NCBI GenBank assembly: GCA_963518785.1
Contig: CAUQKJ010000006.1
Span: 54,410-118,409 of the forward strand
Length of the DNA stretch: 64,000 nucleotides
Direction of reading: 5' to 3'
From: an uncultured Campylobacter sp.
GTDB taxonomy: Bacteria; Campylobacterota; Campylobacteria; Campylobacterales; Campylobacteraceae
Shown here: piece by piece, positions 1 to 64,000 of the stretch
Layout of the letters: each line of letters begins with the position of its first letter
How positions within the stretch are numbered: position 1 is the stretch's first letter
Translations under genes and position numbers: made by a program
Notes under the pieces: generated by a model
Database searches by the model: none
Told to the model about the DNA's origin: nothing
What the model saw: only the letters and a program-made list of their open reading frames with translations

Positions 1-985
1 AGCCAAGCACGAAAAAGGCGCTTTTAGCATCGATCTTATGAAGCTTATAGTAGTCGGTTACGAAAATTTTATCAAAGCCCTTGCCCTTTTGGAAGTAGTA
101 CTTCATCAGGTCTTTTACGCCGTCAAAATACAGGTTCTCGCCGCCCTGAACCTCTATCATCGCCGCCCAGTTAGGGTTTTTGCCTACTAGCATGCCGCAG
201 ACCGGGCATTTAGCGCCTTGCGGCACGACGATCTTTTCAGGCTTTTTCGCTTTTGTATCTTTACCGCTGCTGCCTAAATTTGCCGGCGCATCCCATAGAT
301 ACAGCGCCGCGGCTTGCAGGTGTTTGTCGTACTCAGGCTCCTTGCTCGCGCCTTTCGCGTCGCAAGCATTTTTGAGATGAGCTTTAAGCTCGGAGATGGC
401 TTTGAAGTTTTTCGCTTCGGTTTTAGCGCAGTTTGTCTCATAAAATTCCTTACCGTGCGCGTAAACGCCGCCCTCACGCTTGGCTTTAATCATCTTATTA
501 TCGCCCTCAAAATCCTGCCCCGCAATCTCGTAGGCTTTGGCGAAGCTCACTATCTCGCCGCCGTTTTCGGCTTGAAATTCTTTAGCGTCGGCTTCGGTTG
601 AGAAGGCGTATTTGCTATTGCGGCTCATCGTGCCTTTGACCTTGCTGCCCACGACGTAAAAGGCTTTATTTACGTCGATTAAATTTAGATTTTTCGTATC
701 GACAACCTGCGCATCGCTTGGAATTTTACCGCCCGTAATCTCGTACAAGCAGTGCAGAGAAGCTACTTGCTTGCCGTTTACAACATGGTTGGTTTTATAA
801 AATTTAACCAGGCTCATTCCGCAAACGGCGCAGTATTCTTTACCCTCTCCGCTTCCTACAAGCGTAGCTTTGCTTGGATCCACGCTTTGAAACATAGGCT
901 TTGCCGGCTTATTAGCCCCATCCATGGAGGCGCCGCAAACGAGCGCGACGAGCGCGGCCGAAGCCAAAAACGAACGTAAAATCAT
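1..985 (-). CDS. NosL-family-like secreted or lipoprotein with two tandem CxxCGM modules. Partial: the 3' end runs off the window start.
   Basis: Not in the ORF track because no stop lies in the window. Manual minus-strand translation from ATG at 985 (RBS AAGGAG upstream) is open to base 1. It starts MILRSFLASAALVALVCGAS (signal). It contains YCAVCGMSLV and KCPVCGMLVGKNPNWAAMIEV..LYFDGVKDLMKYY..VTDYY, typical of NosL-type domains. Confidence 0.6.
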   Translation of the reverse strand, partial: MILRSFLASAALVALVCGASMDGANKPAKPMFQSVDPSKATLVGSGEGKEYCAVCGMSLVKFYKTNHVVNGKQVASLHCLYEITGGKIPSDAQVVDTKNLNLIDVNKAFYVVGSKVKGTMSRNSKYAFSTEADAKEFQAENGGEIVSFAKAYEIAGQDFEGDNKMIKAKREGGVYAHGKEFYETNCAKTEAKNFKAISELKAHLKNACDAKGASKEPEYDKHLQAAALYLWDAPANLGSSGKDTKAKKPEKIVVPQGAKCPVCGMLVGKNPNWAAMIEVQGGENLYFDGVKDLMKYYFQKGKGFDKIFVTDYYKLHKIDAKSAFFVLG

Positions 986-1016
986 ACTATCTCCTTAAAA
1001 ATTTGATGTTTTAAAT

Positions 1017-1850
1017 TTACTTACTAATCGAGTTTAAAAATTCCAAATTCTCGCAGCCCATCTTAATGCCGCCGTCGCAGCTTTTTTTGAAAAGCTCTTT
1101 TGCTTTGGCGTTATCGGACTTCACGCCCTTACCTTCGGCATACATTATGGCTAAGTTATTGCAGCCGTCGAAGTGTCCGAGGTTGCACGCCTTTTCATAC
1201 TGCTGCTTTGCCTGCTTATAATCCTGGTCTACTCCTTGCCCGAAAGCGTATAGATAACCTAGATTGTTGCAGCCGATGCCGATGTCGCCGCCGCAAGCTT
1301 TTTCGTAAAAAATTTTAGCCTTTGCGAAGCTTTGCTCCACGCCCTCGCCCTTTAGATACAGATAGCCCAGGTTGTTGCAGCCCATCATATCGCCGTAGGT
1401 GCAGGCCTTCTCATAAAGGCTCGCCGCCTTAGCGACGTCCTTTGCGAGCCCCGCGCCGTTTGCGTATAAAAGTCCGAGCGAGGTGCAGCCTTCATTATCT
1501 TTGCAAGCCTTTTCGTAATAAGCCGCGGCTTTGGTAAAATTTTGATTCGCGCCGTTGCCGCTTTCGTAGATATAGCCTAGATTGTTGCATGCAAGCGCAA
1601 ATTTAGCGCTGCACGCCTTCTCGTAGAGGCTAATCGCTTTTTCGAAATTTTTCTCTACGTTGCCGGTGCCCTCAAAATACAAAACGGCTAGATTATAGCA
1701 GCCCGAAGCTTTATTTTCCAAACCGCACGCTCGCTCGTAAATTTCTGCGAGTTTTTTATGATCGCCGCTTTGCTGTGCCTGAATGCCCTCGCTGATAAAG
1801 CCCGCGTTTGCCGCGGCAGCCAAGGCTAACGCTATTAGAAATTTTTTCAA
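1017..1850 (-). CDS. Secreted Sel1-like repeat protein of the Helicobacter cysteine-rich protein (SLR) type
   Basis: Signal peptide MKKFLIALALAAAANA. About seven repeats of the form AC..(x7)..C(N)NLG.LY..G.GV..(D/N)..KA...YEKAC, each with a paired Cys. Confidence 0.8.
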   Translation of the reverse strand: MKKFLIALALAAAANAGFISEGIQAQQSGDHKKLAEIYERACGLENKASGCYNLAVLYFEGTGNVEKNFEKAISLYEKACSAKFALACNNLGYIYESGNGANQNFTKAAAYYEKACKDNEGCTSLGLLYANGAGLAKDVAKAASLYEKACTYGDMMGCNNLGYLYLKGEGVEQSFAKAKIFYEKACGGDIGIGCNNLGYLYAFGQGVDQDYKQAKQQYEKACNLGHFDGCNNLAIMYAEGKGVKSDNAKAKELFKKSCDGGIKMGCENLEFLNSISK

Positions 1851-1860
1851 ATTTACTCCT

Positions 1861-4551
1861 TTATATCGTTTTTACGTCCCTGCCCCTGAAGGCAAGAGCG
1901 ATTATTAAAAAGACCGCCGCTATTATACAATAAAACGGCGCGGGTATATGCGGTGCGTCTCCCGCGGCGTAAGAGTGCATGCCGGTGAGGTAGAAATTTA
2001 CGCCGAAATAGGTCATTATGATCGAGCTATACGCGAGCGTCGAGCTCACGCAATAAACATAGATCGAGCCGAGCTTCGGGATAAATTTCAGATGCAGCAC
2101 GATCGCATAGACGATGATCGAGACATACGACCAGGTCTCTTTGCTATCCCAGCCCCAGTATCGCCCCCAACTCTCATTCGCCCACACGCCGCCGAAGAAA
2201 TTTCCGAGCGTCAGCATCGAAAGCCCCACGATGAGGCTGATCTCGTTGATCGCCGTTATATATCTGATCTGAGCGTTGAGTCGTTCGCGATTGGCGCTGC
2301 TTTTAAGCACCATCAAAACAAGAGCCAAAAGACCGAGCAGACAGCTAAGCCCTAAAAATCCGTAGCTAGCCGTGATAACCGAGACGTGGATGCTAAGCCA
2401 ATACGATTTTAGCACCGGCACGAGATTGGTAATCTGCGGATTTACGAAGCTCATATGCGCTACTAGCATCACAATACTAGCTAGCAAACAGCTCGCGCTT
2501 AGCGTAAGTAGGGACTTTCTAAAAAATATGATCCCCGCAAGCGCCGCCGACCAGCCGATGTAGATCATCGATTCATAGCTATCGCTCCACGGCGCGTGGC
2601 CCGAGACGTACCAGCGCAACGCAAGCGCAAGGGTATGTGCCGCAAAGCTTGTAGCAAAGGTCGCAAATAAAATTTTTTGCGCGAGCATGAAGCGCTTACC
2701 GCAAAGCGCGCCGAAAAGCGCCAATATTAGAGCTACGCCGCCTAGGATCATATAGCAATAAACGAGCTTTTTGAAAACCGAAGCTTTGTTGTAAAACACC
2801 TCGGCCTTGACGCGACTAACGCTAGGCAAAATTTCCCTCGAGGTGGCTCTTTGGTAGTTTTTCAGCTCTGCAAGTGCTGCATCCGCTTTAGCCCAATCAT
2901 TATCCGAAATTCCGTCTTGCAAGCCGTTTAGATAATCATTTAGCACGCCTTTGATCTGCGGCGCGATCCTATAATCCGCAAAGGCGTCGTTCGGCGAGAG
3001 CCACGCGTTTTGCGGGTCGTTCGGCACGGGGATAAATTTAAAAAACACCCCTCTAAAGGTTAGATACGCGATATTTAGCCGCTCGTCGAATTTAATCAGC
3101 TCGTTATCGAGCACGCCGCGGCGCGAGGCGCTTTTTTCATTCGCCTCGTCCAGGGCGTGGGCGAGCTTGTAGTTGCCGTTTTCATCAAAGACCGAATTAA
3201 AGCTCGCATATCGCTCCTGCGGCGCCAAGCCCAGCATCTTTTTGATCTCGTCGTTTTTGATCTTGATGATCTTTTGATCGCGCCAGAAAGCGGGATTTAG
3301 GCTCATTCCTAGGATCATCTGCTCAGCGCTTAAGCCGTAGAGCGAATCCGTGCCTGAAATTTTATTTACGATCTCGCTTGCTTCGGTGCTAAGCGGCTTG
3401 ATCCTGCCCATGTAATCTTGCACCAAAAGCTCCGCAAACGCGCCGTTTGCATGAACGCGCGAGTTGGCTTTAAGGTTTTGCAGATAGTTTTCATCCGCGG
3501 CGCGAAGCTCAATGCTGAAAAAAAGCGGCGCGATTAGAAGAAGCGCGGCGGGCGCATTATTTTTGATAAATTTAGCTAGCTTTTTAAACCTGCTGCCGGC
3601 GGTAAAAAGATTGCCGATAAATCCGACGCAAAGCAAGAAATAGCCGAAATAAGTGGGGATTTTACCCGGATCGCGATTAAGCTCCAGCACCGTGCCCAGC
3701 TCGTCGGTATCGTAGGAGGATTGAAAGAGCTTAAAGCCGCCAAAGTTTAGCGGGTGGTTCATATAAATTTCATGCTCCCCCACGCTCTTGCCCTCTTTTA
3801 AAATTTCAACGTCACTAGCATAGGATGACGGGCTTTGCGAGCCCGGGTAGCGTTCGAGCTTAAATTTCAAAAGCTTTACCGCAAACGGAAGCTCTATGAG
3901 CTTCGAGCCCCAGCTTAGCATTATCTCCTCGCCGTCAAAATTTAAAATTTTGGGCTCGCCGAGCCAGCCAGCGCCGCCGCGCAGCTGCGCTTCTTGCTCG
4001 CTTCCGCCCTCAAAGCCCGCTTTTACCGCAAGCGTGCCCTGCTCGCCTTTGGGCGCGGGTTTGTAGGAGCTAAATTTGACGGTGAAGCTTTTAGAATTTA
4101 TACTTTGCGTGAAGCTAAAATCGTTATCGCCGATCTGGCTTAAATTTAGCGGATGCTCAAACAGCGCGTCTTGCGTGCGGATTTGCAAGTATGGCTTGAC
4201 GCTTACCATCTCGTTTTCGCTCTCGCCCGCCCTTACGTGCAGCACGCCCTCGGTGCCGAAATAGCGCGTCAGCGCCGCGCCGATAAAGATGACGATAAAT
4301 GCCGCATGAAGCACGAAGGAGCCGAAGCGGCGCCACATTTTGGTTTTAATTATAATGCCGAGCAGGCTCAGCGTCGCAGCACCCATGACGCACTCGTACC
4401 AGCGCGCCTCATAGACTAAAATTTTAGCCGTTTGCGTATCGTAAATGCTCTCTAAAAAGGTTGCGACGCCGGCACCTGCGGCTAGAATAAAAAGGAGGCA
4501 GAGCGCAAACTTGTAAGAGATGAAAAATTTTAATATTTTTAGCGCGCTCAT
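1861..4551 (-). CDS. ccsA1: Fused CcsB-CcsA (CcsBA/ResBC-type) system II cytochrome c synthase. Its location suggests the MccA-dedicated isoenzyme.
   Basis: 896 aa, multi-pass membrane protein with a large periplasmic insert. WWD-type motif WGRYWGWDSKETW and conserved His residues in the C-terminal CcsA part. It lies directly downstream of mccABCD. Confidence 0.8.
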   Translation of the reverse strand: MSALKILKFFISYKFALCLLFILAAGAGVATFLESIYDTQTAKILVYEARWYECVMGAATLSLLGIIIKTKMWRRFGSFVLHAAFIVIFIGAALTRYFGTEGVLHVRAGESENEMVSVKPYLQIRTQDALFEHPLNLSQIGDNDFSFTQSINSKSFTVKFSSYKPAPKGEQGTLAVKAGFEGGSEQEAQLRGGAGWLGEPKILNFDGEEIMLSWGSKLIELPFAVKLLKFKLERYPGSQSPSSYASDVEILKEGKSVGEHEIYMNHPLNFGGFKLFQSSYDTDELGTVLELNRDPGKIPTYFGYFLLCVGFIGNLFTAGSRFKKLAKFIKNNAPAALLLIAPLFFSIELRAADENYLQNLKANSRVHANGAFAELLVQDYMGRIKPLSTEASEIVNKISGTDSLYGLSAEQMILGMSLNPAFWRDQKIIKIKNDEIKKMLGLAPQERYASFNSVFDENGNYKLAHALDEANEKSASRRGVLDNELIKFDERLNIAYLTFRGVFFKFIPVPNDPQNAWLSPNDAFADYRIAPQIKGVLNDYLNGLQDGISDNDWAKADAALAELKNYQRATSREILPSVSRVKAEVFYNKASVFKKLVYCYMILGGVALILALFGALCGKRFMLAQKILFATFATSFAAHTLALALRWYVSGHAPWSDSYESMIYIGWSAALAGIIFFRKSLLTLSASCLLASIVMLVAHMSFVNPQITNLVPVLKSYWLSIHVSVITASYGFLGLSCLLGLLALVLMVLKSSANRERLNAQIRYITAINEISLIVGLSMLTLGNFFGGVWANESWGRYWGWDSKETWSYVSIIVYAIVLHLKFIPKLGSIYVYCVSSTLAYSSIIMTYFGVNFYLTGMHSYAAGDAPHIPAPFYCIIAAVFLIIALAFRGRDVKTI

Positions 4552-4566
4552 TAACCCTCCGCAGTT

Positions 4567-5538
4567 TTACATTATTATATCGTAAGTTTGTCCCGCGTAT
4601 AGTATAAACATTCTAAGAAGTAATACTCCGACCACGCTGGCAAGCGCGCTCGCGTAGAACGCAAACGCAGAGTGAGCGATCTTTTTGCCCAGTGCGAAAT
4701 TTAAAACGAGCGGTACGCAAAAGCCTACGCCCACGACGCCCAGCCAAAACATCTTCGCATAAAATCCCTCGCTAAATGCGACGCTAGCGGCTTTTTGCAC
4801 GTCGCTGCCCGTTATTAGTGAGACGAAAATCATGCCGATTAGTAAAATTTCCATCGCTAAAACCGGCCACTCGACCGCGTGTAAAATTTTAAGATCGCCG
4901 CCGTGCAGCTCAGCTTTAAAGAAAAGCGCGGCTATTAGGCTTGAGCCTGCGATGCCCGCAGATAGGCCCGACGCCACGAAAAGCGCAGGTAAAACGGCTG
5001 TATTAAGGATAGGAAATCTAACCAAAACCGAGATCAAAAAGCCCGTATAGGCGCAGATCGCAACCGCAAAAACAAGCGTAAGCGCAAGAAGCAGCGGGCG
5101 AAGCGCGTTTAAAATTTTCATTACGAGCGTGAAAAGCCCTTTTAAAAAAGTAAGTCTACGCGATAAAAATCCGCCAAGATCAGCTTCAAATGCATAAAGG
5201 CATGCTACGAAGCTAAGCGGGATATAGACGCAAAGCGCCGCCACGCCCACGGACATAACCGAGGTAAAGTTATAATTAATCAAAATTTTCCAAAAAAGTA
5301 GTGGTCGCTCTAAATCGGCTACTAGACAAACCATACCTAGAAGGATAGTGACGAAAGATAGCAGCGACGCAGCCTTAAATAGCGGCGTGCTTTCGGTCTG
5401 CTTTTTATAAAATTTGACGAGGATCGCGACTATTAACGCGCCGCCGCTCATACCCGCTAGCAAAAGATAAACCGCGATCGGCCAGCCCCACTCCACGCCG
5501 TGCGAGAAGGTCGCAGTGAAATTTATAGCTCCGTTCAT
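4567..5538 (-). CDS. mccD: NrfD/PsrC-family integral membrane (quinol-interacting) subunit
   Basis: 323 aa, about 8 predicted TM helices. It is adjacent to and 1 nt from the 4Fe-4S subunit gene, and synteny matches the mcc cluster. Confidence 0.8.
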   Translation of the reverse strand: MNGAINFTATFSHGVEWGWPIAVYLLLAGMSGGALIVAILVKFYKKQTESTPLFKAASLLSFVTILLGMVCLVADLERPLLFWKILINYNFTSVMSVGVAALCVYIPLSFVACLYAFEADLGGFLSRRLTFLKGLFTLVMKILNALRPLLLALTLVFAVAICAYTGFLISVLVRFPILNTAVLPALFVASGLSAGIAGSSLIAALFFKAELHGGDLKILHAVEWPVLAMEILLIGMIFVSLITGSDVQKAASVAFSEGFYAKMFWLGVVGVGFCVPLVLNFALGKKIAHSAFAFYASALASVVGVLLLRMFILYAGQTYDIIM

Positions 5539-5539
5539 G

Positions 5540-6253
5540 TCACACTCCTAGTTTTACCGCAGGAATATAGCGCAGGCTCGGCTTCGTGCCGCACTCAGGA
5601 TGCATGCGCAGGCTATCTTTTACGCGAAGTAGCTTGCTGATGTGCGATTCTTCGTCGTTTAGATCGCCGAATACGATCGCCTCGTATCTGCACGCCTCGA
5701 TGCAGGCGGGCTCGTGGCCGTCTTTTAAATTTGTATCTAAGCAGAAGTTGCAGCTCTCTGCGGCTTTGGTTTCGTGGTTTATGAAGCGCACGTCGTAAGG
5801 ACAGGCGACGATGCAGTATTTACAGGCGATGCAGTCGTCGGTGTTCATCGTAGTGATGCCGGTTTTTTCGTCCTTGTGACAGGCTTTTGTCGGGCAAACT
5901 TTTACGCACGGCGCGTCCTCACACTGCTGACAAGATACTCTGACGTAGCGCTTTTCTTTTAAATTTAGCGGATCGGTTTTATCCTCTATAAAAAGCCTCA
6001 TCTGGCCTTTCGGAACCAAATTTACCTTTTTACAGGCGATCTCGCAGTCGGTGCAGCCCACGCATTTGTTCTGATCAAAGATCATGCCGTAGTGCGGCTT
6101 TTTCGGCTCTTGCTTTTTGACGCTCGCGTTTGCGTCTTGCGCGCTTTTATCCGCGCCGTCGCCGTTTTGCGCAAGTAAATTTGAGGCAATTGCGCCGAGC
6201 CCCAAAGAGCCGAGTGCGGCGGATTTTATAAAATTTCTTCTTTGCTTTTGCAT
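5540..6253 (-). CDS. mccC: Tat-exported ferredoxin-type subunit with four [4Fe-4S] motifs (NrfC/DmsB-like)
   Basis: Twin-arginine signal QRRNFIKSAALGSLG. Cys clusters CVGCTDCEIAC, CQQCEDAPCVKVCP, CIACKYCIVACP and CNFC...CIEAC. Confidence 0.85.
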   Translation of the reverse strand: MQKQRRNFIKSAALGSLGLGAIASNLLAQNGDGADKSAQDANASVKKQEPKKPHYGMIFDQNKCVGCTDCEIACKKVNLVPKGQMRLFIEDKTDPLNLKEKRYVRVSCQQCEDAPCVKVCPTKACHKDEKTGITTMNTDDCIACKYCIVACPYDVRFINHETKAAESCNFCLDTNLKDGHEPACIEACRYEAIVFGDLNDEESHISKLLRVKDSLRMHPECGTKPSLRYIPAVKLGV

Positions 6254-6281
6254 ATTCTCCTCCGACTAAATTTAAGCAAAA

Positions 6282-7055
6282 CTACTTCGTTTTGTTCGCG
6301 TCGTGAAAGCTTTTAGCCTCGCTCTCGCTAAGTTTTTTCGCTGCTTCGGCGAGCTCACCGGGCTTTAAAACTTTTAGTAGTTCTGCTTCAAAAATCACCA
6401 CAGAACCCGCAGGAATTCTATCTACGTCCACGTTGCCGTAGGCTAAATTACTAGGGATTGTAAATTTATATTTCGAGCCCGTATTCATCAAAAGCAATCC
6501 CTCGCGCAATCCGTCGATTAAGCCTATCATAGAAAGATGCGCCGGAATTTTAGATGCGAAAGTATCGTCAAATACGCTACCATTCGTCAAATACGCCTTG
6601 TAGTTCATCACCACTACGCTCTCAGGTTTTGGCTTTTCGCCCATGCCTAGCTTTAGAATTTCATATTGAAGACCGGATTTTGTGGTTTTAACGTCTGGAT
6701 TTTTGGCATTTTTCGCCATAAATTCCTTGCCTGCTTTTAAATTTTTATCAAGCTCCGCTTTGGAATTTGTTTCTACGATCTTATTTAGCTTATCGGCTCT
6801 TTGATTCAAAAGCGCAATAATTTCCTCATCTTTTAGCTTCTGCTGCTTTTTAAGAGCGTCCAAAAACCCCTCTATCACCGCATCTAAGTCGTATTTGACG
6901 CCTAATGCGGCTTGTGAATGCAGCTGGTTTGAAACATAGCTTCCGGTAGAAGCTCCGATGCTATAAGATTCTTTTTGTTCTTGCGTAGTTAAATTCGCGC
7001 CCAACGCGCAGCTTGCCAAAACGATAGGCAAGAAAATTTTCAGTCTTTTTTGCAT
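6282..7055 (-). CDS. mccB: Periplasmic FKBP-type peptidyl-prolyl cis-trans isomerase (FkpA/Mip-like)
   Basis: Signal peptide, helical N-domain, and C-terminal FKBP core (GSVFDDTF...IDGLREGLLLMNTGSKYKFTIPSNLAYG). Positioned between mccA and mccC. Confidence 0.8.
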   Translation of the reverse strand: MQKRLKIFLPIVLASCALGANLTTQEQKESYSIGASTGSYVSNQLHSQAALGVKYDLDAVIEGFLDALKKQQKLKDEEIIALLNQRADKLNKIVETNSKAELDKNLKAGKEFMAKNAKNPDVKTTKSGLQYEILKLGMGEKPKPESVVVMNYKAYLTNGSVFDDTFASKIPAHLSMIGLIDGLREGLLLMNTGSKYKFTIPSNLAYGNVDVDRIPAGSVVIFEAELLKVLKPGELAEAAKKLSESEAKSFHDANKTK

Positions 7056-7106
7056 ACATTTGCCTTTTAAATTTCGGGGCCGCGAACTTACGCGACCCCG
7101 AAAGAA

Positions 7107-9182
7107 TTATAAATTATTATTTAGAATTCTTTGAGCCTCTTTGATATACTCTTTAGCGGCTTCTAGCCTTTGCTTAGTATATTTAAAGCCATGCATTCCC
7201 CATGAGCCGTCTTTTTCGATAAGATCGACGGTGTCTTGAGCTTTTTCGATCAGCTCGTAAACGCGAGTTTTGTCGCTGGAGTTAAGCTTTTTAGTCTCAA
7301 GGATAGAGTAAATTCCTTGAATACCGATCTTAACTTGCGAGAAGTCGCTCTTAATCGGAGTTTGCCAGCCCATAACCTCATCGTAAACCTGCTTTTGGTT
7401 CTTGAAGTGAAGCGTCTCTTTTAGCTCGGAAACGACAGGGCTGTGGCAGCCTTTGGTATCTTGCATATCTTTATCCGCCCAAGACGTTCTTGCGCACGAC
7501 CACATAAGATCGACGAAATTTCGTCCATCTTTATTTCTTTGGAAGTGCCAATCTTTCGCATCTCTTGGGCCTTTAGCGGCATCGCCTGCGACTAGAGATT
7601 TTCTAGCAGGATCGATATCGATCTTCCAGATGTGCGATCTTCTTTGAGTATCAAATCCCGCGTTGTCTTGGAACTGAATAGCATAGAAGTTCTCGCAGCT
7701 CATCATAAACGGCATGTGGCAAGATGCGCAGGTGTTGTCTTTATGCGTATCGGCTCTTGCGGCGATGTAGGCTTGCTCTTGGTGGCAATCTTTGCACTCT
7801 TTTGTGATCTTAGGCTTTGTATAAAACGCACTCAAATAGCCCTGCTCGGAGTTGTAATTTACGCCCTTGACGCTCTTGTCGCCTACGACAGGTCCTGTAT
7901 TATCGTGCGGATCGTGGCAGGTTACGCAGCGCATACCCTTATCATAGTGAGCAGTGAAATATGACTGTGAGCCCTCGGAGCCGCAGCCAGGACCCATAGA
8001 TTTAAATTTAGAGCTAAGAGATAGATCGGGATTTCCGTTGTTTAGTGGATTAGCACGAGCTAAATCAGGGCTATAGTTAAATCTTTGGTGGCAGCGTTCG
8101 CAGTTTGAGGTTCTAAAATTTGTAGCGCCGTCAAGGTGACCACCCGCTCCATGGCACTCTTCGCAGGTGATACCCTTGGAGATAGTGTGCTTTTGAAGCT
8201 CTTTTGCGTTACCCAAAGCAGCATAGAATTCTTTTTTAGTTTTAAAATCGAATTTGAATGGGTGGCAGACTTCGCAGTACGAGCTGTTTGCTTGGAAAAA
8301 CATCGATTTTTTGTATTTCGCAGCATACGACGCAAGACCTCTTACGTAACCGCCGTTATCGCCGTATTCCTCAAGCGTGCCCGGGAATTCCGGAACGATC
8401 TTTTTGATCTTTTTGACCGTCTCATCATCTAAATTTAACGCCCAGGTCCTTTGGAATTGGTTGCCGCCGGCTACGATTTGACCGGTGCCATCTCTTAGCA
8501 AACCGCCCTCTACGTGATAGGTTCCGCGTAGAAGCCATGCATCTACGTAGCCGAATTTTGTCCTTAAGTGTCCCACGGTCGCATAAATTACGTCAGGGGT
8601 AATACCTTTTGGAAGGATCGACGCCGTATCTGGGCTAAATACAGGATCGGTTAGGTTGTTATTAACCTCCGGGTGCTCGCCCGGGAAGCGGATAGTAGTG
8701 GCGTGGCGCGATCTGCTCCATGTCTCATACTGTGCAGGGTGGCACTCGCCGCATTTTTCAGGACCTATGAATTTATTCGGAAATTGCAAAGAAGAGCCCG
8801 CAGGGATTCTATACATCATAGAGCTATAGCCCTTGCCGTCGTCTCTTTTGCTAGCCTTCGAAAAGTCAAATCCATGCCCTTCCGCAAGCCACTCCAAACC
8901 TCGGTCGTGTACATCCATCTTACCGACCGTCTTACCGCCGTATTTGGTAAAAATCGGGTGATTTTTAAATAGCCAGTCATACATCTCTCGCTCTTCTACG
9001 ACGTAGTCCTGCAAGGATATGACGCCTCTGCTTTGCAACGTGCCCTTAGGATTTGCGATGACGTCGCGCGATTTTTGCGACATTTCCATCTCATGCCCCA
9101 TGCCTTCATCGGCACAGGCTCCTGCGGCAAAAATGCTAATACAGGCGAGCGCGCCTAGTAGCATCTTATTCCATTTTTTCAT
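7107..9182 (-). CDS. mccA: Octaheme cytochrome c sulfite reductase MccA
   Basis: Seven CxxCH motifs (CGECH, CEVCH, CEECH, CERCH, CVTCH, CKDCH, CASCH) plus one CX15CH (CARTSWADKDMQDTKGCH, nt 7443-7496). Start moved to the ATG at 9182, which is preceded by GGAGGAG. Signal peptide present. Confidence 0.85.
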   Translation of the reverse strand: MKKWNKMLLGALACISIFAAGACADEGMGHEMEMSQKSRDVIANPKGTLQSRGVISLQDYVVEEREMYDWLFKNHPIFTKYGGKTVGKMDVHDRGLEWLAEGHGFDFSKASKRDDGKGYSSMMYRIPAGSSLQFPNKFIGPEKCGECHPAQYETWSRSRHATTIRFPGEHPEVNNNLTDPVFSPDTASILPKGITPDVIYATVGHLRTKFGYVDAWLLRGTYHVEGGLLRDGTGQIVAGGNQFQRTWALNLDDETVKKIKKIVPEFPGTLEEYGDNGGYVRGLASYAAKYKKSMFFQANSSYCEVCHPFKFDFKTKKEFYAALGNAKELQKHTISKGITCEECHGAGGHLDGATNFRTSNCERCHQRFNYSPDLARANPLNNGNPDLSLSSKFKSMGPGCGSEGSQSYFTAHYDKGMRCVTCHDPHDNTGPVVGDKSVKGVNYNSEQGYLSAFYTKPKITKECKDCHQEQAYIAARADTHKDNTCASCHMPFMMSCENFYAIQFQDNAGFDTQRRSHIWKIDIDPARKSLVAGDAAKGPRDAKDWHFQRNKDGRNFVDLMWSCARTSWADKDMQDTKGCHSPVVSELKETLHFKNQKQVYDEVMGWQTPIKSDFSQVKIGIQGIYSILETKKLNSSDKTRVYELIEKAQDTVDLIEKDGSWGMHGFKYTKQRLEAAKEYIKEAQRILNNNL

Positions 9183-9234
9183 GGCTCCTCCTTTGAAAAT
9201 CAAATTTTTAAATTAGCAAAGTTTTACGATTGAA

Positions 9235-9243
9235 ATAATACCA
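9235..9243 (-). promoter_or_regulatory. Candidate extended -10 promoter element (TGgTATTAT) for mccA
   Basis: The minus strand reads TGGTATTAT about 53 nt upstream of the mccA ATG, in the 80-nt gap after the kinase gene. Confidence 0.3.
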
Positions 9244-9286
9244 ACAAAAAAGGGCGAAAAAGGGAGAAATTTAATGAAGTCTAAAT

Positions 9287-10723
9287 TTAACGAAAAGAGA
9301 TCGTAAATATTGCGCCTTCGTCGGAATTCGCAGCGCTTATGCTCCCTCCGTTTTTTTCGATTATCATCTTGCTCATATATAGCCCGAGCCCACTGCCCTG
9401 CTGTTTTGTCGTAAAGTGCGGCTCAAAAATTTTATCTAGCTGCGCTTCATCGATGCGGCTTGCGTTATTTTCGATCGTGATTACTCGCTCGTCCTGTTTT
9501 AAAAATGAACGAATTTTAATCTCGCGCCGTTTAAGCGGCACGTCCAAAAATGCCTCCTTTGCGTTGTTTATGATGTTTATTAGCACCTGGATGAGCTCGT
9601 TTACGTTGCCATAAAGCGTGAAATTTTCTTCTATCCGCACGCTTATGTCGATGACGTGCTTTTTAAGCGAGGCGTTTAAAATTTTACGCGCCTGCTCGAT
9701 CGCCTCGCTGGCGCTAAATTCTTTCTTTGGCATATTCGGATTGAAGAAATTTTTAAAATCCTCGATCGTATCGCTCATAAATTTTACCTGCTCGCCCGCG
9801 TCTTTTATGCCGCCTTCGAGCCTCTCTTTTGAGAGCTTGCCCCGCTCGCTATAAAGCTCTAAATTTATAAGCGTAGAGCTGATCTGCGATAGCGGCTGGC
9901 GCCACTGGTGCGAGATATTGCCGATCATCTCGCCCATGAGCGCTAGGCGGCTTTGATTTATCAGTAAAAGCTGCGTTTGCATCTTTAAAGTCGCGTTTTT
10001 TTTGTGAATTTTATAGATACAAAATATACAGATCAAAAACACCACAAGTAAGCTTAGGCCGCTAACGACAAACTCTTTGGTGTGATAAAGCAAAATACTT
10101 TTTATCGGAATTTTAAAGCTTATCATCGCGATCGTATCACCTAGGCCGCCTTTGAAATTTCCCACATCGCCGTAGAGCTCTTGCATCTTTTTAGGCGCTG
10201 CGTTGATGCTGTGGCACTCGGTGCACGAAGGCTGAGAGTTTGTTATCGGCAGGCTCAAAAGATACGAGGCGACACCTTTATCGTAGACGATTCTGGAATA
10301 TTCTTTATATTTGCTTTCTTTAAAGCCCTCTAAAATTTCATTCTCAAACTCGCTTCCAGCGTGCTCGGGATTGAGCGGATCGGTAGCGACGAGCTTGTAG
10401 TCGTAGTTGATGTTTTCTTTGGCGAGCTGAATTTTATAAATTTCGCGCGTTATGTAGGTCGAGGACATCAGCCTCGGATCGAAAAAGTCCTCGCTTAGAA
10501 GCTTTTTTTCTTTAAGCTCGTTTATTAACGGGCGCTGCACGGTCGAGACGTAATCGCGCACCGCATTCATCGTATCTAGGATATAAAACGCCTCGCGCCT
10601 CGTGTCTTTTAGCGCAAGCTCGCGGTAGAAGTTAAAAACCAAAGCCGTAATTACGATATATAGCAGCACGAAAAGCGCTACGATAAATTTAAATTTATAC
10701 TTCAAAGAGATACCCCACCGCAT
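9287..10723 (-). CDS. mccS: Sensor histidine kinase with a periplasmic c-type-heme-motif sensor domain (DUF3365/Tll0287-like)
   Basis: Two TM segments flank a periplasmic domain containing CTECH (nt 10211-10225). H-box GNISHQWRQPLSQI. C-terminal HATPase motifs (NNAKEAF, GSGLGLY). Confidence 0.75.
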   Translation of the reverse strand: MRWGISLKYKFKFIVALFVLLYIVITALVFNFYRELALKDTRREAFYILDTMNAVRDYVSTVQRPLINELKEKKLLSEDFFDPRLMSSTYITREIYKIQLAKENINYDYKLVATDPLNPEHAGSEFENEILEGFKESKYKEYSRIVYDKGVASYLLSLPITNSQPSCTECHSINAAPKKMQELYGDVGNFKGGLGDTIAMISFKIPIKSILLYHTKEFVVSGLSLLVVFLICIFCIYKIHKKNATLKMQTQLLLINQSRLALMGEMIGNISHQWRQPLSQISSTLINLELYSERGKLSKERLEGGIKDAGEQVKFMSDTIEDFKNFFNPNMPKKEFSASEAIEQARKILNASLKKHVIDISVRIEENFTLYGNVNELIQVLINIINNAKEAFLDVPLKRREIKIRSFLKQDERVITIENNASRIDEAQLDKIFEPHFTTKQQGSGLGLYMSKMIIEKNGGSISAANSDEGAIFTISFR

Positions 10724-11336
10724 ATAAATTTTTGATCACGTCCTTGCCGATCTTGCGGCGCAGCTCTTTGACGATCGCCTTGATCGCCTCCTTGCTGGGC
10801 TGCTCGAACTCCCACATATAATCAAATAGCTGCTCGTAGGTTATGGTTTGATTTTTGCGCGCTAAGAAGTACTCCAAAAGCTTGCTCTCGCTTTTGGAAA
10901 GATGACAGGCACTGTCTTTGACGTAGATGATCTTTTTGGCAAAATCATACTTCAGCTCACTGCTTATGCTAAATATCGGCGCGTGATTTATCAGCTCCGC
11001 TGCGACGTCTTGCAGCGCCTTTATAAAGGCGTTTTTGTCGTACGGCTTAGGCAGATACCTGGTGATCTTAAGCTCCACCGCCCGCCACAGATACTCTTGC
11101 TCGGTGTGGCTCGAAAGTATCACGATCGGCACGCTGATGCCGGCAGCTCGGATCTTTTTAACGACCTCTAGCCCATCCATATGCGGCACGCCGATATCAA
11201 AAACCAGCGCGTCGTACGAACCGCTCATCGCCTCATCAAGCGCCTCCAGCCCGTCCTTAACCCCCACTACTTCGCCGAAAAACAGCTGCAGCGATTCGGT
11301 TATATTTTTAAAATCCCGGGCTCGTCCTCTAGGCAA
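10695..11336 (-). CDS. mccR: Response regulator (receiver plus winged-helix-like output). The true 5' end (ATG 11383) is in another frame, an apparent 1-nt frameshift.
   Basis: Receiver core YDALVFDIGVPHMDGLEVVKKIR and KPYD. The track ORF starts at TTG and lacks the acidic pocket. MQDYELLDVLSNKRVLCLEDEPGILK is encoded from ATG 11383 (RBS GGAGG) in the adjacent frame. Confidence 0.7.
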   Translation of the reverse strand: MPRGRARDFKNITESLQLFFGEVVGVKDGLEALDEAMSGSYDALVFDIGVPHMDGLEVVKKIRAAGISVPIVILSSHTEQEYLWRAVELKITRYLPKPYDKNAFIKALQDVAAELINHAPIFSISSELKYDFAKKIIYVKDSACHLSKSESKLLEYFLARKNQTITYEQLFDYMWEFEQPSKEAIKAIVKELRRKIGKDVIKNLYAVGYLFEV

Positions 11337-11776
11337 AGAACCCTTTTATTGGACAAAACGTCCAATAATTCGTAATCTTGCATACTCTATCCGCCTCCAA
11401 GTTTAGCGCATTTCATTCTTAATCATCTCTTAAAATATAACTAGACTTAGATTATATAAATTTAGCATTAAACTAACGTTAAAAAATATACCAAAGCGGT
11501 TTGCACGCCAATTTAGACCTCAAACCGCATATGTGCGAGCTTTACGTCTGTATAAGTCGAATAAAAATATCACAAGAACATAAAAAGGCGGGGTGATAAG
11601 CTTGATATTAAATTTTACCGCCTCGCAGGCGACAGATGAAAGACGGTAAAATTTTATTTGAGAGGTGCTTGCATATGCATTTCACAGACAAAGGCAATCA
11701 AATCATAAAGATCTATCAGCTCCGCAGCTCGGCGGAATAGAATTTAAAATTTAGCCCAAGCCGGGCAAGCTAAAAG

Positions 11777-12382
11777 TTAATGCGAATGCTCCATCTTTGA
11801 GTGATCCATGCCGCCGTGATCCATGTTCTCCATCGAGCCATGATTCATACGCGAATGATCCATCCCCTCCATTGAGCCCATATCGTGGCTCATCCCGCTC
11901 ATCGAGCCATGATCCATCATAGAATGATCCATGCCGCTCATACCTGGATCGGTCATTCCAAAAATCATCGCGACGTGTCCTAGCACCAAAAATACAATCA
12001 GCGCCAAGAAATGAAATTTAAGCCTAGCTCTAAATTCCGCTCCTTTTGCGATAACTCCGAGCTCCAAAAGTAGCAGCACCAGCGCAGGCAGCGCCGCCGC
12101 TACGTATGCCGCCAAAGCTAAGGCGTCCGCAGCGCCACGTAAATGAATGACGGGCAAAATTTTAACCGCTACGTAAATGATTAATATCGTAAAATAAGCG
12201 CCGAGAATGATGCTAAGGCATCTATTGATTTTTAGCGCCAAAGAGCCCTCCTTCGCGCGGTACAAGCTAAAAAATTCGCTCGCTACTATCGCTTCTGCTA
12301 AGCCCATCGGCACCGCCATAAATAAAATCAAATTCCACGGCTGATTTGCCATCAAAAGTTCCATGTAATTCGTCATTGCCAT
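11777..12382 (-). CDS. Small multi-pass membrane protein with a Met/His-rich (copper-site-like) C-terminal tail
   Basis: About 4-5 TM helices. The last ~59 residues repeat G/S-M-D/E/S-H: MSGMDHSMMDHGSMSGMSHDMGSMEGMDHSRMNHGSMENMDHGGMDHSKMEHSH. Confidence 0.6.
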   Translation of the reverse strand: MAMTNYMELLMANQPWNLILFMAVPMGLAEAIVASEFFSLYRAKEGSLALKINRCLSIILGAYFTILIIYVAVKILPVIHLRGAADALALAAYVAAALPALVLLLLELGVIAKGAEFRARLKFHFLALIVFLVLGHVAMIFGMTDPGMSGMDHSMMDHGSMSGMSHDMGSMEGMDHSRMNHGSMENMDHGGMDHSKMEHSH

Positions 12383-12694
12383 GTTTTCTCCTTATTTTAG
12401 TTTAAAGGGCGCAATTATAGCGGCTTTCGGTAAAAAATTTTAAAACGATAGACAGGATTAGGCAAATCTTTAATCTTATATCTTTCCGCAAAACGATTTG
12501 GGCTGCGTCTTAAAGCTCGCCCGCAAATATTAAATTTATCTCGCTTTACACGCCGCCTCTTCGTATCTAACGCGAAATTTAGAAAATTTATATTTGCAGA
12601 TGCAGCTGCATTAAATTTAGCCAAAACGCTTTAAATTCCGTAAAATTTCAGTTTTGTAAAGATAAAATTACGAAATTTTTTAAAAGGATTTAAA

Positions 12695-12913
12695 ATGAAA
12701 AACGCCCTCTTGTTTACCTGCGCAGCGCTGTTTGTATGCGCTTGCTCCGCTCCAGAGCAGCCAAAGCCAGGCGTTTCGCATTGCAGCGAGCCCAAAATGG
12801 ACGAGGCGTCGCATCAAATGATTCAAATTTGCGGCGAAAACGAGGATCCGCAAATCGAAAATATGCAGTGCAACGAAAACGGACTTTGCTTCGGCACCGC
12901 AAAAATCAGGTAG
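12695..12913 (+). CDS. Small Cys-rich putative lipoprotein
   Basis: RBS AAGGA before the ATG. Signal with lipobox-like LFVCAC. Several further Cys residues in the short mature part. Confidence 0.45.
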   Translation: MKNALLFTCAALFVCACSAPEQPKPGVSHCSEPKMDEASHQMIQICGENEDPQIENMQCNENGLCFGTAKIR

Positions 12914-13105
12914 CCGAAGCTCCCGCAGACGCTAGCGCTAAATTTAACTATTTTAGAACCGAAAGTGAACGCCCGCGTAGCGGTCTAAGCCGCACTTTAA
13001 AATTTAGCCCGCAATTTAAATTTAGCTCCGCTTCACGCGCGCCGATGAATTTTATATATACTTAATTTTTAACTGCGTCCGCCGATTGATCGAGCTGCTC
13101 TTGGC

Positions 13106-13131
13106 GCGATGAAATTTTAAAATTTCATCGC
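13106..13131. repeat. Perfect 26-nt palindrome GCGATGAAATTTTAAAATTTCATCGC, the best copy of the dispersed AAATTTTAAAATTT motif
   Basis: Read directly. It is its own reverse complement and lies in ORF-free DNA. Confidence 0.9.
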
Positions 13132-14104
13132 CAAACATGGCGCGGAATTAGGACTTAAAAGTAAGCGCGGCTCAAATTTCATAAGTTTAAAATTTTAAAG
13201 CGACATGCAATTTAAAATTTCAGGTCTCTAAAATGCTAGCCGGTGCGAAATTTTGCGCAAGCTCAAAATCCGCGCTAGGAGATTTCGTACCGCTGCAAAA
13301 TTTCTAGATCGCAACTCCGCTCGGTAGAATTTTTGGCGGTGCAGATGGAGGCGCAAAATCTGCGCCGTATAATCCCACGCGGATCACACCCGCCCAAATT
13401 CCTATGCCGCACGCCGAGACTCATAATCTAATCTCGCTACAAGATCGCTTATGAAATGCGCAACATACTTAGTCGCATAGCGCAGCGCAGCCTTGCTCAC
13501 TGCGTGGTCGAGGTTCATAGTTGTAGTGCTAAAAGCGTAAAATTCTTTGCCGTGCAATCGAAGTTCTCGGCGCAAAAGACGCGGTATCCTCTACCGACGG
13601 TGCTAGTTTATAGTCTAACTCGCGCTTTAGAATTTCCTCTCAAACTCATTACTTAAAATTTCGTACGGATCGCACTGAGCGAAATCTCGTCACTGCGCGA
13701 CGTAATCTTAAAATTTCAGCGGTGAGCTCATAGCGATATTAAATTATGCTTCATTATTACGACTTAAATTCTATCACAAGCCTGCAGATTTAAAATTTTA
13801 CTTCAAACGACGCCGTGAAATTTCTACCCTCCTAGATACATATCTCGCGGTGCCTGCGCCGCTCGCACTTAGCGGCGACGCTATATCTTTGCCGATAACA
13901 ACCCTCGCACAGGGCGCCTGCCACAGCCCATAGAAAATAAAGTGCGCCGCCTGCTCGATCGCCGCCTCTAAAAAATTTTAAGCGACCGCAAAATTTTAAA
14001 ATTTAAAAGCAGCCTTCGATTAAGCCGATTTTTATAAATTTGGATTTGCTTTGTAGCAGCGCAATCTGGTGAGCAAGGCGCAACTATAAGTTACGCAGCT
14101 AGCT

Positions 14105-14521
14105 TTACGTCAGCTGCTTAAACATTTCGATCTGTTCCTTCGTAAGCTCGATCAAATCATCGTTTGCGTATTTAAGCGATGTCTCCAGGCTTGCGATGAG
14201 CTCCTTACGGACGAAGCTCACGCTAAAAAGCGTCGCCCAAAATCGCGCTCCGCTGCCCGTGCTCGGATCTTCCAAGACCGCTCTAATCGCAGCTACCGCA
14301 GCAGCATCGTCCGCCGCACCTAGCACCTCGTCCACGAGTGGATATTCACCTGCGCCGTCGCCTTCATTTAGCGAGCGCAAAAGCGGCTCAAGCGCTTCAT
14401 CACATGGATTGTCACGCAAAAACTCCCGTACCGCGCGAAACTCTGCCACAAGCTGATCCGAAAGCTGCGCAGGCATCGGCTGATGAAGTCTCAAAAAGTC
14501 TAATGCCGTTTGCTTGTCCAT
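14105..14521 (-). CDS. Hypothetical acidic, helical cytoplasmic protein
   Basis: 138-aa ORF with protein-like composition and its own upstream AT-rich region. No family recognised. Confidence 0.5.
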   Translation of the reverse strand: MDKQTALDFLRLHQPMPAQLSDQLVAEFRAVREFLRDNPCDEALEPLLRSLNEGDGAGEYPLVDEVLGAADDAAAVAAIRAVLEDPSTGSGARFWATLFSVSFVRKELIASLETSLKYANDDLIELTKEQIEMFKQLT

Positions 14522-14721
14522 AAAATTCCTTTTAAATGATATGCGCGATTGTAGCTAATTTTGGATTGCAAAGAGATAAATTTACTCTAATTTATCAGCT
14601 ACTTCCGTCATAAATTCTCAATAATCTTAAATAATTAGATAGTGATTTTGTAGTGGATTTTAGGGGCGATTTTCGATGGGTTTTGCGCGGATTACAAAAT
14701 AAAATTCCAAAATTTTATCCA

Positions 14722-14752
14722 AACAAAAAAGCCCCTGCGAAGCGCAGGGGCT
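14722..14752 (-). terminator. Rho-independent terminator downstream of the HAO-family gene
   Basis: The minus strand reads AAGCCCCTGCG-CTT-CGCAGGGGCTT followed by TTTTTGTTT. Confidence 0.8.
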
Positions 14753-14801
14753 TACAAGCTTGATCTGTTTAGTCCGGCAGAATTTAGCAGACTAAGAGGG
14801 A

Positions 14802-16202
14802 TTATTCCTCGATCTTGCCGGTTTTGATGCGGCGCTCGTAGATTTCGCGCATCTCTCTGATGTCATTTTTGACCTCGAATACGCCGTGCCAATGCGAATA
14901 ATCAGGTCCGCCCATTAGCGCGCCTTGGCGCATTCTGCGACCCTCGTGGTGCCATGAAACATAATAGATTCGCTGGAACGCATCCGCCCAAGGATCGTCT
15001 TTTAGGAGTTTCTTTTCCTTAAGCTCTTTTAGCATCTTAGTCGCTTCGTCGTTGTAAACGTTATATAGAAGTACCTGCTTATCGCCCATCTCAAAGAAAT
15101 TATTCGTGTGGGTACTTGCGTGGCACTCTTTGCAGACTTGCTTCATCTCGGCACGCGCTGCCTCAGGACCGTTTAGGTTACCCGCCAAAGGATTACCAAT
15201 GTTTAACTTGCCGGTATTTAAAAACTCGCTTACCGCGGTCTCATTACCGCCGGTGCGTAGATTGCTCTTAGGCAGCCACAAATTCCACTTCAAGCGTTGA
15301 GATACGTTGTGAGTGGAGTTTAGATCGCCCACACCGCCGCTAATATGGCAGGTCGCGCATGTAGGAGCGCGGTAGTCAGGAACTGCCCAAGTACCAGGAG
15401 CGCTGTCAAATTTCCACTCATTGCCTTCAGCGTTAAATACGTGCCCATGCATCGAGTTATTGTAAATTTCGATATCCGGATGATCAGGTCCTAAGTGGCA
15501 AGATGCGCAAGCAGCAGGCTTACGAGCTTCGGCGATCGAAAATTTATGACCCGAGTGGCATGATTTGCATCCGCCTACGCTACCGTCCGGATAAACCGTA
15601 CCGATGCCGTAAACGGGCCAGGTCTCTTTGGTAGGCTTGTTATGCTCATCCATTTTAACGACGCTACCGTGGCATTGAGAGCAGCCGGTAATATCAGGCG
15701 CGTGTGTAAGATCAGGGATATCACGTCCTTCATAGTGATACATTAGATCAACCATTCCTTTGTTGGCTTGCATCTGCATAGCACCTCTTGCGTGACCGCT
15801 GTTTTCAAACTCTTTAACCTCGTTGCTGTGGCATTTGGCACAGGTTTTTGGGCTAACTAGCACCGAAATATGATTGTCTGTGTCTTTCGGATGCGGCTCT
15901 TTAGCTGCCATAGGGCTATCTGCTGGCTGCGAGTGGCAGTCGGTACAGCTAACGCCTACGTGAGCGTGGCGGCTCATCTTCCAATCCGCAACGACGCCCG
16001 GAGTTTTTTCGGCATGGCACTCTACGCAGCGTCTAGCTAGCGGCGTAAGCTGCCTATTTACCTTTAAATTCTTCGTAAGACTAACGTTTACAGAATTGCT
16101 TACGTTCGCGTCCGACGCGGACATATTCGCATGCTGCGCGGGCATTTCTGCGAATGCAAACGATGCGATACAGGCTATTACAATAGCGACTTTTTTTAGC
16201 AT
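14802..16202 (-). CDS. hao: Octaheme cytochrome c of the hydroxylamine-oxidoreductase family (epsilon-type Hao)
   Basis: Signal peptide. Eight CxxCH motifs (CVECH, CTDCH, CAKCH, CSQCH, CKSCH, CASCH, CATCH, CKECH). HAO-like C-terminus WHHEGRRMRQGALMGGPDYSHWHG. About 466 aa. Confidence 0.75.
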   Translation of the reverse strand: MLKKVAIVIACIASFAFAEMPAQHANMSASDANVSNSVNVSLTKNLKVNRQLTPLARRCVECHAEKTPGVVADWKMSRHAHVGVSCTDCHSQPADSPMAAKEPHPKDTDNHISVLVSPKTCAKCHSNEVKEFENSGHARGAMQMQANKGMVDLMYHYEGRDIPDLTHAPDITGCSQCHGSVVKMDEHNKPTKETWPVYGIGTVYPDGSVGGCKSCHSGHKFSIAEARKPAACASCHLGPDHPDIEIYNNSMHGHVFNAEGNEWKFDSAPGTWAVPDYRAPTCATCHISGGVGDLNSTHNVSQRLKWNLWLPKSNLRTGGNETAVSEFLNTGKLNIGNPLAGNLNGPEAARAEMKQVCKECHASTHTNNFFEMGDKQVLLYNVYNDEATKMLKELKEKKLLKDDPWADAFQRIYYVSWHHEGRRMRQGALMGGPDYSHWHGVFEVKNDIREMREIYERRIKTGKIEE

Positions 16203-16212
16203 TGCTTCTCCT

Positions 16213-16770
16213 TTACTTGGTTTTGTTATTTTCTCGGTTGTATTTATCCCAATATTTGGTAATCTCTATACCCATATTTTTGTGGCCGACGTTTTCGTGG
16301 CACTGCACGCAGGTTTTGCCGGTAGTGCCCGCGAAATAATCCCTATGCGCGAGCCAGGCTTTATTTACTTGATTATTCTGCTCTTTTAAATTTCGGTGGC
16401 AGCTCAGGCAGCCGCTTTCATAAACGAAATGATTTCGCTCCTTGCGTTTTTCTTGCCAATCGATCTTATCTGCGTCGGTAAAGACCGTCTTGTAGACATC
16501 ATTTGCGGAGGTTAGAGCTTTAGTCCAAAGATACATAAAGGTATTTTCATGAGAAACGTGACAGGCGACGCAATCGGCCTTGAAGCCTTGCGGGTTATTG
16601 CCGCCGTGAACATCGTTGTGAAATGCGTTTGCCATCGGTTGCATCGTATGACAGGATACGCAGAATTTATCGGTGCCCGTAAGGTGAACCATCTCCGCAA
16701 TCCCAAGAGAAAGTATCATTCCTATAAGCACACAAGCGCCCACGAGCAGCACAAGAGTTTTCTTTTTCAT
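16213..16770 (-). CDS. NapC/NirT/NrfH-family membrane-anchored tetraheme cytochrome c
   Basis: N-terminal TM helix. Four CxxCH motifs (CVSCH, CVACH, CLSCH, CVQCH). 185 aa, 10 nt upstream of the hao gene. Confidence 0.85.
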   Translation of the reverse strand: MKKKTLVLLVGACVLIGMILSLGIAEMVHLTGTDKFCVSCHTMQPMANAFHNDVHGGNNPQGFKADCVACHVSHENTFMYLWTKALTSANDVYKTVFTDADKIDWQEKRKERNHFVYESGCLSCHRNLKEQNNQVNKAWLAHRDYFAGTTGKTCVQCHENVGHKNMGIEITKYWDKYNRENNKTK

Positions 16771-16907
16771 AGGTTTCCTTGATTTTAAAATTTCTTCGCA
16801 AAATTTTTAGTATTTGATAATTCGGAAAGCGGTATTTTATTATAAAAAGATTAAAAGCCGCTTATTTTCTAGCCTTTTGTTAAAATTTATTAAATGAAGA
16901 TAAAATT

Positions 16908-16929
16908 TTAAACTAAGTTTTTAGTTTAA
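16908..16929. promoter_or_regulatory. 9-4-9 palindrome TTAAACTAA-GTTT-TTAGTTTAA in a divergent promoter region (candidate Crp/Fnr-like operator)
   Basis: Perfect inverted repeat read directly. It sits about 40 nt upstream of the fumarate hydratase ATG and about 140 nt upstream of the napC-like ATG. Confidence 0.4.
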
Positions 16930-16969
16930 CGGAATATAATCCATTAAAATTTCAATACAAGGAGAGATC

Positions 16970-17815
16970 ATGAAAACGATCCAAGCGGCTGAGATTACAA
17001 AAGTGGTCAGCGAGCTTTGTAAAAAAGCCTGTTATAAAGTCACGCCAGATATGCGCGCAGCATTTGAAAAAGCGCGCGAGAACGAGACTTCGCCTATCGG
17101 CAAAGATATCTTAGGCAAGCTCTTGCAAAATGCCGATTTGGCGGCAAAAGAGGTCGCGCCGATCTGCCAAGATACCGGTATGACGGTGGTTTTTGTCGAA
17201 CTCGGTCAGGATGTGCATATCGAGGGTGGATATCTGGAGGATGCTATCAACGCAGGCGTTGCGGACGGCTACGTAGGCGGTTACCTGCGCAAATCCGTGG
17301 TCGCAGAGCCGCTTTTTGAGCGCAAAAACACCACAAACAATACTCCCGCGGTCATCAATACCCGCATCATCCCCGGCGACAAGCTTAAGATCAAAGTGGC
17401 CCCAAAGGGCTTTGGCAGCGAAAACAAATCGGTGCTAAAAATGCTCGTTCCCGCAGACGGCATCGAGGGGGTAAAAAAAGTATTTTTAGAGGCGGTCAAA
17501 TACGCTGGTCCTAACGCTTGCCCTCCTATGGTTGTAGGCGTCGGTATCGGTGGCACGATGGATAAGGCGGCGCTTTTGGCCAAGCAAGCCGCGGTTCGCT
17601 CGATCGACAGCAGAAATCCCGACGAGCGCTACGCCAAGCTAGAGGATGAGCTACTGGAGATGGCGCGCGCTACGGGCGTCGGTCCGCAGGGTTTGGGCGG
17701 CATAAATACCGCCGTTAAGGTAAATGTAGAGTGGTATCCGACCCACATAGCGGGGCTTCCGGTCGCCGTTAATATCAACTGCCACGCGGCTCGCCATGCC
17801 GATGCTGAACTATAA
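16970..17815 (+). CDS. Fe-S hydro-lyase, class I fumarate hydratase / tartrate dehydratase alpha subunit
   Basis: 281 aa. CQDTGM motif and the GVGIGGT..D segment typical of the FumA/TtdA N-terminal domain. RBS AAGGAGAG. Confidence 0.85.
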   Translation: MKTIQAAEITKVVSELCKKACYKVTPDMRAAFEKARENETSPIGKDILGKLLQNADLAAKEVAPICQDTGMTVVFVELGQDVHIEGGYLEDAINAGVADGYVGGYLRKSVVAEPLFERKNTTNNTPAVINTRIIPGDKLKIKVAPKGFGSENKSVLKMLVPADGIEGVKKVFLEAVKYAGPNACPPMVVGVGIGGTMDKAALLAKQAAVRSIDSRNPDERYAKLEDELLEMARATGVGPQGLGGINTAVKVNVEWYPTHIAGLPVAVNINCHAARHADAEL

Positions 17816-17825
17816 GGAGGAAATC

Positions 17826-18386
17826 ATGTCAGAAGTTAAAAGAATTACCGCACCTTTCGATAAAAGCGTAGTAAAAAGCCTAAAGGCGGGCGATAACGTC
17901 CTAATTAGCGGCACCATCATCGCAGCTCGCGATGCCGCGCACAAGGCTCTAACCGAAACCCTCGCTCGCGGCGAGAAGCTACCCGTAAACTTAGCCGGCG
18001 AGACGATATATTACCTGGGACCAACCCCCGCCAAACCCGGTCAGGCAATCGGCGCCGCAGGACCTACGACTAGCGGACGCATGGATAAATACACTCCGAC
18101 GATGATAAACGAAGTAGGCATCAACGGCATGATCGGCAAGGGCTACCGCAGCGACGCCGTCGTAGAGGCGATGAAAAAATCGGGCTGCGTCTATATGGTC
18201 GCTATCGGCGGCGCGGGCGCGCTGATTAGCCAAAGCATCAAAAAATACGAAGTGCTAGCCTATCCAGAGCTAGGACCTGAGGCGGTCGCGAGACTTACGG
18301 TCGAGGACTTCCCTGCTATCGTAGCGATCGATAGCGAGGGTAACAACTTCTACGAAGTCGGACAGGCGCCTTATAGAAAAATTTAA
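17826..18386 (+). CDS. Fe-S hydro-lyase, class I fumarate hydratase / tartrate dehydratase beta subunit
   Basis: Start reset to the ATG at 17826 after AAGGAGG. Motifs GTIIAARDAAHK, GPTTSGRMD and GKG typical of the beta (C-terminal) domain. Confidence 0.85.
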   Translation: MSEVKRITAPFDKSVVKSLKAGDNVLISGTIIAARDAAHKALTETLARGEKLPVNLAGETIYYLGPTPAKPGQAIGAAGPTTSGRMDKYTPTMINEVGINGMIGKGYRSDAVVEAMKKSGCVYMVAIGGAGALISQSIKKYEVLAYPELGPEAVARLTVEDFPAIVAIDSEGNNFYEVGQAPYRKI

Positions 18387-18404
18387 ATTTTGCTAGCGGC
18401 GTCC

Positions 18405-18440
18405 GCGCAGTGCTTTTGTGGCGCGGGCGTTCGTAAATTT
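18405..18440 (+). terminator. Possible terminator hairpin after the hydro-lyase operon
   Basis: CGTCCGCGC-N12-GCGCGGGCG stem (one G-U pair) followed by a U-containing tail TTCGTAAATTT. Confidence 0.35.
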
Positions 18441-18765
18441 ATCGGCGTCCGCTCGGGCGCCCTAAATTTCGCAGCATAATCTGCGGCGTTTGTTTCGCGA
18501 AATTTTACGCTGTCGCGCAGTGAAATTTTATAGCGAATTTAAAGCGCGCCCGTAAAATTTTATCTCTCTTATGGCACGGAATTTTTAAAATTTCGTGCCG
18601 CTTAAACTTCTACCAAGATTCCGCCTTCGCTACATTTAGACGATCCGACGCTAAAATTTAACCGTAAATTTACGCAAGTCTAAATTTTAAAATTTCGTCG
18701 CCGTTCGTAAGCAAATTTAAAGCCCGCAGGCGTCATAATCCATCTTAAATTTAAAAAGGAGCAAA

Positions 18766-19794
18766 ATGAGCGCGAGCGAGCTGGAGCAGATCAGACTGGG
18801 GCTTTTGTATAAGGCGAAAAGAAATATGATCTTAACGGCAGCGTGCATGCTATTTTACGGCGCGTTTTTGTTATACAAGCTACGCGACGAAGAAGGTATG
18901 GCGACTTTGGTGTCGTCTATCGGATTATTCGGGCCTGTTCTTATCGTAGGCGTTTTGTGCGATGAAAGCTCTATAAAAGCTAAGATAATCTGTGCTGTCT
19001 ACGTTTTTATAATGTGCCTATTTTGGATCGGTTTACAAAGCCACCCAACGACTTCCAAATATATCTCATTCGCAGCCATGACTTTAGTCTTGGCCGCTTC
19101 GAGTTTTTTTGTATTATTTAGAGTGCTTAAACGAGCTTATTCGATAAAATTTCGGCGCGCTTTTAAAGAGCATTATCTAAGGCCTTATTTTAAAGCGTTC
19201 GGCTATCGATACGATATTGAAGGCAGTATCGATCCCGCCAAACTCAAGCTCTCTGAGCTTTTTTCGCGACTAGACGAATTCTTAGACGGCAACGACAGGG
19301 TTTTGGGCGTTTATGACGGCGTGAGTTTTGCCTTTTGCGATGTGAAATTGTTTAATAGAATTTTGAAAAGCGAAATCCTCGGTACCTTTTTCTACGCGGA
19401 ATTTAACAAACGCATAAGTGCCAAAACCCTGATTTTTCCCGCTCGCACCGGCGCGCCGAACACCCTCGGGCTAAAAAAGATCGATATGGACGATGCGGAG
19501 TTTAATGCCGCCTTCGCCGTGTATTGCGAGGACGCGACGAGCGCGATGTACATTCTAACGCCAGCCTTTATGCGCAGGCTCTTGCGCTTCGCAGGCGCCG
19601 TAGCCGCGCCCGTCAGTCTTAGCTTCGCAGATAGCAAAATTTATATTTTCGTAAATACGGGGCGCGATAATTTCGAGCCGGACATCGACGAAAGCGTGCT
19701 GCGCCGCGACCCTGCCGCGCAGCTCAAGCGCGAGCTTTCGCATTTTTTAGCGATCGTAAAAAACTTAAAACTAAACGAAAGAATTTGGAGCTAG
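18766..19794 (+). CDS. Membrane protein, probably DUF3137 family
   Basis: N-terminal TM helices, then a soluble part with GVYDGVSFAFCDVKL...GTFFYAEFNK...AFAVYCEDATSAMYILTPAFMRRL. This resembles DUF3137 proteins from memory only. Confidence 0.55.
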   Translation: MSASELEQIRLGLLYKAKRNMILTAACMLFYGAFLLYKLRDEEGMATLVSSIGLFGPVLIVGVLCDESSIKAKIICAVYVFIMCLFWIGLQSHPTTSKYISFAAMTLVLAASSFFVLFRVLKRAYSIKFRRAFKEHYLRPYFKAFGYRYDIEGSIDPAKLKLSELFSRLDEFLDGNDRVLGVYDGVSFAFCDVKLFNRILKSEILGTFFYAEFNKRISAKTLIFPARTGAPNTLGLKKIDMDDAEFNAAFAVYCEDATSAMYILTPAFMRRLLRFAGAVAAPVSLSFADSKIYIFVNTGRDNFEPDIDESVLRRDPAAQLKRELSHFLAIVKNLKLNERIWS

Positions 19795-19888
19795 CGGGCG
19801 GCTCGCCGCAGCTTTGCATGTCACAGCCTCGCGCACTATAATATAACTTCACACGCCGCGCCGCGGCTTCCACATGCTACAGCTCTGT

Positions 19889-19951
19889 GCGCCTTAAAAT
19901 TTGAAATTTTAAAATTTCGCTTTTTGATTTCGTACTTTGAAATTTTAAGGC
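19889..19951. repeat. Inverted repeat GCGCCTTAAAATTT...AAATTTTAAGGCGC in a convergent intergenic region rich in GAAATTT/AAAATTT units
   Basis: 14-nt arms read directly. The loop contains an exact AAATTTTAAAATTT copy (19904-19917). Confidence 0.7.
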
Positions 19952-20178
19952 GCGTAAAATCCCGCGCGTTTTGAAATTTAAAATTTTAATCCACACTACG
20001 GAATTTCGCAGCGTAAAATTTAAAATTCTGAAAATAAAATTCCGCGCCTTGAAATTCTACGCTTTAAAATTTTGTAGCCAAAATTTTAAAAGATTAAAAT
20101 TTGAAATTTGCCGCACCTTGAAATTTATAACCTCAAAGTCTTTAAATTTAACGCAACCGCCAAGCGTAGCAGCACCTA

Positions 20179-21177
20179 TCAAAGCCCCTGCGCGCTAGAG
20201 GGCGCGACTAACTCCTCTATAATTTTACTGGGCTCGCAATGAGTTATTTTGCTCTCTATCGTAAATTTTTCGCCGTCAAATTTAAAATATCGATATTCAT
20301 CGACGAGCTCGCCGTCAGGGTATTTGTCGCTAGATTTTACCTTAAGAGCGCCCAGTATGCCGTTTTCAAAGGTCAAAAACGTCCTTTTAGCGTATTTATT
20401 CTTTATCTCATCGCTGCCATCTAAATATGAGAAGAAGTCATATCTTATGCTAAACACGGCGGAATCGCCAGATGGCGTTAAAGAGTTCATCTTAGAGCAG
20501 TCGCAATCCCCGCCGCATAAGCTGACGTAATGAAATATATTCGCCGTTTTTATACCTGTTTCATTTACTTCTACTGCCTTAAGTTCGTCACTTGCGACTC
20601 TGTTAGAGCCCTTTGATACTCCGTAAACTAGATATAAATTTTCTTTAACTTTAAAAACTTTTATCACTTGCTCGCTGCCCCATGCGGTATCAAACGCCCA
20701 CTCGCCGCAGTCGCAATCCCGCCCGCCGCCAAGGACGCATTCTTGCAGATGCTGTGTATTTTTGCCGGTAAAATCCATAATGAAATTTCGCTCGCCGTTT
20801 ACGTATTGATACGCTACGTAGTTCGCGCCCATCGTGCCGCCAGTGCTGATATTTACCGAATATGCCCGAAACTTGCCGTCCTGCGAGATCGCCATATTCG
20901 GTGCGAACCTCAAGGATTTTAAAATTTGTGGAGCGCTCTCGCCCGCGCTTTGCAAAAACTCCATAAACGCAGCCCTTAGCCTAACGATGCTCTCGCAGGG
21001 CGTCCCATCGGGGCGATGCCTGGCTTCATCGATTTCTTTCAGCGCCGCGTCTAAATTTGCCGTTAAAATTTCTAGGTTTTGATCCTTTTGAGCGCTGTTT
21101 GCACCTCCCGCCAAAGCGGGCGTCACCTCAGCGAATACGAAGTTTAATAAGCATAAAAACGAAATTAAAATTTTCAA
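20179..21177 (-). CDS. Secreted hypothetical protein with two GG(R)DCDC motifs
   Basis: Signal peptide MKILISFLCLLNFVFA. Contains LGGGRDCDCGEW and LCGGDCDCSK. No family recognised. Confidence 0.55.
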   Translation of the reverse strand: MKILISFLCLLNFVFAEVTPALAGGANSAQKDQNLEILTANLDAALKEIDEARHRPDGTPCESIVRLRAAFMEFLQSAGESAPQILKSLRFAPNMAISQDGKFRAYSVNISTGGTMGANYVAYQYVNGERNFIMDFTGKNTQHLQECVLGGGRDCDCGEWAFDTAWGSEQVIKVFKVKENLYLVYGVSKGSNRVASDELKAVEVNETGIKTANIFHYVSLCGGDCDCSKMNSLTPSGDSAVFSIRYDFFSYLDGSDEIKNKYAKRTFLTFENGILGALKVKSSDKYPDGELVDEYRYFKFDGEKFTIESKITHCEPSKIIEELVAPSSAQGL

Positions 21178-21368
21178 GCCGCGTCCTTTAAATCTTTGAT
21201 TTTCGCTAGATTATAGCGCAAATTTACGCCGCGCGAGATTTGGATTTAGAATTTACGCCGCTAAATTTAAAATCCAAATCCGCTCGCTGCAGAATTCTGC
21301 GAAACTGCGGAATTTGAAATTTCGTGAAGTTATAGAATTTTGCGAGGCTACCGTTTGAAATTCGCCTT

Positions 21369-22889
21369 TCAAAGCATAAGGCTAAGCAGCAGCAAAAATC
21401 CGATGAAGCTTAGGGTGTTGCCGAAGGAGCCGCCGATGTGATCGCCGAGCCACGTCAGCACGAGCGCACCGCCTAGACGCAGACCTATTTGTAGCGCCAC
21501 GCTCGCGATAAAATCTATCACGCGCCGAAGCCCGCTACGCGTATCGCCGAGCTCGCTACCACGGCTTTGGTTCCACAGTCCGCTTACGCGGTAGTCCTTG
21601 TAGCGGGCGCGGAGAATATCGCCGTTTTGCAGCTCGAAGCTCTGCGAAGCGTCCTTCGCCTTGGCGGGTGCCGCGGCTTCGGCAGAGCTGGCGGAATTTA
21701 TAGAATTTGCTGCGTTAGTAGAATTTACAGAGCTTGCGGAATTCGCTGATTTCGCAAAATTCTTAATACTCGTAGAATTTACGGAATTTTCTGCGTCTAA
21801 ATTCTTAAATTTCATGCAATTTTCGCCGTCCGCAAGCTCCGCTAAATTTTGATCCGCACGTAGCGCGCCGGAGACGATACGCCGCTTGCTATCGCCCGAT
21901 AAATATAGCCCGTCCAGCGCGAAGCCATAATAATAAACGTCGCCGCTTTGCAGCACGCGCACGCCGCTAGCATAGCCCTCTGCTTCGCCGCTTCGCTTGG
22001 GCTCTTTGGAGTGCGGAAGCGCTGCGAATATGCGTCCAAACTTCGCGGCGCGCCAGTCTCTTCGCATAAACTTGAAGCTGCAATACGCAAAAGGCGCGAG
22101 GACGGGCAGGGCTATCGCCACCGCAGGATCGTTCTTTTCAAAAATAAAGATTATGCAGTAGATACTCATCGCAGCTAGCGCTACGCCGAAAGCTGCGAAT
22201 ATCGCGGCGAGTGCCGTGCTGCCGGCGTCCTTCCAGCGCTGCGCGCCCAGGCTTAGATTAACAAAATCTATCGGAAGGGCGGAAGCGGCGGGGTTTGCCA
22301 AAGCGTCGCCACAGCTCTCGCGAGTAGAATTTAAAGAGAGGGGGCCGCTTAAATCTTTGCAATTCAAACTCGAAGTATAAAATTCCGTATTAGCGTTCGC
22401 CTGCTCGTTAAAGCCTTCGCGGATCAGGCTCAAAGCGGCGGAATTTATACCGCTGCGATCTTTGCCCACTAAATCAAATACCGCAGAATTTTGGCGTGCA
22501 CTTGCCTCGGTATTGCTATGTGCGTCGCAGTCTAAATTTGCGGCAGTGGAATTTTTGCTATTTGGAGTTTCGTAACTAGAGCGTGGCGCGGAATTTTCGC
22601 CGCTTAAATCGGCGCCACTTAAAGCGCTTCGGCTGGAATTTAACCCCCTCAAAGCTTCGTGGTCGGAATTTGAGCTTGAAGCCTCGTATATCACCGCCAG
22701 CTCGTCGCCCTCGCGTATCGGAAGATAAAGTCCGTCGCGCTTTAAGTCCAAATTCCCCGCAAAGCGCAAGCCCTCCAGCGTAAAGCTAAATTTCGCTATG
22801 TCTGCAGCCGCGGGCTGTAGCTTCAAATCCCTGGCCGTGCCGCGAGCAAGCTTGATCTGCCGCGGCGAAAGAAATTTAGCAAATCCCAT
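21369..22889 (-). CDS. Hypothetical membrane protein with long Ser/Asn/Ala low-complexity segments
   Basis: 506-aa ORF with central and C-terminal TM helices and an NS(A/V/T)N-type low-complexity run (NSVNSTSIKNFAKSANSASSVNSTNAANSINSASS). Confidence 0.5.
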   Translation of the reverse strand: MGFAKFLSPRQIKLARGTARDLKLQPAAADIAKFSFTLEGLRFAGNLDLKRDGLYLPIREGDELAVIYEASSSNSDHEALRGLNSSRSALSGADLSGENSAPRSSYETPNSKNSTAANLDCDAHSNTEASARQNSAVFDLVGKDRSGINSAALSLIREGFNEQANANTEFYTSSLNCKDLSGPLSLNSTRESCGDALANPAASALPIDFVNLSLGAQRWKDAGSTALAAIFAAFGVALAAMSIYCIIFIFEKNDPAVAIALPVLAPFAYCSFKFMRRDWRAAKFGRIFAALPHSKEPKRSGEAEGYASGVRVLQSGDVYYYGFALDGLYLSGDSKRRIVSGALRADQNLAELADGENCMKFKNLDAENSVNSTSIKNFAKSANSASSVNSTNAANSINSASSAEAAAPAKAKDASQSFELQNGDILRARYKDYRVSGLWNQSRGSELGDTRSGLRRVIDFIASVALQIGLRLGGALVLTWLGDHIGGSFGNTLSFIGFLLLLSLML

Positions 22890-22926
22890 GCGCGCCTTTC
22901 AAATTTAGAAAAATTCCGCCCCTTCT

Positions 22927-23646
22927 CTATTTCGCGGCGGATTTTTTGCGGATCTGGATATTGATGAGCTCCACCAGCAGCGAAAACGCCATCGAGAAGT
23001 AGATGTAGCCCTTAGGTATGTGAAAGCCCAGGCCGTCGGCGATCAGAGAGACGCCCACTAGGATCAAAAACGCAAGCGCTAAAATTTTGATCGTAGGGTT
23101 TGCGTCCACGAAGCGCGCGATCGCGCCGCTAGCGAGCATCATCACGCCCACGGCGATGATGACTGCGAGGATCATCACGGGCAGGTGCTGCGCCATGCCC
23201 ACGGCGGTGATGACGCTGTCGAGCGAAAAAATGATGTCCAAAACTGCGATCTGCACGAGCGTGCCGCCGAAGCTTGCCTTGCCGCCGCCGGCGCTATGTT
23301 CGTGCGCCTCGCCCGTGGCGCTGGAGTGGATTTCGAGCGTGGATTTGACGAGTAGAAACAATCCGCCGCCGATCAGCACGAGATCGCGTCCGCTAAAATC
23401 GCGCGTAAGCACGCTAAATAGCGGCTTGGTAAGCCCCATGATCCAGCTTAGGCTAAGAAGCAGCAGTATGCGCGTGAACATCGCAAGCGCGAGCCCCATT
23501 ATACGGGCGCGTCCGCGCTGCGCCTCGGGCAGGCGGCCGCATAAAATCGCGATAAAGATGATATTGTCGATGCCAAGCACGATCTCAAGCCCCGTGAGCG
23601 TCGCCAGGCTGATCCATGCCTCGGGTGAGGCGATCCATTCAAACAT
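22927..23646 (-). CDS. TerC-family integral membrane protein
   Basis: LEIVLGIDNIIFIAIL and the second-half repeat DIIFSLDSVITAVG are typical TerC/YjbE motifs. 239 aa, about 7 TM helices. Confidence 0.8.
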   Translation of the reverse strand: MFEWIASPEAWISLATLTGLEIVLGIDNIIFIAILCGRLPEAQRGRARIMGLALAMFTRILLLLSLSWIMGLTKPLFSVLTRDFSGRDLVLIGGGLFLLVKSTLEIHSSATGEAHEHSAGGGKASFGGTLVQIAVLDIIFSLDSVITAVGMAQHLPVMILAVIIAVGVMMLASGAIARFVDANPTIKILALAFLILVGVSLIADGLGFHIPKGYIYFSMAFSLLVELINIQIRKKSAAK

Positions 23647-23924
23647 CGGTTTCCTTTGGGTGAAATTTAAGCCGTGATGATAGCGAAAGTTTGGTTAAAA
23701 TTTCTAAATTTTACCGCCTTCGTGCGCGAAACTGCGCGGGGAATTTCTGCGATGCGATGCGGACGGGCTATCTTGGAATTTTACCGCAAGACTATTTCAC
23801 TAAAAGGCGCAAAGCGCCGCATGCGCGGCAAAATTGCGGCGCGCAGAATTTCGTGGATTGAGAGAGCGAAATTTTGACGGCGAAATTTTAAAATTTAGGC
23901 TATAAATTTACCCGTTTTTAAGCA

Positions 23925-23933
23925 GGGGGGGGG
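23925..23933. repeat. Homopolymeric G9 tract in the promoter region of the downstream lipoprotein gene
   Basis: agcaGGGGGGGGGtagcat read directly, 38 nt upstream of the ATG at 23971. It is the only G/C run of 8 or more noticed in the window. Confidence 0.9.
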
Positions 23934-23970
23934 TAGCATTATTTTCAGAATTTATTTTAAAGGAGTGAAG

Positions 23971-24732
23971 ATGAGATATGCGCTAGGTGTCGCGCTTGCG
24001 GCATTTATTTTAACAGGATGCGGCGAGGACGAAGTAGAGCTCGTAAAAAACTACACTCTGCCTGATTTCAAGTCTATGAGTATCGGCACGGCGATCGAGG
24101 GCTCGAAAATCTGCAAAAGTGTTACGTGGAGCAAAGAGGAAAACGGCGGATTAAAGACGGTTAAGATGGTCTGCGACGTGGATACGGAGAAAGTGATAGC
24201 AAAGAATGTAGAATCAAAGAAAGAGCTCGACCAAGAGCTGTTGAGCGCTATTTTAGATAGCGCTATGATCTTTTATGGAGGAAAGACTTATGATAAGCAA
24301 GGTCTGCTTAAGATAGCGAATGAGCATTGCAAAATAAACGATGCAAAATTTCAAAAAACGCTCAAGACTAAAGGGAAGATAGATTATAACGATCGACGAA
24401 TGCTAGTTGATTGTGACGATAAATTAATATATGAAATACTAAAGCCCGGCGATTCTAGAATCAACGAAACAAATTGTATGGGTGATATTATGATGCTTTT
24501 GGAAGAAGTGAAAGAAGCTGTTTATTTGTCTCAGCTAACGCCTGAACAAGAAAAAGCTGAGCTAGGAAAAGAGGCAAAGCTATTACCCTCTACGGTTGAG
24601 CTAAATTTTGTGTTAAATGCCAACAAGAGCGTAAGCCTGTCCAATAAATTTAAAATTACTAAAAACGGCAAAGAAGATTCTAATAATAGAATAAGTTCAA
24701 AAGATATTCTTTCGGGCTTCTGCGAAAGATAA
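23971..24732 (+). CDS. Hypothetical lipoprotein
   Basis: Start set at the ATG after AAAGGAG. Lipobox AAFILTGC. Composition is lower in GC than the flanks. Confidence 0.65.
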   Translation: MRYALGVALAAFILTGCGEDEVELVKNYTLPDFKSMSIGTAIEGSKICKSVTWSKEENGGLKTVKMVCDVDTEKVIAKNVESKKELDQELLSAILDSAMIFYGGKTYDKQGLLKIANEHCKINDAKFQKTLKTKGKIDYNDRRMLVDCDDKLIYEILKPGDSRINETNCMGDIMMLLEEVKEAVYLSQLTPEQEKAELGKEAKLLPSTVELNFVLNANKSVSLSNKFKITKNGKEDSNNRISSKDILSGFCER

Positions 24733-24747
24733 CAGGCGCTTATCTCG

Positions 24748-24790
24748 CGGCTAAATTTGATGAAATTTTGAAATTTAGCCGCCTTTTTTA
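24748..24790 (+). terminator. Rho-independent terminator of the lipoprotein gene
   Basis: GCGGCTAAATTT-N11-AAATTTAGCCGC followed by CTTTTTTA. Confidence 0.8.
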
Positions 24791-25263
24791 TATCAAAATT
24801 TCATTCAAAATTTTACCCGCGGTTTTAAATTTAAAACGCGATGCCTTCTCGTCGTTAAGGCTAAATTTAAATTTAAGCTTTATTGGGGCGTGCGGACTGA
24901 ATTTGTGCTGCGAGGAATTTTAAATTTTATTCAGCATACTGCGCGGCGCGGATAAGCGAGCGAGTCGAGCTTGCGGTTTTAGATAAATTCGACCTTATAC
25001 GGGCCCTTACAAGATACGAAAGTACGGGTTAAAATTCCTGCAAGCAGCGCAAGAGTAGACTATAGCCGAGAGCGCAGGCTGTGGGCTATTAAATTTCTTG
25101 CTAGCTAGGCAAAAAGCGTATTCGCCTGCCAAAACTAGCGATTGTCGTATCGGCTAAAATCGGCGTGCTTTGCATTCAAATATGAGTTTCGGCGTGGTCT
25201 GCCGACGGAGTATCAACCGAAATCGGCGGTTTTCCTCGCCAATAAAGCAGGCTTATTGCCGCG

Positions 25264-25827
25264 TTAATCAAACAGCGAGGGTTGCAGCGATTTGATCTTG
25301 TAGCTTGTGCGGTGAAACGGCGTGAGCCCGTAGCGTTCGATCGCCGCGATGTGCGTGCGCGAGCCGTAGCCTTTGTTTTGCGCGAAGCCGTATTGCGGGT
25401 AGCGCTGCGCGAGCTCATACATCGTGCGGTCGCGCGTGACTTTGGCGAGGATGCTCGCCGCGCTTACTTCGGCGATTTGCGCGTCGGCCTTTACGAGCGT
25501 TTGAAGCCCGCGTACGCCGAAGGTTGCGTTGCCGTCGTAGATGATCTGTCCGCTAAAATCCCCAAAATACGCGAGAATCTGCTCAAGCGCCGATCTTAGA
25601 CATGCGCTGAGTCCGATCTCATCGACCTGTGCGCTTGAAATTTCGACGATTTTGTAGCGCGAGTTTTTGGTGATTACGGCGTAGAGCTCCTCGCGCCGCT
25701 TTTCGCTTAGCTTTTTGCTATCGGCAAGGCCTGCGATCTCGCGTTGCAGCACACATCCCGCGACGCAAAGCGGTCCTGCAAGGCAGCCGCGCCCCGCCTC
25801 GTCGATGCCGCAAATTTGCCCGCTCAC
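25264..25827 (-). CDS. rnhB: Ribonuclease HII
   Basis: GIDEAGRGCLAGPL active-site motif and DSKKLS. 187 aa. Confidence 0.9.
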   Translation of the reverse strand: MSGQICGIDEAGRGCLAGPLCVAGCVLQREIAGLADSKKLSEKRREELYAVITKNSRYKIVEISSAQVDEIGLSACLRSALEQILAYFGDFSGQIIYDGNATFGVRGLQTLVKADAQIAEVSAASILAKVTRDRTMYELAQRYPQYGFAQNKGYGSRTHIAAIERYGLTPFHRTSYKIKSLQPSLFD

Positions 25828-26249
25828 TGCGCGTCCTTTCGCACGACTGGCGCGGCCCCGCTTAGCAGGTCGTGTAAATTCAGCCTATCTTTGCGAAAAA
25901 AGCAGATCAAAAGCCCGATGACGCTAAAGCCTGCAAAAACGAAGCACGCAAAGCGAGCCAGCGCCCTAAAGAAGCTTACTTTGCGCCCGCTGCGAACATC
26001 GATGAGGTAAAGCCCCGCCAGCTTGTAGCCTGGCGTCTGGGCGCTGCGGGCGTAAAATGCCGCGCAAATAGCGCCGTATGCGAGCCATATAAGCGCGATT
26101 GCAGCTTGGTTGCGCCACAGAGCCTCTTTCGAGCCCAAGACGAGATAGGTAACGCCGTAGAACAGGGGCATCGCGATGATGAAAAGATCGACGATGAAGG
26201 CCTTTATGCGCAGAAAAATCGGTGAAATTTTAGCTTTTTGTTTTGCCAT
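25824..26249 (-). CDS. RDD-family membrane protein
   Basis: RIKAFIVD..., QTPGYKLAGLYLID..GRK and NLHDLLSG fit the RDD domain layout with 3 TM helices. 4-nt overlap with rnhB. Confidence 0.65.
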   Translation of the reverse strand: MAKQKAKISPIFLRIKAFIVDLFIIAMPLFYGVTYLVLGSKEALWRNQAAIALIWLAYGAICAAFYARSAQTPGYKLAGLYLIDVRSGRKVSFFRALARFACFVFAGFSVIGLLICFFRKDRLNLHDLLSGAAPVVRKDAQ

Positions 26250-26352
26250 TTTGATCCATTTTGGATTAAATTTTAAAATTCCGGCGCGCTAAATTTAGAG
26301 CCTAGAGGATAAGATTTAATCTCGTTGCGGTTTGTTAGCAGCAAATCGACGC

Positions 26353-26964
26353 CTAGTTTCCGCGACTGCCGGGCTTGATCGCCTTGCTTCCGGTAGCACA
26401 AAGCGGGCAGGTCGCGGGCTCGTAAATTTCAAACTCGAAATTGCCTAGCGCAAAAAACGGTTTATCCGCGGGCAGCTTGGCGCCAGCCTTAGCGACGCTG
26501 CCCGCTAAATTTGCGACCTTGCAAAATCCGCGATTGGCAAGCGCGGCAAAGCCCACGACCTCGCCGCCTAGGTTTTCGATGAGCTTTGCGCTCTCAAGAG
26601 CCGAGCCGCCCGTCGTGATGATGTCTTCGCAGACGATAAATCTCTCGCCCTTATGCACTTCAAAGCCGCGTCGCAGGCTCATTACGCGATCTACGCGCTC
26701 GGTAAATATGAAACGCTTTTTCGCCACGCGAGCTAGCTCGTAGCCCGCTAAAATTCCGCCCAGCGCGGGCGAGCAGACGCTATCAAACTCCACGCCCGCT
26801 TTTTCGATGATAGCGGCGAGTTCGTCTGCGAGCCGTCCCGCGAGCCGCGGATCCTCAAGTACTTTGGCGCTTTGCAGATAGAATTCCGAGTGGTTGCCGC
26901 TTGAAAGCAGAAAATGCCCTCGCAGATATGCGCCGCAGTCGCGATAGATTTTTTCTATATTCAC
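26353..26964 (-). CDS. pyrE: Orotate phosphoribosyltransferase
   Basis: [16 protein letters not shown] and the PRPP-binding loop [13 protein letters not shown]. Confidence 0.9.
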
Positions 26965-26967
26965 AGC

Positions 26968-27525
26968 TCAGACCTTCAAAAGCTCGGCTTCTTTGGCCTT
27001 GACTGCGTCGTCGATCTTGGCGGAGTAAGAGTCGGTGATCTTTTGTACCTCGTCATAGCCCTTTTTAGCGTCGTCTTCGGAGATCGCTTTGTCTTTTTCG
27101 AGCTTTTTAATCTCGTCGTTGGCGTCTTTGCGGACGTTGCGAATGCCGATTTTGGCCTTCTCGCCCATCGCTTTAGCCTTTTTGGCGTTTTCTTGGCGTT
27201 GCTCGACCGTCATCGGCGGGAAAAAGAGCTTCACGCTCTCGCCGTCATTAGTTGGGTTTACGCCGATATTCGCCGCTGCGATCGCGCTTTCGATCGTCTT
27301 TAGCATCGGTTTTTCCCACGGCGTGATCGAAATCGTTACCGCATCGGTCGAAAGGACGGTCGCGACCTGATTTAGCGGAGTTTGCGAGCCGTAATAATCC
27401 ACGAAAATATGATCTAGGATCGCCACGCTTACCTTGCCGGTGCGTAGCGTCGTAAAGTCCTTTTTTAAAGCCTCGATAGCTCGATCGCCGTTTGCTCTTT
27501 GCTCTTTGTAGATAGCTTCTAGCAT
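26968..27525 (-). CDS. frr: Ribosome recycling factor
   Basis: 185 aa. [32 protein letters not shown] and [12 protein letters not shown] are typical of Frr. Confidence 0.95.
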
Positions 27526-27584
27526 TCAAATCCTTTAAATAAAATTTGCGAAATTATAGCGTTAAAAAAATAAGAATAGCATTT

Positions 27585-27607
27585 AAAAGCGCGGATTTTG
27601 CGCTTTT
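27585..27607 (-). terminator. Hairpin AAAAGCGC-N7-GCGCTTTT between secG and frr
   Basis: Symmetric A/T-flanked GC stem read directly, immediately downstream of the secG stop. An exact AAATTTTAAAATTT copy abuts it (27608-27621). Confidence 0.5.
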
Positions 27608-27626
27608 AAATTTTAAAATTTAGAGT

Positions 27627-28148
27627 TTATTTAGTTGTGTTTTGATCTGCGGAAGCGGCGCTGGCATTGGTATCACTTGATGCTTGCGACCGAGCAGGCG
27701 CGCTAGCTGCGGCGGTATCGGTAGCAGGAGCTGCGGGTGCTTCGATCTTCGGAGCTGTTGAATTTACCTCGCTGCTATTTACAGGATTTGCTTCGGTGCT
27801 TGCCGGAGCGAAATTAGGCTTTGCGCTTGAAGCTGGGATGTATGGCACGCCAGGGACAGCGTTTGGCACGGATTTAGTAGCATTTGCTTCAATCTTTACG
27901 CGATCGACTACGGAAGATTTAGCATCTTGCTGATAGAAATATGCGAGCACAAGTGTATTTATCACGAATAGAATTCCCATCGCGGCGGTAAATTTAGCTA
28001 AAAATCCAGCCGGACCCTTCGCTCCGAATAAGCTTTCGTTGCTTCCGCTGTATGCGCCAAGCCCGATAGAAGAGCTCTTTTGCAGCAGAACGGAGATCGT
28101 AATTATCACGGCGAAGATGACTTGTAAAACCAAAAATAACGTAGTCAC
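27627..28148 (-). CDS. secG: Preprotein translocase subunit SecG with an extended low-complexity C-terminal tail
   Basis: LLQKSSSIGLGAYSGSNESLFGAKG...FLAKFTAAMGILF is the SecG core. The start is probably the GTG at 28148 rather than the TTG at 28181. Ala/Ser/Pro-rich tail. Confidence 0.8.
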   Translation of the reverse strand: MTTLFLVLQVIFAVIITISVLLQKSSSIGLGAYSGSNESLFGAKGPAGFLAKFTAAMGILFVINTLVLAYFYQQDAKSSVVDRVKIEANATKSVPNAVPGVPYIPASSAKPNFAPASTEANPVNSSEVNSTAPKIEAPAAPATDTAAASAPARSQASSDTNASAASADQNTTK

Positions 28149-28243
28149 TATAAAAACCTTTTGAAAAAATTGAATTCGCAATTATAATAAAAGATTTATA
28201 AATTTTAAGTTAAGAGTGCACCGCGCGAAGCGGTGCGTAAAAT

Positions 28244-28939
28244 TTAGTCTCTGCTTGCGCCGAAAATTCTTAGCAGCGAAAGGAAGAGGTTGTAGATGTT
28301 TAGATACATATCTACGGCAGCCATTATCGGTGAAGTGTAGGTGCCGTTTATAATATTTTTAGTATCGTAGATGATATACATCGAAAAGATTAAAGCCGAA
28401 AAAGCTGAAATCGCTATATCAAGCACGGTGCTTTTGAAAAAGAAGTAGTTCAAAAGGCTTAGCACGATAATAGCCACAAGCGATACCAATAGCGGCTTGC
28501 CCCAAGAATCGAAATTTGTCTTTGTATTCATCGCATAAACGGTAAGAGCACCGAAAGTAATCGCCGTAGCCACAAACGCATGCGTTACTACGTCTCCAGC
28601 GCCTGCTGCGATATAAATAGCGATCAATTTACCTAGAGTAAGACCGGTAATAAAGGTAAATGCAAAAAGCAAAACCAGTGCGATCGTATTAGCGCCGCGA
28701 TTTACAGCTGCTTGCATACCGAAGATCAGCCCCATTAAAACTACCAGATATAAAATCGGATGAAGAGCCAAGCTCACACCGAAACTCATCGCCACAAAAG
28801 CCCCTGCTGCCGCAGCTATCATCGAAGCGGTTAGAAGCGCGTAGGTTTGTTTAATGGTCTGAGAGATTCGTCCTTGTTCCAGTGATGCGTCCGATACCTC
28901 GTATCCGTCCGCGTAATTTCGTCTGTCGTATAGACTCAT
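28244..28939 (-). CDS. Bax inhibitor-1 / YccA family membrane protein
   Basis: 231 aa, 7 TM helices. N-terminal ...TIKQTYALLTASM and C-terminal LNIYNLFLSLLRIFG are typical of BI-1/YccA. Confidence 0.85.
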   Translation of the reverse strand: MSLYDRRNYADGYEVSDASLEQGRISQTIKQTYALLTASMIAAAAGAFVAMSFGVSLALHPILYLVVLMGLIFGMQAAVNRGANTIALVLLFAFTFITGLTLGKLIAIYIAAGAGDVVTHAFVATAITFGALTVYAMNTKTNFDSWGKPLLVSLVAIIVLSLLNYFFFKSTVLDIAISAFSALIFSMYIIYDTKNIINGTYTSPIMAAVDMYLNIYNLFLSLLRIFGASRD

Positions 28940-29070
28940 ATTTTTCTCCTTCTTTTGATTTATGAGCGGGGAGTTTAGCGAAAATTTGGTAAATATATAA
29001 TTAAAAATTCCCAGAATTCTATCTATTTATGAAAGTAATATATAATTCCCGACTTTTTTAAGGAGAAAGT

Positions 29071-29739
29071 ATGCCCAGCCAGTTAATAAATGGAGCTATT
29101 AAATTTATGGAAGAAAATTTTGCCGAGCATGCCGAGCTTTTCGGAAGTCTGGCAAATCATCAAAAGCCCCACACGCTTTTTATCGGCTGCTCCGACTCGC
29201 GCGTGGTGCCAAGCCTAATTACTTCGACGCTTCCAGGAGAGCTTTTCGTCGTGCGAAATATCGCAAACGTCGTTCCTCCATACCGCATTAGCGAGGAATT
29301 TTTAGCGACTACCTCAGCGATTGAATACGCGCTGTATTCGCTAAATATCAAAAATATCATCGTTTGTGGGCACAGCAATTGCGGTGGCTGCGCGGCGCTA
29401 TTTTATGACGCAAAAAAACTCGAAAAAATTCCAAACGTAAGGCGCTGGCTAAATTTAATGCAGCCTGTAAAAGACGAGGTCGAAAAGCTAAAAGACCTCG
29501 GCGCCGACAAGCGCGAGTGGATCACCGAGCGGCTAAATATTATAAATTCCATGCAAAATTTACTTAGCTTTCCTGGCATCAAAGATGCCTACAAAAACGG
29601 CGAGATTAAAATTTACGGCTGGCACTACGTCATCGAAACGGGCGAGCTATTCAACTACGACGACGAAGGCGCGCATTTTACGCTATTAAATAAGGGAATG
29701 GATTATGAAAAAATCTATAATCAGCTTTTTAACGATTAG
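29071..29739 (+). CDS. Beta-class carbonic anhydrase
   Basis: CSDSRV zinc-ligand motif and GHSNCGGC. 222 aa. RBS AAGGAGA. Confidence 0.9.
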   Translation: MPSQLINGAIKFMEENFAEHAELFGSLANHQKPHTLFIGCSDSRVVPSLITSTLPGELFVVRNIANVVPPYRISEEFLATTSAIEYALYSLNIKNIIVCGHSNCGGCAALFYDAKKLEKIPNVRRWLNLMQPVKDEVEKLKDLGADKREWITERLNIINSMQNLLSFPGIKDAYKNGEIKIYGWHYVIETGELFNYDDEGAHFTLLNKGMDYEKIYNQLFND

Positions 29740-31819
29740 TCTTTTTAGCGCCGCTTTAGCGTTTGCAGACCTCAACACGACCGGCGAGGGAAGCTTTGTA
29801 GAGACGAATTCTACCGCTCCAGAGGCAAATCTTACTTTAGAAAATAACAAAACCGAGATCAAAAAGGAAGTCGCTAAAATTCTATCCAAATCCCTTGGTG
29901 CAGAGGATGGCAATAAAACCGAAGTAATAAATATGATCGCAGAAAAGGTCGCCAAAACGGAGACTTCACAGAAAAAAGCTCCTAACGGCGAGACGCTTAT
30001 CTCTGTAATCAAAGAGATTAAAAAGCTAAATTTGCAGCGTAGCTCCCTGCTTAACGGCGGCGATGCCAACGCGAGCAAAAACGAGCTGGACGCCATCGAT
30101 CGCAATAAAGCTAAGCTCTTTGATCGCCTGCCTTTTGCGATTACGCAGCAGGATATGGATATCGAAAGCATAATGTCGTATGCGCAAAATAAAAAGAACA
30201 TCCAAACTACGCTAAAAAAATACGCCAAAAAGCAGAGCTCTCCCGAATACGTAAATGCAAGCGCGGATTTAGAAAAGATGGAGATGGCAGAGATCTTTTA
30301 TACCTCGCTTATGAAAATTGAGGATATGTTTGTAAACGGCGCAAGCAGAAGCGCGCTTGAAAGCGAGCTGAGTAGTACGCTACTAAATATCCAAACTAGG
30401 GATTTTAGCAAACTTAACGATTTGAAAAATAATCTAAGCAGTCAAGAGCAAATAGACGCCTTAGAGTCTAAAATCAACGATTTGAAAAACGACAAGCAGA
30501 CCTACGACGAGGTGCTTACGTATCTGTCGCGAAATAGCGATCTGCTTGCAAGCAGCGTGGTTTTTACGAGCTTAAATTTTAAATCGGTGATCGATTATAT
30601 CAACGATAAAATTCCGTTTAAGCTCAGCCACGTAAATTTCGGCAAGCTCATTCTAATCACGCTGATTACGCTATTTTTCTACTCGCTTCGCAGACTGCTT
30701 GCCAACATCATCTATTTCGTATTTAAATTCTTTAATAAAAGCTTTTCGCTGGATAGCGAAACTCTAAAAACGCAAGTAGTAGGCATCATCAAGCGTCCGA
30801 TGGGTATTTTGCTGATCGCTTATTCGGTCGATATCTGTCTTAGTATTTTTTATTATCCGGCGCCGGTGCCGATAAAATTTGCAAATTTATTCTCGATCGT
30901 TTACGTGGTACTTTGGGCATGGCTCATTATCGAAATCATCGACGGTTACGGTATTGTCGTGCTTGGAAACATCACGAAAAAAGGCGTCAGAAAAGATATC
31001 ATAAATCTAGTCGTTAAAATTCTATACGTCATCGTAATCATCATCGCCGCGCTTTTAGTGCTAAAGCGTCTAGGCTTTGACATCTCGGCGCTTATGGCAT
31101 CGCTTGGAATCGGCGGACTTGCGATCGCATTTGCGACTAAGGACATCATCGCAAATTTCTTCTCATCCGTGATGCTATTATTTGATAATTCATTCTCGCA
31201 AGGAGACTGGGTCGTATTAGGCGACATAGAAGGAAACGTCGTAGAAACGGGCTTTAGAAAGACGACGATCAGAACCTTTGATAACGCTCTTGTTTTTGTG
31301 CCGAATTCCAACATAATGGCGCAAAATATCAAAAACTGGAGCCGTAGGAAGGTAGGGCGGAATTTAAAGCTTACCGTAGGCGTCGAATACGGCGCGAGCA
31401 CGGATCAACTGCGAAAGTGCGTAAACGACATCAAAGAAATGCTAAAATCTCACCCGGGCATCGCTCAATCTGCAGATACGGCATTAAATTCCAAAGATTT
31501 TCGTATGCGCTATAGACAAAATATGGTCTCTATCGACGATTTAGCGGGCTATAAAAGCACTATGTTCGTGGCGCTAGATAGCTTTGGCGATTCGTCCATT
31601 AATATTTTAGTTTACTGCTTCACAAAAACCGTAATATGGGCAAATTTCATCCAAACGAAAGAGGATGTTTTATTTAAAATAATGGAGATCGTGGAGCAAA
31701 ACGGACTATCGTTTGCCTTCCCATCGCAGAGCGTTTATATCGAAAATATCCCGGAAATAGCAAGCGAATGCGTAAAATCAAAAGTAAATTCCAACGACAA
31801 AGGAGAGCAAAATGGCTGA
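29705..31819 (+). CDS. Mechanosensitive ion channel family protein (large MscS/MscK-like)
   Basis: Signal peptide, long periplasmic coiled N-part and TM block. MscS core GGLAIAFATKDIIANFFSSVMLLFDNSFSQGDWV. Overlaps the carbonic anhydrase gene by 35 nt. Confidence 0.85.
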   Translation: MKKSIISFLTISLFSAALAFADLNTTGEGSFVETNSTAPEANLTLENNKTEIKKEVAKILSKSLGAEDGNKTEVINMIAEKVAKTETSQKKAPNGETLISVIKEIKKLNLQRSSLLNGGDANASKNELDAIDRNKAKLFDRLPFAITQQDMDIESIMSYAQNKKNIQTTLKKYAKKQSSPEYVNASADLEKMEMAEIFYTSLMKIEDMFVNGASRSALESELSSTLLNIQTRDFSKLNDLKNNLSSQEQIDALESKINDLKNDKQTYDEVLTYLSRNSDLLASSVVFTSLNFKSVIDYINDKIPFKLSHVNFGKLILITLITLFFYSLRRLLANIIYFVFKFFNKSFSLDSETLKTQVVGIIKRPMGILLIAYSVDICLSIFYYPAPVPIKFANLFSIVYVVLWAWLIIEIIDGYGIVVLGNITKKGVRKDIINLVVKILYVIVIIIAALLVLKRLGFDISALMASLGIGGLAIAFATKDIIANFFSSVMLLFDNSFSQGDWVVLGDIEGNVVETGFRKTTIRTFDNALVFVPNSNIMAQNIKNWSRRKVGRNLKLTVGVEYGASTDQLRKCVNDIKEMLKSHPGIAQSADTALNSKDFRMRYRQNMVSIDDLAGYKSTMFVALDSFGDSSINILVYCFTKTVIWANFIQTKEDVLFKIMEIVEQNGLSFAFPSQSVYIENIPEIASECVKSKVNSNDKGEQNG

Positions 31820-31985
31820 TTTCGATGACTTCGAAGACGAAGAGTTCGATGAGGACGAATACGAGGACGATGATCTAATCGGAGGCGATGAGAGTTACAA
31901 CTACAACTACGACGAGGACGATTACAGCTACGAAGACGACGACGGTTTCAACGATTATAGCGATTTGGATAGCGAGGATTATTAG
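31812..31985 (+). CDS. Unlisted 57-aa extremely acidic D/E/Y-rich peptide, translationally coupled on both sides
   Basis: Below the ORF-track cutoff. ATG overlaps the mscS stop (ATGGCTGA). Sequence MADFDDFEDEEFDEDEYEDDDLIGGDESYNYNYDEDDYSYEDDDGFNDYSDLDSEDY. Its TAG overlaps the GTG of the next gene (TAGTG). Confidence 0.5.
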   Translation: MADFDDFEDEEFDEDEYEDDDLIGGDESYNYNYDEDDYSYEDDDGFNDYSDLDSEDY

Positions 31986-32716
31986 TGTTTAGATCCAGAG
32001 CGCTGCCTTTTGATCCGCGCGCTAATAAAATCGCGAGCTTGCAGAGTTTAAAATTTCATCACGGCGGGCTTTGCGAGGACTACGTCTCTGCCTTAAATCG
32101 AGATATAGCGGACACGCCGATACAAAACGCGGATCTTTTTACGATAATTACGCAGTCGTTCAAGGCCGCGCGCGACGAGGAGTGCGAGTTTTTGCAAATT
32201 TCAAAGCTTTATAAAATTTGCCTAGGTTTTAGCCGTATTTTTAACAACGCCTCTGAAATTTACAACCACGATTTTTACTTCGACTGTATCGCGCAACCAA
32301 GCGAGCCTAGTGGCGAGCTCGCGGACGCTTTGGCGCAGGCTTTCGGCGGGATGGAAAATTTTAAAAGCGAGTTTTTAAAGCGCGCACTGGGGCTTTTCGG
32401 CAGCGGCTGGTGCTGGCTCGCGTGCGACGAACGCGGCGCGAATTTAGAAATCATCACGACGCAAAATGCAGACGCGCCGATCGCACGCGGCAAAATTCCG
32501 CTTTTAGCCTGCGATCTTTGGGAGCACGCCTACTACATAGATTATCAAAATGCGCGCAAATCCTACGTGGAGAATTTCTTGCGTTTTGCGGATTTCGGCT
32601 TCGCAAGCGACGCCTATTCGTGGGCGAAAAAGCAAGGGCTTGGCTCCGTGAAGCTCTACATCAGCGAGCTTCACCCCGCCGCATCTTCGCGCTGCGATTG
32701 CGGCTGCTGCGGGTAG
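31985..32716 (+). CDS. Divergent Fe/Mn superoxide dismutase family protein with a Cys-rich C-terminal tail
   Basis: DLWEHAYYIDYQNAR signature and NNASEIYNHDFYF. The N-terminal KFHHGGLCEDYV replaces the canonical YHYGKHHQTYV. Extra C-terminal ...SRCDCGCCG. Confidence 0.7.
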   Translation: MFRSRALPFDPRANKIASLQSLKFHHGGLCEDYVSALNRDIADTPIQNADLFTIITQSFKAARDEECEFLQISKLYKICLGFSRIFNNASEIYNHDFYFDCIAQPSEPSGELADALAQAFGGMENFKSEFLKRALGLFGSGWCWLACDERGANLEIITTQNADAPIARGKIPLLACDLWEHAYYIDYQNARKSYVENFLRFADFGFASDAYSWAKKQGLGSVKLYISELHPAASSRCDCGCCG

Positions 32717-34102
32717 ATTTAGGCTTTTGCCGAGTAAACTTTAGCGCTGCGGATTTTCGGTTCTCTATGCTCGCCGCGCTCTAAATTTCAAACGGCTACG
32801 TCTTTCAATGCCCGTATTTTGCCGCACGGATACTGCGCCATACAGCCTGCGGTGCTCTGCGAGCGCTCCTGGCCTGCCGCGCTCTAAATTTACGTAAATT
32901 CAATTTTGAACCCATTTGGCGTCCGCGGATTAAAATTTAAGATTTTTAATTTGAAGTTTGTTTGACTATAGTTCACCGCTCGTTACGCGCCAAATTCCGA
33001 ATGCTTCTCCTTTTCAGCGCTTATATCTTGTGCGCAAATACCGCGTTACACAGACCTTATGTGAAATTTCGCTTTATCTAGCTCTGCTTTCTTAAAATTT
33101 CCACTGCCCGCGTATTGAAATTTAACGCTACGAGCGAGCATCTTGCAAAATTTTAAAGTTGCAAATAAGCCCATGAAATTTTCATACCGAAATAAGCAGC
33201 GCATTCTTTGCTTCCGTAATTATATAGGGAGACGCTCTCTGCCTCCCTGCCTTGTTCACCCATGCCCTATTCGTAAAATTTTGTTTAGTAAAGCGGGTGG
33301 TAAATTTTAAAATATCAGCTAGATTAAATTTGCTGCATTAAAGGCAGGGCGTGGCGGGTTTGAAATTTACGCTCGAATAGCGCGGCTTGCGAACCGCGGG
33401 CTAAATTTAAAGAAATTTGATAGTCGAATTTACCCTTTCGGCGGTTGAAATTTTTAGCGCGGTTTCGGCTTGAAATTTCGCTTTAAATTTTAAAAATTTG
33501 TACCGCGCCAAAGTTAGCTCGTCATGCCGAAAAAAGGAGCTGCATCGAAAGCCAAGTTATGCCACGCCGGACGCACCCGCACACTACGTGTGCCAAAATA
33601 TGGCACGGAATTTTAACCGCATCAGCTCAAATTACGCGGCGAGCTGCGCTGTGCGAGACCTCGTTAATTAAAGCGCCGAGCCGTATTCGCACGCTGCATA
33701 AAGCTGCTCGGCGTAGAATTTTACTCGTTTAAACGCAGCACATCGCTTCACAAACATAAAATTAGTCCGTTAAGGCGGCACTAGTCGCGCGGCATGCACG
33801 CCAAACCAAAAGTGCAAACCACGTTCACTTAAATCCAAAGTCATACTCAATAAAATTCAAAGCCGCACTCGCTCGAAGCGCAAAGTCCCGTCTCTTTAAA
33901 GCGCCGAGCCGCGTCCTAATCAAAATTTGTCCGAGACGTGAAGCCGTGCTTCAAAAACGCAAAATCTCGCTCGCTTAAAGCACGAAGCCGTGAGCACTGA
34001 AAATGCAAACCCGCGTCGTTAAAACGCAAAACCGCGCCTACCCAAAATTTTAAGCCTTTTTAAAATTCCAAGCCCGTTTAAAATTTTAAAATTTAGCCCG
34101 CT

Positions 34103-35320
34103 TTACTCCCTTGCTAGTCCGTTTTTATTGGATTTATCGCTGATTAGATTGCCCGCTTCGTCGTATTTTTTGGCGCGCACGAGCCTGCCGCGCTCAAACT
34201 CGCCCTCGGCTTCGAGCTTGCCGTCTGCGTAGTAGTGCTTCGCCGTGCCCGTCTCCAGGCCATCCTTGAACGTCACTCTAGCCTTGAGCGCGCCGTTTTC
34301 ATGATATGTTTCATAAAGCCCGTGCTTGCGCCCATCTCTGAACATTACCTTCGCCGCAAGCGCACCGCTTGCGTAGTATTGCTTACTCGTGCCCGTTTGC
34401 CTGCCGCGCTCAAACTCGTATTCGCCCTGTAGCGCGCCGCCCCTGTAGTATTCGCGTACGGCGCCGTCGCGCTCGCCGTCTTTGAAATTTTCGACTACGC
34501 GCGTCTTGCCATCCTCGTAAAATAACTTCCAAACGCCCTGTTTGCGGTCATCCTTGTATGCGCCAGTCTGCTTTAGTGCGCCGCTTTCGTAATACCATTT
34601 TTCCGTGCCTTGGCGCTTGCCCGCTTTGTATGTTCGCACGCCGCGCACTTTGCCACTTTGGTAATAATCCACGTCCTTGCCGTTTCGCAGCCCGCCCTTA
34701 TACGGATGGCGCGCGCTTACTTCGCCGCTTTCGTAGTAGTCGGTGAAAACGCCCTCGCGCCTATCATTTTTATACGTGCCCTGCTGCTTTAGTTTGCCGC
34801 TTCCCTGATAATACAGCTTGTAAAAGCCCTCGCACTTACCGGCTTTGTATTCGCTCTGCGACTTCAGCTCGCCGCTATCTGCGTAATAGCTCTTCGCGAC
34901 GCCGTCGTACAGGCCGTTTTTTAGCGGATATTCGTTTGAGGGCTTATCTCTGCCGTCAAAGTAATCGCGCTCGCGCATTGCAGTGCCGTTCTTTACGTCG
35001 ATCTCTCTGATAAGCGTGGGCGGCAGCGGCTTTGCTCTGGGGTAGACGACGCCCATAAAATTTACGTCGTAGAGATCCTCGGCGCTGTAGTGCAGCACCT
35101 TGAGCGTCCCGCTGTAGGGCTTGTCCGCTACGAAATACAGGCCGTTTTTCAGGACCGGCTCGGGTTGCATTATGATTTTTGGCTCCAGAGCTTGCGCGCC
35201 CAGCGCCAAAAACGGAAGCAGAAGCAGAAGCAGGAACTTTAATGCGCTTGGAAAGCTAAAACTTCGCATTAAATTTAAGCCCAAATTGAGCGAATTTTGC
35301 GCGGCTTTGCGGGTTTTCAT
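34103..35320 (-). CDS. MORN-repeat / YwqK-family repeat protein, secreted
   Basis: About 12 repeats of the form YY.SG.L...G.YK.GK..G....YYE.G. Hydrophobic signal LLLLLLPFLALGAQA. Confidence 0.75.
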   Translation of the reverse strand: MKTRKAAQNSLNLGLNLMRSFSFPSALKFLLLLLLPFLALGAQALEPKIIMQPEPVLKNGLYFVADKPYSGTLKVLHYSAEDLYDVNFMGVVYPRAKPLPPTLIREIDVKNGTAMRERDYFDGRDKPSNEYPLKNGLYDGVAKSYYADSGELKSQSEYKAGKCEGFYKLYYQGSGKLKQQGTYKNDRREGVFTDYYESGEVSARHPYKGGLRNGKDVDYYQSGKVRGVRTYKAGKRQGTEKWYYESGALKQTGAYKDDRKQGVWKLFYEDGKTRVVENFKDGERDGAVREYYRGGALQGEYEFERGRQTGTSKQYYASGALAAKVMFRDGRKHGLYETYHENGALKARVTFKDGLETGTAKHYYADGKLEAEGEFERGRLVRAKKYDEAGNLISDKSNKNGLARE

Positions 35321-35547
35321 ATTTTGCTTCCTTTGGCTCGGTTAAATTTGAAGAATTTTAAAATTTGAAGCTAAATTTTAGATAAATTCACGTAGTAAAA
35401 CGGCGTAGAAAATATGAGTAAAAAATGGTTACCGTATTTATTTTTGACCCATCATACGATAGTTAAATAATAAATTCTCAAGTTGTTTTTTAATATTCTT
35501 TATATATAATATCAATTTAAATTTATGTTTGAATATGGGGTTTGGGT

Positions 35548-37927
35548 ATGAATGTGGATATAAAAGAATTATTAGACTCAAAGCGAGATTTGAGTGAAGA
35601 GGAATTTAATAACAAGCCAGAATTGAAATATCTTGTAGATGGTTGGGGTTTTGAAGCGATAAAAGGTAAAATTTTTATCGCGGATGAGTGGTATATTTTA
35701 AGTCAAGTAGCGTTAGGCTCTCGTCTTGGGGACAGGTATTTACCAGATCCGGAGTATTTTACTATAAATTTTATAAACTATATAAAAAATGCAACAACGA
35801 AAATTTTATTTGATAAGTGTCCCCTCAACTACTCTATAATAGCCGATACATCAATAGAAATCAACACGGATATTATTTTTAATGACTGTATTGAAAATAA
35901 TGATGTAAATATAATTCATGGGTATATATTTAAAAAGGGAATTTATTTGAATAACTCAAATATTAATTTTACTGATTGCACCTTTGAAGATAATTTTAAA
36001 TGTGAAAATGTAAATTTTGATGTTAATTTTTCTCAAAATAGATTTCTTAAAAATTTTGTATTTAGCGCGCTGAAAAGATGCAAGATAAATTTTGAATGTA
36101 CACAGTTCCATTCAAATGCATTTTTTAAAGCAAAACAACAAATAGTGAGTGCAAATTTTTACCAAGCAAAATTTAAGAATACGGTAAGTTTCTCTCCAAT
36201 ACAATTTGGTAACGGTATTGTTGATTTTAGCGAAGCAGAATTTGGCAAAGACGTATCATTCTCTAGATGTAGCTTTAATGGCGAAACCCAATTTAACAGC
36301 ACTATATTTGGCGGTATTACAAAATTTACGAGGGTACAATTTAATAATGTAGTAAATTTAAATAAAGTAGTCTTTAAAGAGGAAACACAATTTTATGGAA
36401 CCAAATTTAATAGAGCAATATTGACAGAAACAAAATTTGAAAACAAAGCCAATTTTACAAATACAGTATTTAGCGAAAAAGCGTATTTTACAGATGCTGT
36501 TTTTATAAAAGAAGTAAAATTTAACAATATACTTTTTAAGAATAATGCATACTTTAAAAATGCCATATTTAAAGATTTTACTGATTTTGGTGAGACAAAT
36601 TTTGAAAAGAATGCTAACTTTTATAACGCGGACTTCAAAAAGCCGGTTAATTTCTCATCAATTATTTTTAACGGCGCTTTAAATTTTGTAAATGCAAAAA
36701 CAGATTTTACATACGAAGAGCTTAAAAAGTTTATCAAGGATAAAAGTGTAAGCAATGAAAGCATTAACAATATAGATAAATGCATAAGCATAACAAATGA
36801 CTTTAGGGACGGTTTTAGACTCATGAAACACACTTTAAACAATAAAGGCAACGCGCTAGACGCAAGCTTGTTTCACCGCTTAGAACTATACTGTAAAGAG
36901 CTGGAACTAGAATTTAGTCTCGAAAATACAAAAACTAAAAAATAGCAAAAATAGCAAAGAAGTAAAATCTACCGATGAAACAAAAGGCGCACCTAAAAAT
37001 AAAAATCTTATTGAGATTTTTTTAGATTTAATAACGTTAAAATTATATAGAAATACTAGCGACCACCATACAAATTTATTTAAGATAATAAACTTTACTA
37101 TTCTAAGTATTGCTGTGTATGGATTGTCTTTTTGGGCTTTAGATGATTTTTTGTTGAAAGTAATGATTGATAGTCCTAAAATATTGATGCTATTGTTACT
37201 GGTTGTTTTTTTAATTGGACTACTAACATGTTTATTGTGTTTTGTTGTGAAGTATAAAATACTGTGGGCGACTGTACCGATAGGAATTTTTACATATATC
37301 ATTTTCATTACACCAGGCTTAGTTAATGCTTTTGATTATTCTATTTATGTTATTATTTTTATACTTTTATATACGACATTATATGCTTTGTCATTTTATT
37401 TGTTTAGATTTAGCTTTGTGCGTTTTATGGCATATTTAATTTTTATGGCTATTTTTTTGGATAAACTTGTATTAATAACGCCGTTTATTGGTATTTTTAC
37501 ATCAGAAAAAATAGCTGAAAGCAAATTTGAAGAATACATAATAAAATACAATAATAATGGCTTGGACGATATGCTTCTGGATGCAAATTTTACCAATATA
37601 AAAGCAGAACATAAGATCAATTTTATAGTTAAAAATAGAAAAATAATTTTAGAAAGATTGGATAATAGTAGAACAAGCACTCCTTTAATTGATTTTGTGA
37701 AAAAATACATAAAATATTCAAAGGAACCCATGGATAATAATGTCAGCTATAAAAATCTAAATGAAACTACTAAAAAATCGTATGAAAAGGCTCTAAATGC
37801 TCTAAAATACGATGAAGCAATGCAATCAATACAAAAAAGTGCAAATTTACTTTATGTTTTTATTATGCTACTCGTCATCTACTCTCTTACAAAAACTGCA
37901 CGTAGAAATTCTGTAGTGCCTAGCTAA
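35548..37927 (+). pseudogene. Pentapeptide-repeat (beta-helix) protein with a C-terminal multi-TM domain, split by a +1 frameshift in a poly-A run. Annotatable as two ORFs, 35542-36945 and 37115-37927.
   Basis: ORF1 carries about 40 pentapeptide-like units (ANFYQAKFKNTVSFSPIQFGNGIVDFSEAEFGKDVSFSRCSFNG...). The ORF2 frame is open from 36911 with no start codon until GTG 37115. That open stretch encodes plausible linker sequence (NSKNSKEVKSTDETKGAPKNKNLIEIFLDLITLKLYRNTSDHH...). Removing one A from A6 (36937-36942) fuses the frames. Confidence 0.6.
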
Positions 37928-38086
37928 AAATTTTATGTAGCTATTAGTGGCAATAAAGCGAACAAGCCTTTTTAAATTTTGTTCGCTTCTTAAATAAATT
38001 TTCACGAAATTTGGCGGCGTCTTTATTTTAGATTTTGCCATTTGCGATAACAGACAGGTAAATTAGCTAAATTTAGATAGATAAAT

Positions 38087-38593
38087 TTAACCGTCTTTTA
38101 GCGCTTCAGCTACGACCGTCCACTCTCTCACGAGCCTTTCAAAGCTAAAATTTGCGTTTGCAGGGCTCGTGGATGGCAGCTTGACGGGTTCTTTGCCGGT
38201 TGCGTTTAAAATTTGAGTTTTTAGGTATTTTTCGCAGATTTCATGCGCCTTACCGCCGTTTGCGAATACCTGCACGATGCGTGCGCCGCTAAAGATCGGT
38301 TCTAAATTTGCAGGCACGACGGCGGTCATTTTGGCGTCGCTCGAGCCCTTTATCTCGCAGCAGATCGCCGCGTCGTAGACGGCGATGCCGCGGGCGAGTA
38401 GGAATTTTATCTTTTCGTCCATGCTTGCAGGCGGCGGCGCGTTTAAAATTCGCGCCAGCACCCGCCAGAAGCGATTTTGCGGATTTGCGTAGTAAAAGCC
38501 AAATTTACGAGAAACGACGGAGGGAAAAGAGCCGAGGATTAAAATTTTAGAATTTTGATCGAAAATCGGCTTAAAAGGGTGAGTTTGGCTCAT
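38087..38593 (-). CDS. DNA-deoxyinosine (hypoxanthine) glycosylase, UDG family 6-like
   Basis: ILILGSFPSVVSRKFGFYYANPQNRFWRVL is the family-6 UDG/HDG N-terminal motif. 168 aa. Confidence 0.75.
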   Translation of the reverse strand: MSQTHPFKPIFDQNSKILILGSFPSVVSRKFGFYYANPQNRFWRVLARILNAPPPASMDEKIKFLLARGIAVYDAAICCEIKGSSDAKMTAVVPANLEPIFSGARIVQVFANGGKAHEICEKYLKTQILNATGKEPVKLPSTSPANANFSFERLVREWTVVAEALKDG

Positions 38594-38939
38594 TTTGCAC
38601 CCGCTTTGTATTCACCGAAAACGCCCGCCGGAGCACCATAAAGTTTATCTTTCATTTTCGCTTTATCTCTCGTAAATTTCGCAATTTCGCCCGCGAAGTA
38701 GCTTGGAGCTGAAATTGTGCGGCGGTAAAGATTTCGGCGCACTTGCTTGCTCTGATACGGCACGCGGTAAAAATTCTAATGAGCCTACCGTGGCGTGCGA
38801 TTTGGGTTTAAATTCCAACTTTTTAAACCTCGAAGCCGAACTTCGCAGCCAAATTTAACGCCTCGCAGCGGCAAAATTTTAACCCTTGCGGCAGTTAAAA
38901 TTCCGTCCGCCGCCGCAACTACCGCCGAAACGCTACGCG

Positions 38940-40151
38940 CTAAATTTTAGGTACCGAGATTACGCGCACGAGCTCGCCTTTTTTGAGCTCTTTGACCTCT
39001 AGCGGCGCGACGAGCAGGACGCTATCGTCGTCTAAATTGTTCAAAATCGCGCTGGAACCCTGCTTTTTGCTTTGTAGGCTAACAAAAAGCCGCCCCTCAC
39101 TGTTTTGCAAAACGGCGGGCATAAACTCCAGCCACGGCGTTTTTTTTACGTAGTCGTGATCTAAGATCGCACTAAATTCTGTATTTTCGTGCACACCGAA
39201 GGATCTTTGCAAATATACGCGCAGAAACAAAATGCACGTAATAAGCGCCGAGAGCGGGAAGCCGGGGAACGCAAAGATATATTTTTCGCCGGTTTTAGCT
39301 ACGCGCACGTGGCGGCCCGGTTTGATCGCCGCACCCTTTACGATGAGCTCAAATTTTGATTGTAGCGTGCTTTGCACGAAGTCGTAGTCCCCGACGCTCA
39401 CTCCGCCGCTAGTTAGAAGTATGTCCGCACTCTGTAAAGCCGATAGGATCGCGCCTTCTAGCTCTTTTTCGTCGTCGCGTACTAGAGGCATTATCATCGC
39501 TTCGCAGCCTAGTTGCGTTACTAAATTTGCAAGCGCGATGTGGTTGGAGCTGTAAATTTGAGCATCGTTTTCGAGCTTTTCGCCCAGATCCTTGATTTCG
39601 CTACCGGTGGCAAGGATCGCTACTTTTGGGCGGACGAATACGCTTATGTGAAATAGCCCTAGCTCGGCTAGCAGCGCGATCTGCGAAAAGCCGAGCTTCG
39701 TGCCGCTACGAAGTAAAAGCTCGCCCTCGCGGTAGCTCTCGCCCGCCGCGCGTACGGCAAAGCCCACTGCGACAGGCTTTGCGACGATAATTTCGCCGCC
39801 TTGCACCTGCACGTTTTCAATCGGCAGAAGCGTGTCGCTACCCTCGCACATGAGCCCGCCCGTAAAGGTTTTGACGCACTCGCCCGCCTTTGCCGCGGCG
39901 CCAGGCATCTTGCCTGCAGGTGTCGTGCCGACGATCTTAAATTTCGCTCCCTCGCTCAGATCCGCGCCATTTAGCGCGTAGCCGTCCATCGCGGCGGTCG
40001 GGTGGCGCGGAGTGCTAAAAGGCGCCGCGACGTCGCTTGCCAAAATACGCCCCAGCGCCTGCGTGATCGCGACCTTTTCGATGCGCGAGGACTTTTGCAC
40101 CGTGTTTGCGAAGCGCTCCATCGCGCTTTCAAATTTTTCAAATTCCATCAT
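38940..40151 (-). CDS. moeA: Molybdopterin molybdotransferase MoeA
   Basis: 403 aa. ...PRHPTAAMDGYAL..., the central MoCF-binding domain GSEI...SGGVSVGDYD, and a C-terminal beta domain. Confidence 0.9.
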   Translation of the reverse strand: MMEFEKFESAMERFANTVQKSSRIEKVAITQALGRILASDVAAPFSTPRHPTAAMDGYALNGADLSEGAKFKIVGTTPAGKMPGAAAKAGECVKTFTGGLMCEGSDTLLPIENVQVQGGEIIVAKPVAVGFAVRAAGESYREGELLLRSGTKLGFSQIALLAELGLFHISVFVRPKVAILATGSEIKDLGEKLENDAQIYSSNHIALANLVTQLGCEAMIMPLVRDDEKELEGAILSALQSADILLTSGGVSVGDYDFVQSTLQSKFELIVKGAAIKPGRHVRVAKTGEKYIFAFPGFPLSALITCILFLRVYLQRSFGVHENTEFSAILDHDYVKKTPWLEFMPAVLQNSEGRLFVSLQSKKQGSSAILNNLDDDSVLLVAPLEVKELKKGELVRVISVPKI

Positions 40152-41446
40152 TTGCCTCCTACGATTTTATAAATTTGATCTTCATTTATCAGTTTCGAGT
40201 TAAATTTCACAACGAGTTCGCCATCGGTCTCATAAATTTCAATAATGCCCTTTACGCCCTGTAGTGCGGAAAAATCGCCGCCTTTAGGAAAGTATAAATT
40301 CTTAAAAAGTTTTGGATCGCTCAGCCTAGAAAGTAGCACAAGCCAGATCACACCCAAAACCGCGACGCCAATGCCTAGCGCTTCAATGCCGATTTTGCCA
40401 AAAAGTGCGCCGCCGCATAGCCCGCCCAAAAAACTGCCAAAAAATCCGAACGAATTAAAAATCCCAAGCGCGGCGCCTTTTTGAGCGACTTTGGCAAATT
40501 TGGACGCAAGGCTTTGCATAATGGGCTCATGCGCGTTAAATCCCACGAAAAAGAGCATCACACCCACTACGAAAGCGCTCGCCCCGCTAGCAAACGCAAA
40601 AATCAAATACGAAGCGATGAAAAAGCAAATGCCGATAAGTAGAATTTGCTTAGCTAGCGCGCGCTTTTCACCTAAAGCGCCGCTCGCACCCATCGCAGTA
40701 AAGCCAAAGACCGCGCCTAGAGCATAAATTTTAGTCAAATCACTTTTAGAAAGTCCGAATTTTTGCACGAGCAAAATTGGAATTAGAAAAAACGCCGCCG
40801 TCATGAAAGCTTTTTGAAAAAAATTCGTTAAATTCATAAGCATTAAATTTTTATCACTTAAAAGTGAGCCGAGTGGGACCTTTTGGCGCAGGGAGCGGAT
40901 ATGCGGTTCGGTAGGTACTACGAAAAAAAGTAGTACTAAACATAAAAGCGTAAGCGCCGAACTTAGATGAAATAGGCTGGCAAGTCCAAATTTGGCGCTT
41001 AAAAGCGGACTTAAAATCATTGCGACACCAAAGCTCACGCCTATCATCGCGCCCATTACCGCCATTGCCTTGCCACGCTCTTCCTCTCGCGTAAAATCGC
41101 TAATTAGTGCGGTAGCTACGGCTCCTACAGCACCGCAGCCTTGCAAAAAGCGCCCAAAAATCATCGTATAAATGCTCTCGCTCGCCGCGCAAACGCAAGC
41201 ACCCACGATAAAAAGCGCCAGCCCTATAGCAAGGGTTTTTTTACGTCCGATCTTATCGCTTAACACTCCAAATGGCGTTTGCAAAATCACTTGCATAATC
41301 GCATAAATTCCAAAAAGTAGCCCTACTAGGCTTTCGTTTGCGCCGTGCAAGCTCAATGAATACAGGCTAAGCACGGGCAGCAAAATAAATAATCCAAAAA
41401 ACCTCGTAGCGATGATAAAACTAAGCGGAAGGACGCTTTTTAGCAT
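40148..41446 (-). CDS. MFS transporter
   Basis: 12 TM helices. MFS signature GVLSDKIGRKKT. Start set at the ATG at 41446 (GAGG upstream). 4-nt overlap with moeA. Confidence 0.8.
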   Translation of the reverse strand: MLKSVLPLSFIIATRFFGLFILLPVLSLYSLSLHGANESLVGLLFGIYAIMQVILQTPFGVLSDKIGRKKTLAIGLALFIVGACVCAASESIYTMIFGRFLQGCGAVGAVATALISDFTREEERGKAMAVMGAMIGVSFGVAMILSPLLSAKFGLASLFHLSSALTLLCLVLLFFVVPTEPHIRSLRQKVPLGSLLSDKNLMLMNLTNFFQKAFMTAAFFLIPILLVQKFGLSKSDLTKIYALGAVFGFTAMGASGALGEKRALAKQILLIGICFFIASYLIFAFASGASAFVVGVMLFFVGFNAHEPIMQSLASKFAKVAQKGAALGIFNSFGFFGSFLGGLCGGALFGKIGIEALGIGVAVLGVIWLVLLSRLSDPKLFKNLYFPKGGDFSALQGVKGIIEIYETDGELVVKFNSKLINEDQIYKIVGGK

Positions 41447-41551
41447 AATCTTAGACCTCAAATAATATGAAATTTGTGCCGATTATAGCCAAAAATCGTA
41501 ACGAATTCTTTGATTTTGGGTAAAATAGCGGCTTAAATTTAAGGAGTGAGG

Positions 41552-42181
41552 ATGAAAATTTTACTTGCGACGAGCAACAAAAATAAAGTAAAAGAGATAA
41601 AAGAATTTTTCACGGAATACGACGTGTGTGCGCTCGGCGAGGTGCTGGATCCTTTTGAGATAGACGAGTGCGGCACGAGCTTCAAACAAAACGCGCTTAT
41701 TAAAGTTCGCGCAGTGTATGAGGCGCTAAAAAGTAAAAATTTGCAGAGTGAATTTTTCGTGCTAAGCGATGATAGCGGTATCTGCGTGGATGCGCTGGGC
41801 GGGGCTCCTGGGATATTTTCGGCGCGCTTTAGCGGAGCGGGTGCAACGGATGCGAGCAATCGTGAGAAATTAGCAAGGAAGCTGAGGGCTTTAAGCTTAG
41901 ACTCCTCGCCCGCGCATTATACGGCGGCGATCGCGCTAAAATGCGATCTGGGCGAGTTTTCTACGCATGGTTTTATGCACGGCACGGCGATAACGAAGCA
42001 GCGGGGGCAAAACGGCTTCGGATACGATTTTATGTTTATTCCGCGCGGATTTGACCGCACGATCGGGGAGCTGCCCGCTGCGGTGAAATTTGAAATTTCG
42101 CACCGCACGAAGGGGCTAGCGCTGATGCGAATTTTATTAAAAAATTTAGAAAAACAGATGAGACTTGCTAAATTTTATTAA
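41552..42181 (+). CDS. rdgB: Non-canonical purine NTP pyrophosphatase (RdgB/HAM1 family)
   Basis: MKILLATSNKNKVKEIKEFF, DDSGICVDALGGAPGIFSARF, GFGYDFMFIP and ISHR. Start set at the ATG after AAGGAG. Confidence 0.9.
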   Translation: MKILLATSNKNKVKEIKEFFTEYDVCALGEVLDPFEIDECGTSFKQNALIKVRAVYEALKSKNLQSEFFVLSDDSGICVDALGGAPGIFSARFSGAGATDASNREKLARKLRALSLDSSPAHYTAAIALKCDLGEFSTHGFMHGTAITKQRGQNGFGYDFMFIPRGFDRTIGELPAAVKFEISHRTKGLALMRILLKNLEKQMRLAKFY

Positions 42182-42220
42182 ATTTAGAGCCACAAAAAGC
42201 GGAATTTAAGAAAAAATATA

Positions 42221-42226
42221 TATAAT
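42221..42226 (+). promoter_or_regulatory. Candidate -10 box TATAAT for the tRNA cluster
   Basis: aaaaaatataTATAATacg, 30 nt upstream of the tRNA-Pro 5' end, with an A/T-rich upstream tract. Confidence 0.4.
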
Positions 42227-42255
42227 ACGCTTTTCATTCAATCCACGAAAATCTT

Positions 42256-42332
<77 letters not shown>

Positions 42333-42336
42333 TTGT

Positions 42337-42414
42337 GGTGAGTTTAGCTCAGTAGGTTAGAGTATCAGATTGTGGTCCTGAGGGTCGTGGGTTCGATTCC
42401 CACAACTCACCCCA
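42337..42414 (+). tRNA. tRNA-His (anticodon GTG)
   Basis: Extra G-1 pairs with C73. Acceptor GTGAGTT/AACTCAC. Anticodon loop TTGTGGT. TTCGATT T-loop. CCA encoded. Confidence 0.9.
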
Positions 42415-42420
42415 CTTTAT

Positions 42421-42497
42421 GCGCTCGTAGCTCAATTGGATAGAGCAACAGACTTCGGATCTGTAGGTTGAAGGTTCGACTCCTTTCGAGCGTACCA
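42421..42497 (+). tRNA. tRNA-Arg (anticodon TCG)
   Basis: Acceptor GCGCTCG/CGAGCGT. Anticodon stem ACAGA/TCTGT with loop CTTCGGA. CCA encoded. Confidence 0.9.
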
Positions 42498-42512
42498 CTG
42501 ATTCGATAATTT

Positions 42513-42589
42513 GCGCTCATAGCTCAGTAGGATAGAGCAACGGCCTTCTAAGCCGTAGGTCAGAGGTTCGAATCCTCTTGGGCGTACCA
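42513..42589 (+). tRNA. tRNA-Arg (anticodon TCT)
   Basis: Anticodon stem ACGGC/GCCGT with loop CTTCTAA. TTCGAAT T-loop. CCA encoded. Confidence 0.9.
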
Positions 42590-42638
42590 TATTAAGCTCA
42601 TATTAAGAGCTTTTTGGCTAATATGCGCTTTCTTTTTT

Positions 42639-42723
42639 GCGGATGTGGTGAAATTGGCAGACACACCAGACTTAGGATCTGGCGCCTCACGGCATGAAGG
42701 TTCAAGTCCTTTCATCCGCACCA
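42639..42723 (+). tRNA. tRNA-Leu (anticodon TAG)
   Basis: Class II tRNA with a long variable arm. Anticodon stem CCAGA/TCTGG with loop CTTAGGA. CCA encoded. Confidence 0.9.
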
Positions 42724-42737
42724 TCCATTCTACGCGT

Positions 42738-42812
42738 TCCGGATTAGCTCAGCGGTAGAGTAGGCGGCTGTTAACCGCTTGGTCGCTGGTTCGAATCCAG
42801 CATCCGGAGCCA
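42738..42812 (+). tRNA. tRNA-Asn (anticodon GTT)
   Basis: Acceptor TCCGGAT/ATCCGGA. Anticodon loop CTGTTAA. TTCGAAT T-loop. CCA encoded. Confidence 0.9.
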
Positions 42813-43013
42813 TATATACTCAAAAACTCCTTTAGACCCCTGATTTTATCGATATTTAAAGAGCTTTAAGTTTTCTTGGTTTTATAAAAATTTATTCCAG
42901 AGATTTTTTAATATTCTAATTTTTCGTTATGCTTTCTAAGCCAATCTAGAATACCTTTTATAAAATTTAAAATTCTCATTTTGTAAATAAATTTGATAAA
43001 ATTTAGCCGTTTC

Positions 43014-43027
43014 TTGATGACGATCAA
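43014..43027. promoter_or_regulatory. Perfect Crp/Fnr-family box TTGAT-GACG-ATCAA upstream of hcp
   Basis: Read directly. Its centre lies about 66 nt upstream of the hcp ATG, in an AT-rich leader. Confidence 0.6.
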
Positions 43028-43086
43028 GCCGTTATTATAAATAAAATCTTAAAATTACCAACTAAATTTTTTATAAAGGATTTTCT

Positions 43087-44415
43087 ATGAGCGACAATCT
43101 AGAGATGTTCTGTCATCAGTGCCAAATGAGCGTACCCGAGGGCTGCGGCGCAAAGGGCCAAAGCAAAGGCACCTGCGGCAAAACCTCGACGCTAGCGTTA
43201 CTTCAGGACACTATGGTTTTCGGGCTTAAGGGGCTTAGCGCCTACCGCCACCACGCGCACGAGCTCGGCGCCGATACTAGCGCGGTCGATACCGTTATGG
43301 CGGATACGCTATATTTCACGCTGACGAACTCAAATTTTAACTTTGACGAGCATATCGCGCAGCTGATGGCCGTCGGAGGCGCGGGCGTGCAGATGATGGA
43401 TATTTTAAGCGAGGCGCATACCGCAAAATTTGGCGTGCCGACCCCGGTTAAAGTTAGCCAAAACAAGGTCGAGGGCAAGGCGATTTTGGTCAGCGGACAC
43501 AACCTTCACGCTCTTGAGGCGCTGCTAAAAGCGACCGAGGGCAAGGGCATCAATATCTACACCCATTCAGAGATGCTTCCTGCGCACGGCTATCCGCAGC
43601 TTCGCAAGTATCCGCACCTAAAGGGCAACGTCGGCAAGGCATGGTTCGATCAGACCAAGCTTTTTAGCGAATTTAAGGGCGCGATTTTGATGACCACGAA
43701 CTGCATCGTGCCGCTTCGCTCGTCCTGTAGCTACGCAGACAGGCTGTTTGGCTACTCTATCGCGGGCACGGACGGCGTCAAACATATCCAAAACGACGAT
43801 TTTACGCCGCTTATCAAGTGCGCGCTTGCGTGCGGCGACGTGAGTATGGACAGCGACGAGAGCTTGGTGACGGGCGGACACTACAAGACGATTTTGAGCC
43901 TTGCGCCGCAAATTTTAGACGCGATCAAATCTGGCAAAATCCGCCGCTTTTTCGTCATCGCAGGCTGCGACGCGCCGGGCAAAGGACGCGAGTATTACCG
44001 CGAGCTAGCGCTTAGCCTACCTAAGGACTGCGTGATTTTGACCTCGAGCTGCGGTAAATTCCGCTTCAACGACGTGGATTTCGGAAACGTGCCAGACACC
44101 GAGCTTCCGCGCTATATCGATCTAGGCCAGTGCAACGACAGCAACGGCGCGGTCAAGATCGCCCTAGCGCTTAGCGAGGCTACGGGCATCGCGGTAAACG
44201 ACCTGCCGGTCTCGATCGTGCTGATGTGGATGGAGCAAAAGGCGGTCATCATCCTGCTTGCGCTGCTTAGTCTGGGCGTTAAGAATATCAACGTAGGCCC
44301 TACGGTGCCTGAGTTTTTCAACGACGAAATTTTGGGCTTCTTGGTGCAAAATTTCGGCCTTCGCCTAATCAGCGGCGACGCGCAGGCGGATCTGAAATAC
44401 TTCCTCGGCGAATAA
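43087..44415 (+). CDS. hcp: Hybrid cluster protein (hydroxylamine reductase), short form
   Basis: N-terminal Cys cluster MFCHQCQ...GCG...GTCGK, plus GHNLHALEALL, MTTNC, AGCD and GQCNDS hybrid-cluster ligand regions. At 442 aa it is shorter than the roughly 550-aa common form. Confidence 0.85.
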   Translation: MSDNLEMFCHQCQMSVPEGCGAKGQSKGTCGKTSTLALLQDTMVFGLKGLSAYRHHAHELGADTSAVDTVMADTLYFTLTNSNFNFDEHIAQLMAVGGAGVQMMDILSEAHTAKFGVPTPVKVSQNKVEGKAILVSGHNLHALEALLKATEGKGINIYTHSEMLPAHGYPQLRKYPHLKGNVGKAWFDQTKLFSEFKGAILMTTNCIVPLRSSCSYADRLFGYSIAGTDGVKHIQNDDFTPLIKCALACGDVSMDSDESLVTGGHYKTILSLAPQILDAIKSGKIRRFFVIAGCDAPGKGREYYRELALSLPKDCVILTSSCGKFRFNDVDFGNVPDTELPRYIDLGQCNDSNGAVKIALALSEATGIAVNDLPVSIVLMWMEQKAVIILLALLSLGVKNINVGPTVPEFFNDEILGFLVQNFGLRLISGDAQADLKYFLGE

Positions 44416-45292
44416 ATTTCATAGCGAGGCAAATCGGGTAAATTTTGAATTCGGCAAAGCTCCGTTTTAAATTTACCCTTTATATAGCGCTTTTAGCGGA
44501 GCTAGCCGATCTACTCCGCGGCTATTTTGCGCCGACGCTTATATTTAAATTTCACGAGTATACATTCCTTCTTGTTTTAAATTTTAAAATTCTATAATCT
44601 CGCCAAATGATTAGAAAAATTTAATTAAGTGCTTTTTTTACACATTCAAATTCCAATCGTCTTTGCTATTAAATCCTTCTTTTTCTGTGTAAGTATTTAT
44701 CTTATCCGTATCGCTGCCGCTCGTAGTAACCGCTATAGTGTAGCCGTCTTGATACCACATATCGCAAAAATTTTCCGTATTATCTCATTTTTCACTATCA
44801 GATATTGCAATTTAGTGCCGTTAATTTTATATCCATCTTTATTTAATTCTTCAAGCATCCTCTATAATAATCGCTAAAATTTTAAATAAATATAGGATTT
44901 AAATACTGATTTTAATCTAAATTTTGAGAATACTTTATAAATGCACGGCTTGTGGGAATAAAATTTTAAGCAGATTTCGTACGAAATTTCAAAATGCAGC
45001 TCAAGCTCTTAAGCAGATAAATTCGCTGTAGCCTTGCGTTTATAATTCCGTGCTAGTGATAATTTTCGCATCTTTACTTCGGTGCAAATTTTAAAATTCT
45101 ATGCAGAAGATAAAATTATAAGCCCGTGCAATGCATGAATTCTAAAATTCCATGCCCCACACGACACATAAATTTTGAAATTTTAAAATTTCACGCCGCA
45201 GATAAAATTTAAGAATTTCCTTTTGCAGTAAAATTTTAAAGCTCTACCACAAATCCTCTGTCCGCGCGGCGAGTTCCAAATCCGTCTAGAAC

Positions 45293-46126
45293 TTAGATTT
45301 TCCTCACTAGCTCAGGAATTATCGCTTCGAAATCGACCCCTTCGTATCCGTTGCGCTCCTCGTCGCTCATCGTCTCTTTGATAGTGCTGACGACGAAATC
45401 CGCAGCGATGCGAACCGCGGTTTCCAGCGACTTGCCGCGCATTATTGCGCCGAAGGCTACGGCGGCGAAAATATCGCCGGTACCGTTAAATTTAACCGGC
45501 AGCAGCTCGTGAAAATACTCGTTCGTCCTGCCCGTGCGCGCATCGTAGCTGAAAACCCCGCACTGATCGGCGATGTAGCCGATGCCTTTTAAAATAACCT
45601 GCCTAGCGCCCAGCTCTCTAAGGCGCGCAAGTAGATCCATTATGAAATCCCTATCCGCGTCCTCTCGGTACGGCACGCCTGTAATCGCGCAGGCCTCGGT
45701 GATATTGGGCGTAATGACGTCGGCTTGAGCGCACAGAAGCGCCATCATGCGTGCAAAATCCTCGTTAAAGCCAGGATAAAATACGCCGTTATCTCCCATA
45801 CAAGGATCGACCAAAATGGTCTTACCCGCGCCGCCGAAGCTCGCAAATAGCTCGCTCATAATCTCGATCTGTGCCGCCGAGCCCAAAAAGCCCGTGTAGA
45901 TGCCGTCAAATACCACTCCGCGGTCTTTCCAATGCGCCATGATCGCGCGTATTTGAGAGCTTAGATCGCAAAAGGTGTAGCCCGAAAAGCCCGTATGCAT
46001 CGATAAAACCGCCGTAGGGATCACGCTCGTGCTCATCCCCATCGCGCTTAGTATCGGCAAAGCGACGGTTAGCGAAACCTTGCCCACGCAGGATATATCT
46101 TGAACGGTAAGAACTTTTTTCATCAC
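45293..46126 (-). CDS. pdxK: Pyridoxal/pyridoxamine kinase (ribokinase superfamily)
   Basis: MKKVLTVQDISCVGKVSLTVALPILSAMG N-terminus and the GTGDIFAA anion-hole motif. Confidence 0.8.
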   Translation of the reverse strand: MMKKVLTVQDISCVGKVSLTVALPILSAMGMSTSVIPTAVLSMHTGFSGYTFCDLSSQIRAIMAHWKDRGVVFDGIYTGFLGSAAQIEIMSELFASFGGAGKTILVDPCMGDNGVFYPGFNEDFARMMALLCAQADVITPNITEACAITGVPYREDADRDFIMDLLARLRELGARQVILKGIGYIADQCGVFSYDARTGRTNEYFHELLPVKFNGTGDIFAAVAFGAIMRGKSLETAVRIAADFVVSTIKETMSDEERNGYEGVDFEAIIPELVRKI

Positions 46127-46297
46127 AATTCCTAAAATTTTTGGCTCTATTTTACCGCTATTTATATTAAAAAGGCGAATTTAAATAAAATTTACTCTAC
46201 GAATAGTCTAAATTTATATTATTTTTGGCGTTTTTCCGCTAAATTTTATCTCGGGTCCGCCGTAAATTCGGCTCTAAAAATCAACAAAAGGCAAAAA

Positions 46298-47200
46298 ATG
46301 ATAACCGTAAAGGCTCTTTACGCATCAGCTCGCCTTAGATCGCTACCTCTTAGCGTCTCGGGCGTACTACTCGGCAGCGGCGCAGCATACGGCGCGGGCG
46401 TATTTAGAGCGGATATTTTCGCACTGGCGCTGCTTACGACGCTGCTGTTTCAGGTGCTAAGCGACTACGCCAACGACTACGGTGACGCGGTAAAGGGCAC
46501 CGACGATGATGGCAGACTAGGGCCGCGCCGCGCGATCCAAACGGGGCAGATGAGCGCCGAGCAGATGAAGCGCGTCATCGTCATTACGGCGCTGCTTTCG
46601 GCACTTTGCAGCCTCGCGCTAAGCGTTTTGGCGTTTGGCGAGCGGTTTTATCTCGTGCTGCTATTTTTAGCGCTGGGCGGCGCGTCGATATACGCGGCGA
46701 TCCGCTACACCGTAGGAGCCGGCGCATACGGCTATAAAGGGCTCGGCGACGTTTTCGTGTTTTTATTTTTTGGGCTTTTGAGCGTGCTGGGCTCGTATTT
46801 TTTATATGCCCGCTCGCTAGATGCGGCGCTGCTGCTGCCTGCGTGCGCGTGCGGGATGCTAAGCACCGCCGTGCTAAATCTAAACAACATGCGCGACATC
46901 CAAAACGACGCGCTCAAGGGCAAGCGCACGATCCCCGTTCGTATCGGACTGCGCGCAGCCAAACGCTACCACTACGCGCTGATCGCGGGCGGAGCGGGCC
47001 TGATGCTATACTACTCGCTTTTACGCGGCGAGCCGGGCGTAAAACTACTCTACGTAGTTAGCTTTGCGCCGCTTATTAGGCACCTATTTTTCGTTTCGCG
47101 GGTGCAGGAGTGCCGCGATTTCGACGGACAGCTAAAGGTCGTCGCGCTCAGCACGTTTGCGATGTCGGCGCTGTTTTTCGTCGGGGAAATTTTAGGCTAA
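46298..47200 (+). CDS. menA: UbiA-family prenyltransferase, 1,4-dihydroxy-2-naphthoate polyprenyltransferase-like
   Basis: NDYGDAVKGTDD and NNMRDIQNDALKGKRT Asp-rich motifs, about 8-9 TM helices, 300 aa. Confidence 0.8.
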   Translation: MITVKALYASARLRSLPLSVSGVLLGSGAAYGAGVFRADIFALALLTTLLFQVLSDYANDYGDAVKGTDDDGRLGPRRAIQTGQMSAEQMKRVIVITALLSALCSLALSVLAFGERFYLVLLFLALGGASIYAAIRYTVGAGAYGYKGLGDVFVFLFFGLLSVLGSYFLYARSLDAALLLPACACGMLSTAVLNLNNMRDIQNDALKGKRTIPVRIGLRAAKRYHYALIAGGAGLMLYYSLLRGEPGVKLLYVVSFAPLIRHLFFVSRVQECRDFDGQLKVVALSTFAMSALFFVGEILG

Positions 47201-48334
47201 ATTTAAATGCCGCGCAGATAAAATTTACGTCGGCACCGCAGCAAAGTCCTCTCGCGCAAAAGCGCTTTGTGCGAGTTCTCCTAATCTTGCAATCAACCTG
47301 CTTGTCGCACAGCAAAGCATCTGCGGCAAGCTCGCTCAATGAAAACGTCCATAGCATATCTCTGTCCGCCTGATGGCTACCGCAATAAAATTTAAGGGGG
47401 CAAACTCCAGGTCTCCGCGCCGTCTTGTATCGTTAAATTAAGCGAGCAATACCGCTCTTAAGTCCATACAAGCCCCGTCACACCACGCTTTAATTGCCGT
47501 TTTGACGGCGAGTTGCCCGCCTTTTGCGTCAAATTTAAAAACTAGAGCATTAATTCTACAAAAGGCCCGCGTGTTTGGCGCGGTGGGCTTTGTGCTTATT
47601 GCACAGCGGCAGTTTGCACCGCAAACGTTGCTTTAGCCCTACTTTTGAGCCCTCGCGCCGCTAAAATTTTACTAAATTTTACGCACCACCTTTTTGAAAC
47701 GATGCTTGCAAAACCATGTCTTTCTGCACATAGCCCCTTAAAATTCGAAGCAATTTTGCACGTTGTTTAGAACTTCGCGGTCGCAATATCTGCCGTTTTG
47801 CTCGCAAAAGTCCAAAACCGCCGCCTCATTCGGCACGCGGCGAGCTCGCAAAATCCAGTATGAGCCTATGCGTGCCGTCGCAGTCGCGATGCGCCAAGCT
47901 CTAGCCCAAGAACTCAAATAGCCCCTCAAACTCCGCCCTATTCATAGACAGGCTCTTTTCAAATGCATCTCGCTGCCGCTACGCCGCGAGCTTTTTGAGT
48001 TCCTTTTTTCTAGATTTTTCCACTCTTTCTCCTTTGCTGCGCCGCCTTGCCGCACGAATATCCTTTGGGCGCATTAACCTCATACCCGTCGTCCCCCGCC
48101 CTCAAGCGGGATGCAAATTTCATCCAAACCGTGCGCTACCTCGTCTATACCGAAATAACGCTTATTAATTTTAGCAGAGCGAAATTATAGCAAAAGCAGA
48201 GCGCGAAATCGCAAATCCGATGATTAAATTTTATCTAGAATAAAGAGCTATGTTTTCGGCCAAATTTTGCCGTACCGAGGGATAAAATTTAGCAAATTCG
48301 GATGAAATTCTATCGAGTAGATGTGTAGAATTTG

Positions 48335-48375
48335 ACCATAATCTAAAACAAAAGCGGCACCGAAGCGCACCGGCC
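48335..48375 (-). terminator. Rho-independent terminator after the arylsulfotransferase gene
   Basis: The minus strand reads AGCGGC-N21-GCCGCT followed by TTTGTTTT, 15 nt after the stop. Confidence 0.65.
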
Positions 48376-48390
48376 GGGAGCCGCTAAATT

Positions 48391-50238
48391 TTACTTCTCA
48401 AACGCCTTTTCTAGGCTAAACGGAAACGCCTGATAGCCCATCGCGTTGGTCATTTTTATTTCGATTGACGGCTCTTTTGCACCCCATTCAAACTCGTCGA
48501 TGTGAGGGCTAGGCACGCCGACGGGGCGTCCCTTGGCGATGTCAAACTGCATGCCCGCGACCGCCGAGTAAACCATCACGCTATCAAGGTCGTCTTGATA
48601 CTGCGCTAGCGAAGTAACCGAGCTGTACCACTCGCTGCCGCGCTGTTTGCCGTACTCCCAGAGCTGCTCGACGGTCTTGGCGTTCTCATCGATTTTATAA
48701 ACGACCGCGCGGGAGTATTTCATACCCGCCATCGCAGGCTGCTCCATACCGCGTGTGTCGCCGTTGTCAAAGACGGTGAGATACACGACGCCCTTTTTGG
48801 ACTTGCTATCGATTCGAAATGCCGTATGCTGCGTCCACTGCCAGTCAAATCCGCCCTTCTCGCTCTCGTAGCCAGGGCATTTTGAATACTCGTCCTCGCA
48901 GACGATTTTTTTGCCGTCTTTATCTATGGGCTGTAGCAAGTAGCCTTTAAACTGATCCTTCCAGCCTTTGTGCGCGCCCATTATCCATTTGATTTTTTTA
49001 TCGCGGCCGATCTTGATGACGGCGTCTTGGTGGCGGCTGGAGATGATGATGCTATCGTCGCTTGGATCATAATCCACGCTATTTACGTGCGCCCAGTTGC
49101 GTCCGGGGCCCGAGCCCACGATATCGCCCCATTTTTCGTTCGTATCCATCGCAGCTAGCTCGTCCGAGCTTGCGGTGTGGCCCGCCTTGCTAGCGTCGAT
49201 ATTTAGGCACACCGCGCCCTGATCAAGCGTTTTTAGCACAATGTCGCGGTACGGATCGAGAATTTCATATAATCTAAAATCATCTACGACGTTGCCGTCT
49301 CTATCGACCTCGACGATGACGTCGCGCACGGTGCGGACGTTTTTACCGTCGGCGCGTTTATAGTTGGCGTTTGCCGCGCGCAGGAAATAGTGCCCGTTTT
49401 GCGCAACGTCCATAGAGTGCGAGAAGTCGTTGTAGCCCGCAGGTAGCTCGCGGTTAAAGATTTCGCGTCCCATTATGTCGTATTTGGCGTATCGCTGCCC
49501 ATAGCCCCACGTCATCGCGCCGTCGTCGTTTTGCTTAAAGCCCATCATTACGCCCGCGCTAAAGGGCTGCTTGAGGTCGTAAATTTTACTCGGCTCCAGA
49601 TACCAGCGCACTTCGCCTTTGGTGTCAAGGATGAAGTTGTTCGGGCTGTAGTTCCACTCGATCGCGCCGCCTGCGGGGTTGTTCCACACGACTTTGGTGC
49701 CCTTGCCGGTTTTATTTACGAAGTTATTTACGTAGTAGAGGCGGTTAGCGAATTTCGCGCTCGGAGCCTTTACGACTTCGATTTTATCAAATAGCGCGCC
49801 CTTTTGAGACGGCATGCCCGAGCTCTCTAGATAAATCGCTGGAGCGTAAATTTTATAGGTTTCTTTTATGTGCTCGGTTTGGCCCTTATAAATTTTATCG
49901 TACTCTACCTCGACGGTGTTTTGATAGTCCGGATATAGCCCAAAAACAGGGATTCCGCCGTGCGTGCGAAGGTGTTTGTCGGCGACCTTATAGCTGATCG
50001 TCTGGCCGTCCGGCTTCGGCACGATGGTGACTTTCGCGTTTGATAGCGTGTATCCGCCGTTTTTGATGACCGCCGTTAGAGGCGCAATGTCGTATGGGTT
50101 TACGACTACTTCGCCGATCTTGCCAGGGATACCGTAGTCTATGTGCGCGCCGCTAGGTCCGCCGATAGCGAGCGCGGCCGTGCTTAGACCGCCTAAAAGC
50201 GCCGCAGCTAGCGCAAATGAAGAAAGAGTTCGCTTCAT
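48391..50238 (-). CDS. Periplasmic aryl-sulfate sulfotransferase (AssT/AstA family), copy 1
   Basis: Signal peptide. 615 aa. The beta-propeller-type sequence shares long collinear similarity with the copy at 56484-58256 (for example NWAHVNSVDYDPSDDSIIISSRHQDAVIKIGRDKKIKWI). A dsbA/dsbB-type pair is adjacent. Confidence 0.8.
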   Translation of the reverse strand: MKRTLSSFALAAALLGGLSTAALAIGGPSGAHIDYGIPGKIGEVVVNPYDIAPLTAVIKNGGYTLSNAKVTIVPKPDGQTISYKVADKHLRTHGGIPVFGLYPDYQNTVEVEYDKIYKGQTEHIKETYKIYAPAIYLESSGMPSQKGALFDKIEVVKAPSAKFANRLYYVNNFVNKTGKGTKVVWNNPAGGAIEWNYSPNNFILDTKGEVRWYLEPSKIYDLKQPFSAGVMMGFKQNDDGAMTWGYGQRYAKYDIMGREIFNRELPAGYNDFSHSMDVAQNGHYFLRAANANYKRADGKNVRTVRDVIVEVDRDGNVVDDFRLYEILDPYRDIVLKTLDQGAVCLNIDASKAGHTASSDELAAMDTNEKWGDIVGSGPGRNWAHVNSVDYDPSDDSIIISSRHQDAVIKIGRDKKIKWIMGAHKGWKDQFKGYLLQPIDKDGKKIVCEDEYSKCPGYESEKGGFDWQWTQHTAFRIDSKSKKGVVYLTVFDNGDTRGMEQPAMAGMKYSRAVVYKIDENAKTVEQLWEYGKQRGSEWYSSVTSLAQYQDDLDSVMVYSAVAGMQFDIAKGRPVGVPSPHIDEFEWGAKEPSIEIKMTNAMGYQAFPFSLEKAFEK

Positions 50239-50472
50239 CTTATTCTCCTTTGAATTGGTTTGATATCGTAATTTTAATCAACCTTGCTAACGTAGAAATC
50301 ACACGTTTATTAAAACTTGCTTAATTGTAAAAAATAATTTCAAATTTTGGCTTTTGTGCCAAAATTTAGTCGAAATTTTATAAATTTAATCTAAAATTTA
50401 TCTTAGCGTGAGTTCTGCGGCGGCGAGAGGATATAAAATTAACGCAAACGAAATCATTTTAAGGAGCACTCC

Positions 50473-51129
50473 ATGAACCTACTTTCTAAATTTAGCAAAG
50501 GCTTTCTAGCAGTCGCGATGTTCGGCGCCATAAGCGCTGCCGCGTTTACCGAGGGCGAGGACTACGTCAAGCTAGAAAAACCGCTACCCGTAGAGCAAAA
50601 CACACTGGTTAAGGTTTTTAGCTACGCTTGCCCGTTTTGCTATAAATACGATAAAACCGTAACGCCAAAGGTAGTTGAGAAAATTTCCGGCTTAAAATAC
50701 GTGCCGTTCCATCTAAAAACCAAGGGCGAATACGGCGAGCTCGGAAGTAAAATTTTAGCCGTTTTAGCCGTGATGGACGAGGAAAAGGGCGTGAGCCTGC
50801 TAGATGAAAACTCGCTGTTTAAAAAGGCTAAATTTGCCTACTACAAGGCCTATCACGATCAAAGACAGCGCTGGAGCGACGGCAAGGACGAGGCTGCGTT
50901 TTTAAAGACGGGGCTTGATGCGGCGGGTATCAGCGAAGCGGATTATCAAAAGAAGCTAGAGGATCCAAAGGTCGCCGAACTGCTTAAAAAATGGGACGAG
51001 AGCTACGACGTAGCCAAGATCCAGGGTGTGCCGGCGTTCGTCGTAAACGGCAAATACCTCATCATGACGAAGTCCATCAACTCTATCGACGGCATGGCGC
51101 AGCTAATTGAAGAGCTGCTCAAAAAATAG
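50473..51129 (+). CDS. Periplasmic thiol:disulfide oxidoreductase, DsbA/DsbL-like (CPFC active site)
   Basis: Signal peptide. FSYACPFCYKYD thioredoxin-fold active site. GVPAFVVNGKY cis-Pro loop. Confidence 0.85.
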   Translation: MNLLSKFSKGFLAVAMFGAISAAAFTEGEDYVKLEKPLPVEQNTLVKVFSYACPFCYKYDKTVTPKVVEKISGLKYVPFHLKTKGEYGELGSKILAVLAVMDEEKGVSLLDENSLFKKAKFAYYKAYHDQRQRWSDGKDEAAFLKTGLDAAGISEADYQKKLEDPKVAELLKKWDESYDVAKIQGVPAFVVNGKYLIMTKSINSIDGMAQLIEELLKK

Positions 51130-51138
51130 GGCGCGGGC

Positions 51139-51762
51139 ATGAAATTTGCGGAAAAAATAGCAAAATTTGGCGATAGCCGCCTGCCGTGGGCGATCCTCAT
51201 AGCGGTAAGCGTGGGGCTTGTGATCCTCGCGCACTCGCTGTTTCAAAACTACGTCTATATGCCGCCTTGCGAGCAGTGCGTCTATATCCGCTTTGCCTTT
51301 TTGTGCATGGCGCTAGGAGGCTTGGTCGCGATCATAAATCCTAAAAATTTGCTCCTCGCCGCGGTAGGCTACCTGCTAGCCTTTTGGGGCGCGATCCAGG
51401 GCATAATGTATAGCGTAAAGCTCGCCAAGATCCACGACGCCGTGCATGGAGACGATCCGTTCGGCGTGCAGGGCTGCTCGACCGAGCCGCACTATCCGTT
51501 CGGTCTGCCGCTTGAGCGGTGGGCGCCCGATTGGTTCTTGCCTACTGGCGACTGCGGATACGATAATCCGATGGTTCCGGACGGCGTCACGCTAAGCGGC
51601 TTTCAAAAATATCTCGTCGATCTTTACGAGGACGGCTGGTACCTCATCCCATCAAGCAAATTTATGTCGATGGCCGACTGCACACTCGTGGGCTTTGGCG
51701 TCTGCTTCGTCGTGCTCGCCGCGATGTTCGTTTGCAAAATTTTAACTCTGAAAAAAGCTTAA
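51139..51762 (+). CDS. DsbB-family disulfide bond formation membrane protein (DsbI-like)
   Basis: Four TM helices. First-loop CEQC. The second periplasmic loop has a Cys pair (GCSTEP...GDCGYD). Confidence 0.8.
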   Translation: MKFAEKIAKFGDSRLPWAILIAVSVGLVILAHSLFQNYVYMPPCEQCVYIRFAFLCMALGGLVAIINPKNLLLAAVGYLLAFWGAIQGIMYSVKLAKIHDAVHGDDPFGVQGCSTEPHYPFGLPLERWAPDWFLPTGDCGYDNPMVPDGVTLSGFQKYLVDLYEDGWYLIPSSKFMSMADCTLVGFGVCFVVLAAMFVCKILTLKKA

Positions 51763-51786
51763 ATCGGTCTAAATTTAGACCGATTT
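51761..51786. promoter_or_regulatory. Perfect 26-nt palindrome AAATCGGTCTAAATTTAGACCGATTT between dsbB-like and the kinase gene (hairpin/terminator or operator)
   Basis: Read directly. It overlaps the dsbB-like stop codon (its first two bases) and ends 15 nt before the kinase ATG. Followed by TTTGCTATACT. Confidence 0.5.
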
Positions 51787-51801
51787 TGCTATACTCGCCG
51801 T

Positions 51802-53451
51802 ATGAAAGCCTTACGCGAGCATAATTTTAAAATCTACTTCATCATCATTTTCGCAAGCCTTTTTGTGGTGCTTTTGGGCGTAAAAAACTACGAGGACGCT
51901 AAGGCGCAGATCACGACGCTCGCGGACAAAAACAAGATCGCCGCTAGCGAAAATATGGTCGGGAATTTCTCGTTTTGGCTAGACGAGCGACTGCGCTCGC
52001 TGGTGCGCGCGGCTAAATTTATGCAAAACGCGGGTATCTCGCAAGATAGCGAAAAGCTCGGCGGCTTCATACGTCTTTTTAAAGAAAATTCCGCGGAATT
52101 CGACGCCTTGCAGTTTTTGCGCGAGGACGGAGAAATTTTCGTCGACGGCAAGGAGCTCGGCGAGAACGAAGCGATGCCAAAGAGCCTTCGCACGGGGCTT
52201 GTGTGGTTTGAAGAGACCAAAAGCACGCTCGCGCCCACGGTAAATTTTATGCAGCGCCATAAAATTTTAGGCGAGCCGACGTTAAATTTATGCGTGCCCG
52301 TGCTGGACGGCGGCTCGTTTGCAGGGGTATTTTGCGGCGTGGTGAAGCTGCAAAACATACTAAAAAATATGGAAAAATTTAAGCTCGCGCCAGATTCCTA
52401 CGCCTTTATCGTAACCCATGGCGGCGAAATTTTAACTCCGATGAAGGATGCCGCACTAAAAAAGCAGATCGAGGATAAATTTAAAGAGCTTTTTTTGCGG
52501 GGCGAAGATATCACGAGCATAAAAATCGGCTCAAATTTCATCTCCGTCGCCGAGATCCCCACGCTAAACTGGTTCATCGGCGCAGGTACGGATAACGAAA
52601 AGGAGCTCGCCGCGCTGCTTAACTCCGCGCTAAAAAATGCCCTTACTCTGCTTTTTGCGTTCGCGGCGTTGGCACTGGTGGCAAATTTCCTCCACAACTT
52701 TATGTACTCAAAAATCAAAAACCTGCAAGACGACTACGAGGCCCTGCTCAAGCACAAAGCGCGTATGAGCGAGGCTGGCGAGCTAATCAGCGGCATAAAT
52801 CATCAGTTTATCCAGCCGGTTAATTCGCTAAATTTGATGATATCAAGCCTGCTCATGCTGCAAAAAGACGGCAAGCTAGACGCCGCGACGCTAGAGAGTA
52901 TGCTGCAAAAAGGCCAAGCCGCGACCGTGCTTTTAAGCGACACGATCGAGATTTTCAGAAATTTTTATAAAACGAGCGACAGCCCGCAAAAATTTAGCGT
53001 AGAGCGCTGCATCAAAGACCTGCTAAAACTCATGCACACCGAGCTTAGCAAAGCAAACGTCGCGGTAAACCTGCGCGAGTTTAAAGATGAGCAAGCGACT
53101 CAGCGAATGGGCATCGTGCAGCAAATTTTACTCATCCTCATTCACAATGCAAAAGACGCAGTCGTGGAGCGATACAAAGACGAGATCGCCAAGCGGCAGA
53201 TTTTTATCAATGTCAAATTTGAAAACGGCACGTGCAAGATAGCCGTCACGGACTACGGCAGCGGCGTGAGCAAGGCGGCTCGGGATAAAATTTTAACCCA
53301 GCCAAAAACCACCAAAAAGCAAGGAAGCGGCATCGGACTGTATTTTGGCAAAAAGCTAGCAAACGAAAAGCTCGCGGGTGATATCAGGCTACTAAGCGCG
53401 GGCGATCCGACGACGTTTGAGCTCGGCTTTGAAACAAATTTAAAGGAGTGA
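51802..53451 (+). CDS. Sensor histidine kinase with a periplasmic Cache-like domain
   Basis: Two TM helices bracket a domain of about 250 aa. H-box SGINHQFIQPVNSL. HATPase motifs HNAKDA, DYGSGV and GSGIGLY. Confidence 0.8.
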   Translation: MKALREHNFKIYFIIIFASLFVVLLGVKNYEDAKAQITTLADKNKIAASENMVGNFSFWLDERLRSLVRAAKFMQNAGISQDSEKLGGFIRLFKENSAEFDALQFLREDGEIFVDGKELGENEAMPKSLRTGLVWFEETKSTLAPTVNFMQRHKILGEPTLNLCVPVLDGGSFAGVFCGVVKLQNILKNMEKFKLAPDSYAFIVTHGGEILTPMKDAALKKQIEDKFKELFLRGEDITSIKIGSNFISVAEIPTLNWFIGAGTDNEKELAALLNSALKNALTLLFAFAALALVANFLHNFMYSKIKNLQDDYEALLKHKARMSEAGELISGINHQFIQPVNSLNLMISSLLMLQKDGKLDAATLESMLQKGQAATVLLSDTIEIFRNFYKTSDSPQKFSVERCIKDLLKLMHTELSKANVAVNLREFKDEQATQRMGIVQQILLILIHNAKDAVVERYKDEIAKRQIFINVKFENGTCKIAVTDYGSGVSKAARDKILTQPKTTKKQGSGIGLYFGKKLANEKLAGDIRLLSAGDPTTFELGFETNLKE

Positions 53452-53452
53452 G

Positions 53453-54133
53453 ATGCAAGAGCATTTAAAGCTACTTAAAGACCTGAGCGTCCTCATCGTC
53501 GAGGACGACGAGATCGCAAGGGAGCTGCTAATAGGCGGGCTAAAGCCCTACTGCCTAAGCGTCTGGGGTGCGGGCGACGGGCTGGAGGGGCTGGAGCGCT
53601 TTAAAAAGCTAGCTCCCGCCGTCGTCATTACCGATATCCACATGCCCGCGATGAACGGCTTTGAGATGATGAAGGAGATGATACGCGTCAAACCCGCGCA
53701 AAAATTTATCGTCTTTACCTCCTACGACACCGACGATAACCTCATCAAAAGCATCGAGCACGGCGCGGCGTCGTTTCTAAAAAAGCCCGTCGATATCGCC
53801 GCTTTGTGCCGTCTGCTCGTGGCTCTAACCTACGAAAAGGACGAGAAGCTCGTACGTCTGAGCCCGCAAACTAGCATAAATCTCGCTAAAGAAAAGATCT
53901 ACAAAAACGGCGAGGAAATTTATCTCTCATTTTTGCAAAACAAGCTCTTTTGGCTCTTTGCGTACAATCTAAACAAGCTCGTGAGCTACGAGATGATCGA
54001 GGAGTTCGTCTATGAGGGTGAGCAAACGAGCAAGGGCGCGATACAAAACGTCGTGCTGAGGCTAAAGCGGGAGCTGGGGGTTAAATTTAAAAACATCAGT
54101 GAAAGTGGATATATACTGCTAAGCGGCGAATAG
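53453..54133 (+). CDS. Response regulator transcription factor
   Basis: Receiver VLIVEDDE...VITDIHMPAMNG...KP plus a C-terminal winged-helix-like segment. 1-nt gap after the kinase stop. Confidence 0.85.
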   Translation: MQEHLKLLKDLSVLIVEDDEIARELLIGGLKPYCLSVWGAGDGLEGLERFKKLAPAVVITDIHMPAMNGFEMMKEMIRVKPAQKFIVFTSYDTDDNLIKSIEHGAASFLKKPVDIAALCRLLVALTYEKDEKLVRLSPQTSINLAKEKIYKNGEEIYLSFLQNKLFWLFAYNLNKLVSYEMIEEFVYEGEQTSKGAIQNVVLRLKRELGVKFKNISESGYILLSGE

Positions 54134-54233
54134 TCTAAATTTGGCGGCTCGTCTTTTTGCCCTATACGGCGCCCGATTTCGCTGCGGGCTGCAGTCACGT
54201 ATTATATATACGCTCCTTTGCCCTTGCTCATCC

Positions 54234-54284
54234 GCCTCGTCTATGACAAAAATACTTCACCTTGAAATTTCTACATTCAAATTT
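54234..54284 (+). repeat. Copy 1 of an imperfect direct repeat of about 50 nt (exact core AAAATACTTCACCTTGAAATTT)
   Basis: GCCTCGTCTATGACAAAAATACTTCACCTTGAAATTTCTACATTCAAATTT. Compare 54369-54417. Confidence 0.8.
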
Positions 54285-54368
54285 GGCGTTAGAGGCTAAA
54301 TTTTATTTGCGGCTCGCTCGGCTTCGGTTACGGATGAGCGAGTCCGCTCCCTCGCCTCGTTTGCCGCT

Positions 54369-54417
54369 GCCTCGTCTGACGTAAAATACTTCACCTTGAA
54401 ATTTTACATTTAAATTT
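54369..54417 (+). repeat. Copy 2 of the imperfect direct repeat of about 50 nt
   Basis: GCCTCGTCTGACGTAAAATACTTCACCTTGAAATTTTACATTTAAATTT. The 22-nt core is identical to copy 1. Confidence 0.8.
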
Positions 54418-54592
54418 AAAGTCAAATTTTAAATTTTGGCTCAAACCTTACCCGCCGAAACCCGTGCTTTGAAAACGTAAATTTAGTCGCTGCCGCGCCG
54501 TAGGGTTTAGCGATAAAATTTACTAGAACCCTGCCGCTGCGGCTAAATTTAATGCAGCGCGTAAAACAAAGCTTGCTTTGACGCGGCGAAAC

Positions 54593-55243
54593 CTATTTCG
54601 CCAGCAGCTCCTTTACCGCGGCGGCCATTTCATCGACGGAGCCAAACGAAGCCGTGTTTAAAAGATACTTGCCGCTCACGACGAAGGCGGGCACGCCCGA
54701 AATCACCGCGACTTCGTAGCCCCCGTCCCACTGCGCGAGCAGAGCCTGCGCCTTTTTGCTGGCAAGTGCCGCTTCATATTCGCTCTCGCTCACGCCCGCG
54801 GCATCTAGCGCGGTTTTGATGAACCTTTGCTTATCGCTACCGCCGCCAAAATCATCCTTTTTGTCGTGGATCGCTTTGTAAATCGCGAATTTCGCCTTTT
54901 TAAATTTCGACTCGTCGCTTAGTAGGCTCACATCGTCCTTTTCATCAAGCACGATAAGGGCTGCGAATACACCGCTTGCGGTCTGTCCGAACACGCCTTT
55001 GGTCTTTAGATGCCACGGCAAAAACTCCGCCCCCTCAAGCTTTTTCATCAGCTGCGGCGTGACCGTCCTATCGAACGCATAGCAGTGCGGGCACTCGTAG
55101 TTAAAAATTTTGACGACGCTGTTTTTAGGCACGTTTAGCGGCTTTTGCAACACTTGATAATTAACGCCCTCCTCTAGCGCGTTTGCACCCGAGCCAAGTA
55201 AGCAAACGGCAGCTAAAATTCTTAAAAATTTAGCAATTTTCAT
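54593..55243 (-). CDS. dsbA: Periplasmic thiol:disulfide oxidoreductase DsbA (CPHC active site), paralog of 50473-51129
   Basis: Signal peptide. FNYECPHCYAFD. GVPAFVVSGKY. Collinear with the other DsbA-like protein. Confidence 0.85.
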   Translation of the reverse strand: MKIAKFLRILAAVCLLGSGANALEEGVNYQVLQKPLNVPKNSVVKIFNYECPHCYAFDRTVTPQLMKKLEGAEFLPWHLKTKGVFGQTASGVFAALIVLDEKDDVSLLSDESKFKKAKFAIYKAIHDKKDDFGGGSDKQRFIKTALDAAGVSESEYEAALASKKAQALLAQWDGGYEVAVISGVPAFVVSGKYLLNTASFGSVDEMAAAVKELLAK

Positions 55244-55499
55244 AAAATTCCTTTGCGGTAAATTTCAAAGATTGTATAAAATAAAGGGTAAATTTGAGAT
55301 TAAAGCGGACAAAGGCAAGGCGGCTTCCCACAGAAAATATATAAAATAGCAGGCTACGCCATCACGCCGCTTGAGCAAGTAAGTTAATTTATCGCCACAA
55401 GCTCTATCTCCAATCTCGCTCAAGCTCAAATTTAATAGCAAGGATTGCACGCTCGCGGCTTAATTTTAAAGTATGCAATCCGCTTTAATTCAATAAATT

Positions 55500-56354
55500 T
55501 TACTTATCAAAGGCATGTATTATCCATTTTACGCGCTCAGGATCTGCGTGGTCGGAAAATAGCGTCTTATCCGTATCCAGCGCAGCGATAGCAGCCATAT
55601 CCTCTGGCGAAAGCGTAAAATCAAAAATATTGAAATTTTGCTTCATTCGCTCGATTTTAACGCTTTTTGGAATGACGACGATGCCGCGCTGAATTAACCA
55701 GCGCAAAATAACTTGAGCCGAGCTTTTGCCGTATTTTTCACCGATACCGCTTAGTACGGCGTTTTTAAATATATCGTTTTTGCCCTCGGCGAAGCTAGCC
55801 CACGACCCAAACGCTATGCCGTAATCCTCAAGCGTGCGCTTTAACGCTTCACGCTGAAAAAATGGATGACACTCAAGCTGATTTACGGCAGGAATGACGC
55901 CGCTGTTTTCGCACAGATCGACGATCCGATCGGCGTAGAAGTTGCTAACGCCGATAGAACGAACAAGGCCCTCATCGCGCAAACGTTTCATCGCTCGCCA
56001 CGCGCCGTAGGTGTCGCTATATGGCTGATGGATGAGATACAGATCGAGATAATCAAGCCCTAGCTTTTTCATCGACGCATCAAAGGCTTTTAGCGCTTGT
56101 TTTTCGCCCGCATCGTTAATCCAAAGCTTAGTAGTGATAAACAGCTCCTCGCGCTTTAACCCACCTGCGAGAGCCGTCTTAATTGCTGCGCCCACGCTTT
56201 CTTCATTGAAATACGCCTTTGCCGTATCGATGCTGCGGTAGCCGACCGAGATCGCATCCTCAACGCATCTTTGCGTCTCTTTCGGATCTACCTGAAATAC
56301 GCCAAATCCTAAAATCGGCATCTTATTGCCGTCATTTAAGCTTACAAATTCCAT
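55500..56354 (-). CDS. Aldo/keto reductase
   Basis: Start set at the ATG after AAAGGAGC. MPILGFGVFQV, IDTAKAY and LDYLDLYLIHQP are typical AKR motifs. Confidence 0.85.
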   Translation of the reverse strand: MEFVSLNDGNKMPILGFGVFQVDPKETQRCVEDAISVGYRSIDTAKAYFNEESVGAAIKTALAGGLKREELFITTKLWINDAGEKQALKAFDASMKKLGLDYLDLYLIHQPYSDTYGAWRAMKRLRDEGLVRSIGVSNFYADRIVDLCENSGVIPAVNQLECHPFFQREALKRTLEDYGIAFGSWASFAEGKNDIFKNAVLSGIGEKYGKSSAQVILRWLIQRGIVVIPKSVKIERMKQNFNIFDFTLSPEDMAAIAALDTDKTLFSDHADPERVKWIIHAFDK

Positions 56355-56483
56355 TTTAGCTCCTTTGCTAAAAAAATTCATCTTATATAAAAATTTAAAA
56401 TTTCGCGCTTAAGTCGTAAAATTCTATCCGCACCAAAGCGACAGGTGGAATTTAAAAGCCAAATTCCAACCCACCGCGAAATT

Positions 56484-58256
56484 TTAATAATCAAAGATAT
56501 TCGGATCGATCACCATCGCGCGGTATGCCACGTCGTCTCTAGACGCGGACTCCACGTCCATCTCAAATTTGACGTCGTTTGTTTTCGGATCGATCTCCAC
56601 TAGCACCATTTTGATCGTCTTATCGGGCTTTAACAGATAGACGTTCGAGCTTGAGATGAAGTACGTGCTTTTATCCTTTTGCCACTCCACGACGCTAGTA
56701 ACCGCGCTGTAGAAGTCAAATCCGCGCTCCTTGCCAAATTCCCACGTCTGCTCGACTGTGCCCTTTTTCTCGTCGATCTTGTACTCGACCGCGCGTGAGT
56801 ATTTTTGCTCTTTTAGCGCAGGCTGCTCCATGCCGCGACCGTCGCCGTTGTCAAATACGCTTATATGCTTTACGCTGCCCTTGTTGTCGTAGCGCGGAGT
56901 GAGCCACGCGGTGTGCTGCGTCCACGACCAGTCGAAATCGCCCTCGCATTTTGAGTTTTCGCATTTGATCTTGTTGCCGTTTTTATCCACGGGCACTAGC
57001 ACTTTTTCTTTAAAGTCCGCGCTCCAGCCCTCAGGGCTTGCGAGGATCCATTTTACCTTTTTGTCACGGCCGATCTTAACGATGCCTTGGTGGCGAAGCG
57101 AGAGGATGATGCCGTCGTCGCTAGGATCGTATGAGATCGAGTTTGCGTGCGCCCAGTTGCGTCCCGTGCCGGTCGAGGTCACGTCGCCGAAAGGCAGATC
57201 GTCGCTGATTTTGATCTCTTTGGCGTCCATGTCGATATTTAGGCATACGGCGCGAGCGTCAAGAGCCTTGATGAGGTTGCTACGGTAAACGTTTTTGCCG
57301 AAAATTTCATTCAGATCCCACTCGTCCACGACCTTGCCGCTGCCGTCCACTTCGATGATGTGATCTCTGATCGTGTGCGAAATTCTGCCGTCAGGATGAT
57401 GGTAGTTGTATCTACCGACGCGAAGCAGCAGATGATCGCCCTTAAGCGGCATCACTTCGTGGCTAAGGTCGATGTAGCCGCGCGGCAGCTCGCGGTTATA
57501 CACCTCCTTACCCATCATGTCGTAGCGCATATATCGCTGCGCCATACCCCAGCTCAGATCGCCGTTTGGCAGCTGGTGAAAGCCCATCATCATGCCGCCG
57601 TCCATCACTCTGCGTTCGCTGCGGTCGTAAAATTTCTGATAATCTAGATACCATCTGACCTCGCCCTGCGTATCGACGACGAAATTTTCGGTGAAATCAT
57701 TCCAGCTAGCGGCACCCCCGTTTTTCCAATCAAGCGGCTTATAAACGCTCGTGATGGTGTTATTGATGAGGTAGAGCCTGTTTTTAAAGGCAGGATCGAC
57801 CTTTTTGACCTTCATCTTTTGCATATGGCTAAATCTATAATCACGGCTATACGTCACGATCGGCTGAGCGTAAATTTTATACTTTTCGACCTTCTTTTCG
57901 CCGTTAAAAACGTAGCTCACCTCAACCTCGTTTAGATAGTCCGGATACAGCCCCCAGATCGGCACGCCGTCGTGCGTCAATAGCGCATGCTCGGAGACGT
58001 TATATGAGATGTCGATGCCGCCGCCCGGTTTGCCCAGCACCCGCACGCGGATATCCTTGATGTCCTTGCCCGCCCTATCGATGACGGCGGTTAAAGGCGC
58101 CACGTCGTAGGGGTTGATAAACACCGAGCCAAGCTCGCCTTGGGTTTTTACCTGATGCGCCAAAACGCCCGCACTCGCCGTCTGCGGCACCGCTATAAAC
58201 GCACCGCTTGCCAAGGCCGCAGCCAAAACGATAGAACCGAAAAAATTCTTACGCAT
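56484..58256 (-). CDS. Periplasmic aryl-sulfate sulfotransferase (AssT/AstA family), copy 2
   Basis: Signal peptide, 590 aa. Collinear with copy 1 (NWAHANSISYDPSDDGIILSLRHQGIVKIGRDKKVKWI and so on). Confidence 0.8.
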   Translation of the reverse strand: MRKNFFGSIVLAAALASGAFIAVPQTASAGVLAHQVKTQGELGSVFINPYDVAPLTAVIDRAGKDIKDIRVRVLGKPGGGIDISYNVSEHALLTHDGVPIWGLYPDYLNEVEVSYVFNGEKKVEKYKIYAQPIVTYSRDYRFSHMQKMKVKKVDPAFKNRLYLINNTITSVYKPLDWKNGGAASWNDFTENFVVDTQGEVRWYLDYQKFYDRSERRVMDGGMMMGFHQLPNGDLSWGMAQRYMRYDMMGKEVYNRELPRGYIDLSHEVMPLKGDHLLLRVGRYNYHHPDGRISHTIRDHIIEVDGSGKVVDEWDLNEIFGKNVYRSNLIKALDARAVCLNIDMDAKEIKISDDLPFGDVTSTGTGRNWAHANSISYDPSDDGIILSLRHQGIVKIGRDKKVKWILASPEGWSADFKEKVLVPVDKNGNKIKCENSKCEGDFDWSWTQHTAWLTPRYDNKGSVKHISVFDNGDGRGMEQPALKEQKYSRAVEYKIDEKKGTVEQTWEFGKERGFDFYSAVTSVVEWQKDKSTYFISSSNVYLLKPDKTIKMVLVEIDPKTNDVKFEMDVESASRDDVAYRAMVIDPNIFDY

Positions 58257-58444
58257 ATTCGCTCCTTTTGGGTAAATTTATCAAATTTTACTACTACCGA
58301 ATCACATAATAATCATACTAGCTTTAAATCAAATTTAAAGTTAAATTCTAATATATCTACTTAAATTTTAGAACGCAAGCGAGACGGGTAACAGTCTAAA
58401 ATTTGATATAATTAGCCCTGCTTTATCAAATTTAAGGAGAGAAA

Positions 58445-58654
58445 ATGCCATTCGTAAATATAAAAGTAGCCGCTCCGGAGCCTACAAAAGAGCAAAAAAA
58501 GCAAATCATCGCCGAGATTACGGACTCGCTAGCACGCGTATTAGGCAAAGACCCAGCCGCAATACTCGTGATGATCGAAACGCTTGGTATGGACAGTATC
58601 GGTAAAAGCGGTCTAAGTCTTGAGGAGATCAAACAAAATAAAGAGAAAAAATGA
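58445..58654 (+). CDS. 4-oxalocrotonate tautomerase family enzyme
   Basis: MPFVNIKV (catalytic Pro1), 69 aa, beta-alpha-beta layout. RBS AAGGAGAG. Confidence 0.8.
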   Translation: MPFVNIKVAAPEPTKEQKKQIIAEITDSLARVLGKDPAAILVMIETLGMDSIGKSGLSLEEIKQNKEKK

Positions 58655-58677
58655 GTGAATTTTTATAGGATTTGAAG

Positions 58678-59004
58678 CTAAAAATCACGCTCGCAGCGCA
58701 CACTACTTGCGCCGCTAAGCGGTCTAAATTTGCCGAACACGCAGGCGGGCAGCAGTTTAAAAACCGCCGCCGCAAGCCGTTCTAGCGGGCGAGCATCCGA
58801 CCTCTCGCCCAAGATTAACGGCGGACGGACGATCTGAAGGCTATCAAAACCAAGCTCGCTCGCGCATCGCTCAACCTGCTCTTTGGCGCGCAGATAAAAG
58901 CTTAGCGAGCTCTCTTTCGCACCCAGAGATGATGCGAGTGCGAAGCGCCGCGCAGCCCCGCACCATCGGCACGTCCCGCTCGTAAAACATCTCCACGCCC
59001 TCAA
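58678..59004 (-). pseudogene. 3' fragment of an NAD(P)H-binding (HTATIP2/YbjT-like SDR) gene, paralogous to 61669-62303
   Basis: CGAARRFALASSLGAKESSLSFYLRAKEQVERCASELGFDSLQIVRPPLILGER aligns by eye with GARRFVLISAYGADERSRFFYMRAKGKAEKKIAELGFESLQIARLPAIKSER of the other copy. There is no Rossmann N-terminus. Confidence 0.6.
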
Positions 59005-59287
59005 GCTTGCCCGCGCCCCCTCGCATACTTGTCGTGCCCATCTTGGCGACGAATTGCGCCTGCGAGACTAAAGGCACCTGCACGGCAAATTTGCCGCTCT
59101 TTTCAAAAAGCGAGCGGGTAAAAGAGCTAGCACCTATGACGGCCGTTAGCTTGTCGTAGTCCAGAGGGCAGACCCATGACGCGCTCATGACGTCCCGCAC
59201 GCCGTCAAATTCGGCCGAGACCATGACGGTCGGCCCGTGATTTATGAGGCGATACGCTTTGTGAAGTTCGACAGGTTTTAGTGACAT
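58995..59287 (-). pseudogene. 5' fragment of a flavin reductase-like (FMN-binding split-barrel) gene, fused out of frame to the fragment above
   Basis: MSLKPVELHKAYRLINHGPTVMVSAEFDGVRDVMSASWVCPLDYD... from ATG 59287 (RBS AAAGGAGA). The domain is cut after about 100 aa, where the other frame becomes homologous to the SDR-like gene. Confidence 0.55.
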
Positions 59288-59367
59288 TTTTTCTCCTTTG
59301 GTTTGATAAAATTTAAATTTTATTTTTTGCCGATAATAGCCTAAATTTGGCAAATTTATCCATCTTA

Positions 59368-60327
59368 TTAAACAAAATCGGCCATAAGCTCGCCGACGAT
59401 TTTTTTGGCGCTTTTTATCTCTTTTATTAGGCTAATACCAGAATTTACGTATATTATGCCATTTTCTATATCGCCATCTATCATTGCGAGCCTTAGCGGA
59501 TTTAGTCGCTCGATTTTTTGCGCCACTACTTCCTTGTCGCCGTTTAGATACATTGCGTTTAGCTCCTTGGCAAATTTACTCGGCACTACGCGTTGATAGT
59601 CCGAAACAAAAAACAGCTCGCTAGAGCCCATAGATACGATGCTCTCTTTTGCCGGTTGCGCTGCCTGGCACTCGGTACTAGCGATAAATCTAGTACCCAC
59701 GTAAACACCGCTAGCCCCAAGCGCAAAGGCTGCTCGTACGCCTCTAATGTCGTTTATCCCGCCCGCAGCCATCACAGGCACGCTCACGGCATCGGCGATG
59801 ATCGGCACGATGCTAAAAGTACCTATTTTATTTTGCGGGCCCACTCCTCCTTCATCGTATCCCGTGGCAATTATAATATCTGCGCCCTCTTCTTGTGCCG
59901 CGCGAGCCGAATTTGCGCTTGGCGTAAGCGCTCTATGCACCAAAACTCCGCCGTTATCTTTTATAAATTTAAATAGCTCCGTTTCCGCTATGCCGACAAA
60001 GAAAAACGCCTTTACACCAGCCTCAAATGCCGTTTCCATAACCTTTAGCGCATATTTTTTGTCATTATCGTTTCGACAAACGATATTTACGCCGTAAGGC
60101 TTATTAGTTAGCGACTTTATACGTTCAAATTCTCGTTTATATCGCTCTTTCGTGTTTAAATTTTCAGAGTCTCTGCCGGCATTTGGCCCCAGCACGCCCA
60201 TTCCGCCGGCATTTGATACGGCAGCTACCAATGCGGCATTTGTTACGTTATTCATCGGAGCCTGCACGATAGGCAAGCTGACGCCCAAAATTTCGCACAG
60301 TTTCGTCGATTGATTAAAATTTTTCAT
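59368..60327 (-). CDS. Nitronate monooxygenase / FabK-like FMN oxidoreductase
   Basis: MKNFNQSTKLCEILGVSLPIVQAPMNNVTNAALVAAVSNAGGMGVLG and ...GGINDIRGVRAAFALGASGVYVGTRF. Start is the internal ATG at 60327 (AAAGGAAAAG upstream), not the track start. Confidence 0.8.
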   Translation of the reverse strand: MKNFNQSTKLCEILGVSLPIVQAPMNNVTNAALVAAVSNAGGMGVLGPNAGRDSENLNTKERYKREFERIKSLTNKPYGVNIVCRNDNDKKYALKVMETAFEAGVKAFFFVGIAETELFKFIKDNGGVLVHRALTPSANSARAAQEEGADIIIATGYDEGGVGPQNKIGTFSIVPIIADAVSVPVMAAGGINDIRGVRAAFALGASGVYVGTRFIASTECQAAQPAKESIVSMGSSELFFVSDYQRVVPSKFAKELNAMYLNGDKEVVAQKIERLNPLRLAMIDGDIENGIIYVNSGISLIKEIKSAKKIVGELMADFV

Positions 60328-61242
60328 ATTCTTTTCCTTTAAATTTTTAGCTAATGTACCTGCCCTCGGCGCCTCTTTGCGGGCGAGAGGAAAAAACTCC
60401 TCGCTCCTAGCTTTTATGCCTTTTTCTAGCGCCGCCAGCAGCCTGTCCTTATCCTGCGGTAGCCTTCCCGCGAGGGGTACGGAGTTGCTAGGGTGCATCC
60501 CCAGTATCTGCGTGTCTTTTAGCTCGAGCGCTTCGATTAGGCGCATTTCCTCCAGCAGATTCTCGCCTGCGGTATTTTCGGTAAATTTACCCTTTTGTGC
60601 GACGCTATAAAGCGCGCTTCCTTTAGCCAGAAACAAGGTCATGAGAAAAACCATCCAAGGCTGCACCTCGTTTATGAGCTTCGCGCTTTCGTCGATGTGC
60701 TCTTTTGAAAACTGCATCCCGCCGCCGACGACGATGATATTTAGGCAAAAGTCGTAACCGAATTTTTTTAGCCTAACCTAAGCAGGCGCCTTGGCCTCGT
60801 CGGCATCGTAGCCTTTTTTAAGCAGTTTAAGGGTCTGCGTATGACCCGACTCGAGCCCGATATTCATACCGTTAAATCTAAGCTTGCGCAAATTTTGCAG
60901 CTCCTCGTCGCTCTTTTTGGTGATGCCCGTGATCGTCGCGTAAGAGGCGATGGCCTCGACCTCGGGGAAAATTTGGATCGCTTTCTCGCCTATGGCGCTA
61001 AGCGTCTCGTAATCCAGCGAAAAAGCGTCGCCGTTTAGCAAAAAAATGCGCCTGACGAAGGGATTATAGCGCCTAGCCTCGAGCAAATCGCGCTATATTT
61101 GCTCGATCGATTCGACCGCAAACGGGACGTCGTGGTACATCGTGCAAAATGCGCAGCGATTGTGACTACAGCCCTAAGTCGCCTGCACCAGCAAAGAGTT
61201 AGCCTCGTAAGGCGGCCTATACGTAGTTCCCGTATACTTCAT
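60328..61242 (-). pseudogene. Radical SAM protein gene with three in-frame TAG codons and no stop before the next gene
   Basis: A single frame from ATG 61242 reads [35 protein letters not shown]...EQI*RDLLEARRYNP...GLESGHTQTL...EAKAPA*VRLKKFGYDFCLNIIVVGGG... TAGs lie at 61174-61176, 61093-61095 and 60778-60780. CxxxCxxC cluster present. Confidence 0.7.
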
Positions 61243-61668
61243 AAGTATGCTCCTTTATATTTTTTTGCGTGATTATACGTTGGCTTTATAAATAGATAAT
61301 GTAAATTTGTAAAATATATTACATAGAAAACGGCTCGTTTTATACTCGCTACAAAAGCGCCTATTTACGGGCTCTTTGCGGGTTTGTCGCTATTTTTGGC
61401 TATTTTGTCGGTCTTGGAGATTTTTAGCGCGAGCTTTTTCCACGCTAAATTTGAGCCCTCGCGCAGAGAACTATAAACGCACAAAAACGGCGACGCGCAC
61501 TGAGGTCAAAGCTCCAAATTTCTATCAAATTTTGCTTTTAGGTAGCTGTAAATTTAAACGCTCGTTGAGGCAAGCGCGCAAATTTGATTATCCCGGGATA
61601 AATTTAAATTTACGAGGCGAGGGCTTGCAAATTTTGCCTAATCCTGCAAGCCCCTCAAATTCGAGCTG

Positions 61669-62303
61669 CTACGCAAACTCTTTTGGATGATAAATTTGCA
61701 CGCCTTTGCTCTGCGTTTGCGCGGCGGCGATGACGACGACGGCGATATTTTGCGCGCTCATCGGGCGGTAGTTCGTCAAGATCCCCTTCGGCAAAAGCCC
61801 GAACAGCCAGATCGTACAAGAGCTCGCTGAGTCGCAACTCGTTACGCTCGCTTTTTATCGCGGGCAGCCTAGCGATTTGCAGGCTTTCAAAGCCCAGCTC
61901 GGCGATCTTTTTCTCGGCCTTGCCCTTTGCTCTCATGTAGAAAAATCTCGACCGTTCGTCCGCGCCGTAGGCGGAGATAAGCACGAAACGGCGAGCGCCC
62001 GCGGCGATGCCCCATTTTGCGGTATTTACGGGGTAGTTCACATCCACTTTGTAAAACTGCCCGCGGCTACCGGCTTGCTTCATCGTCGTGCCCAGCGCGC
62101 AGAAAATCTCGTCTATGTCGCACGGCTCTATCTCTTTGATCTTATCTAAATTACGATCTGCACCTCAAGTTTTTCGTGGCTAAACTTTAGCTCCCTACGC
62201 GCCCAGACGACGATCTTGTCGTAGTTTTGGCTTTCGCAAAGCCCTCGCACGATCTCGCACCCGACCGCTCCCGTCGCGCCACGACCAAAGCCGTTTTTCT
62301 CAT
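61669..62303 (-). pseudogene. NAD(P)H-binding (HTATIP2/YbjT-like SDR) gene disrupted by at least three single-base indels
   Basis: The sequence MRKTALVV|GATGAVGCEIVRGL...LEVQIV|NLDKIKEIEPCDIDEIFCALGTTMKQAGS...FYMRAKGKAEKKIAELGFESLQIARLP...|GLLPKGILTNYRPMSAQNIAVVVIAAAQ can only be assembled by switching frames at about 62279, about 62150 and about 61790. Confidence 0.65.
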
Positions 62304-62478
62304 TTTTGCTCCTTTGATTAAATTTCATCGGCGGCAGATACCGCAAATAACCGAATCGGCTCGGTATTAATTTGCTCTAAATTTATGTCTTAGCCTGCTG
62401 AGCAGGCCTAAGTCCTGGTGCGTTTGGGTTAAATTCTTTCACGGCGCGCGAAATTTAGCGGGCTTGAAATTTCACCCG

Positions 62479-62961
62479 CTATTTTCTGCGGATCTTATAG
62501 CCCTTGCCGCTTTTTGTTTTTAGCAGTAAAATTTTTCCGTCTTTCGAGACGTAGTAGCCGCCCTTAACTTTGCTTAAAATTTCGCTCTGCGGCAAGCTCG
62601 CCCAAAAAATTTCCACCCTGCTTTTATCCGCGGAAAATATCCCGTAGATCGCAAGCGCGGCGTTATCCGGATCGTCTAGCCTCACGTCCGCGACGTCAAA
62701 AACCTGCACGCAGCCATTCTTGATCTTTGAAAAGCTCTGCCCTGCGGCGATCAAGCAGCCGTGCTCGTCCATGCCGCCGCCTACCATCGGCTCCTGCACG
62801 GCAGGCACCTTGCAGACGCCCTCACTAGCGCCGCAGTCCGCAGCCGCGCTTTCGCCCCTCTTATCCATTGCGCTTGCCTCCTTGCCTGGCTTTGTATCAT
62901 GCGCCGCGCAGCCGCACAAAAACGCCGCCGCAAAGGCCACGATTAAAATTTTACCTCTCAT
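62479..62961 (-). CDS. Hypothetical lipoprotein
   Basis: Lipobox AAFLCGC. 160 aa with a basic C-terminus. Confidence 0.6.
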   Translation of the reverse strand: MRGKILIVAFAAAFLCGCAAHDTKPGKEASAMDKRGESAAADCGASEGVCKVPAVQEPMVGGGMDEHGCLIAAGQSFSKIKNGCVQVFDVADVRLDDPDNAALAIYGIFSADKSRVEIFWASLPQSEILSKVKGGYYVSKDGKILLLKTKSGKGYKIRRK

Positions 62962-62982
62962 CTTTACTCCTTTAAATAAATT

Positions 62983-64000
62983 TTATCTGCACTCAAAGCT
63001 ACTCGCGCTATTTTCGTCGCCGCCTACGTAGGTAGCCACTTTTGGATACGCGCAGATAGGTATCTGCTTACCGGCACGGCTCGTGCTTTTGCCTAGCAGG
63101 CTAGATGGAGCCGTTCCCTGCTCGCGCCACGCTTCAAGCGCGCTTAGCGGATCGACGTCATCGATGCCGTTACCGCCGCCGCAGTGATTCATCCCAGGCA
63201 ATGCAAAAAATCGCGCAAATTCGTCCGCGTTCGCGTTGGTTTCCACTAGCTTTTTAAACCAATCGCGCTGATCCATCGCCGAAAATACGGGATCAGAGAC
63301 GCCCGTTACGATGATGAGTTTACCGCCGTTAGCGCGGAAGCTATCAAGCTTGGTCGAAATCGCATCGTTTATCGCCGCGGTTTCGAATGTTCGCTCTACG
63401 TCCTTATCGAAATCAAAGTTCATCAGATCAAACTCCGGTTGCGGCGGCGTCAAGAAATAATAATTCATCGAACCCTTCGAGAGTACGATATTTCTAGCAT
63501 TTGGCTCTGCCGTTTGCGAGTCGCCTAGCTTCCACATGCGCCAGCCGGGCTGATTTACCCCCGCGTCGTAAAACCAGCCGCTGTAAATTTGCTCGCCCTT
63601 GCTGTTTTTTGCGCCGTCAAATATCGTCTTTATCGCAGAAATTTTATCTTTGGGCAGATCAAGTCCGCTAGGATCAAATTTACAACTTTCCCAAGCGCCG
63701 ATGATTCCGTCTTTTAGGCCGTCTAGCGCATCGCATTTATCTAAAACCGCCTTGCTTAGCTTATCCAAATCTTCCTGCGTAAGGGCGTTTGCGAAAATTT
63801 TATCCCCAGCGGCGTTTTTAGGCGCGATCTTCATAAGCTGCCGGTTATCCCACTGCTCCGCGATCGCCGCGCGCGAAAGCCTAAAACCCGGATTTGCCGC
63901 GATTACGCCGTCAAATTCCAGCGGATACCTCTGCGCCGCCATCAGAGCCGAGCGCCCGCCGTTTGAGCAGCCCATAAAGTAGCTGTGCGCGGGCGCTTTT
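62983..64000 (-). CDS. Tannase/feruloyl esterase family alpha/beta hydrolase. Partial: the 5' end lies beyond the window end.
   Basis: YFMGCSNGGRSALMAAQRYPLEFDGVIAANPGF (nucleophile elbow GCSNGG) and C-terminal PGMNHCGGG. The frame stays open upstream of the track start to base 64000. Confidence 0.8.
   Translation of the reverse strand, partial: KAPAHSYFMGCSNGGRSALMAAQRYPLEFDGVIAANPGFRLSRAAIAEQWDNRQLMKIAPKNAAGDKIFANALTQEDLDKLSKAVLDKCDALDGLKDGIIGAWESCKFDPSGLDLPKDKISAIKTIFDGAKNSKGEQIYSGWFYDAGVNQPGWRMWKLGDSQTAEPNARNIVLSKGSMNYYFLTPPQPEFDLMNFDFDKDVERTFETAAINDAISTKLDSFRANGGKLIIVTGVSDPVFSAMDQRDWFKKLVETNANADEFARFFALPGMNHCGGGNGIDDVDPLSALEAWREQGTAPSSLLGKSTSRAGKQIPICAYPKVATYVGGDENSASSFECR

Follow-up and report, generated by a model that had tools for sequence, protein, structure and literature searches.

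A frameshifted Cj0033-family pentapeptide-repeat membrane gene in a low-GC cassette of a variable-cargo slot in oral Campylobacter, tentatively read as a defence gene

The window, i.e. the whole stretch of 64,000 nucleotides analysed here from an uncultured Campylobacter sp., carries an AT-rich islet between a MORN-repeat protein gene and a DNA glycosylase gene. The islet had been described from the sequence as containing a lone gene, and the list of open reading frames agrees, showing one gene split in two pieces. The features are as follows.

34103..35320, minus strand: left flank, MORN_2-repeat protein gene (PF07661, E = 9e-34; GC3 0.66)
35370..35388, plus strand: left repeat copy, GCTAAATTTTAGATAAATT, lying in conserved DNA upstream of the MORN gene and not in the cassette
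35389..38065, no strand: cargo-specific AT-rich DNA between both repeat copies (GC 0.278, z = -5.1)
35444..35471, plus strand: best sigma-70-like match upstream of the gene, TTGACC-16-AATAAT (10 of 12 positions match)
35548..36945, plus strand: 5' part of the pentapeptide-repeat membrane gene, to the premature TAG (ORF list, PF13576, AF2)
35548-35799, plus strand: N-cap, aa 1-84 (AF2 pLDDT 72-97 over residues 1-370)
35800-36702, plus strand: predicted beta-helix, aa 85-385 (PF13576 and AF2), followed by the first portion of a conserved helical linker
36937..36942, plus strand: A6 run with the inactivating 1-bp insertion (A5 in intact alleles)
36946..37927, plus strand: 3' part of the gene, in the +1 frame (frame translations, hydropathy, conservation, AF2, substitutions)
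37046-37075, plus strand: invariant YRNTSDHHTN motif (conservation)
about 37076-37504, plus strand: five-helix TM block (hydropathy and AF2 C-terminal model)
37505-37828, plus strand: loop domain of about 105 aa (hydropathy and AF2 C-terminal model)
37829-37924, stop 37925-37927, plus strand: terminal TM helix and basic tail (hydropathy and AF2 C-terminal model)
37956..37988, plus strand: hairpin 29 nt past the stop codon (11-bp stem, -14.4 kcal/mol, z = -3.05 against shuffles)
38066..38088, plus strand: right repeat copy, GCTAAATTTAGATAGATAAATTT, containing the palindrome CTAAATTTAG, abutting the glycosylase stop codon and cassette-borne
38087..38593, minus strand: right flank, UDG-superfamily DNA-deoxyinosine (hypoxanthine) glycosylase gene (TIGR04274, E = 3e-32, above cut-off; GC3 0.56)

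The sequence-only reading had noticed a sharp fall in base composition between the MORN and the glycosylase gene. A scan in 400-nt windows confirms it, with GC values of 0.54-0.56 (34.2-35.2 kb) dropping to 0.25-0.32 (35.2-38.0 kb) and returning to 0.48-0.50. The cargo-specific DNA, the homology end points of which were placed by aligning the window borders with eight empty sites, has a GC content of 0.278 compared to 0.479 +/- 0.039 in the remainder of the window. The deviant codon style holds as well: the GC3 of the islet gene is 0.26 compared to 0.56-0.66 in the genes for the MORN protein, the glycosylase, MoeA and SodB, showing that the bias acts at the nucleotide level and not merely through the amino acids, and amino-acid composition as sole source of the AT-richness was rejected on this ground. 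An Rfam scan of 30-45 kb returned a tRNA cluster and nothing else.

The gene is read from 35542 or 35548 to 36945 and continues in the +1 frame to 37927. Its product matches Pentapeptide_3 (PF13576) in seven stretches with 123.3 bits against a cut-off of 27 (E = 4e-36), and the full-length AF2 model, being good for residues 1-370 only, shows short in-register strands from about residue 85 to 385, mostly with pLDDT >90, i.e. a predicted beta-helix. The Phe spacing of this helix alternates between 5 and 6, resulting in 22-aa coils, and its net charge is +4 in the window allele at a family mean of -2. A second AF2 prediction, restricted to the C-terminal 338 aa and using an alignment of greater diversity, gave a pLDDT of 72 and a pTM of 0.62. 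The domain order proposed earlier, an N-terminal domain and pentapeptide-type repeats followed by a linker and a TM part, is retained, but its boundaries move: as the predicted beta-helix begins at about residue 85, the unknown N-terminal domain comprises about 84 aa instead of 190 aa, and the repeat stretch about 300 aa instead of 230 aa. The suggested five to six TM helices are resolved by hydropathy and AF2 into a block of five, then a loop domain of about 105 aa, then a single helix at the end. The protein, a member of the Cj0033 family, has no signal peptide and is predicted to be an inner-membrane protein with its N-terminal half, i.e. N-cap and beta-helix, facing the cytoplasm. The hairpin downstream of the gene, the sequence of which is also kept in other pentapeptide-repeat cassettes, is probably a terminator common to the cassette gene and the convergent glycosylase gene. 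Sigma-70-like matches are not enriched over shuffles in the AT-rich DNA of the islet, and the promoter evidence is weak.

The pentapeptide-repeat gene is dead in the lineage of the window, i.e. a pseudogene carrying an A5 to A6 frameshift and the loss of P640. The A6 run leads to the premature TAG at 36943-36945, and removing one A restores a protein of 792/794 aa, which differs from P0001 in three residues. Intact alleles in other samples are 98% identical to the window copy at the DNA level; three loci (L001-L003) in which the intact protein is called with 792 aa read ACTAAAAATAGC, and the window as well as two further loci (L004 and L005) read ACTAAAAAATAGC. The A6 run is fixed in the three copies of 100% identical DNA, and A5 in the 98% identical lineage. 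A sequencing or assembly error was rejected since L004 and L005, two other independent datasets, match the A6 allele at 100% identity over 3.4 kb (in the L004 contig, these 3.4 kb span the islet), and it is further opposed by P640L, the additional change in the window allele by which a family-invariant proline is lost. Besides the window lineage, the gene was independently inactivated in L067 (T7 to T6), in L074 (frameshift) and in L031 (probably an in-frame stop), although many related loci are metagenome-assembled genomes, in which some disruptions could be assembly errors. Phase variation of the poly-G/C (>=8) type was rejected, the A5/A6 tract not being hypermutable and other alleles being broken elsewhere.

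We compared 80 related species-level genomes/loci, anchored on the glycosylase gene. The MORN gene adjoins the slot in those in which both flanks were located, and the short space between the two genes serves as a slot for variable cargo in oral Campylobacter of the concisus/showae group. It is empty, glycosylase and MORN genes directly adjoining, in 40 of the 80 loci (26 + 14), holds the pentapeptide-repeat gene as highly divergent alleles in 16, other cargos in 17 and an expanded spacer in two. A slot cargo measures 0.8-2.9 kb and comprises one gene or a pair of genes, and the cargos other than the pentapeptide-repeat gene fall into five unrelated types, four of them with a GC content of 0.25-0.30. 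One type encodes an AAA_13 ATPase matching PADLOC PDC-S06 (E = 3e-222), a candidate defence system that is not validated, with a weaker match to PrrC (PrrC/RloC-like); another encodes a DUF4198 periplasmic-type protein, which does not resemble a defence gene; the remaining cargos are a 213-aa protein, a 472-aa protein with coiled coil and TM segment, and a pair of 168 aa and 312 aa. PADLOC assigns no defence annotation to these other four types, and one of the six cargo types is annotated overall.

The slot alleles of the pentapeptide-repeat protein share 46-83% amino acid identity compared to 83-98% for the glycosylase, 95-99% for MoeA and, with one exception at 90%, 96-99% for PFOR, and allele similarity runs opposite to flank similarity: the window and L047 have 97% identical MoeA and 90% identical glycosylase but a pentapeptide-repeat protein of only 46% identity, which rises to 74% between the window and L080, a locus of the other flank type. 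The islet had been proposed to be a horizontally acquired single-gene cassette, a claim that conservation of the islet in all relatives with native-like composition was named to refute; with half of the sites empty, others filled with the same gene or unrelated cargo, and alleles incongruent with their flanks, the proposal is upheld. We assign a probability of roughly 0.9 to this anatomy and slot part of our best explanation. The small cassettes may be swapped when incoming DNA recombines homologously with the conserved flanks, with no cassette-borne recombinase being involved; one type of cargo is bordered by a duplicate of part of the glycosylase gene, taken from its 3' end, a pattern that capture through homology would predict.

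By full-length homology including linker and TM module, the window protein is a member of the Cj0033 family. It has 205 homologues, and the C-terminal 338 aa alone as query retrieve 103 representative clusters, in which all ten representatives scanned carry the N-terminal Pentapeptide_3 head. The named members are exclusively from Campylobacter, C. jejuni included, close homologues are labelled 'probable integral membrane protein cj0033' in the JGI source, and Pfam returns no family but Pentapeptide_3 in the 47 family members scanned. The mean pairwise identity is 0.42 in the N-cap and 0.47 in the first half of the helix, and 0.80 in the linker, 0.88 in the YRNTSDHHTN helix and 0.86 in the C-terminal TM; little or no variation is seen in the motifs Y-R-x-x-S-x-H-H and ...T-A-R-x-N-S-x-x-P. 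The literature on Cj0033 is confined to its use as a strain marker in C. jejuni typing assays (PMC7160300) and one microarray row, in which its mRNA is 1.5-fold down under ciprofloxacin (PMC2390758). A strain-level comparison within C. jejuni places an AAA ATPase in the slot past the cj0031 homologue of a phage-sensitive strain, where a phage-resistant strain carries a pentapeptide-repeat protein (PMC8713573).

The neighbourhoods of homologues, which the earlier reading had suggested to inspect for defence genes, give a divided picture. In C. jejuni L092, the order is PDC-S26, a type IIG restriction-modification (R-M) gene, the Cj0033-family gene and a shorter tandem paralogue, the start of the family gene overlapping the stop of the R-M gene, which suggests co-transcription; C. 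sp. RM12397 has the same locus. In C. blaseri, GajA (E = 4e-235) and GajB (E = 3e-194) of Gabija lie directly downstream of the homologue. Housekeeping genes enclose the family member in three of the six locus types, those of C. majalis, C. sp. VBCF_05 and C. sp. MIT 12-5580.

We propose that the most likely role of the intact gene is a single-gene defence or exclusion function against phage or other foreign DNA, at a probability of about 0.4. The fast-evolving beta-helix would recognise a component of the invader. The helical linker with the invariant Y-R-x-x-S-x-H-H-T, which would join N-cap and beta-helix to the five-helix bundle, the loop domain and the terminal TM helix with its conserved basic tail, would together with this conserved membrane module be the effector, which might for example permeabilise the membrane (abortive infection) or block entry. 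The resemblance to compact defence or exclusion cassettes noted from the sequence alone is kept as a circumstantial one: PDC-S06 among the slot cargos as well as R-M/PDC-S26 and Gabija as neighbours speak for it, the three housekeeping contexts and the lack of a PADLOC match against it. The window protein matches no family in PADLOC-DB v2.0.0 at E <= 1, no NCBIfam or PHROGs profile and, in a sequence profile search, no PDB entry. It has no homologues among INPHARED phages and in IMG/VR, and in PLSDB plasmids it returns generic repeat matches in Streptomyces and haloarchaea but no homologue. Structure prediction of the N-terminal domain and the TM part had been recommended; Foldseek returned nothing below E = 0.25 for both models against the PDB and for the C-terminal model against BFVD, the matches being generic solenoids and helical bundles. 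As none of these searches linked the protein to a defence family, a phage, a plasmid, a PDB entry or a known fold, the case for a defence role is circumstantial, and the effector idea is drawn from the architecture only. A wider reading, which we regard as doubtful, is that the Cj0033 family represents an unrecognised single-gene immunity system confined to Campylobacter, in which a rapidly diversifying cytoplasmic beta-helix would sense a phage or plasmid component and the membrane module, with its invariant Y-R-x-x-S-x-H-H-T motif and matching no known fold, would execute abortive infection or entry exclusion. The slot would then be an integrase-free hotspot driven by natural transformation, and its other uncharacterised cargos (the 213-aa protein, the 472-aa protein and the pair of 168 aa and 312 aa) would be further new defence genes.

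Neither rapid divergence nor repeated loss is specific to defence genes; both are also compatible with membrane proteins that are antigenic or niche-specific. The gene may encode an accessory membrane protein outside defence, serving adaptation of the envelope, of transport or of host interaction in a slot merely tolerant of acquired genes, where strain variation would reflect niche specificity, or immune or competitive selection on an exposed part; we consider this possible, if on balance unlikely. The cyanobacterial HglK, a TM and pentapeptide-repeat protein with a role in the envelope, is a precedent, and the housekeeping contexts, the DUF4198 cargo and the missing match to a defence family in PADLOC all agree with it. 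Against it, the variable N-terminal half is predicted to be cytoplasmic, which is not expected from immune selection on exposed loops, and defence genes adjoin family members in two independent locus types and form one of the slot cargos.

An improbable alternative is that the pentapeptide-repeat gene is ancestral in the slot and was never transferred horizontally, its AT-richness being intrinsic and selected and the empty sites being repeated losses. It would account for the presence of the gene in the same slot of the MoeA-type and the PFOR-type clades with a conserved cassette 3' end, and for a GC3 of about 0.26-0.28 in all slot alleles despite 46-83% protein identity. However, a resident gene should have drifted toward the host GC3 of about 0.6, the empty sites hold an unrelated, GC-normal spacer of about 100-170 bp and no deletion scars of the cassette, four unrelated cargo types are equally low in GC, and the incongruence of alleles and flanks is at odds with it.

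Less probable still is a DNA mimic of the Qnr/MfpA/AlbG kind protecting or regulating a DNA enzyme, either a topoisomerase or the type IIG enzyme upstream in C. jejuni. The predicted pentapeptide beta-helix fold, the overlap with the R-M stop in L092 and the decrease of the mRNA under ciprofloxacin (PMC2390758) point towards it; the protein is, however, about four times the length of Qnr and membrane-anchored, its helix lacks an anionic character and coils every 22 aa in the manner of the Pentapeptide_3 rather than the classical Pentapeptide family, the gene stands by itself, with no R-M gene beside it, in the window and in three other species, and the PDB sequence search gave no match to Qnr or MfpA. 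A Qnr-like mechanism is thus not supported for a protein of 792 aa with a net charge of +4 and six predicted TM helices.

The islet had also been described as flanked by an imperfect direct repeat, and both copies are present where they had been placed. Their gapped local alignment scores 34, a value reached in about 1% of cases both by shuffled sequences and by random pairs of islet segments, hence the excess over chance is modest. Within the same clade, nearly all empty sites have the GCTAAATTTTAGATAAATT copy too, at about 61 nt ahead of the MORN start, and the right copy follows the glycosylase stop codon in the ten pentapeptide-repeat loci with borders read, some of these loci having 1-3 substitutions or a 1-nt indel in it. 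At this place the strict motif is confined to pentapeptide-repeat loci, its frequency throughout related loci being 0.14 per kb; the palindromic core CTAAATTTAG occurs four times in the window compared to 0.19 expected. The repeat as a border signature of the cassette is therefore not supported, only the glycosylase-side copy travelling with it. The absence of an integrase or transposase, claimed before, holds for the islet and for the Pfam-called genes within +/-10 kb on L004. That the islet is a remnant of an IS, transposon or integrative element with the repeat as target-site duplication or attachment site is hardly tenable and largely refuted: the repeat lies exactly at both cargo ends at a score rarely reached by shuffling and its core is over-represented, but its MORN-side copy is found in empty sites, the junctions differ between cargo types and partly fall within MORN or glycosylase coding ends, the strict motif is scattered all over related loci, neither integrase nor transposase is nearby, and plasmids, phages and viral contigs hold no homologues.

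To our knowledge, phage defence in oral and enteric Campylobacter is poorly mapped, with few determinants of phage sensitivity known beyond R-M, CRISPR and a few predicted systems, and such determinants matter for phage-based control of C. jejuni. The locus provides a defined, natural and easily cloned defence candidate of one gene with intact and broken natural alleles, which together with the empty state of the slot make isogenic comparisons possible, and it flags four further uncharacterised cargos in the same slot. It also illustrates how small accessory cassettes may move between species of a naturally competent genus at one constant position of the chromosome, with no recombinase gene taking part. 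Should the defence idea fail, the composition anomaly is still explained and the gene shown to be a pseudogene here, and even without a defence role a Campylobacter-only protein family is defined, the membrane module of which is absent from Pfam and PDB fold space.

Among known systems, Qnr, MfpA and AlbG share with the window protein the right-handed quadrilateral beta-helix of pentapeptide-type repeats, which is predicted in the latter, but they are soluble, anionic DNA mimics of about 200 aa, whereas the window protein has about 790 aa, is membrane-anchored and near neutral, and has a 5+6 spacing with 22-aa coils. C. jejuni is a low-GC species. The window gene lies about 20 GC points below its host, whereas the homologue in C. 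blaseri, a low-GC species as well, resembles its neighbours (GC 0.23 compared to 0.22-0.27). Cj0033 of NCTC 11168, annotated as 'probable integral membrane protein' or 'pentapeptide repeat-containing protein', is of the same family as the window protein, and C. jejuni P0134 shares with it the Pentapeptide_3 head, the YRNTSDHHTN linker, the TM block and the ...SLQKTARKNSIVPS tail, although the C-terminal modules of Cj0033 and the window protein are only about 29-35% identical. The sites differ, Cj0033 following the type IIG R-M genes cj0031/32 and the window gene lying between glycosylase and MORN genes; in C. jejuni the gene is likewise accessory, being a typing marker (PMC7160300) in a slot that varies between strains (PMC8713573).

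Defence hotspots between conserved core genes have been described in Pseudomonas, E. coli and P2/P4 elements. The slot resembles them in its variable occupancy between conserved genes, in unrelated compact cargos of foreign composition and in at least one cargo matching a defence-candidate family; it differs in having no integrase, phage or satellite backbone, in its cargos being single genes or pairs of 0.8-2.9 kb, in the defence annotation of one of six cargo types, and in an exchange that would proceed via natural transformation and flank homology. Single-protein abortive-infection or exclusion systems fuse a sensor domain to transmembrane helices. The window protein has no homology to this class in PADLOC v2 and its membrane module no fold match, but the likeness extends to a single gene with a variable domain, predicted to be cytoplasmic, and a conserved membrane module, and to a patchy distribution with frequent decay.

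Base composition drops abruptly between the MORN-repeat and the glycosylase gene, from a GC content of 0.54-0.56 at 34.2-35.2 kb to 0.25-0.32 at 35.2-38.0 kb, and returns to 0.48-0.50 thereafter (400-nt windows). The islet-specific DNA (35389-38065) has a GC content of 0.278 compared to 0.479 ± 0.039 for the rest of the window (z = -5.1), the lowest 1-kb block elsewhere in the window being at 0.387. A K/N/I/F-rich protein does not by itself account for the AT bias: GC3 of the islet gene is only 0.26, whereas the neighbouring MORN, glycosylase, MoeA and SodB genes reach 0.56-0.66. The sequence-only reading had described such an AT-rich islet carrying only a pentapeptide-repeat membrane gene and no integrase or transposase, and our data support all three claims: a single gene, broken into two pieces, is present, and the gene calls within 10 kb include no integrase or transposase; these calls were made on a contig that matches the window perfectly over the 3.4 kb spanning the islet.

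Features of the islet and its flanks (window positions)
34103-35320, minus strand: MORN_2-repeat gene, left flank, native composition
35542/35548 to TAG 36943-36945: first piece of the pentapeptide-repeat gene
to 37927, in the +1 frame: continuation of the same gene
38087-38593, minus strand: gene of a UDG-superfamily DNA-deoxyinosine glycosylase (TIGR04274 above cut-off), right flank, native composition
beyond the MORN and glycosylase genes: MoeA, MFS transporter and SodB genes, native composition

A 57-aa minus-strand ORF (37868-38041), annotated by gene callers in several assemblies (L001, L004, L005), runs across the terminator hairpin into the 3' end of the cassette gene and is probably spurious. 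Elsewhere in the window, the other ORF-free stretch of lower GC at about 42.2-43.1 kb is ordinary and explained by six clustered tRNA genes (Pro, His, Arg, Arg, Leu, Asn; 42256-42812). The second-lowest GC block (0.387, 24-25 kb) holds the gene of a predicted 255-aa lipoprotein (23965-24732; signal peptide ending LTGC), which might be another small foreign insert.

The cassette gene is a member of the Cj0033 family and is inactivated in the window. If the A6 run at 36937-36942 is shortened by one A, the frame stays open from the ATG at 35548 and encodes 792 aa. Three metagenome contigs (L001-L003), 98% identical across the locus and with the same neighbours, have A5 and an intact 792-aa gene, while two other independent datasets (L004, L005) are 100% identical to the window in DNA sequence, including A6. 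This makes the frameshift a genuine mutation of the window lineage rather than an artefact. The repaired protein differs from the intact one (P0001, used here for residue numbering) in three residues, including P640L at a proline invariant in 49 homologues, which fits decay after inactivation. Beside the A insertion of the window lineage, alleles were independently broken in L031 (frame interrupted without a frameshift, probably by an in-frame stop), L067 (T7 to T6) and L074 (frameshift), some of these coming from metagenome-assembled genomes in which errors are possible.

The junction of glycosylase and MORN gene is a variable slot. With the adjacent glycosylase as anchor, we collected 80 loci of the C. 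concisus/showae group, all from species-level genomes, and located flanks and gene in each; five loci without a MORN match, mostly short or truncated contigs, stand outside the counts of slot states.

States of the slot between glycosylase and MORN gene (80 loci) and its cargos other than the pentapeptide gene
Empty, genes adjacent: 40/80; about 165-175 bp in the MoeA-flank clade, to which the window belongs (GC-normal, 0.38-0.46), about 150 bp in the PFOR-flank clade
Expanded GC-normal spacer: 2/80; 263 and 478 bp
Pentapeptide gene: 16/80; both flanks on the contig in 10, contig ends in 6
Other cargos: 17/80; five types, as follows
213-aa protein with no assigned function: 824 bp, GC 0.25, 6 genomes (L013:10630-11271)
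472-aa coiled-coil and TM protein: 1.5 kb, GC 0.30, 6 genomes (L027:10606-12024); weak PHROG 30912 match
168-aa and 312-aa TM protein pair: 2.0 kb, GC 0.25 (L079:10765-12124)
796-aa AAA_13 ATPase, PrrC/RloC-like: 2.5 kb, GC 0.28 (L057:3315-5705)
DUF4198 protein followed by a duplicated glycosylase 3' fragment: 1.6 kb, GC 0.38 (L078:10860-11612)

The first four of these cargo types are as AT-rich (0.25-0.30) as the pentapeptide cassette, and the pentapeptide gene itself is equally AT-rich in C. showae and in a genome labelled C. concisus (GC3 0.26-0.28 compared to about 0.5-0.63 in the flanks). One locus (L086) holds both a DUF4198 and a pentapeptide cassette, stacked within a single slot. The expanded spacers of two otherwise empty sites (L049:10507-10771, L054:10507-10986) hold repeated CCGCTAAATTTAACG-like motifs and could be remnants of earlier slot events.

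The imperfect direct repeat proposed to border the islet is present in both copies (35370-35388 and 38066-38088), precisely where the cargo-specific DNA begins and ends, with a gapped alignment score of 34 that is equalled by about 1% of shuffles. However, the MORN-side copy does not belong to the cassette: it lies in the conserved DNA upstream of MORN, about 61 nt ahead of the start of that gene, and is present in nearly all loci of its clade, empty ones included. The glycosylase-side copy abuts the glycosylase stop codon and occurs only with pentapeptide cassettes, in both clades. Junctions are moreover cargo-specific, as the 824-bp and 1.5-kb cargos replace the MORN 5' end (first 10-45 codons) and the 2.0-kb cargo alters the last codons of the glycosylase. 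From these observations we take the repeat to be neither a target-site duplication nor a universal att site. The glycosylase ends in EALKDG beside pentapeptide cassettes (38087-38110) compared to DMLKRAEI in empty sites of the MoeA-flank clade (e.g. L014:880-913), which places the right junction in this clade within the final codons of the gene; in the PFOR-flank clade, empty sites retain the ALKDG end.

The core of the repeat is a 10-nt palindrome, CTAAATTTAG, found four times in the window compared to 0.19 expected from shuffles and at 0.14 per kb in related loci. Its copies at 26289, 38067, 50486 and 51769 (further ones with one extra A/T at 35371 and 38940) differ in context: two are intergenic, one falls in sequence encoding a signal peptide and one lies at the end of the cassette. 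The repeat may be a regulatory palindrome common to both sites, or a microhomology that served a single insertion event.

A second, partial glycosylase 3' end (residues about 76-168) follows DUF4198 in four loci (L078:11733-12011, L076:3430-3708, L071:11838-12098, L086:2708-2986) and looks like a footprint of homology-driven capture. Campylobacter is naturally competent. The absence of a recombinase, junctions that differ with the cargo and the duplication of the glycosylase end together favour a model according to which cassettes would be exchanged by homologous recombination through the flanks after DNA uptake.

Pentapeptide proteins occupying the same slot are only 46-83% identical, whereas the flanking glycosylase and MoeA are 83-98% and 95-99% identical to those of the window, and PFOR is 96-99% identical to the C. 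showae copy with one exception (90%). Allele and flank similarity are incongruent: L047 has the flank type of the window (MoeA 97%, MORN 91%, glycosylase 90%), yet its protein is 46% identical to the window's, while L080 has the other flank type, yet its protein is 74% identical. Alleles are thus either passed between species or maintained as old polymorphisms, and simple vertical descent is unlikely.

Divergence is unevenly distributed along the protein. The sequence-only reading was right about the overall layout but estimated the cap too long and the repeat region too short.

Domains of the intact protein (P0001) with mean pairwise identity among alleles
1-84: N-terminal alpha/beta cap (AF2, mostly pLDDT 76-90, one dip near residues 62-67); identity 0.42
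about 85-385: beta-helix (AF2, mostly pLDDT >90; Pentapeptide_3, E = 4e-36); first half 0.47, second half 0.62
386-515: helical linker, delimited by conservation; 0.80, its YRNTSDHHTN helix 0.88
about 510-652: five hydrophobic helices (hydropathy scan and second AF2 model); 0.54
653-760: loop domain (second AF2 model); 0.69
761-792: last TM helix and basic tail (hydropathy scan and second AF2 model); C-terminal TM 0.86

Phenylalanine spacing in the beta-helix alternates between 5 and 6 residues, corresponding to 22-aa coils. The protein has no signal peptide, and basic residues are found ahead of TM1 and behind the last TM helix. On these grounds its first 500 residues, including the variable head, are predicted to be cytoplasmic. 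The C-terminal AF2 model (pLDDT 72, pTM 0.62) is better for this part than the full model; Foldseek returned no significant PDB match for either model and none in BFVD for the C-terminal one, and a PDB sequence search found no relative.

The full-length query identified 205 homologues, some labelled 'probable integral membrane protein cj0033', and Pfam covers only the repeat part of the family. With the C-terminal 338 residues alone, only 103 clusters were found among 1.84 billion representatives, and all ten representatives scanned carry a Pentapeptide_3 head. Named members are all from Campylobacter (C. concisus, C. jejuni, C. majalis and several unnamed species), and searches of plasmids, phages and viral contigs returned no homologues. 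In the wider C-terminal set, Y-R-x-x-S-x-H-H-T just upstream of TM1, two prolines after TM5 and the tail S-L-x-K-T-A-R-x-N-S-x-x-P are invariant or nearly so.

The claim of a horizontally acquired, defence-like cassette stands in its first part, given the variable slot and the incongruent alleles; defence is suggested by one alternative cargo and by the neighbours in two other locus types. The AAA_13 ATPase cargo matches the PADLOC candidate system PDC-S06 (E = 3e-222) and, weakly, PrrC. In C. jejuni (L092:4429-9768), a PDC-S26 nuclease and a split type IIG R-M gene (cj0031/32 type, E = 0), whose stop overlaps the start codon of the family gene, precede the family gene, a paralogue and Cj0034c-0039c homologues; the 555-aa tandem paralogue keeps the linker motifs and the C-terminal tail and has no long loop domain. 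This locus recurs in C. sp. RM12397, where the R-M gene is intact and a helicase lies upstream, and in C. blaseri Gabija lies immediately downstream of the family gene (GajA, E = 4e-235; GajB, E = 3e-194). In a published comparison of two C. jejuni strains, the slot after the cj0031 homologue is listed as divergent: the phage-sensitive strain carries an AAA ATPase together with a hypothetical gene there, the phage-resistant one a pentapeptide-repeat protein (PMC8713573). The remaining Cj0033 literature treats the gene as a typing marker or contains it as one microarray row.

We consider the pentapeptide gene a reasonable defence candidate rather than a surprise, and put a role in defence or exclusion, in which the variable N-terminal head would act as sensor and the conserved membrane module as effector, at a probability of roughly 0.4. 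The main rival, a niche-specific membrane function unrelated to defence, is only slightly less probable; the PDC-S06 cargo and the R-M and Gabija neighbours speak against it, and it accords with the housekeeping genes flanking the family gene in C. majalis and C. sp. VBCF_05, and on one side in C. sp. MIT 12-5580, the other side being a contig end. A DNA-mimic role as for Qnr is unlikely in view of the membrane anchor and the non-acidic beta-helix.

Compared to what is already known, the gene family is annotated and variable slots between core genes are familiar. New are the definition, in oral Campylobacter, of the glycosylase-MORN slot together with its set of cargos, the foreign composition persisting across divergent alleles, the pseudogene status of the family copy in the window genome and a membrane module that is specific to the family, carries invariant motifs and has no known fold.
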